A program made the translations under genes and the position numbers. Below are positions 1-20,000 of a DNA stretch of 20,000 bases, in pieces. Location: positions 58,561-78,560 of the IMG/VR virus record IMGVR_UViG_3300017963_000244. The stretch is one strand, 5' to 3'. A model generated the notes under the pieces. The model was not told where the DNA came from, did not search any database, and worked only from the letters and a program-made list of their open reading frames with translations. The number at the start of each line of letters is the position of its first letter. Within the stretch, counting starts at the first letter, position 1. This DNA is from an uncultured virus (IMG/VR IMGVR_UViG_3300017963_000244) (taxonomy: Duplodnaviria > Heunggongvirae > Uroviricota > Caudoviricetes).

Positions 1-1
1 G

Positions 2-2014
2 TTCAAGTTCAACATCGACGGGACGCCCGTGACGGTGGTGTTCACGGACGGCGTCGGGGCCGCGATTCCCGCGGCCGGGAGCGCCAGCGTGCCTCTCGGT
101 CCGGTCACGACGGCGAACACGGTCCTCGCCCAGATCCTCGCCGGGGCGGTCGGCGCCGGACTGCCAGCCTCGGTCGTGCTCCAGGAGGGCGCGGGCACCC
201 GACTGCTGAGCGCCACCGCCACCACGGACTCCGCCGTCACGATAGGTGCCGGGAACGCGAACGACGTCCTCGGCTTCTCCGACGACGCCACGGCGGCCCG
301 GACCCTGGTCGAGCCCGAGGTCACGGCCTCCGCGCTCATGATGCACCACAGCGCGTCCCTCAACGACGCGCTCCTGGACTACCAGAACCCCGACGCGACG
401 TACTTCGCAGAGCAGGCCCTCGCGGGCGTCGAGACCGACTCGAGCAACGCGCAGTTCCTCTTCATCGAGTCGCAGGCCAACAACATCGTGGGCCTCGGGG
501 CCTCGTCCAACATTACGTTCCTCACCGCCACGAGTGACTCGTGGCTGCGCACGGGGACGGGAGTCGGCGTGGCGACGGGCGAGGGGGCCGCGGGCGAGAG
601 CGGATTCCAGGGCTACTACGTCACGAGCTCGGACCCGGTCGACGGCTCGGGTTCCGCCAACACGTCGTCCCTCAACAACGGCACGGGCCAGGACGGCATC
701 ATCGGCACGACGTACCGCGACGCGGTGACGGGCCTCACCTTCACCGTCCTCGAGCGCGAGGGGGGCTCCGCCTACCCGACGGGCGCGGGGGCCTGGTTCA
801 CCTTCGAGGTGCGCAAGCTCGTCACCACGGACGCGAACATCCCGGTCAACTCCATCCCGGGCCTCGAGATGACGGTCGCGAATACCGAGGGATCCACGAT
901 CCCGCAGGGAGACACGGCCATCGTCGAGACGTTCGACCGGGGCGGCCAGGAACCCGCGGTGGGGGACTCCTACTTCGTGACCTACAACTTCTCGAAGACG
1001 GAGGCCGACTTCGAGACGATGCTGTTCACGAATCAGCGGGCCGTGGAGGCGAACTACGGGGAGGTCAACCCGGACAACCCGGTGTCCCTCGCCGCCTACC
1101 TCGGCTTCCTGAACGGCGGGGTCGTCCTCGCCATCAAGCAGGTGCCGAAGATCCCGGGTTCGAACCAGGCGAGCACCCAGAGCTACCTCGACGCGCTCGA
1201 CGACCTCAGGGGACCGCTGCCGGGAGGCGCCACGCTGGACACGATCACGCCGCTCAAGGGCGACGACGAGGACCTGTTCCTCTCCCTGTCGAACCACTGC
1301 GACATCCAGTCGAGCATCCGGTACCGCTCCGAGCGGACCGGGCTGATCGGGGTCTCGTCGGGGACGCAGCCGACGGACGTCGGCGGCATCGCGCAGCAGA
1401 TCGCGAACACGCGCATCAGGCTCGTGTACCCGGACATCGTGACCCTCACGATCCAGGACGCCCTCGGGAACGACAAGCAGTTCCTCGTGGACGGGACCTT
1501 CCTCGCGGCGGCGCTCTCGGGCAACCGAGCCGCCCCGAGGATCGACGTGGCGACCCCGTGGACGAGGGCCCGCATCGTCGGCTTCGACGAGCTCGCCCGT
1601 ACCCTCGACGCGGTCGAGCAGAACCAGGTGGCCGTACAGGGCGTCACCGTCCTGGACCAGCGCGGCACGATCATCCGAGTCCGTCAGGGCCTCACGACGG
1701 ACATGAGCAACATCCTCACCAAGCTCCCGACGGTCATCACCATCGCGGACGAGGTGCAGCGCTCCGCTCGCAGGGATCTCGACAGGTTCATCGGGGTCAA
1801 GTTCCTGCCGGGCATCCTCTCGGAGATCGAGGGCCAGCTCGCGACCACCATGAAGGCGCTCAAGAACGCCGAGATCATCGCGGCGTTCACGGGCATCCAG
1901 GCGCGGACCACCAACGACCCGACGCTGGTGGAGATCGAAGCATTTTATCAGCCGATTTTCCCGCTTTTATACATCGTTATAACCTTCAACCTTCGCAGCA
2001 ACCTTGGAGGTTGA
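2..2014 (+). CDS. Contractile tail sheath protein, large, 5'-truncated
   Basis: The frame is open from base 2 (FKFNIDGTPV...), so the track start at 29 is not the true start. The C-terminus reads like a sheath C-terminal domain (DAVEQNQVAVQGVTVL...IRVRQGLTTD...TIADEVQRSARRDLDRFIG...EIEAFYQPIFPLLYIVITFNL). Strong G/C-ending codon bias. Lies upstream of the tube, chaperone and TMP genes. Confidence 0.85.
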   Translation, partial: FKFNIDGTPVTVVFTDGVGAAIPAAGSASVPLGPVTTANTVLAQILAGAVGAGLPASVVLQEGAGTRLLSATATTDSAVTIGAGNANDVLGFSDDATAARTLVEPEVTASALMMHHSASLNDALLDYQNPDATYFAEQALAGVETDSSNAQFLFIESQANNIVGLGASSNITFLTATSDSWLRTGTGVGVATGEGAAGESGFQGYYVTSSDPVDGSGSANTSSLNNGTGQDGIIGTTYRDAVTGLTFTVLEREGGSAYPTGAGAWFTFEVRKLVTTDANIPVNSIPGLEMTVANTEGSTIPQGDTAIVETFDRGGQEPAVGDSYFVTYNFSKTEADFETMLFTNQRAVEANYGEVNPDNPVSLAAYLGFLNGGVVLAIKQVPKIPGSNQASTQSYLDALDDLRGPLPGGATLDTITPLKGDDEDLFLSLSNHCDIQSSIRYRSERTGLIGVSSGTQPTDVGGIAQQIANTRIRLVYPDIVTLTIQDALGNDKQFLVDGTFLAAALSGNRAAPRIDVATPWTRARIVGFDELARTLDAVEQNQVAVQGVTVLDQRGTIIRVRQGLTTDMSNILTKLPTVITIADEVQRSARRDLDRFIGVKFLPGILSEIEGQLATTMKALKNAEIIAAFTGIQARTTNDPTLVEIEAFYQPIFPLLYIVITFNLRSNLGG

Positions 2015-2029
2015 TCTAAGCGGTTGCGG

Positions 2030-2053
2030 CAGTCCTACCGGGTGGTAGGATTG
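2030..2053 (+). promoter_or_regulatory. RBS-sequestering hairpin upstream of the nuclease-methyltransferase gene
   Basis: CAGTCCTACC-GGGT-GGTAGGATTG forms a 10-bp stem (one G-U pair). The SD-like GGTAGGA (2044-2050) is in the 3' arm, 7 nt before GTG 2058. No U-tract follows. Confidence 0.6.
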
Positions 2054-2057
2054 GCAC

Positions 2058-4655
2058 GTGACCCCTGAACAACTCGAACAGGTTCTTGCGGCGTTTGCGT
2101 CCGACGACGCGGCCGCCGTGATTGCGAAATGCACAGGTGTGCCACGGGGTCACGTCTACAAGCTCTGGAAAGAACAGTTCGGACCGCGAGCTCTTCGGGA
2201 TCGGGGCAACCGACTTCGCGGCCTGGCGAAGAGTCGTTCGGGAAACTCGGCCAGAACTGAGGTTCGCGACGCCGCCATCGCTGCCTTCGAAGAGGGGGAG
2301 GCGATGAAGGCCGTCGCGCTCCGGTTGGGGGTTCACTACACGCAGATTCGTGAGTGGTGGGTTGAGGTTTACGGGGTGGAGACGGTGGCCGAGCGGGGCC
2401 GTGCCCTTCAGAGGACTCGAACTCGTGCTAACCATGAGAGGCTCAGGGGAAAAGCGCGAAAGGTCCGCGTTATCTCGGTACCTTGTGACGCGTGCGGTCG
2501 GGATCTTGAGGTTTCTACCATCTCGGCGGCTAAAAGTTCGCGAATCGTGTGTTCCTCCTGCGAGCAGTCGGAACGAGGGGCCGACACCGCGTGTCCCGTC
2601 TGTGGTCGACTCTGCGTCGGGAAAAGGGGACTCGCGAGCCACTTAGGGAGCGCCAAAGATGAGGTCCATCGCGAGTATCTTCGGCACCAGGAAGAAGAGC
2701 GTCTTGGAGAGGAGGGTCACGGGCACGTGGTGTGCCTTGAGTGCGGCCATCGTGCTCGGAATCTGTGGAAGCATCTTGAGGCGGAACACGAGATGACACC
2801 CTCCGAGTATGTCGGAAAGTGGCCGGGTGCGTGCTGGCGTACCGAGGCGGCAGAACGAGCACGAGTGCGACGGTCCTCTGAGGCACGTTCGGCCAGCGGC
2901 TTTGGAAAGGGGACGCGGAAGATCGTGGCATGTCCCCAGTGTTCAACGGAGGTCGAGGTCTCTCGTTTTGCGGGGCCGCTTCACGATCTACGCTGTGACG
3001 AGTGCAGGGCAGAGGACGAACTGAAGACATGGTGTGGGAAGAGCGAACCCGAGGACTACGTCTCCTGTCGAGAGTGTGGATTTCGGGCAGAATTTCTCAT
3101 CTCTCATGTCCGATCCGCACACGACCTTGCAGAGTACGTGACTCGTCATCCGGATGCGCCGTTCACGGCGTGTCGGGCTGGTCAGCGGAAATCACCGAGT
3201 ACGAAGCTCGTGCTAACGAAGGAGCAGCTGGTGCCCTTCATGGATGAGGGGCGCGTTGTCGCGGCCGCCGCGGCGAGGGCCTTCGGGTGCGCGCAGTTTC
3301 AAATTCGTCGGGCGTGCAACGAGCTGGGGCTGCAAACCCGACGGCGGCTCGCCTGGCAGAAAGCGGTCCTGGATCGTGCCGCGTCGTATCTGGGCGTCGG
3401 CTACAAGTCGGAGTGGACCGATTCAAGGATCGTCAACGAGGCAACCGGCCGGAAGCTTCACTACGATGGCTTCTTTCCTTCCCGGAACTTGATCATCGAG
3501 GCTCACGGGGACCAGCATTTCTTCTTCATCGAAGCGTGGCACCGCACCTACGAGGAGTTCGAACGCCTGCGCGAGTTGGATCGCTTCAAGCTCAGGCGCG
3601 CTCAGGAGCTCGGGTTTGCCGTGAAGGTCGTCCGGTACGGGGACGCGATTCACGAGAGAGGCTTCTGGAGACGGCTCCTGGAGGACGACCGGGCGCTGTG
3701 GGCCAACAAGTCGGAGAGCGAGCGCCGGGACGACGTGGAGAGGGTGCTGCGGGAACTGAGGGTCTCGGGATTCCCCGACATCCTTCCCTCCCCGAAGACA
3801 CGCGCCGAATTCACGAAACTCCAGAGACAGACGATCTATCTGGACTCGTCGGGAACGATCCGTCCACAGACGACGCGAGGCACGACGGCGTGTGCCTCTT
3901 TTTTTCCGAACAGGTACCGGGCCCGTTACAAGGGGGCGCCGAGCGTGCTGGAGGCGTGGGACGACGACGACAGGTTGCGCAGGGCAGTTCGGGTACAGAT
4001 GGAGGCGGGACATCCCACCACCCCTCACCGTGTGCTGCGGGCCCTCCAGATGATCTGTCGAACGCCCTCCGTGTTTCGTCCCGGAGTCGCCAAATACGTC
4101 TGTCAGACCTACTGTCGCGAGGGGGGGACCGTCTGGGATCCGTGTGCCGGCTACGGGGGGCGTCTTTTCGGCGCGATGGCAACGCACGTGGGGGCCTACC
4201 TGGGCACGGACGTCGAGCCCGAGATCGTCGAGGGAAATCGGAGATTGGCGCAGGAGATCGGCGTCTCCGATCGATGTCAAGTGGTTCAGGCGGCGGCCGA
4301 AGAGTTCGATCCCGAGTCCCCCCTCGATTTGGTATTCACGTCTCCACCGTACTACGACCTTGAAAGCTACGGGTCGCGGTCCGATGCTCGGGCCTACTCC
4401 GACGTGGGCGAGTGGCTTGAGCGTTTCCTGGTGCCCGTGATCAACAAGGGCGCCGAGCATCTCAGGTCCGGCGCCTACTTGATCCTGAATCTTCCGGCCA
4501 AACCCCGCGCCGGCGTCGTCCTTGCCGACGAGGCCGTCAAGATCGCCGTACGAGCTGGTCTCGGGGTTCAGCCCGTCGTTTTCATGCCCGTCAGGCGCCT
4601 TCGGACCTCTCGATCTGCATGGAAGGACCCGCTAGTCGTTTTTCGCAAGCCGTAG
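2058..4655 (+). CDS. Multidomain protein: HTH x2 + zinc ribbons/C2H2 fingers + HTH + Vsr/DUF559(EDxHD)-like endonuclease + amino (N4C/N6A) DNA methyltransferase
   Basis: HTH-like segments (AAVIAKCTGVPRGHVYKLW; MKAVALRLGVHYTQIREWW; AAAAARAFGCAQFQIRRAC). Multiple CxxC pairs at ~2484-3160, including Ros/MucR-like VCLECGHRARNLWKHLEAEHEMTPSEY. Nuclease-like LHYDGFF...IIEAHGDQH...ELDRFK...VVRY at ~3351-3645. SAM-binding motif DPCAGYGG (4137), YLGTDVE and catalytic DLVFTSPPYYDLE (SPPY at 4341). Confidence 0.8.
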   Translation: MTPEQLEQVLAAFASDDAAAVIAKCTGVPRGHVYKLWKEQFGPRALRDRGNRLRGLAKSRSGNSARTEVRDAAIAAFEEGEAMKAVALRLGVHYTQIREWWVEVYGVETVAERGRALQRTRTRANHERLRGKARKVRVISVPCDACGRDLEVSTISAAKSSRIVCSSCEQSERGADTACPVCGRLCVGKRGLASHLGSAKDEVHREYLRHQEEERLGEEGHGHVVCLECGHRARNLWKHLEAEHEMTPSEYVGKWPGACWRTEAAERARVRRSSEARSASGFGKGTRKIVACPQCSTEVEVSRFAGPLHDLRCDECRAEDELKTWCGKSEPEDYVSCRECGFRAEFLISHVRSAHDLAEYVTRHPDAPFTACRAGQRKSPSTKLVLTKEQLVPFMDEGRVVAAAAARAFGCAQFQIRRACNELGLQTRRRLAWQKAVLDRAASYLGVGYKSEWTDSRIVNEATGRKLHYDGFFPSRNLIIEAHGDQHFFFIEAWHRTYEEFERLRELDRFKLRRAQELGFAVKVVRYGDAIHERGFWRRLLEDDRALWANKSESERRDDVERVLRELRVSGFPDILPSPKTRAEFTKLQRQTIYLDSSGTIRPQTTRGTTACASFFPNRYRARYKGAPSVLEAWDDDDRLRRAVRVQMEAGHPTTPHRVLRALQMICRTPSVFRPGVAKYVCQTYCREGGTVWDPCAGYGGRLFGAMATHVGAYLGTDVEPEIVEGNRRLAQEIGVSDRCQVVQAAAEEFDPESPLDLVFTSPPYYDLESYGSRSDARAYSDVGEWLERFLVPVINKGAEHLRSGAYLILNLPAKPRAGVVLADEAVKIAVRAGLGVQPVVFMPVRRLRTSRSAWKDPLVVFRKP

Positions 4656-4708
4656 ATCTCTCCGCTTTTCCCCCTATCGGGCCCCCTCGGCATCAGGAGG
4701 GCACTGTC

Positions 4709-5104
4709 ATGCGGGACGACCTGTACGCGGGCTGGCATCTGCTCTTCGATGCCTTCGTAGACCCCGAGCACGCCGAGCGTCTGGACGACGCCGAGTTTCT
4801 TGAACGGTTATTCCGAGATCTCGTGGAAGTGCTCGACATGGAGATCCTCGGGGAACCGGCGTTCAAGAAGATTCCCTGCGATCCCTCCAGGCTGGACACG
4901 GAGCATGACGAGGGCGGCGTGACGGGTACCGTCATCGTCACCACGAGCCACCTGAGCATCCACACGTGGCCCCTGCGGAAACGCTTCTGCCTCGACGTGT
5001 TCTCGTGCAAGCAGTTCGATCACCTCGCGGTCGAGAGGCTCGTGAGGGCACGCCTCCGCGTCGAGAGGCGGTCGAGTCGCTGGATCCCACGGACGTGGCC
5101 GTGA
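4709..5104 (+). CDS. speD: S-adenosylmethionine decarboxylase (SpeD)-family pyruvoyl proenzyme, atypical
   Basis: AGGAGG at 4695-4700 supports ATG 4709 rather than the track start 4619; 131 aa. GWHLLFD...GGVTGTVIVTT|SHLSIHTWP...LDVFSCKQFD matches the prokaryotic AdoMetDC pattern GxH...GVSGVVVISE|SHxxIHTWPE...DxFTC. Confidence 0.8.
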   Translation: MRDDLYAGWHLLFDAFVDPEHAERLDDAEFLERLFRDLVEVLDMEILGEPAFKKIPCDPSRLDTEHDEGGVTGTVIVTTSHLSIHTWPLRKRFCLDVFSCKQFDHLAVERLVRARLRVERRSSRWIPRTWP

Positions 5105-5307
5105 GCGATTTTCACGAACGGCTCTCCGAATTCATGAACGTGTCGCCGACCGAGCTCGCGCGTCGGCTCAGAAGAGAGGATGACCCCGAGAAGCGCCGAG
5201 CGATGCGCCGGGCCCTCGAGGCATGGCGGCTGACGGAGGGGAATCCCCTGACCCGGAGTGCCTCGCGCGTCGCCCGCACGTGGCTGGCTTCGTTTCTACG
5301 TTTATAG
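5101..5307 (+). CDS. Small hypothetical protein (68 aa), translationally coupled to the speD-like gene
   Basis: The GTG start overlaps the speD stop (GTGA at 5101-5104). Charged, helix-like sequence MSDFHERLSEFMNVSPTELARRLRREDDPEKRRAMRRALEAWRL...SASRVARTWLASFLRL. Confidence 0.6.
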   Translation: MSDFHERLSEFMNVSPTELARRLRREDDPEKRRAMRRALEAWRLTEGNPLTRSASRVARTWLASFLRL

Positions 5308-5324
5308 GCGGTCGATCTACAGGA

Positions 5325-5348
5325 GGGGACCGTCCTGTCCCCATTTTG
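5325..5348 (+). terminator. Possible weak intrinsic terminator or leader hairpin at the end of the cassette
   Basis: GGGGAC-CGTCCT-GTCCCC 6-bp stem followed by ATTTTG. The U-tract is short. Confidence 0.3.
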
Positions 5349-5382
5349 AGCGGTGTAAGCCGCCTGACGAGAGGAAGGCAAC

Positions 5383-6174
5383 ATGGCTAACAAAGACCTC
5401 GCCCCCGCGAACGGCGTACAGGGCTCGAGCTACATCTACGACTTCGGAACGTCCCCGCAGACGCGAACGGCGGTGAGTCAGAAGGTCCGTCTCCTGACGC
5501 CGGCCTACGGCTCGGATGCGAACCTCCTGTTCCAGATGGGGGTCCTGAGCTCCTTCACGCCGAACGAGACGCGCACGATCGACACCCTGCGCGGGATCGG
5601 CTTCGGCGACATGATCGCCGAGCTCGTGCCGTCGGTGACGGAGGCGATGACGGCCGGCTTCGAGCGGGCACTCCTGTACCTCTCGAACCTCTGGCAGGCC
5701 ACGGGCTACGCGGGGGGCGCCTCGGGCCCCGTCAGGAGCCTGCGGCACCATCGCTGGCCCTTCGACATCGAGCAGCAGCTCGTGTTCTCGACCCTCGCCG
5801 ACTACGACCTCACGGGTCAGGCGGGCGTCGGGTTCAACGGGGGCGGCGGCACCTTCGACGGGGGCGTGAAGGAGATCGTCTACCCGCAGGTCACCAACGA
5901 TCCCAACAACTTCCCCGGCGACCTCCGGGGTCACACGGCGATCATCACGCTCTACGAGACCTGCTGGTTCAACTCCTGGTCCCTCACGAACGTGAGCCGC
6001 GACACGGGGATGCTGATGGAGACCGGGGACGTGACCATCAGCGACGTCCACGACTTCAGCTCCGAGTACGGAGAGTTCCTCGCCACCGGCAACGACCCGA
6101 CCATCGGTCAGGTCGGGTCCGTCCGGTTCAACGTGGGCGATCAGCGGACCGCCTCCGACTTCATCACGACGTAA
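5383..6174 (+). CDS. Tail tube protein (putative)
   Basis: GAGGAAGG SD; strong G/C-ending codon bias like the sheath. Tube-like pattern (GVLSSFTPNETRTIDTLRGIGFGDMIAELVP...WPFDIEQ...IITLYETCWFNSWS...GMLMETGDVTISDV). Position between sheath and chaperones/TMP. Confidence 0.75.
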   Translation: MANKDLAPANGVQGSSYIYDFGTSPQTRTAVSQKVRLLTPAYGSDANLLFQMGVLSSFTPNETRTIDTLRGIGFGDMIAELVPSVTEAMTAGFERALLYLSNLWQATGYAGGASGPVRSLRHHRWPFDIEQQLVFSTLADYDLTGQAGVGFNGGGGTFDGGVKEIVYPQVTNDPNNFPGDLRGHTAIITLYETCWFNSWSLTNVSRDTGMLMETGDVTISDVHDFSSEYGEFLATGNDPTIGQVGSVRFNVGDQRTASDFITT

Positions 6175-6262
6175 CCCTGAGACTTCGCGGGTAGGGTGAG
6201 GGAAAGCGCCCTTCCCGCACGGTGCCTCTCGGCCCCAGGGTTGGGAGGTCTTAGTGCTAACC

Positions 6263-6436
6263 GAGCAATCGGTGGAGCGTCGCAGACGCAAACGTGAATG
6301 TGAAACACATGGGAACGAACAGATCCCTCGAGCTGTAGCCTCCTCCTCTCCCTCGGGAGACGGTCAGATGTGGACGAGAATGGGATCGAACCAATGTGAA
6401 TCTCTTGCGCTGTGAAAACGACCCACCGGCTTGCTC
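6263..6436 (+). ncRNA. Candidate structured RNA (long imperfect rod, ~174 nt)
   Basis: Nested complementary segments found by eye: 6263-6275/6423-6436, 6279-6282/6419-6422, 6283-6291/6405-6412, 6306-6313/6391-6398, 6322-6327/6382-6387, and an apical hairpin TCTCC-CTCG-GGAGA at 6347-6360. Lies in the only long intergenic gap of the window. Confidence 0.45.
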
Positions 6437-6457
6437 CACGACAGAGTGGAGAGAGTC

Positions 6458-7906
6458 ATGGTCACTTTAAAAGCCCTTGAGGCCGCGATCGTTCAGGTCG
6501 AGCGCATCCGCGATTTCGAGTATTCGTTCGAAGCCAATGACGTCGAGATCACGCTGAGACCTCTGCGTCCCGACGAAGAGACCGAGGTCCAGCGATATGC
6601 CCAGATCGCGATGGAGGACTTGGAGGAGGGTGAGGCGACTCAGGCGGCCTTCGCTGACTTCATGGATAGGATGCGGCATGCTTCGTTGGCGTTCGCCATC
6701 GTGCAGATTGGGGACCTGGATCTTCGGGACGTCGAGTACGTCGAGACTGGCGAGCAGGACGAACAGGGCAGGCCCGTCTCGGTGCCGAAGTGGGAGGGTC
6801 TCCGGAACATGATCGGGCAGGAGTGGACGCGCTCAATGCTCAGTCAAGTGTTCGCGCGATTCGGAGAACTTCTCGAACGAGTGGAGCTGAGAGCGTCCAA
6901 AAGCGTGAAATTCGACGCCGTCGACCTGGACGAGGAGATCGCTCGTGTGGAACGGCGGCTCGCCGAGCTCCGCGCCGCGAAGCAGACTCTTGAGGCATCT
7001 CCTGAGGAGGACAACGTACGCAAACAGCAGCGTCTCCTGACGGAGATTCAGAGGACTCGGCAGCAGCAACATGACAACATCCGCGGCGGCACGGCGACGG
7101 GGGACGTCGAGGAGTCCGCGAGCGCGTCGGAGCCCTCAGGAGAGAAAGTCGAGGCGTCGAAACCCGCACCGAGCGACGGTTCGGCAGTCGAACCCCGGCC
7201 CTCCTCGGCTGAGACGACCTCTCGACCCGTGGGAGAGCGGCCCTCGGCTTTCCCCGATGCCGGGCCTCCGCCTGAAGTCGATCGGCCGGACGCTTCTGAG
7301 GGGCCTCTCGGCGGCGCCGAGACGCAGGACCAGGAAGGTTCCGAATCCCCGTCGAAGCGTACCGAAGCCGTCGATTCACAGAACATTCCACTTCCACATG
7401 GAGGAGACTCCTTCTTTGATCCCACTGACCCAGATGAGGCCATGGAGATCGAGGCCCATCGTCAGGAGATGCTGCATCGGCAGCACATCCTCCGACAACG
7501 CGAACGTAGGCTGGAGGAACAGAGACGCGAGGCTTTGGGGATGCCGAGTGCGGCTGAGGCGGCTCGAAAGGCGCAAGAGGCCCAGAGACAGGCGCAGGTC
7601 CCGCAGAAGGCAGCTCGGCTCGATCCTCGCACGAGCTCCCTGAGAGAGGCCGCCAACGTCTCCGATGCCGTCTTCGACGCAGGCACCGGCAGCATTCAGT
7701 CGGCGCGCCCCCCAACTCCTCGATCGCAGAGATCCGGTAAGGGGACGACGGCCACCTTACACGGCAAGCCCGTCTACAAGATGCCCCCACAGACTCTTGA
7801 GAGGAAGGAGGCCACCGGAACGCCGGATCAAGGCGAACCCATGGTGCCGATCAACCCGCCTCCGGGATCGAGGAACGAGCGATTCAGAGGTCCTGGCGAA
7901 CGGTAG
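6458..7906 (+). CDS. Tail assembly chaperone-like protein with long low-complexity C-terminal extension (putative)
   Basis: GGAG SD at 6448-6451 and ATG 6458, preferred over the track start 6431. N-terminal ~170 aa (VEITLRPLRPDEETEVQRYA...LAFAIVQIGDLDL...WTRSMLSQVFARFGELL) has the look and position of a tail chaperone. It is followed by a coiled-coil and a P/S/E-rich region. Confidence 0.55.
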   Translation: MVTLKALEAAIVQVERIRDFEYSFEANDVEITLRPLRPDEETEVQRYAQIAMEDLEEGEATQAAFADFMDRMRHASLAFAIVQIGDLDLRDVEYVETGEQDEQGRPVSVPKWEGLRNMIGQEWTRSMLSQVFARFGELLERVELRASKSVKFDAVDLDEEIARVERRLAELRAAKQTLEASPEEDNVRKQQRLLTEIQRTRQQQHDNIRGGTATGDVEESASASEPSGEKVEASKPAPSDGSAVEPRPSSAETTSRPVGERPSAFPDAGPPPEVDRPDASEGPLGGAETQDQEGSESPSKRTEAVDSQNIPLPHGGDSFFDPTDPDEAMEIEAHRQEMLHRQHILRQRERRLEEQRREALGMPSAAEAARKAQEAQRQAQVPQKAARLDPRTSSLREAANVSDAVFDAGTGSIQSARPPTPRSQRSGKGTTATLHGKPVYKMPPQTLERKEATGTPDQGEPMVPINPPPGSRNERFRGPGER

Positions 7907-7909
7907 AGA

Positions 7910-9154
7910 ATGCAGCTTCCCAAGACCACCTCAGACGAGAGGACGTCCATTTATGACGACGTGCGAGCTCTGATCGTACCCGGATTCATTGCTCATCCTC
8001 TTGAGGTGCACGGAGCGCGTTTCGTCATGCGCTCACTCGATGCTTCGGACTGGCATCTTTTGAGGTTCAGAGCACACGGTCTCCGGGATCGAGAGTGGAT
8101 CGCGTGGGTGGTCGCATCGTCGATCTGGATGGCCGACGGCATCGTCTACATGGGTGAAGAAGAGGCGCTGCGAATGCTCGTCGAGATGTGTCGCAGGCTC
8201 CCGACGACGGTTCTCGACGACCTTTATGGAATCCTCGATGGTCTCATGCGGAGGATGCGGCGTGCCACAGAGATAATCGAAGCGTTCCTGTACGAGGCGG
8301 AGTCGCGTCAGCTCTGGCGCAGCGAGGGAAACGCCGTCTTGGCCCGCGTTGGAAGCCCAGGTCTGCTGCGTTCGCACAACCCTGTTTTGCAGCTGTGGAT
8401 CTTCTTCAATCAGATGGAAGACGCTCGCGAGCATGACGACTACCTCTGGTCCTTGGCCAAGTTCGTGGCAGGTCCGCACGTCCCGAAGGGTGTCAAGAAG
8501 CTGAACGCCAAGGACAAGCAACGAGAGACCGACCTGCGGAATAGACGGCAGGGCGTGATGGATCGCGCCTACTACGAGACGAGAGGCGTCATTCCCAGGC
8601 GAGAACGGGATGCCAACGGGAAGAAATCGAGACGGCGATTCCAGGAAGTACACATGGCCGAGTCTCCCGAGGAGCTCAGGGAGGAAATGCGTCGATGGGT
8701 CCTCGGAGTAAAGGACGACCATGATCGTGTCGTCGACGGGGTAAAGGCTCGGATCAAACACGAGGTCGAGATGCACCGACGAGAAGATGCGGAGCGTCGG
8801 ATAGCTCTCCAGCGTGCGATGGAGGAGGAGGGCATGACCCGAACCGGGCTCGTCCCACTCGTCGGCGAGGCGGGACGAGAGTTCATCGAACGCATGAAGG
8901 CTCGCGTACCTGGTCTGTCGAGAGTGCACGACGAAAAGGGACACAACAGCGCTTACGAGAAGTACATCGCCAACAATCCCGAGGCAGGAGAACTTCGCGT
9001 TGCCGAAGATGGCCGCATCATCTCGGAGCGCCCCGTCGATCCTCGTTTGCTTGAGATGATGCGCGCCCCGGGGACCGGCGAAGAAACGCCGCTACAACGC
9101 CTAGTCGAAAAGCGTCGTCCCGTGGCGGTGATCGAGGAGGACGAGGAGCGGTAA
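7910..9154 (+). CDS. Second tail assembly chaperone-like / pre-tape-measure protein (putative)
   Basis: 414-aa ORF directly upstream of the TMP. The N-terminus has a similar chaperone-like pattern (GARFVMRSLDASDW...CRRLPTTVLDDLYGIL). Assignment is mainly by synteny. Confidence 0.5.
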   Translation: MQLPKTTSDERTSIYDDVRALIVPGFIAHPLEVHGARFVMRSLDASDWHLLRFRAHGLRDREWIAWVVASSIWMADGIVYMGEEEALRMLVEMCRRLPTTVLDDLYGILDGLMRRMRRATEIIEAFLYEAESRQLWRSEGNAVLARVGSPGLLRSHNPVLQLWIFFNQMEDAREHDDYLWSLAKFVAGPHVPKGVKKLNAKDKQRETDLRNRRQGVMDRAYYETRGVIPRRERDANGKKSRRRFQEVHMAESPEELREEMRRWVLGVKDDHDRVVDGVKARIKHEVEMHRREDAERRIALQRAMEEEGMTRTGLVPLVGEAGREFIERMKARVPGLSRVHDEKGHNSAYEKYIANNPEAGELRVAEDGRIISERPVDPRLLEMMRAPGTGEETPLQRLVEKRRPVAVIEEDEER

Positions 9155-9157
9155 CAG

Positions 9158-12100
9158 ATGCCAGACCGTCCGCAATTGATCGCCGACGTCATCCTGGAAA
9201 CGAGGGGTGCGCGAGACTTCGCGAACAAGTTCGGAAGCCTGCTTTCGAAGGCCGCGACGTCGTGGCGCGACGAGCTCAAGAAGACGACGGCGGAGGGGGC
9301 CAACGCTGGTTTTAAGCTGGCGATGGCTTCCGGCAAGAGCGGCGCGGCTATGCGCGCCTTCGTGAAGTCCAACATCGCGGACGTCTACGGGAAGTTCATG
9401 CAGGAGCTTCGAGCCGGCAACGTCGCGGAAGCCGAGAGACTTGAGCGAATTTTGGAATCACGCACGCGTCGCTTTCAGAAGGAGGCCGACTCGATAGCCG
9501 AAGCCTTCGCTCGCATGCAGGAGAGGCAGGCGCGGACCTTTACAGAACACACGGACCAGTTCAAGGAGAAAATCGGTTTCTTGCAGCGAGGTCTTTTCGG
9601 AGGGCTTGCGGGATTCGCTGACTTGGCTCGCGGAGGCGGTGCCCTGACACGACGTCTGGGCGAGGAGAGAATGGAGAGAGGCCGACGGCTGCAGAAGGCC
9701 GCCGGAGAAGCGGATCCGGCGGCGACGGCCCGAGCCAACCGCATGGCCAAGATGGGCAAGGCCATCGCGACCATCGGGAAGGCGACCGTTGCCTTCGCGG
9801 CCGTTGCCGGAGCTCTCCTCATGCTCATCAAACTCTTCGCCGATCTTGAATCGAAGATCAAGGACATGAACAAGGAGCTGATCGGCTCGGCGGGCGCGGC
9901 CCAGTTTGGTCTCACTCATGTTGAAATCGTGAGCGGTAAGCTGGCCGATCAACTGGAACGCATGCGGAAGGAGACCACGGGGCTCAACAAGAACTTCATG
10001 GCCTTCCGAGCTGGTGCAGAGGAGCAGCAGAGGATCCTCGCGGGCTTCAACCAGGCCGGTTTCACGTTCGCACGCATGAGCGAGGAGATCCGGAAGGGAA
10101 CCAAGTTCATGGAGTCCTACTCGGACATCACGGCCTTGGCACTCACCTACGCTCGAAACCTCGGAATGGAGTCGAGCGAGGTCACCGAGAAGATGGGTCA
10201 GTTCGCGTTCGAGACGGGGATGGGTCTTCGCGACGTCGCCGAGCAGTTCAGCATCATCTCCCGGGAGGCGATGCTCGCGGGGTTCGTGACGAAGCGATTC
10301 TACGCCGCGGTGATCGAAGTCACTTCGGGCATGGCCTTCTACGGGGTACGAATCGAGGAGACCACGAAGCTCCTCAAGACATTCGACGCGCTCCTCGGAG
10401 AGGCCGTCGGCGCGGAGGCGTTCAAGAGGCTCGTCGGACAGTACAAGGACAAAGGGGCACAGGATCGGATACGAGAACTGATCCTCAAGGATCAGGAGTT
10501 CGCGCAGGAACAGTTCGCGAGTGCCTTCGAACGCCGGATTCGGCAGCTCGGTCAGGAATTCAGCACGCAGCTGGGAATGGATCCTCAGGAGGTCAGGGAA
10601 TTGTTGGCCCTCGATGAGATTAGCATGACCGCTGCGCTCGAGAGACAAGGATTGAAACCTGAGGAGATCGCGAGATTCCGGGGCGCCAGGCTGGTGGGCC
10701 GCGCTGCTGGTGGCGGCCTCGGGGCCATGGAGAGGGCGATGCCGTATGCCGGGCCCGGGTTCGATGTCGCCATGGCCGCTCAGGCCACGCGCATATTCGG
10801 AGGAAGGCGCATCGACGAGGTGCTTCGAGAGATGGGCACGGGCCCTGAGGCAGCCGCACAGATGGCCGCCCTTGAAGAGGCCACGGGTCTCAGTCGCGAC
10901 CTGATCGAAACGGTGGGAGCGCAGTTCACCACGATGGAGGGACATTTCCGCAACCTGCGACAGATTCAAGAGAAGATGGCCACGGGGACGCCACTCTCCG
11001 AGGAGGATAAGAGGATCCTGGAGGATCTTCGTGATAAGTTCGGCATTTATGTTGACGAGTCCACCAAGAAGATCATGAAGGGAGATTTCGACGCGAACAA
11101 ACAGCTCATCAAAGGTACCGGGATAGAGTTGAAGAATGTGATGGATGCCGTCACCGAGACGACCACCATGGGCGAGAAGGAGATCGAAGAACAGATGACG
11201 AAAGACCAGGAGATCGCCACGGAGATCTCCCACAGGATCACGGGCCTGACGGAAGTCATGCAGCAGACGGTCCTTGGCGTCCTCAATGACATCTACGACG
11301 TGCTCGTCAGCATGGCCAAGTTCTTCTTCGAGGACGAAACGGAAAAGCTGGCGAGGTTCGCCGCGTTAGACGAGGCACACAAACAGCGAGAAGCGGCACA
11401 GGCGGAGGCCGAGGAGGCGCGGGAGAAGGAGAGGAAAGCTCGTCAGGCTTTGGAGGAGGCCAAAGCCGGGGGTGACGAGGAGAAGATCGCCCTCGCGGAG
11501 GAGAACCTCAAGGAGACTACCCGCGCTGCCGACGAGACAACCCGTCAGGCGGTGGCCACGGAGGCGGCCGCGCGGACGGCCGAGAACTTGACGGCCGAGC
11601 AGATCGCCGCGCAGGGAGCTGGTTTCAAGGCAGAGGTCGACGCCATCGAAGGTGCAACCGGGGTGAAACTCTTTCGAAGCGAGTCCTTCAAGAAATCCTT
11701 CGGAACCGCCCTCGAAGACGTTCTACCACGTCTTGGCAAGGAAGTGACCGAGGCCTCCTTCGGCATGAAGGTTTCCGAGGCCATGCTGGGTCTCTTTACA
11801 GGTCAACGCCCGTTGACTCGCGAAGAGCGTGCGGCGAAAGAGCTGCAGCCCAAGAAATTCGCCGAACAGTTCATCGCCCAGATGTCGGCGAGGCCGGCAC
11901 TGCTTGAACAGGCCGGAGGAATCGAGAACGTGAGATCGGCTGCCGCGGCAGGCATGGCCCAGATGATGAAACACGAGGACTGGTCGGACATGTGGTGGAC
12001 CGATCAGAACAAGAAGGAGTTCGCGGCGATATTCTCCGCCGCTGCCTCGACCGCACTTGCCGCCAATCTTCCCACCCAGGCCGAGCGGGAGCGACTGGAG

Positions 12101-12385
12101 GCCGAGCGTAAGGCGGAAACCGATCAGCTCATCAGAGGGCTGCAGGAAATGGTCCAGGTTTGGACAGGGGCCACGGCGGCCAAGGATTTGATTCTGCCTG
12201 CCAGAGGAGGTGCCCCGATCATCACCGACATGGCCGACACAATCTTTGCCGCGCAACCGGGAGGTCCCGTCGCGGAAGCGATAACCGGAAGAGGCGGCAC
12301 GGTCAACGTGAACGTTTATGGGGGCGACCAGAAGAAGGTCTACGAGACCGTCATGCGTGCCCTGAAGGTGACCGGAAATGCCTGA
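9158..12385 (+). CDS. Tape measure protein
   Basis: 1075 aa, A/E/K/M-rich helical composition, hydrophobic segment (ATVAFAAVAGALLMLIKLF), coiled-coil stretches and a TMP-like C-terminal tail (GGTVNVNVYGGDQKKVYETVMRAL). GAGGAG SD. Canonical position. Confidence 0.8.
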   Translation: MPDRPQLIADVILETRGARDFANKFGSLLSKAATSWRDELKKTTAEGANAGFKLAMASGKSGAAMRAFVKSNIADVYGKFMQELRAGNVAEAERLERILESRTRRFQKEADSIAEAFARMQERQARTFTEHTDQFKEKIGFLQRGLFGGLAGFADLARGGGALTRRLGEERMERGRRLQKAAGEADPAATARANRMAKMGKAIATIGKATVAFAAVAGALLMLIKLFADLESKIKDMNKELIGSAGAAQFGLTHVEIVSGKLADQLERMRKETTGLNKNFMAFRAGAEEQQRILAGFNQAGFTFARMSEEIRKGTKFMESYSDITALALTYARNLGMESSEVTEKMGQFAFETGMGLRDVAEQFSIISREAMLAGFVTKRFYAAVIEVTSGMAFYGVRIEETTKLLKTFDALLGEAVGAEAFKRLVGQYKDKGAQDRIRELILKDQEFAQEQFASAFERRIRQLGQEFSTQLGMDPQEVRELLALDEISMTAALERQGLKPEEIARFRGARLVGRAAGGGLGAMERAMPYAGPGFDVAMAAQATRIFGGRRIDEVLREMGTGPEAAAQMAALEEATGLSRDLIETVGAQFTTMEGHFRNLRQIQEKMATGTPLSEEDKRILEDLRDKFGIYVDESTKKIMKGDFDANKQLIKGTGIELKNVMDAVTETTTMGEKEIEEQMTKDQEIATEISHRITGLTEVMQQTVLGVLNDIYDVLVSMAKFFFEDETEKLARFAALDEAHKQREAAQAEAEEAREKERKARQALEEAKAGGDEEKIALAEENLKETTRAADETTRQAVATEAAARTAENLTAEQIAAQGAGFKAEVDAIEGATGVKLFRSESFKKSFGTALEDVLPRLGKEVTEASFGMKVSEAMLGLFTGQRPLTREERAAKELQPKKFAEQFIAQMSARPALLEQAGGIENVRSAAAAGMAQMMKHEDWSDMWWTDQNKKEFAAIFSAAASTALAANLPTQAERERLEAERKAETDQLIRGLQEMVQVWTGATAAKDLILPARGGAPIITDMADTIFAAQPGGPVAEAITGRGGTVNVNVYGGDQKKVYETVMRALKVTGNA

Positions 12386-13157
12386 ACAGAGAGCCGTGTT
12401 CACGGGTTCATTCTCAGGGCCCGACGAGGAGAAACTCCGACGCGGGCGTCGCCCAGTCATCTTCGACGTGCTCGCTCCGGACCGGGAGACGAGCCTGCTC
12501 GACCTGGCGGAGAAGGACCTGCGCCTGGTCCTCCACGTCAACCCGCGGACGATGCGGCTCGGTTATACGAAACAGACTGAACGCTTCCTGACGCGAGGTG
12601 GCTTCGTCGAGTACCACTGGGGCGACGCGGTCGAGGAGATCACGTTCGACGCGGCCACGGGCGGTTTCATGCGGATGTACACGGGGCTCTCGAACATCGC
12701 GTCTTCAGGGGGGGGCCAGCCTGGACGTAGGGACACGATCGCCTATGACAAGTACCTGGATCTCCTCGCGCTGTTCCACAACAACGGCGCGATCTACGAC
12801 ATGTTCGGAAACATCGCACTCCAGGGTTACCTGAAGATCATCTTCGACGGGGGCGTGCATATCGGATGGTTTGACGGGGCGTTCACGGTCACGGAGGACG
12901 CGAACGTCCCCTATATGTTCAGCCTCTCGGCCCGGTTCCTCATTGACCGCGAGATCATGCAGTTCCGCTCGCCCAACCTCTTCGACTACGGTGCCCAGGC
13001 GGTCTCCGCTCCGGGTGGCCTGGGCGACCAGCCGGAGGGCGCGACCTCGACCATGCTGGCCGACCCCTTCGTCGGGCTGGAGGGTCGCGACTACGTCGGT
13101 CCGACGGCGGTCCCGTTCCGGTCTCAGACCGCGAACCCCTTCGAGGAGGAGCTGTAG
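12378..13157 (+). CDS. Tail tube initiator / baseplate protein, tube-like fold (putative), paralog A
   Basis: Overlaps the TMP stop by 8 nt. The LHVNPRTMRLGYTKQ...TRGGFVEYHWG...ITFD pattern is typical of post-TMP tube-fold proteins. Confidence 0.6.
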   Translation: MPEQRAVFTGSFSGPDEEKLRRGRRPVIFDVLAPDRETSLLDLAEKDLRLVLHVNPRTMRLGYTKQTERFLTRGGFVEYHWGDAVEEITFDAATGGFMRMYTGLSNIASSGGGQPGRRDTIAYDKYLDLLALFHNNGAIYDMFGNIALQGYLKIIFDGGVHIGWFDGAFTVTEDANVPYMFSLSARFLIDREIMQFRSPNLFDYGAQAVSAPGGLGDQPEGATSTMLADPFVGLEGRDYVGPTAVPFRSQTANPFEEEL

Positions 13158-13160
13158 GCC

Positions 13161-14615
13161 GTGCCCGCCCAGACCGACAGGCAGCCGACCAGGTTCCAGC
13201 CGCTCGAGGCATACAGCGGCCCGGACGTCGGAGTCAACTTCGTGCGGGCGGCGATGGCGAGCGAGTCGGTCGCCTTCGACGGCACGAAGCAACGCCTCCG
13301 AGACGCGCGGCTCGGGTCGCCCTTCACGTTCAACTTCGCGCCCCCGTCCATCCTGCTCGACGCCCTCCTGGGTCGCGGCCAGGCGCGCACGCAGGACGTG
13401 TTTGATCCCCTCCTTCGGAGGGCGTTCGACGACGCCGAGGCGAACTTCCTCGTCACCCAGGCGGCGTTCGAGGCCGGCAACGCGACCGCGGAGCAGGTCG
13501 AGGCGGCGCGCAAGGGCATGCTCGGGACGCGAGCTCCAGCTCCGGGCCAGAACATCGACATCATCGAGGGCGCCCAGCGGTCGATGAGCAACTTCTCGAC
13601 TTTGGTGGAGCGGCGGAACCAGCTGAGGGCGTCCAACTTCTTCGCGACGGGTCCGACTAGGGGCGCCACGCTGACGCGGCTTGAGAACCTGATCGCGAGG
13701 AACGGAGTCCGCTTCAATCCGCGCGACGTCAACGAGTCGCAGGCGAACCAGGCGGCGGTCTCGGACCTGACCCAGGCGCTGGACGTGATCCTCCAGCTGA
13801 ATCGCATCCTGGCCACTCCGTCCCTGACTCTGCTCGTCAATCCCGAGTCCCTGCAGATCACCTACTCGAAGAGGCAGGCGTACACCGACCGCAACAGATT
13901 CAACTACGTTTTCCAGTCGTGGGGGGAGGAGCAGGTTCGTCTCTCCGTCTCCGGACGGTCGGCGGGATTCGTCGTCGGGTCCCGAGGACCGGGAGACCTC
14001 GACCTCGCCCTCGAGCCCTCGGGAGGGGGCAACCTCGCCGTCTCCGAGACGGCGGGCGTGAGCGGCTACCAGTACGCGTCGAAGTGGGACTCGGCCGCGT
14101 GGCAGAACCTCATGAGCCTCTTCACGATCTACCGCAACAACGGCTACATCTACGACACGTCAGGGCGTCCCAAGTCGGAGGCGCACCTCTTCATCGGCAG
14201 CATCGAGATCGCCTACGACCAGTGGGTCTACGTCGGAAACTTCGACAACTTCAACTACAACTACGAGGAGGACAAGCAGCACGGGGCCGTGCAGTTCAGC
14301 TTCGAGTTCACCGCGTCCTACATCTTCGACCGAAACCAGCGCGAGGCCGTGCGTCCCTACCAGACCCCTCCGACGCCCAGCCCGTCGGAGGCTCCCGAGG
14401 GCGACGTTCCCTTCATCCCGAACCAGCAGGCGAAGGCGACCCTCACCCAGACTCTTCCGACGCTCGGGCCTGGCGCGCAGACGTCCGGCGGCATGACTGA
14501 GGACCCCGTCCAGATCCAGGTCATCGACGAGCAGCCGATCGAGGTTCCGGCGCGGACCGAGCCCGTCTTCGACCCCGTGATCGACCCGCTCCCGTCGCTG
14601 GAGCCCGGAGGCTAG
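13161..14615 (+). CDS. Tail tube initiator / baseplate protein (putative), paralog B
   Basis: GAGGAGGAG SD, GTG start. The central domain (LLVNPESLQITYSKRQ...FQSWGEE...YRNNGYIYD...FSFEF) aligns by eye with 12378-13157. Pro-rich C-tail. Confidence 0.6.
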   Translation: MPAQTDRQPTRFQPLEAYSGPDVGVNFVRAAMASESVAFDGTKQRLRDARLGSPFTFNFAPPSILLDALLGRGQARTQDVFDPLLRRAFDDAEANFLVTQAAFEAGNATAEQVEAARKGMLGTRAPAPGQNIDIIEGAQRSMSNFSTLVERRNQLRASNFFATGPTRGATLTRLENLIARNGVRFNPRDVNESQANQAAVSDLTQALDVILQLNRILATPSLTLLVNPESLQITYSKRQAYTDRNRFNYVFQSWGEEQVRLSVSGRSAGFVVGSRGPGDLDLALEPSGGGNLAVSETAGVSGYQYASKWDSAAWQNLMSLFTIYRNNGYIYDTSGRPKSEAHLFIGSIEIAYDQWVYVGNFDNFNYNYEEDKQHGAVQFSFEFTASYIFDRNQREAVRPYQTPPTPSPSEAPEGDVPFIPNQQAKATLTQTLPTLGPGAQTSGGMTEDPVQIQVIDEQPIEVPARTEPVFDPVIDPLPSLEPGG

Positions 14616-14621
14616 TCGACG

Positions 14622-17600
14622 ATGGCGGGCATCCAGGACAGGCCCTACGCGGGCACGTGGAAGCTCAACAACCGGACGGTGGTGAAGTACACCCCGGACG
14701 CGCTCGTGTTTATCAACGGGGACACGTCGCTGCCCGGCTGCCCGCGCTGTCGGGGACGCCTCGACATCCAGCGGTACGTCACGTCTATTGGTGTCGAGGC
14801 CGGAACCGAGCCGGGATCCCACTCCGCGAACATCAGCCTCACGCTTCCGCGGGTTCAAGGACAGCAAGTCTTCATCGACGGCTACAACATCCTCCGCGCG
14901 GGCCTTGAAGTTCACGTCTTCTTCCGCGGGTACTTCCCGGTGCGGGGGATGTTCAAGCACCTGGCCGATCCTCAGTCCGGGCGCAACGTGAACTTCCCGA
15001 ACCCGACGGACGACGACGAGCTGGATCTCTCCAAGTATGCGAGCTACCCCTACTACCCCGTGTTCCACGGGGTGGTCACGCAGGTCACCTACCAGTACGC
15101 CGACGGCTTCTACAACGGGAGCCTCAACTGCGCGTCCCTGCTCCACTTCTGGAAGTTCCAAAACGTCGTGGCGGCTGGCGCGTGGCTAGCTCAGGGCAAA
15201 CTCCCTGAGGGCGCCGAGGCACGACCCACGCTCTACGGGCACAACTTCTCGAACATGCACCCGTTCTCGATCATCTACACCCTGTATCGAGACGTGGCGG
15301 GTGCGGCGGCGGGCCTCGACTACGCTCTTGACGAGGAGTCCAACCTCGCCGCGACGACTAGTCGAAGAGGGCAGTCGCTTTATCATCAGATCTCCATCTA
15401 CTGGGAGCAGCGTTTCAAGACGAGGGTCCAGAGCCTGCGGATGTACGGGGTCAATGGAAGGCTCTTCAACGCGGCCCAGCAGGCGTGGTTCGGGAAGGCG
15501 GGAAAAGAGGAGATGGAGGGGTTCATCTCTAACCCGACGTACAACGATCCGCAGACGACACGAACCGAGCATGACCCTCTTGCTAGTCGTTTGGACGTTG
15601 CCAAGGCTCTCGGACTCCAGGACCAAGGCGCAGACTTGATCTGGTCGCCGCTCATCGGTCAAGACGGCGAACTCGCCAATCTCTCGGTCCTGGACATGTG
15701 GGCATTCAATTTCCAGCTCAGCGAGTTGGGAGTCACGAACAAGTGGGTGACGACCTACGAGACGAAGATGGACGTCGCTCAGGCGGTGATGGATGCCACG
15801 GGTTACGAGTTCTATCAGGACGTTGACGGGGACCTCGTGTTCAAGCCCCCGTTCTGGAACCTCGACACGTCGCCCAACCGCTACTACCGGCTCGAGGATC
15901 AGGACATCATCAACATCAGCTTCGTCGAGAAGGAACCACAGGCGACGTACATCATCGTGCGTGGCGTCTGGATCGCCGGCGTGTCGGATGCGACCTCCAA
16001 CAGTGGGCCGCAGCACAAGCGGGCCATGTACATCGACTACAGGCTCGTGGCGCAGTTCGGCTGGCGTCCCGCGCCGTCCGTCGATATCACCTACCAGACG
16101 GACCCGAAGGTCCTGTTCTGGATGGCGGTGGGACGTCTCGATGCGACGAACGTCGATACTTTCGGCGCATCCGTGACAATCCCGATTCGACCGGAACTAC
16201 GTCCTGGATATCCGGTCTACATACCGTTCGTCGATTCCTACTACTACATCAGCCAGATGAGTCACCAGTTCACTTTCGGGGGGCGCCCGACGACGAGTCT
16301 GGTGCTGACCTGTCGCCGACGCAAGTGGCATGCTCCGGGGATTCTGGAAGCGGCTCCCGAAGGCGAGAGCGCGATCAAGTTGATTCATCTCGATCGTCCC
16401 GACTTGCCACCTCGTCCCCTCGAGATCTTCGACAACGGGATCTCAAGGATCGCGGGGTTCCCCAACGTCGTCATGGCACTCGACCCTCGCAAGATGAACG
16501 CCAGCTTCTCACTCGTGGGGGCCGGAATCGACTACTTCGATTCCGTGGACGGCCCGGCGGATCTCCTGTTCGACCTGCTCGTGCGTGATGTGGCCGATCT
16601 CGAGGCATTTGAGACCGTGGCACCGGAGCCTGATGCGGATGGTAGGGAAACACCGACCGACCCGACGAAGCCTACGAGGCTGGGTCTGCGATACGGTCCG
16701 AAGGACGAGCTCATCGAGTTCGATTTGAAGGACCTGCAATCGGGTTTCCAGGCGTTGAAGGATGTCCGTGAAGATCTCAAGGCGACGGAGCGGCGGATCG
16801 AGGACGTGACGCTTGCCGAGATCATGGCACGATCTTCCGAAAACGCCTTCGATCCTGCTCGAGGAGGGGTAGATCCCCCCAGCACGAGCATAGATCGTCG
16901 GGATTCCCTGAGCGAACTCGATCGACTCTCCCAGGAGGAGCAGACGGCCCTTGAGAACATTCGCAAGAACCTGGGCAACAATAGGAACATACAGCTCCTT
17001 GCGCTCATTTTCGACGCCCTTCAACCTTCCGGAAACAAGGCCATCCGTCGCAGGGTCGGCGGGATTCCAGGCTCCGACGTCACGCTGTCCTACTTCGACA
17101 GCCTCACACACCTGAAGTCGCAGTACCTCGCGGGGGCACTACCAGGTCACTACCGTTACTTCTCCTGCTCGCATCCCGATCCGGAAATGCAGGGAATGCC
17201 GATCATCGAGTGGGATGACGGTGAGCGTCCTCCGTCGCGGACTCCCTCGACGGGCCAGACACGACAGAACGGACCCGGCGCCCAAACGCCCGGCACCCCC
17301 ATATCTACAGATACCAATCGCAACAGACGGCTGAGAGGAGAGGCAGCCAACCTACAGGGACGACTTGAAGAGAGTGGAATAACCTGGGTTGGCGCGGATA
17401 GTCTGTTGAGGGAACGTGATGAGGGATCGAGCACCGACGCCGAAAGCTCGGAAGAGGAGGTTCGTAATGCTTCGTTGACGAAGGATATCGCCGAGAATCT
17501 GACCAATGTTTCGGAAGCTGGCCAGGTGCTGGCTGACCGTCTAGCTGGTCGGTCGGATTTCGGCGGAAGAGGGTTGACTCTGAGTGTCGGGTCGGCGTGG

Positions 17601-20000
17601 CGCGTGAATGCCAGCGTGGAGGGTACCGGCAGAGCGAGCGCGCACCAGTACGGGGCAGCTCTTGATCTTGGACCGCGGGGACCTGGGATTCCCAGGAGGA
17701 TTCCTCCTGATCCGAAGAAGGACAAGAGCAATCTTTACGCGGCGCCCGTGGAGGACCTCGATCCCGTACTGCGGGACGGTTACAGGGCCCTGAAGGAGGA
17801 GGCCACCAAGATGTACCAGGAGGGGTTGATCAGTGGGATTGGTTTTTACGAGGAACGCAAGGATGGGAGTCGAAAACCCTTCGTTCACATCGACGTGTTC
17901 TGGGGCCCCCGTCGTCCTGGACGCTGGGCACAGGTACAGGGTGTCGAGACCTACAAAGAGAATGACAAGATCGTGCAGGACTGCAAGAGAGATCAGCCGG
18001 GAAACGTCCCGGCGTGTATCAGGGGGCAGAAACTTCTCCGAGACGAGATAGGTCCTGAGCGCTTGGACAAGGCGCTCCGCACCGCCATCGACCAGGGGGC
18101 CCCCACACGCCGTCCTCGTGGAAAACTGCCACCTTACGGGCAGTCGCTTGAACCCGGGCTGGCTGCGGCTCCTCCTCCACCGACGACTGAAGGAGGCGCA
18201 GAGGAGATCTACAAGCGTCCTACGATCAAGACCCGCGACGTGGACGCCGACGTCGCGAGACTCGTCGTCCAGTTCAAGCCGACGGTCAGTGCTCCCGACG
18301 GGGCTCACCGGGCACCCGAAGCCGAACTCACGACGGGCAAGTGCCGCAAGGGCTTGCAGATCGCCCTGGGGCCCCAGAAGGCACCTCGCGTGATCATGAC
18401 GGACCAAATCCAGACGATCTCGTTCGTTCGTCACCAGGCATCGAAGTTCACGCAGGTCGTGGGGACCTCGCAGGCGGGCCGTAGGCTCTCTTTCAATGCG
18501 ACTGGCCTCGCCCTCCAGATCGCGGCGAAGTTCGACGAGGCATCCGAACCCTTCCTCGACGACCCGAGTACGACGGTCGCCGGGGTTTTCGGAGGGGTTT
18601 ACGAGCAGATGAAGGAGGACCTAGCCTCGGTGAAGATCCCACTCTACGAGAACGGGAACGAACTCAGCGATTTCAGGATCGAACTCAGCGACTTCAGGGA
18701 CGCTGTCGTACCCCCCGATGACGTACCTCCCGACCTTGACACGGTACTGGCCGCCAGTCTCGGGGTGGCCTCACTTGATCAGGTCGAGATTCCCGACCTG
18801 CGATTCGACGAGCTGGCGACGATCCCCGGATACAAGGTCCAGGGCACGCAGAAGGACGACGGGATGTCGTACGAGAGGGCGACGAGGGCCCTCGGCACGA
18901 ACTACGCGAAGAGCATCGCCAGGGACATCGAGGCCGCGTTTCTTAAGGGCCAGACCGCCGCGATGCCTCCCAGTCCGGGGCGCCCTGGTCGCCTTCAGAA
19001 GGTGCAGAAGGCGATCAACGAGGCCACAGCCAAGGCGTTCGGCTCCGAGCAGGCCGTGGTCGCCACCCAGGAGAACACCACCGAGGAGAAGACGCCGAAG
19101 CAGGGCAAGAACGCGACGGGGGTTCACTCGCCGGTGTTCCCCGTGTCGGACGAGAAGGGCTACGAGCACTACGGGGCGTACCGCTACGGGCGCGGGCTGT
19201 CCGTCGAGCCCGGCGGCACGTTCGAGTTCATCCACAGCGGCCAGGACCCGTTCACCAACGTGACCGCCCAGACCGCCGAGGAGTTCTACCGCGTGTTCCT
19301 GCTCACGAAGACGCAGAAGACCTCCGTGGCAAGCAACATCCTCAAGGGGTCTCAGGAGGGGTTGGCGAAGATCGCGGAGTTTGTGCTCGGCCAGCGCGAG
19401 CAGCCGCTCACGAACACCCTGGGCCAGACGACCGCCGAGGGCGTCGTGGAGAGCGAGGACACGCTCCAGGAGCTCGGGGTGCAGGAGGTCGGGCTGAGCG
19501 ACCGCGACCGGGCCGAGATCGAGGGGTCCGTGCAGGGGCTCGCGGAGACCGTCACGGCGCTCGGCAAGACGGCCCGTGGACAGGACACGCTGCGCGAGCT
19601 CCTCGTCGCCAACGGCGACAATCCCAACCTGCTCAAGCAGGACTCCTTCGACATCACCGACACGCAGTTCGCCCGCAACTTCGTGAACTACGCCGTGAAC
19701 TACGGCAAGAGCGACGTGTTCAAGACCACGGCCGCCAACGCGGCCTACCAGCTCGCCGACCTCACGGGTCACCTGGTTTCCCGCGCGGGCGAGGCGTGCA
19801 CCTGCCGGGGGTCCTATGCCGACATCATGCTGGCCGCCTACACCCGTCGCAACTTCGTGGCGGTGGAGGGCATCGATCCTCGGGTGAGCCCCGCCACGGC
19901 CTTCCAGAGCGAGGAGATGCTCAAGAAGGTCGAGCAGCACGCTCTCCAGCAGCGTCGGTACCGCGGAGCGATCACCGAGGGCGCGGCCCCGGACGCGAAG
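14622..20000 (+). CDS. Very large baseplate hub-like protein (gp27/VgrG/late-control-D-like N-terminal part) with internal M15 peptidase domain; 3'-truncated
   Basis: Missing from the ORF track because it has no stop in the window. GGAGG SD, ATG 14622, and I read it open to 20000 (1793 codons): MAGIQDRPYAGTWKLNNRTVVKYTPDALVFING...YPVFHGVVTQVTY...TGYEFYQDVDGDLVFKPPFWN...VTIPIRPELRPGYPVYIPFVDSYYYISQMSHQFTFGG. These are hub-like signatures. Confidence 0.8.
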   Translation, partial: MAGIQDRPYAGTWKLNNRTVVKYTPDALVFINGDTSLPGCPRCRGRLDIQRYVTSIGVEAGTEPGSHSANISLTLPRVQGQQVFIDGYNILRAGLEVHVFFRGYFPVRGMFKHLADPQSGRNVNFPNPTDDDELDLSKYASYPYYPVFHGVVTQVTYQYADGFYNGSLNCASLLHFWKFQNVVAAGAWLAQGKLPEGAEARPTLYGHNFSNMHPFSIIYTLYRDVAGAAAGLDYALDEESNLAATTSRRGQSLYHQISIYWEQRFKTRVQSLRMYGVNGRLFNAAQQAWFGKAGKEEMEGFISNPTYNDPQTTRTEHDPLASRLDVAKALGLQDQGADLIWSPLIGQDGELANLSVLDMWAFNFQLSELGVTNKWVTTYETKMDVAQAVMDATGYEFYQDVDGDLVFKPPFWNLDTSPNRYYRLEDQDIINISFVEKEPQATYIIVRGVWIAGVSDATSNSGPQHKRAMYIDYRLVAQFGWRPAPSVDITYQTDPKVLFWMAVGRLDATNVDTFGASVTIPIRPELRPGYPVYIPFVDSYYYISQMSHQFTFGGRPTTSLVLTCRRRKWHAPGILEAAPEGESAIKLIHLDRPDLPPRPLEIFDNGISRIAGFPNVVMALDPRKMNASFSLVGAGIDYFDSVDGPADLLFDLLVRDVADLEAFETVAPEPDADGRETPTDPTKPTRLGLRYGPKDELIEFDLKDLQSGFQALKDVREDLKATERRIEDVTLAEIMARSSENAFDPARGGVDPPSTSIDRRDSLSELDRLSQEEQTALENIRKNLGNNRNIQLLALIFDALQPSGNKAIRRRVGGIPGSDVTLSYFDSLTHLKSQYLAGALPGHYRYFSCSHPDPEMQGMPIIEWDDGERPPSRTPSTGQTRQNGPGAQTPGTPISTDTNRNRRLRGEAANLQGRLEESGITWVGADSLLRERDEGSSTDAESSEEEVRNASLTKDIAENLTNVSEAGQVLADRLAGRSDFGGRGLTLSVGSAWRVNASVEGTGRASAHQYGAALDLGPRGPGIPRRIPPDPKKDKSNLYAAPVEDLDPVLRDGYRALKEEATKMYQEGLISGIGFYEERKDGSRKPFVHIDVFWGPRRPGRWAQVQGVETYKENDKIVQDCKRDQPGNVPACIRGQKLLRDEIGPERLDKALRTAIDQGAPTRRPRGKLPPYGQSLEPGLAAAPPPPTTEGGAEEIYKRPTIKTRDVDADVARLVVQFKPTVSAPDGAHRAPEAELTTGKCRKGLQIALGPQKAPRVIMTDQIQTISFVRHQASKFTQVVGTSQAGRRLSFNATGLALQIAAKFDEASEPFLDDPSTTVAGVFGGVYEQMKEDLASVKIPLYENGNELSDFRIELSDFRDAVVPPDDVPPDLDTVLAASLGVASLDQVEIPDLRFDELATIPGYKVQGTQKDDGMSYERATRALGTNYAKSIARDIEAAFLKGQTAAMPPSPGRPGRLQKVQKAINEATAKAFGSEQAVVATQENTTEEKTPKQGKNATGVHSPVFPVSDEKGYEHYGAYRYGRGLSVEPGGTFEFIHSGQDPFTNVTAQTAEEFYRVFLLTKTQKTSVASNILKGSQEGLAKIAEFVLGQREQPLTNTLGQTTAEGVVESEDTLQELGVQEVGLSDRDRAEIEGSVQGLAETVTALGKTARGQDTLRELLVANGDNPNLLKQDSFDITDTQFARNFVNYAVNYGKSDVFKTTAANAAYQLADLTGHLVSRAGEACTCRGSYADIMLAAYTRRNFVAVEGIDPRVSPATAFQSEEMLKKVEQHALQQRRYRGAITEGAAPDAK
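17580..17900 (+). other. Peptidase M15 (LAS-type Zn metallopeptidase, M15_3/YcbK-like) domain within the hub protein
   Basis: In-frame translation LSVGSAWR...SAHQYGAALD (H 17643, D 17664, i.e. H-x6-D)...GLISGIGFY...PFVHIDV (H 17886) matches SGYR...SxHxxGxAxD...GxGxY...FVHID. Confidence 0.75.
18659..18700 (+). repeat. 21-bp in-frame tandem duplication (ELSDFRI/ELSDFRD)
   Basis: CGAACTCAGCGATTTCAGGAT followed by CGAACTCAGCGACTTCAGGGA. Confidence 0.8.

Follow-up and report, generated by a model that had tools for sequence, protein, structure and literature searches.

The window, i.e., the whole 20,000-nt stretch analyzed here, comes from a very large phage of a huge-phage clade. At positions 2015 to 5348, three genes on the plus strand are flanked by a sheath-like gene upstream and a tube-like gene downstream (Table 1), as in the original prediction, which had three accessory genes splitting sheath from tube. 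The window is part of a 78.5-kb record (G000, 15% complete) whose 213-kb twin (G001, 40% complete) is 99.994% identical to it across 16,171 nt; both records are fragments.

Table 1. Genes and domains at the sheath-tube junction (window positions)
Feature	Position	Strand	Evidence or content
Tail-sheath-like protein, C-terminal 670 aa (upstream hotspot anchor)	2-2014	+	Atlas features, conservation
865-aa fusion protein	2058-4655	+	Zinc fingers and HTH domains, then Vsr/EDxHD-type nuclease, then SPPY amino-methyltransferase
N-terminal DNA-binding region (residues 1-384 of 865-aa protein)	2058-3209	+	Pfam, PDB matches
HTH and nuclease domain (residues 385-545)	3210-3690	+	AlphaFold model, fold matches
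Amino-methyltransferase module (residues 545-865)	3690-4655	+	Motifs, homologues, model
SpeD-family pyruvoyl decarboxylase, 131 aa	4709-5104	+	PF02675
68-aa ORF	5101-5307	+	Reading frame, tblastn conservation
Tail-tube-like protein, 263 aa (downstream hotspot anchor)	5383-6174	+	Atlas lead, conservation

“Sheath” and “tube” are used here as leads rather than proven assignments, since both rest on ESM Atlas resemblance with no Pfam or PDB match. The complete sheath-like ORF encodes 2,483 aa (G000 positions 53126 to 60574; GC3, 0.93), and its product has no sequence match in Pfam, PHROG, or the PDB. Within the portion in the window, residues 270 to 670 (the last 400 aa) resemble Atlas tail-sheath clusters at 0.94, with 187 features in common, and these 400 aa are kept in 56 of 79 related loci. 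The tube-like protein (GC3, 0.94) is highly conserved, with 286 IMG/VR relatives at 49 to 100% identity; its Atlas lead is to Phi812_tail_tube (0.95; 186 features), a family present on 11% of that cluster.

The N-terminal region of the 865-aa protein combines HTH domains with zinc ribbons and a pair of MucR/Ros-type zinc fingers (Pfam ROS_MUCR, 5.2e-12 at residues 222 to 256; weak HTH_23, DZR, and Zn_SUZ12 matches). It matches Ros (PDB 2jsp) at 1.6e-6, and its repeated CxxC and H..H columns are kept across homologues. The nuclease-like domain proper (about 3345 to 3690) is of the Vsr/EDxHD type, a diverged PD-(D/E)xK fold. Its AlphaFold model (pLDDT, 88.2) aligned by VIA-align with Vsr (1cw0_A; Z, 10.1; rmsd, 3.5; 127 residues aligned), the homing endonuclease I-Bth0305I (3r3p_B; Z, 8.2), and NGO0050 (3hrl; Z, 7.6), and more weakly with the type IIG enzymes BpuSI and DrdV (Z, 5.4 to 5.9), while Foldseek returned 1vsr (E, 1e-3). 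The conserved residues are D470, E481, H483, H487, D508, and K511, and in an alignment of 16 nuclease sequences D470, E481, G484, H487, and K511 are invariant. This D/E/H/D set maps onto the EDxHD residues as described in parts of PMC3239194, and H483 and H487 stand one residue closer together than their counterparts in Vsr and I-Bth0305I. The family is an uncommon one, represented by 10 clusters in long proteins, and the predicted nuclease could be inactive or have another role.

In the C-terminal module, motif I (DPCAGYGG, 4137 to 4160) lies upstream of motif IV (TSPPYY, 4338 to 4355), downstream of which there is no target-recognition domain. Many of the 98 homologues found carry precomputed PF01555 and N-terminal HTH domains, and outside the 865-aa gene the module accompanies a simple HTH domain; the window protein itself has no PF01555 match at E ≤ 0.01. 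Both motifs are invariant in 48 family members, regardless of context. The model (pLDDT, 92.2; pTM, 0.86) is closest to TrmN (3tma; Z, 19.3) and aTrm11 (5e72; Z, 19.0) among solved folds, and the PDB sequence matches are 3evz (2.3e-5) and 5e71 (3.3e-3). SPPY is motif IV in a validated N4-cytosine methyltransferase, according to the relevant passages of PMC10406627, and N4-cytosine or N6-adenine is the most likely target. As the nearest folds are tRNA m2G methyltransferases (TrmN, Trm11, and Trm14), RNA or N2-guanine is a possible target as well.

The next gene, preceded by a ribosome binding site (AGGAGG, 4695 to 4700), encodes a divergent class 1b SpeD-like protein. It matches Pfam AdoMet_dc at 4.6e-19 (69.2 bits; cutoff, 25) and phrog_3125 at 6.9e-18 and aligns with the Thermotoga maritima AdoMetDC (1tlu), while its TIGR03330 score (53.9 bits) lies below the NCBIfam equivalog cutoff of 75.65. 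The predicted self-processing site is T79-S80, accompanied by H85 and C100; across 38 aligned members of this subfamily, the Ser and His are invariant and the Cys nearly so. The subfamily has a distinct signature, TTSH/HTWPLR/FSCK (xTSH...HTWPLR...FSC[KR].FD). No tblastn match to the window copy was found at 1e-3 in 50,697 GenBank phage records, among which the second, canonical SpeD of the twin (112 bits), a paralogue of the window copy, matches 143. The SpeD-like copies in three relatives (L014 to L016) have lost the Ser, His, and Cys, so the gene is dispensable there. Profile, motif, and fold evidence establish the domain identities, folds, and conserved catalytic residues at this locus, and the predicted calls of a nuclease, a SAM-dependent SPPY transferase, and a SpeD-family protein hold.

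In the portions of PMC10407285 consulted, neofunctionalized arginine and ornithine decarboxylases (ADC and ODC) were discovered by selecting genomes with two SpeD homologues. Since a canonical SpeD is encoded elsewhere and the window copy falls in a distinct subfamily, its substrate has probably changed or broadened, and an altered substrate is plausible. According to the same portions of that source, every true AdoMetDC has the HTWP proline. It is present in the window copy, whereas by our own mapping three of the four residues diagnostic of SpeDC (ODC) are absent, so that the copy may still be an AdoMetDC. In our estimate, ornithine or arginine is slightly favored as the substrate, SAM is a less likely one, and any other compound would be rather surprising.

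The 68-aa ORF has a GTG start that overlaps the SpeD stop codon. It showed no Pfam match and a weak phrog_4328 match (1.3e-3), and in 9 of 79 related loci tblastn placed it directly before the tube gene, whether a SpeD was present or not.

Comparing the sheath-tube gap across related phages, as the original prediction had proposed, covered 49 distinct intervals and established independent presence and absence of the genes. The gap measures between 14 and 8,494 bp, and its cargo elsewhere includes C5 methylase, VIT-VWA, PLD, HNH_3, T5orf172/MerR, SNF2, histidine kinase, Hc1, and HSP20 genes. Seven intervals contain a SpeD-type gene and 7 the methyltransferase module, with 3 containing both; the nuclease is present in 17, in 10 of them without the methyltransferase, and 28 intervals have none of the three. 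The module is always fused to the nuclease (7/7) and lacks a SpeD partner in 4 of its 7 intervals, while SpeD-like genes occur without it in L007, L014, and L017. Relative to the window, L007 shows a clean 2.7-kb indel (2013 to 4715, sheath stop to SpeD start) corresponding to the 865-aa gene, and L010 and L013 have lost the SpeD segment. L010 belongs to a 618-kb genome (G002, 92% complete) that carries the nuclease-methyltransferase and has no PF02675 match; no SpeD of any kind was found in this genome or in two others (G005 and G007; all three 90 to 92% complete).

In the window (counted together with its twin, L006), in L019, and in L080, both genes lie side by side in the same orientation. 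These three within-clade cases exceed a naive random expectation; however, they share ancestry and slot, so the excess decides neither way. Beyond the clade, a neighborhood survey suggested with the original prediction showed the pairing in few loci: with 6-kb flanks on contigs many of which are short, and taking the best 80 loci of 466 relatives and of 558 relatives, a SpeD lay near the methyltransferase module in 2 of 80 loci and the module near a canonical SpeD in 1 of 80. The module accompanied the divergent SpeD in 3 of 35 loci, all in this hotspot. One pairing is independent: in a T4-like contig (L169), the gene for a 725-aa endonuclease-like protein that shares this module precedes a canonical SpeD by 30 bp.

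Because the gap gathers unrelated genes that are gained and lost independently, the nuclease-methyltransferase and SpeD are most likely accidental neighbors. We therefore consider it probable that in this clade insertions recur at the sheath-tube junction, making it a hypervariable hotspot, and that the window holds there three independent accessory genes, of which one is a homing-like nuclease-methyltransferase and one a polyamine gene. The 865-aa gene would be a free-standing, homing-endonuclease-like mobile gene, whose zinc-finger/HTH array would recognize DNA for predicted cleavage by the Vsr/EDxHD-type domain. At its C terminus, this gene would have acquired an orphan SAM-dependent SPPY-type DNA amino-methyltransferase, which probably marks the phage's own DNA, as a shield against host restriction and perhaps against its own nuclease. 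The SpeD-like product would be a self-processing pyruvoyl decarboxylase encoded by a polyamine auxiliary metabolic gene, lying and presumably expressed among late structural genes, and the 68-aa ORF would be the third independent accessory gene. Of the readings offered originally, the one that fits the variable gap, the unrelated cargo, the genes being apart more often than together, and the L007 indel is accretion by chance at an insertion hotspot.

Aminopropyl DNA modification, in which the SPPY transferase would use decarboxylated SAM (dcSAM), or transfer an aminocarboxypropyl group for subsequent decarboxylation, is not supported by these data, and we regard such coupling as very improbable. 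It is favored by the shared orientation and adjacency, by the independent case in L169, and by a fold nearest to amino-group methyltransferases, whose chemistry could in principle take other alkyl donors. However, the module is fully conserved in SpeD-less lineages such as G002, 78 of the best 80 methyltransferase loci lack SpeD within 6 kb, either gene occurs alone in the hotspot, the motifs are ordinary and invariant whatever the context, and the gap showed no further hypermodification genes. The proposal that SpeD drains SAM, thereby disarming SAM-dependent defenses (type I/III restriction-modification and BREX), perhaps with help from the canonical SpeD and a SAM-lyase-like protein, while the phage methyltransferase acts earlier or at low SAM, has no direct support and appears improbable. 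In its favor, speE (PF01564) was found neither in the 78.5-kb record nor in the 213-kb twin, both fragments, nor in four further relatives, of which two are 92% complete; phage-made dcSAM would therefore have no phage-encoded acceptor enzyme. In addition to its two SpeD homologues, the twin has a 307-aa ORF beside the canonical SpeD and divergent from it that matches DUF3293 (37.7 bits; cutoff, 25). However, the S-AdoMet_lyase score of this ORF (PF23780, 25.9 bits) is below the cutoff of 28, and it has no PDB sequence match. Moreover, phage SpeDs without speE are common, and validated ones restore spermidine via host SpeE, as reported in sections of PMC9992855. The adjacent SAM-dependent methyltransferase also argues against wholesale SAM depletion, and the copies without catalytic residues and the near-complete genomes without SpeD likewise speak against this reading.

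A further reading, unlikely but worth weighing, is that the 865-aa protein is a single-chain restriction-modification-like enzyme with type IIG-like logic, methylating phage DNA and degrading unmodified host or competitor DNA. Nuclease and methyltransferase are packed confidently in one polypeptide (pTM, 0.86), every hotspot module is fused to the nuclease, and type IIG enzymes are among the weaker fold matches. Against this, the 10 intervals with the nuclease and zinc-finger array alone are typical of free-standing homing endonucleases, and a restriction nuclease without its methyltransferase would be self-toxic. The top fold matches, the lack of a target-recognition domain after motif IV, and a single fixed genomic site at which the gene is either present or absent likewise favor the homing-like gene.

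The closest known systems for such a gene are the EDxHD/Vsr-like homing endonucleases (I-Bth0305I and the Hef type of T-even phages), which, from the parts of PMC3239194 that describe them, are likewise phage encoded. Common to both are a bipartite build of N-terminal DNA-binding region and Vsr-fold nuclease, the conserved Asp, an acidic residue at the Vsr Phe62 position, the His and Asp, and variable presence at one site in related genomes. In contrast, the 865-aa gene lies in neither an intron nor an intein, its DNA-binding region is built of MucR/Ros zinc fingers and zinc ribbons instead of NUMOD motifs, its His-His spacing is shorter, its nuclease is a predicted one, and a methyltransferase is fused at the C terminus. 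We know of no described case of such a fusion to an EDxHD/Vsr-type nuclease. The Dcm-Vsr pairing and type IIG enzymes also tie a nuclease to a DNA methyltransferase, here a Vsr-fold domain in one chain, but the enzyme is an amino-methyltransferase rather than the C5 enzyme of Dcm-Vsr, and the C-terminal target-recognition domain of type IIG enzymes is missing.

With orphan phage PF01555 (N6_N4_Mtase) enzymes, for which N4CMT and CcrM serve as structural references in the parts of PMC10406627 considered, the module shares the class I Rossmann fold, motif I (D-P-C-A-G-x-G-G), and motif IV (S-P-P-Y); HTH domains and weak PF01555 matches are seen among its homologues. Its motif I stands about 70 residues before motif IV, a gamma-like order that differs from the beta order of PF01555 enzymes, and its nearest solved folds are instead tRNA m2G methyltransferases. 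The SpeD-like copy has the PF02675 fold and the Ser, His(+5), and Cys set of class 1b AdoMetDC/SpeD, SpeDA (ADC), and SpeDC (ODC), as far as these are described in the portions used of PMC10407285 and PMC9992855. Its signature matches neither validated AdoMetDCs nor SpeDC (S-PM2, AESH..HTWPE..YTCG; phiN3, QDSH..HFCD..FSCK; SpeDC, QLIETS..GHF..Y.D.FSCK). It resembles true AdoMetDCs in its HTWP motif, SpeDC in the Thr before Ser and the FSCK motif (Fig. S5 in PMC10407285, among the parts considered), and the neofunctionalized cases in being the additional SpeD homologue of a genome where speE was not found.

The window makes up the final 20 kb of a 78,560-bp IMG/VR record (G+C content, 65%) that is 15% complete according to CheckV. 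A 213-kb record (G001) shares 99.994% identity with the window over 16,171 nt, and the two are taken here to be one phage. Relatives of the tube-like protein number 286 in IMG/VR, on contigs as long as 618 kb, and the window is therefore assigned to a clade of very large phages. Among the proteins of the source record, almost none has a Pfam match. The original prediction placed a three-gene block between the tail sheath and tail tube genes, and three plus-strand genes are indeed found at positions 2015 to 5348, between anchors that are known by leads only. Neither the sheath-like nor the tube-like protein has a significant match in Pfam, PHROGs, NCBIfam, or searches of the PDB with profiles of 36 to 37 relatives, the best row for the sheath-like protein being DUF4815/ORF65 (E value, 0.21). 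By ESM Atlas features, the sheath-like protein resembles tail-sheath clusters (0.94; 187 features in common), and the cluster that the tube-like protein resembles is of the Phi812 tail tube (0.95; 186 features; family on 11% of members). These identities are leads that agree with gene order and conservation. The sheath-like domain itself makes up the last ~400 aa of its ORF (GC3, 0.93; no Pfam match), whose length is exceptional for a tail sheath protein.

Genes of the sheath-tube interval and the ORF upstream of it (window coordinates unless a record is named)
Feature	Position	Strand	Remarks
Sheath-like upstream ORF, 2,483 aa	G000:C1:53126-60574 (source record)		Window 1-2014 is its end (C-terminal 670 aa)
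Gene 1, 865-aa fusion	2058-4655	+	
Gene 2, SpeD-like, 131 aa	4709-5104	+	AGGAGG ribosome-binding site upstream; same start in independent gene calls (P0099)
Gene 3, 68-aa ORF	5101-5307	+	Start overlaps the SpeD stop codon

Two features of the interval were considered and set aside. The low GC3 of the cassette (0.71 to 0.77, versus 0.93 to 0.94 in the sheath and tube genes) was rejected as a weak sign of recent import, because other downstream genes are equally low (0.71 to 0.79). A terminator-like hairpin at 3877 to 3898, inside the 865-aa ORF, was dismissed, as its T-run encodes a conserved FFPNRY motif; terminator-like sites show no excess (5 found versus 3.2 expected from shuffles). Another hairpin follows the sheath stop codon (2036 to 2053; TCCTACC GGG TGGTAGGA), and at the same place the related locus L007, which is without the 865-aa gene, has a strong terminator-like hairpin and a T7 run (9230 to 9275). 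Elsewhere, the source record encodes two intein-containing genes (one LAGLIDADG), a protein with six DUF7487 stretches, and a PAPS-reductase-family gene (G000:C1 27020-27646, 44348-47077, 27698-30016, and 49333-50388).

With the tube gene as anchor, 79 related loci were compared, in which HMMs placed the sheath end, the tube start, SpeD, the methyltransferase module, and the nuclease domain. In all, 49 distinct intervals have both anchors, with the near-duplicate pairs L010/L011 and L014/L016 still counted among them. The gap measures 14 bp in one relative (L018), 122 bp in another, and up to 8,494 bp. A SpeD-type gene is present in 7 of the 49 intervals and the methyltransferase module also in 7, fused to the nuclease in all of them; the two genes occur together in three (L006, the twin of the window; L019; and L080). 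The nuclease domain is found in 17 intervals (in 10 without the methyltransferase), and 28 intervals have none of the three. A scan of 120 ORFs from 41 loci, seven near-identical loci being left out, revealed other cargo: a C5 cytosine methylase, VIT-VWA proteins, PLD-like and HNH_3 nucleases, T5orf172/MerR, an SNF2 helicase, a histidine kinase, Hc1, and HSP20.

Nearly all gene combinations exist even among relatives whose tube identity is at least 90%: SpeD alone (L007), the nuclease without the methyltransferase (L008), the nuclease-methyltransferase without SpeD (L010, L012, and L013), or both (L006 and L080). At the DNA level, the window differs from L007 by a clean indel (2013 to 4715) that is exactly the 865-aa gene, and the SpeD segment is missing from L010 and L013. 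Divergence is much greater in the gap proteins than in the genes on either side, with identities in relatives of 59 to 65% for the fusion and 50 to 60% for SpeD, compared with 86 to 96% for the flanks. The range of gap lengths, the varied cargo, and the separate gain and loss across the 49 intervals support one of the three readings offered in the original prediction, chance accretion: the junction between the sheath and tube genes is a hotspot for insertions, and each gene there is gained and lost on its own.

The 865-aa protein begins with a DNA-binding region (residues 1 to 384) that contains HTH motifs, zinc ribbons, and two MucR/Ros-type zinc fingers (ROS_MUCR, 5.2e-12; Ros, 2jsp; conserved Cys/His columns). 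Because a Foldseek search with the two-domain model (481 residues) gave generic Rossmann methyltransferases only and no nuclease match, the nuclease part was folded alone. Residues 385 to 545 (pLDDT, 88.2) form an HTH followed by a nuclease domain, for which the top structural match is the Vsr endonuclease (1cw0_A; Z, 10.1; rmsd, 3.5; 127 aligned); the homing endonuclease I-Bth0305I is matched as well (3r3p_B; Z, 8.2; rmsd, 3.6; 94 aligned). The search covered 48,161 chains, of which only 5 have a Z of at least 8; RAP-domain proteins are among the best matches, and NGO0050 has a Z of 7.6. Foldseek of the nuclease model also ranks Vsr first (1vsr; E value, 1e-3), and the predicted structure thus points to a Vsr-type nuclease fold. 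All 16 homologues compared share D470, E481, G484, H487, and K511, and Q486 and D508 vary little. The nuclease domain is rare: only 10 clusters of long proteins have it, several of them with PF01555.

The methyltransferase module (residues 545 to 865) has 98 database homologues, mostly proteins of 300 to 450 aa with an N-terminal HTH, many of which carry a precomputed PF01555 match. The window protein itself has no PF01555 hit at an E value of ≤0.01, and those in two relatives, L010 and L019, are weak (25.3 and 28.7 bits; cut-off, 26.7). Motif IV, TSPPYY, comes ~70 residues after motif I, DPCAGYGG, and neither motif varies in 48 sequences. In the model of residues 385 to 865 (pLDDT, 92.2; pTM, 0.86), the methyltransferase fold is nearest the tRNA m2G methyltransferases TrmN, aTrm11, and Trm14 (Z, 18.4 to 19.3), with other amino-group methyltransferases within ~2 Z units of these (amino-methyltransferase range, Z of 16 to 19). 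The SAM-binding motif I and a catalytic motif IV of the (S/D/N)PP(Y/F) type on a class-I fold would make the modeled domain an amino-methyltransferase. According to PMC10406627, a validated N4-cytosine DNA methyltransferase has SPPY as its catalytic motif, and the N6-adenine enzyme CcrM has DPPY. Because the SPPY motif is accompanied by DNA-binding partners throughout the family, the predicted activity is most likely that of a DNA m4C or m6A methyltransferase; an RNA or N2-guanine target is less likely. Motifs, fold, and nuclease model together agree with the nuclease-methyltransferase with a SAM-dependent SPPY domain that was first proposed. The 865-aa gene is best read as a predicted free-standing Vsr/EDxHD-type homing endonuclease fused to an orphan SPPY DNA methyltransferase; the traits that bear, indirectly, on homing are the clean 2.7-kb indel relative to L007 and the presence or absence of the gene across the 49 intervals.

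The assignment of the 131-aa protein to the SpeD family stands, on its PF02675 score (69.2 bits; cut-off, 25; 69.7 bits in the genome scan) and its Ser/His/Cys set, while its score with the AdoMetDC equivalog TIGR03330 of NCBIfam (53.9 bits) is below the cut-off of 75.65. Aligned with the Thermotoga maritima AdoMetDC, S80, H85 (+5), and C100 match S63, H68, and C83; the pyruvoyl-forming Ser, His (+5), and catalytic Cys are the residues named for class 1b SpeD in the pertinent part of PMC10407285. The subfamily comprises 38 clusters, mostly from large (viral) contigs, with the signature xTSHxSxHTWPLR...D.FSC[KR].FD; Ser and His are invariant in the 38 members, and Cys is nearly invariant. Where canonical SpeDs have ESH, HTWPE, and FTCG, the window copy reads TSH, HTWPL, and FSCK. 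It differs in this from the validated S-PM2 AdoMetDC and from the phage's own second copy, which share (A)ESH...HT(W/Y)PE...(Y/F)TCG. The validated phiN3 AdoMetDC has QDSH...HFCD...FSCK. SpeDC-type ornithine decarboxylase domains read QLIETS...GHF...Y.D.FSCK in Fig. S5 of PMC10407285. Judged by these motifs, the window SpeD has Thr-Ser and FSCK in common with the ornithine decarboxylases and HTWP in common with the AdoMetDCs. A Pro described as fully conserved in AdoMetDCs in a section of the same paper seems to be retained, if equated with the Pro of HTWP. Of the four diagnostic SpeDC residues of the central region, given there as Gln, Thr, Phe, and Tyr (Fig. 8), the window copy has only the Thr, which precedes the Ser; in a mapping inferred from Fig. 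S5, V, T, and C stand in place of Gln, Phe, and Tyr.

The gap SpeD had no tblastn match at 1e-3 among 50,697 GenBank phage records; the canonical paralogue matches 143. Both copies are present in G001 (69.7 and 112.1 bits). In the work of Li et al. (PMC10407285, in the part concerned), two SpeD homologues per genome and SpeD without SpeE were the criteria that led to arginine and ornithine decarboxylases. Because G001 likewise has two SpeD homologues, a change of substrate in the window SpeD is plausible, although its sequence does not settle it. The gene, which belongs to an uncharacterized subfamily, is read as a polyamine auxiliary gene and is probably a functionally diverged paralogue.

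Several related loci contain unusual SpeD-type ORFs. Tandem 8-residue TTSHLSIH units lie across the predicted self-processing Ser, three in L080 (9296 to 9733) and two in protein P0110. In a clade with ~80% tube identity, the SpeD-like ORF of the slot (L014:9141-9521; also in L015 and L016) no longer has the pyruvoyl Ser, the His, or the Cys; although retained, it cannot encode an active decarboxylase. Two tandem SpeD-type ORFs exist in 16 of 80 canonical-SpeD loci (the best 80 of 558); in L196 (5484 to 6303) and L198 (5472 to 6294), the upstream ORF has the SpeDC signature and the downstream ORF is canonical. In L195 (5965 to 7104), a SpeD-like sequence of the same subfamily runs on in one open frame into GIY-YIG-like endonuclease sequence, another tie between the SpeD-like gene and mobile endonucleases.

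A functional coupling, in which the transferase would use dcSAM from the decarboxylase for aminopropyl modification of DNA, had also been proposed, with a gene-neighborhood survey for adjacent speD as a check. Searches with the methyltransferase or the SpeD as a single sequence reached no further than the twin genome and a close relative, and the scans behind the survey are alignment based. Within flanks of 6 to 10 kb, on contigs of which many are short fragments, the survey went against coupling: any SpeD lies nearby in 2 of the best 80 of 466 methyltransferase-module loci (6-kb flanks; L019's own contig and L169), and the module lies near 3 of 35 divergent SpeDs, all inside the hotspot of the clade, and near one (L169) of the best 80 of 558 canonical SpeDs. 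L169, a 4.6-kb T4-like contig, has the gene order Gp23 capsid gene, 725-aa protein, and, 30 bp on, canonical SpeD (1203 to 3754); PHROG matches of the 725-aa protein are to endonuclease and DNA-binding families, and it shares its methyltransferase module with the 865-aa protein. As the only independent repeat of the adjacency found among the best 80 loci per scan, L169 counts against the reading as chance accretion; it also looks like an endonuclease-methyltransferase gene that landed in a variable island beside a major structural gene. In the 618-kb relative G002 (92% complete), the nuclease-methyltransferase is present and PF02675 has no match in the whole record. Coupling through dcSAM is very unlikely, and the insertion hotspot is the preferred reading.

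The remaining proposal, that the SpeD-like enzyme drains SAM and so lowers the host pool against SAM-dependent defenses, has a low probability. It could draw on the canonical SpeD of G001 (~200,383 to 200,697), at a locus other than the window, which divergently adjoins a 307-aa ORF (L205:5031-5954 on the minus strand, beside L205:6001-6336 on the plus strand) that is possibly SAM-lyase-like: this ORF scores 37.7 bits with DUF3293, above the cut-off, and 25.9 bits with S-AdoMet_lyase, for which the cut-off is 28. A sequence search of the PDB gave no match to the ORF, and a full-text literature search for DUF3293 found no paper. A UDG-family gene is also nearby, and the neighborhood may be a SAM-metabolism cluster. 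In the window itself, the SAM-dependent methyltransferase next door argues against wholesale depletion. The lack of speE in the window, seen at the outset, extends to a wider search: PF01564 is missing from the source record, G001, and four relatives (G002 to G005; two are 92% complete), with controls detected, although the records that hold the window SpeD gene are 15 to 40% complete and a host speE could serve. According to the relevant part of PMC9992855, validated phage SpeDs act with the host SpeE, and one phage only is reported with its own. The absence of speE is the usual state in phages and does not explain SpeD away.

Aminopropylated phage DNA, an appealing but unsupported idea, gives way to a documented sheath-tube insertion hotspot in a clade of very large phages, where accessory and mobile genes are naturally catalogued. 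Two of its residents may be new. (i) As a pyruvoyl decarboxylase, the xTSH/HTWPLR/FSC[KR] subfamily may have a specificity as yet undescribed for the SpeD fold, and its substrate could widen the known neofunctionalization of this small pyruvoyl enzyme. (ii) The predicted homing nuclease, of a rare family that captured a DNA methyltransferase, may together with the SPPY domain be a self-protecting mobile element; if so, the methyltransferase would shield the carrier genome from its own nuclease, in a one-protein selfish hybrid of restriction-modification and homing. Under (i), the window SpeD, the canonical SpeD, and its possibly SAM-lyase-like neighbor may also amount to a multigene remodeling of host SAM and polyamine pools. 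As a whole, this reading seems rather unlikely.

The nuclease-methyltransferase may be compared with several known systems. An E-D-x-H-D residue set and an extra acidic residue at Vsr position 62 are reported for I-Bth0305I (PMC3239194, in the part on its active site), and the window nuclease residues, placed on Vsr D51, F62, H64, H69, and D97 by motif comparison, resemble this set in a mapping made by eye from motifs, with one spacing off by 1. In L012, a C5 cytosine DNA methylase gene (6544 to 7620; PF00145, 9e-71) lies in the gap directly upstream of the Vsr-like nuclease-methyltransferase gene, an order that recalls the Dcm-Vsr pairing. Membership in the type IIG restriction-modification enzymes was rejected: these combine an N-terminal PD-(D/E)xK nuclease and a gamma-class methyltransferase with a C-terminal target-recognition domain, whereas the 865-aa protein ends ~100 residues past motif IV, inside the Rossmann domain, and has its DNA-binding domains at the N terminus instead.

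Follow-up and report, generated by a model that had tools for sequence, protein, structure and literature searches.

What function is served by a folded stretch of RNA that occupies the gap between two tail genes of a huge phage? The window (the whole 20,000-nt stretch of DNA that was analysed) is the end of a 78.6-kb virus record estimated to be 15% complete, and within it a gap of 283 nt (6175-6457) separates a 263-aa gene that ends at 6174 from a 482-aa gene that starts at 6458. An earlier note, made from the letters alone, placed in that gap a rod-like RNA of six nested helices, and offered for it the roles of a 6S-like decoy, a protein sponge, an RNase III processing stem or a cis-regulator that steps expression down; the coordinates and sequences that it named, including the length of the gap and an apical hairpin TCTCC-CTCG-GGAGA at 6347-6360, are correct. 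The analysis described here indicates that the gap holds a conserved folded RNA that is real and apparently represents an uncatalogued family. With moderate confidence, we read it as a ligand-gated translational switch placed before a probable tail-chaperone gene and flipped by a protein whose predicted binding sites are the repeat arms and the apical hairpin. The parts of the locus are collected in Table 1.

Table 1. Features of the tube-to-chaperone gap and its flanking genes (window positions)
Feature	Position	Strand	Remarks
Probable tail tube gene (263 aa), upstream neighbour	5383..6174	+	ORF; name from gene order
-10-like box GGTAGGGT, predicted promoter, start near 6204	6190..6197	+	Inside hairpin 6187-6218
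GC-rich hairpin with degenerate U tail; terminator-like in close relatives	6225..6254	+	Fold prediction
Closing helix P1, 5' strand (anti-anti-SD strand)	6263..6275	+	Pairs with 6423-6436, C6430 bulged; compensatory changes
Helix P2, 5' strand (CAG-A-CGCAA)	6278..6291	+	Partner is the conserved UUGYGCUGU word 6405-6413; 72-75% of cells paired
Repeat arm 1, purine-rich RAY words, likely single-stranded	6292..6327	+	Inner pairing not conserved
First copy of UUGNGCUG word; may pair with 6361-6367	6328..6336	+	85% of cells paired
Shared module: C/U-rich tract, hairpin 6347-6360, single pyrimidine C6361, GGUCAGA tail	6340..6368	+	
Repeat arm 2, RAY words oriented as in arm 1	6369..6404	+	
3' strands of P2 and P1; 6428-6439 also form the anti-SD strand	6405..6439	+	
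Shine-Dalgarno (SD) region, GGAG at 6448-6451	6446..6457	+	Hidden in predicted ground state
Controlled gene, 482-aa protein, probable tail assembly chaperone	6458..7906	+	N-terminal ~180 aa conserved; putative name

The identities of the two flanking genes, which the earlier note had called tail tube and chaperone, are plausible by gene order, with no confirmation of either name from Pfam, PHROGs or PDB. The upstream gene is assigned as the tube from its position between a sheath gene and a 1075-aa gene that is itself read as the tape measure by position only; its product is 37.6% identical to a 'virion structural protein' of the cultured phage Tunturi_5, and a single-sequence structure model of it (pLDDT 29) was unusable for identity. 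The long gene that precedes the tube displays 33% identity (E 9e-47) to a Tunturi_5 protein annotated as 'tail sheath', as well as a weak match to Phage_sheath_1C (E 0.038). For the 482-aa protein, searches of Pfam, PHROGs and PDB returned no match and the ESM Atlas pointed to Phage_TAC_5 at 0.86, short of the 0.9 threshold; it is probably a tail assembly chaperone, and a homologue of it lies directly 3' of the tube gene in 69 of 79 loci and is absent from that place in the other 10. The sheath gene (record positions 53126-60574) is very long, encoding 2482 aa or about twice the Tunturi_5 sheath (1204 aa), and the interval between sheath and tube (window 2058-5307) contains an 865-aa zinc-finger/endonuclease-like/methyltransferase gene and an AdoMet decarboxylase-like gene. 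Tunturi_5, the only cultured relative found, is without the element, and has at the corresponding place a 72-nt gap followed by an unrelated gene. Four tube relatives in genome_contigs lie on short or phage-like contigs of metagenome bins, and no host is assigned from them because those bins carry unrelated labels.

The distribution of the element was established from the 286 relatives of the tube protein in viral_contigs, of which 80 were kept (79 loci); these provided 51 distinct tube-to-chaperone gaps, this window counted, in which the presence of the element was scored by eye. It is found in 27 of the 51, in gaps of huge-phage relatives that measure 190-286 nt, and is absent from 22, of which 17 measure 45-124 nt and 5 hold an inserted ORF; two odd gaps were left out of later counts. 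One of the latter (L054:3799-3954) has two CTTGCGCTGT words and an SD hairpin with almost no arms, and resembles a reduced form, while the other (L047:3772-4078) has a different long fold with some CAGAT repeats. Inserted homing-endonuclease-like ORFs were also noticed by eye, after the tube stop in L027, L030, L053, L060 and L073 and before the sheath gene in L146 and L149. Relatives that bear the element include genomes of 435,804 nt (complete), 536,053 nt and 618,736 nt, so that genomes of the clade span about 435-620 kb.

The other copies are 38-82% identical to that of the window. Mean identity is 46% across the poorly conserved stretch 6175-6260, versus 81-84% at the ends of the element. 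A covariance model was built from 16 members and tried on the 11 that had been held out; it recovered 9 of these, in the same place each time, and gave no match in element-free gaps, its sole other match being an opposite-strand self-hit; it also identified two further distinct copies in complete or large genomes, and each genome searched carries one full copy. Four members seen by eye were missed by the model (L016, L051, L084 and L195), among them a short variant (L084:~3900-4065) and an AT-rich one with AUAY/ACAY repeats and no UUGNGCUG word (L195:~2300-2485); a further variant (L192:2309-2483) is without the apical hairpin. The earlier note had recognised no known family, and this judgement is borne out: at the gathering score Rfam gave no match in the window or in 10 related loci, and at E <= 10 it gave only two unrelated matches of 16-18 bits. 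ARAGORN reported 0 tRNA or tmRNA genes, and a T-loop-like word on the minus strand was considered and rejected as a tRNA. A literature search yielded no description of the element, and none was seen in PMC7824862, PMC10690425 or bioRxiv 10.64898/2026.10.21.760802; a search of part of the supplement of PMC10690425 gave no match, and the element may still be listed there, unnamed, among 8,495 IMG/VR candidates.

On a tree of the tube proteins, the distribution of the element requires 7 changes, compared with 19.2 when labels are shuffled; this result shows clustering only, for which the simplest reading is an old element with several losses. The same pattern of at least 7 gains or losses might be expected of a mobile or neutral insertion, as might the bimodal gap length (45-124 nt or an inserted ORF without the element, 190-286 nt with it) and the presence of endonuclease-like ORFs in this very gap in some relatives. 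Such an insertion, or a fold that arose by chance, is nevertheless largely refuted, and hardly credible, given the covariation described below, the single full copy in each genome searched, the fixed position and the clustering on the tree.

Folded alone, the 6263-6436 segment reaches -64 kcal/mol (z = -3.05, with none of 200 shuffles as good), whereas its minus strand gives z = -1.79 (5 of 200 as good), and values of z <= -2 were obtained for 22 of the 27 members. When 16 members are aligned by plain MAFFT, 82.8% of cells are paired, as opposed to 34-48% in slid controls, and two-sided changes occur in 11 of 39 pairs (24 cells versus 8.6 in shuffled alignments, a value reached in 0 of 500); the model-fitted alignment, whose 26 distinct rows include a partial one and one from the opposite strand and which is biased towards structure, shows them in 24 of 39. 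For both alignments the control shuffles ignore the relatedness of the members. In the apical hairpin all five pairs exhibit two-sided changes, while the loop that caps it, mostly UUCG, CUCG or variable, differs among members in length as well as in sequence. The predicted closing helix P1, helix P2 and apical hairpin are thereby supported by covariation. The UUGNGCUG word shows little covariation, its central pairs being invariant. For the GG that follows the hairpin, the partner may be either the upstream GCUG (in pairs that show no variation) or, with a one-base bulge, the CC of the C-rich tract.

The picture of six nested helices survives in its outer helices and apical hairpin, which covary, and fails in its interior. 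The inner helices (CACAT/ATGTG, GG/CC and GATCCC/GGGATC) form 13 of 13 pairs in this genome and 3-8 of 8-13 in each of 15 relatives, and most of them are open in the centroid structure. A continuous rod was consequently rejected, its inner helices being specific to this genome, in favour of an arrangement in which repeat arms of about 36 nt lie on each side of the hairpin. Across the 27 members, RAY words are spaced 4, 5 and 6 nt apart 76, 41 and 60 times, respectively, compared with approximately 15, 14 and 13 in shuffles, and number 336 on the plus strand versus 143 on the minus strand; RRAY enrichment reaches z >= 2 in 14 of 27, and the enriched words of the arms are CAGA, AGAT, GATG, GACG, AGAC and GAAC.

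The closing helix itself, described in the earlier note as 13 bp long, pairs as was claimed, but once the 3' context is included it represents only one of two exclusive states. The Shine-Dalgarno sequence of the gene that starts at 6458 lies within 6446-6457, a segment with which 6428-6439 can alternatively pair; the interval given in the earlier note ends shortly before this decisive portion. In folds with the 3' context the outer half of the closing helix yields to a hairpin on the ribosome-binding site; the fold with a hidden SD is the best, at -69.0 kcal/mol, compared with -63.4 for the rod with a free SD. The 3' strand of P1 and the strand of the SD hairpin overlap by at least 4 nt in 25 of the 27 members (in the remaining 2 the automatic duplex chose another strand), and the three strands concerned (P1 5', closing/anti-SD and SD) change together across members. 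Considered by itself, the SD hairpin shows 89.6% pairing in the plain alignment and modest covariation (2 of 6 pairs, with a score reached by 29 of 500 shuffles). The median predicted cost of opening the ribosome-binding site is 5.0 kcal/mol with the 5' strand of the element and 13.4 without it, and in every one of the 27 members the strand lowers this cost. Even in the full fold the SD stays mostly paired, with a mean unpaired probability of 0.26, and its median accessibility is 0.12 in leaders with the element versus 0.35 in those without, a difference driven by 11 close relatives. What emerges from the compared sequences is a pair of predicted, mutually exclusive helices, one of which hides the SD, and the SD-hidden fold is predicted to be the ground state by about 5 kcal/mol. 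Among the roles first suggested, a cis-regulator of the downstream tail gene is now the best supported, with exclusive pairing to the SD in place of a simple step down.

Where the RNA begins and ends bears on whether it is a leader at all. In all 27 members the element immediately precedes the same gene, and a word of the form RRTANNNT follows the tube stop in 25 of 27 gaps with the element and in 22 of 22 without it (2 of the latter by way of a weaker word), against an expectation of 3-8% per 60 nt; consensus scans of 5900-6700 for sigma-70 promoters and terminators found none. A GGTANNNT box, often GGTAGAGT, is seen after many genes of the clade, usually within an inverted repeat (window 6190-6197; L025-L070 gaps; L133, L135, L136 and L137), and is probably the promoter consensus of the clade. 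No terminator-like 3' end follows the element in any of the 27 members. Because a -10-like box stands upstream and no terminator comes after, the element is most likely a 5' leader switch, and a 5' leader is how it is best read.

That simple leader model is complicated by a terminator-like hairpin with a U tract. Seven of the 27 members, all of them close relatives and this window not among them, have one between the box and P1, where it may reduce transcription that reads through from the tube gene or attenuate the promoter of the leader itself. The same hairpin would be welcome to an explanation in terms of transcription or RNA turnover, according to which the element is an antitermination or loading site, or else a processing or stability element, RNase III-type stems included, that parts the tube mRNA from the downstream mRNA; the element heads long segments of the tail operon (sheath and chaperone), and lambda nut sites likewise work as hairpin-plus-box elements. 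We regard this as quite unlikely, considering that the conserved alternative pairing is with an SD rather than with a terminator, that 20 of 27 members have no upstream terminator, and that the helices are short and interrupted. The RNase III stem that had been suggested is unlikely: its long helices are broken by bulges and loops, and the longest, at 13 bp, carries a bulge.

A free small RNA, either a 6S-like decoy of RNA polymerase or a protein sponge, would be consistent with the size and closed ends of the element, with its repeated words (which suit a sponge), and with a predicted start that falls right at P1 in several members, the -10-like box lying only 5-15 nt before P1 in 7 of the 27. 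It is set aside as very unlikely: no Rfam match, to 6S RNA or otherwise, was obtained, a conserved continuous rod and a 3' terminator (0 of 27) are both wanting, the element always ends 20-55 nt before the start codon (about 21 nt here) and pairs with the SD of that gene, and its relatives elsewhere in the genome are likewise tied to gene starts. The idea of a decoy finds no support, while that of a sponge is retained in part, since a protein-binding surface fits the repeat arms, as a portion of the mRNA instead of a free RNA.

Those relatives appeared when the record was scanned for the hairpin and its flanks (a C-rich tract, hairpin, pyrimidine and GGYCARA). In the 78.6-kb record this 'module' occurs at three sites on the plus strand, namely the chaperone leader and the positions before the sheath and DUF5659 genes, and at none on the minus strand; the densest plus-strand RRAY stretches of the record fall at the same three places. 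In viral_contigs the strict pattern gave 30 matches (near-identical contigs counted separately), comprising 10 chaperone, 9 sheath and 6 DUF5659 leaders and 5 elsewhere that look like chance. The site before the sheath gene (record 52690-52900) belongs to a sibling structured element that has its own closing helix and repeat arms; of 14 distinct sheath loci, 7 have the module, one has a variant of it, 4 have diverged and 2 contain an inserted ORF in the stretch that was inspected. In one complete genome (G003) both UUGNGCUG words occur in the sheath leader as well. An antisense-target search of the element's own record matched only the sheath-leader module. Because the full covariance model scores the sibling poorly (7.3 bits here and 8-13 bits in relatives), the two elements evidently share parts and not the whole fold. 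By eye, a short helix can also be drawn in the sheath leader (record 52690-52960; L081:1405-1675; L140-L160), in which GGCUGCUUC pairs with the 5' strand of the closing helix; it spans the stop of the upstream zinc-ribbon gene and could compete with the closing helix, and such competition would couple translation of the zinc-ribbon gene to the fold of the sheath leader.

The third site precedes a small gene (record 24433-24774; L087:1490-1831) whose 91-aa product matches DUF5659 (PF18903, E 4e-11). There the module is bare, and it is found just before the SD in 10 of 26 distinct DUF5659 loci (one spurious locus left out); in this leader the RAY words run on into the first codons.

These observations can be assembled into a mechanism, one that draws on features brought out by sequence comparison, namely the closing helices and the apical hairpin, a closing strand that overlaps the strand of the SD hairpin, RAY arms with periodic spacing, and a module used more than once. 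Transcription would begin at the predicted phage promoter immediately downstream of the tube gene. The 3' strand could then pair either with the element's own 5' end or with the SD of the gene at 6458, and the SD-hidden fold, the predicted ground state, would be the 'off' state. Since transcription reaches the closing strand ahead of the SD, the open ('on') fold would arise first; invasion by the SD strand would follow, with 6437-6439 as a 3-nt toehold, unless the loop is kept closed by a bound protein. A protein seated on the hairpin and arms would thus preserve the 'on' fold, so that binding turns translation on, and one such protein might coordinate the synthesis of sheath and chaperone.

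The ligand of the switch is presumed to be a protein. First among the candidates is the small DUF5659 protein, since the ribosome-binding site of its own gene is directly preceded by the bare module in the close clade; second is the zinc-ribbon protein, encoded immediately upstream of the sheath leader. The assignment of DUF5659 is a tentative and rather doubtful one: its gene is present in 7 of 10 genomes searched, 5 of which are without the element, the DUF5659 leaders of element-free genomes, where read, are without the module, and the complete genome G003 has the element with no module before its DUF5659 gene. The zinc-ribbon gene, for its part, is present in 10 of 10 genomes, whether they carry the element or not. 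A structure model of DUF5659 (pLDDT 72) had no Foldseek match at E <= 0.001, with VIA best at Z 3.6, and the literature search found no mention of the family.

That neither candidate protein tracks the element across genomes is one of several points in favour of a leader that tunes translation with no ligand, its open purine-rich arms serving as a ribosome standby or S1-loading surface and its two folds determining how much chaperone is made per tube, either at a constant level or for a limited time. The arms are A/G-rich and probably unpaired, and from member to member the two folds differ by a similar energy (median 5.0 kcal/mol). A standby site, however, needs neither strict repeat periodicity nor a reused sequence-specific hairpin, and the strict 4-6-nt periodicity of the RAY words, their strand bias and the appearance of the module in three leaders exceed what it would demand; this alternative appears unlikely, although less so than the others considered here. 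The ligand-gated switch is the reading that we carry forward. In its boldest form, a conjecture that is possible yet decidedly speculative, one phage protein (DUF5659, or else a free tail subunit through which assembly is sensed) would run a translational regulon for building the tail of huge phages, docking on the bulged hairpin, spreading along the 4-6-nt RAY repeats and clamping the long-range helix, and so turning on sheath and chaperone while throttling its own gene.

The family spans a large clade of huge phages and has a two-state design for which candidate ligands can be named. If the proposal is true, it would define a new family of RNA, give DUF5659 its first function and reveal a post-transcriptional timer of virion assembly, would show how very large phages balance their tail parts after transcription, and might supply synthetic biology with a compact switch. 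A short in vitro transcript and a protein of 80-90 aa suffice to test it, with neither phage nor host required.

A comparison with regulatory RNAs that operate by similar principles places the element in context. Translational riboswitches are platforms built from SD, anti-SD and anti-anti-SD strands, and the element follows the same switching logic; unlike them, it matches no Rfam aptamer, has a core of repeats and a small hairpin instead of a compact pocket, and precedes structural genes. In the trp leader of Bacillus, periodic single-stranded repeats (about 11 (G/U)AG triplets with 2-3-nt spacers, bound by TRAP) lie beside the hairpin that blocks the trpE SD, and long-range refolding controls translation. 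The likeness to TRAP/trpE lies in periodic leader repeats next to an SD-sequestering hairpin; the differences are that RAY words at 4-6-nt spacing form two arms around a hairpin and that the targets are virion genes, and a TRAP-bound leader was rejected in that the enriched words are not (G/U)AG triplets. CsrA/Rsm sites present multiple GGA words in hairpin loops, and a CsrA/Rsm sponge or operator was likewise discarded, arm 1 of two members (L009 and L012) having no GGA while keeping its RAY words. A Ro60 Y-RNA helix was dropped as well, its strand order being different.

6S RNA binds the holoenzyme of RNA polymerase and is a template for the synthesis of pRNA. 6S RNA, at 185 nt with a closing stem and central bubble (PMC3847290), has a similar length, closing stem and open centre, and differs in that the present element has no Rfam match, terminator or conserved rod and is tied to an SD. 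The operators of T4 gene 32, gene 43 and RegA bring about repression through occupation of the ribosome-binding site, those of RegA being A+U-rich and unstructured and that of gene 32 using a pseudoknot (PMC3014915; PMC535899). Like them, the element would represent phage-encoded control of translation initiation that combines leader structure with an open tract, and the module before the DUF5659 ribosome-binding site would be autogenous; unlike them, it has an exclusive pair of helices at the SD, of a kind not described for T4 in those sources (PMC3014915; PMC535899). In phage Mu com/mom, a leader stem hides the translation start signals, which are exposed when a small zinc-finger protein occupies a nearby hairpin (PMC6483171). 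The Com motif CC(N)2-3GAG is not present as such in the hairpin of this copy, where the loop region at 6351-6359 has 4 nt between CC and GAG. The element belongs to none of these systems (Mu com/mom, TRAP, 6S RNA or the T4 operators). Protein-gated phage RNA switches are known from few cases in the literature compared (Mu Com and T4 gp32, gp43 and RegA), and none of the phage RNA switches described there controls tail building through a shared RNA module. Mu com/mom offers a parallel in its leader-hidden start signals, with a CCCC-type zinc-ribbon gene here standing directly before the sibling sheath leader; the element departs from it in its domain of about 175 nt, its long-range anti-anti-SD helix, its two repeat arms and the placement of its module before three genes.
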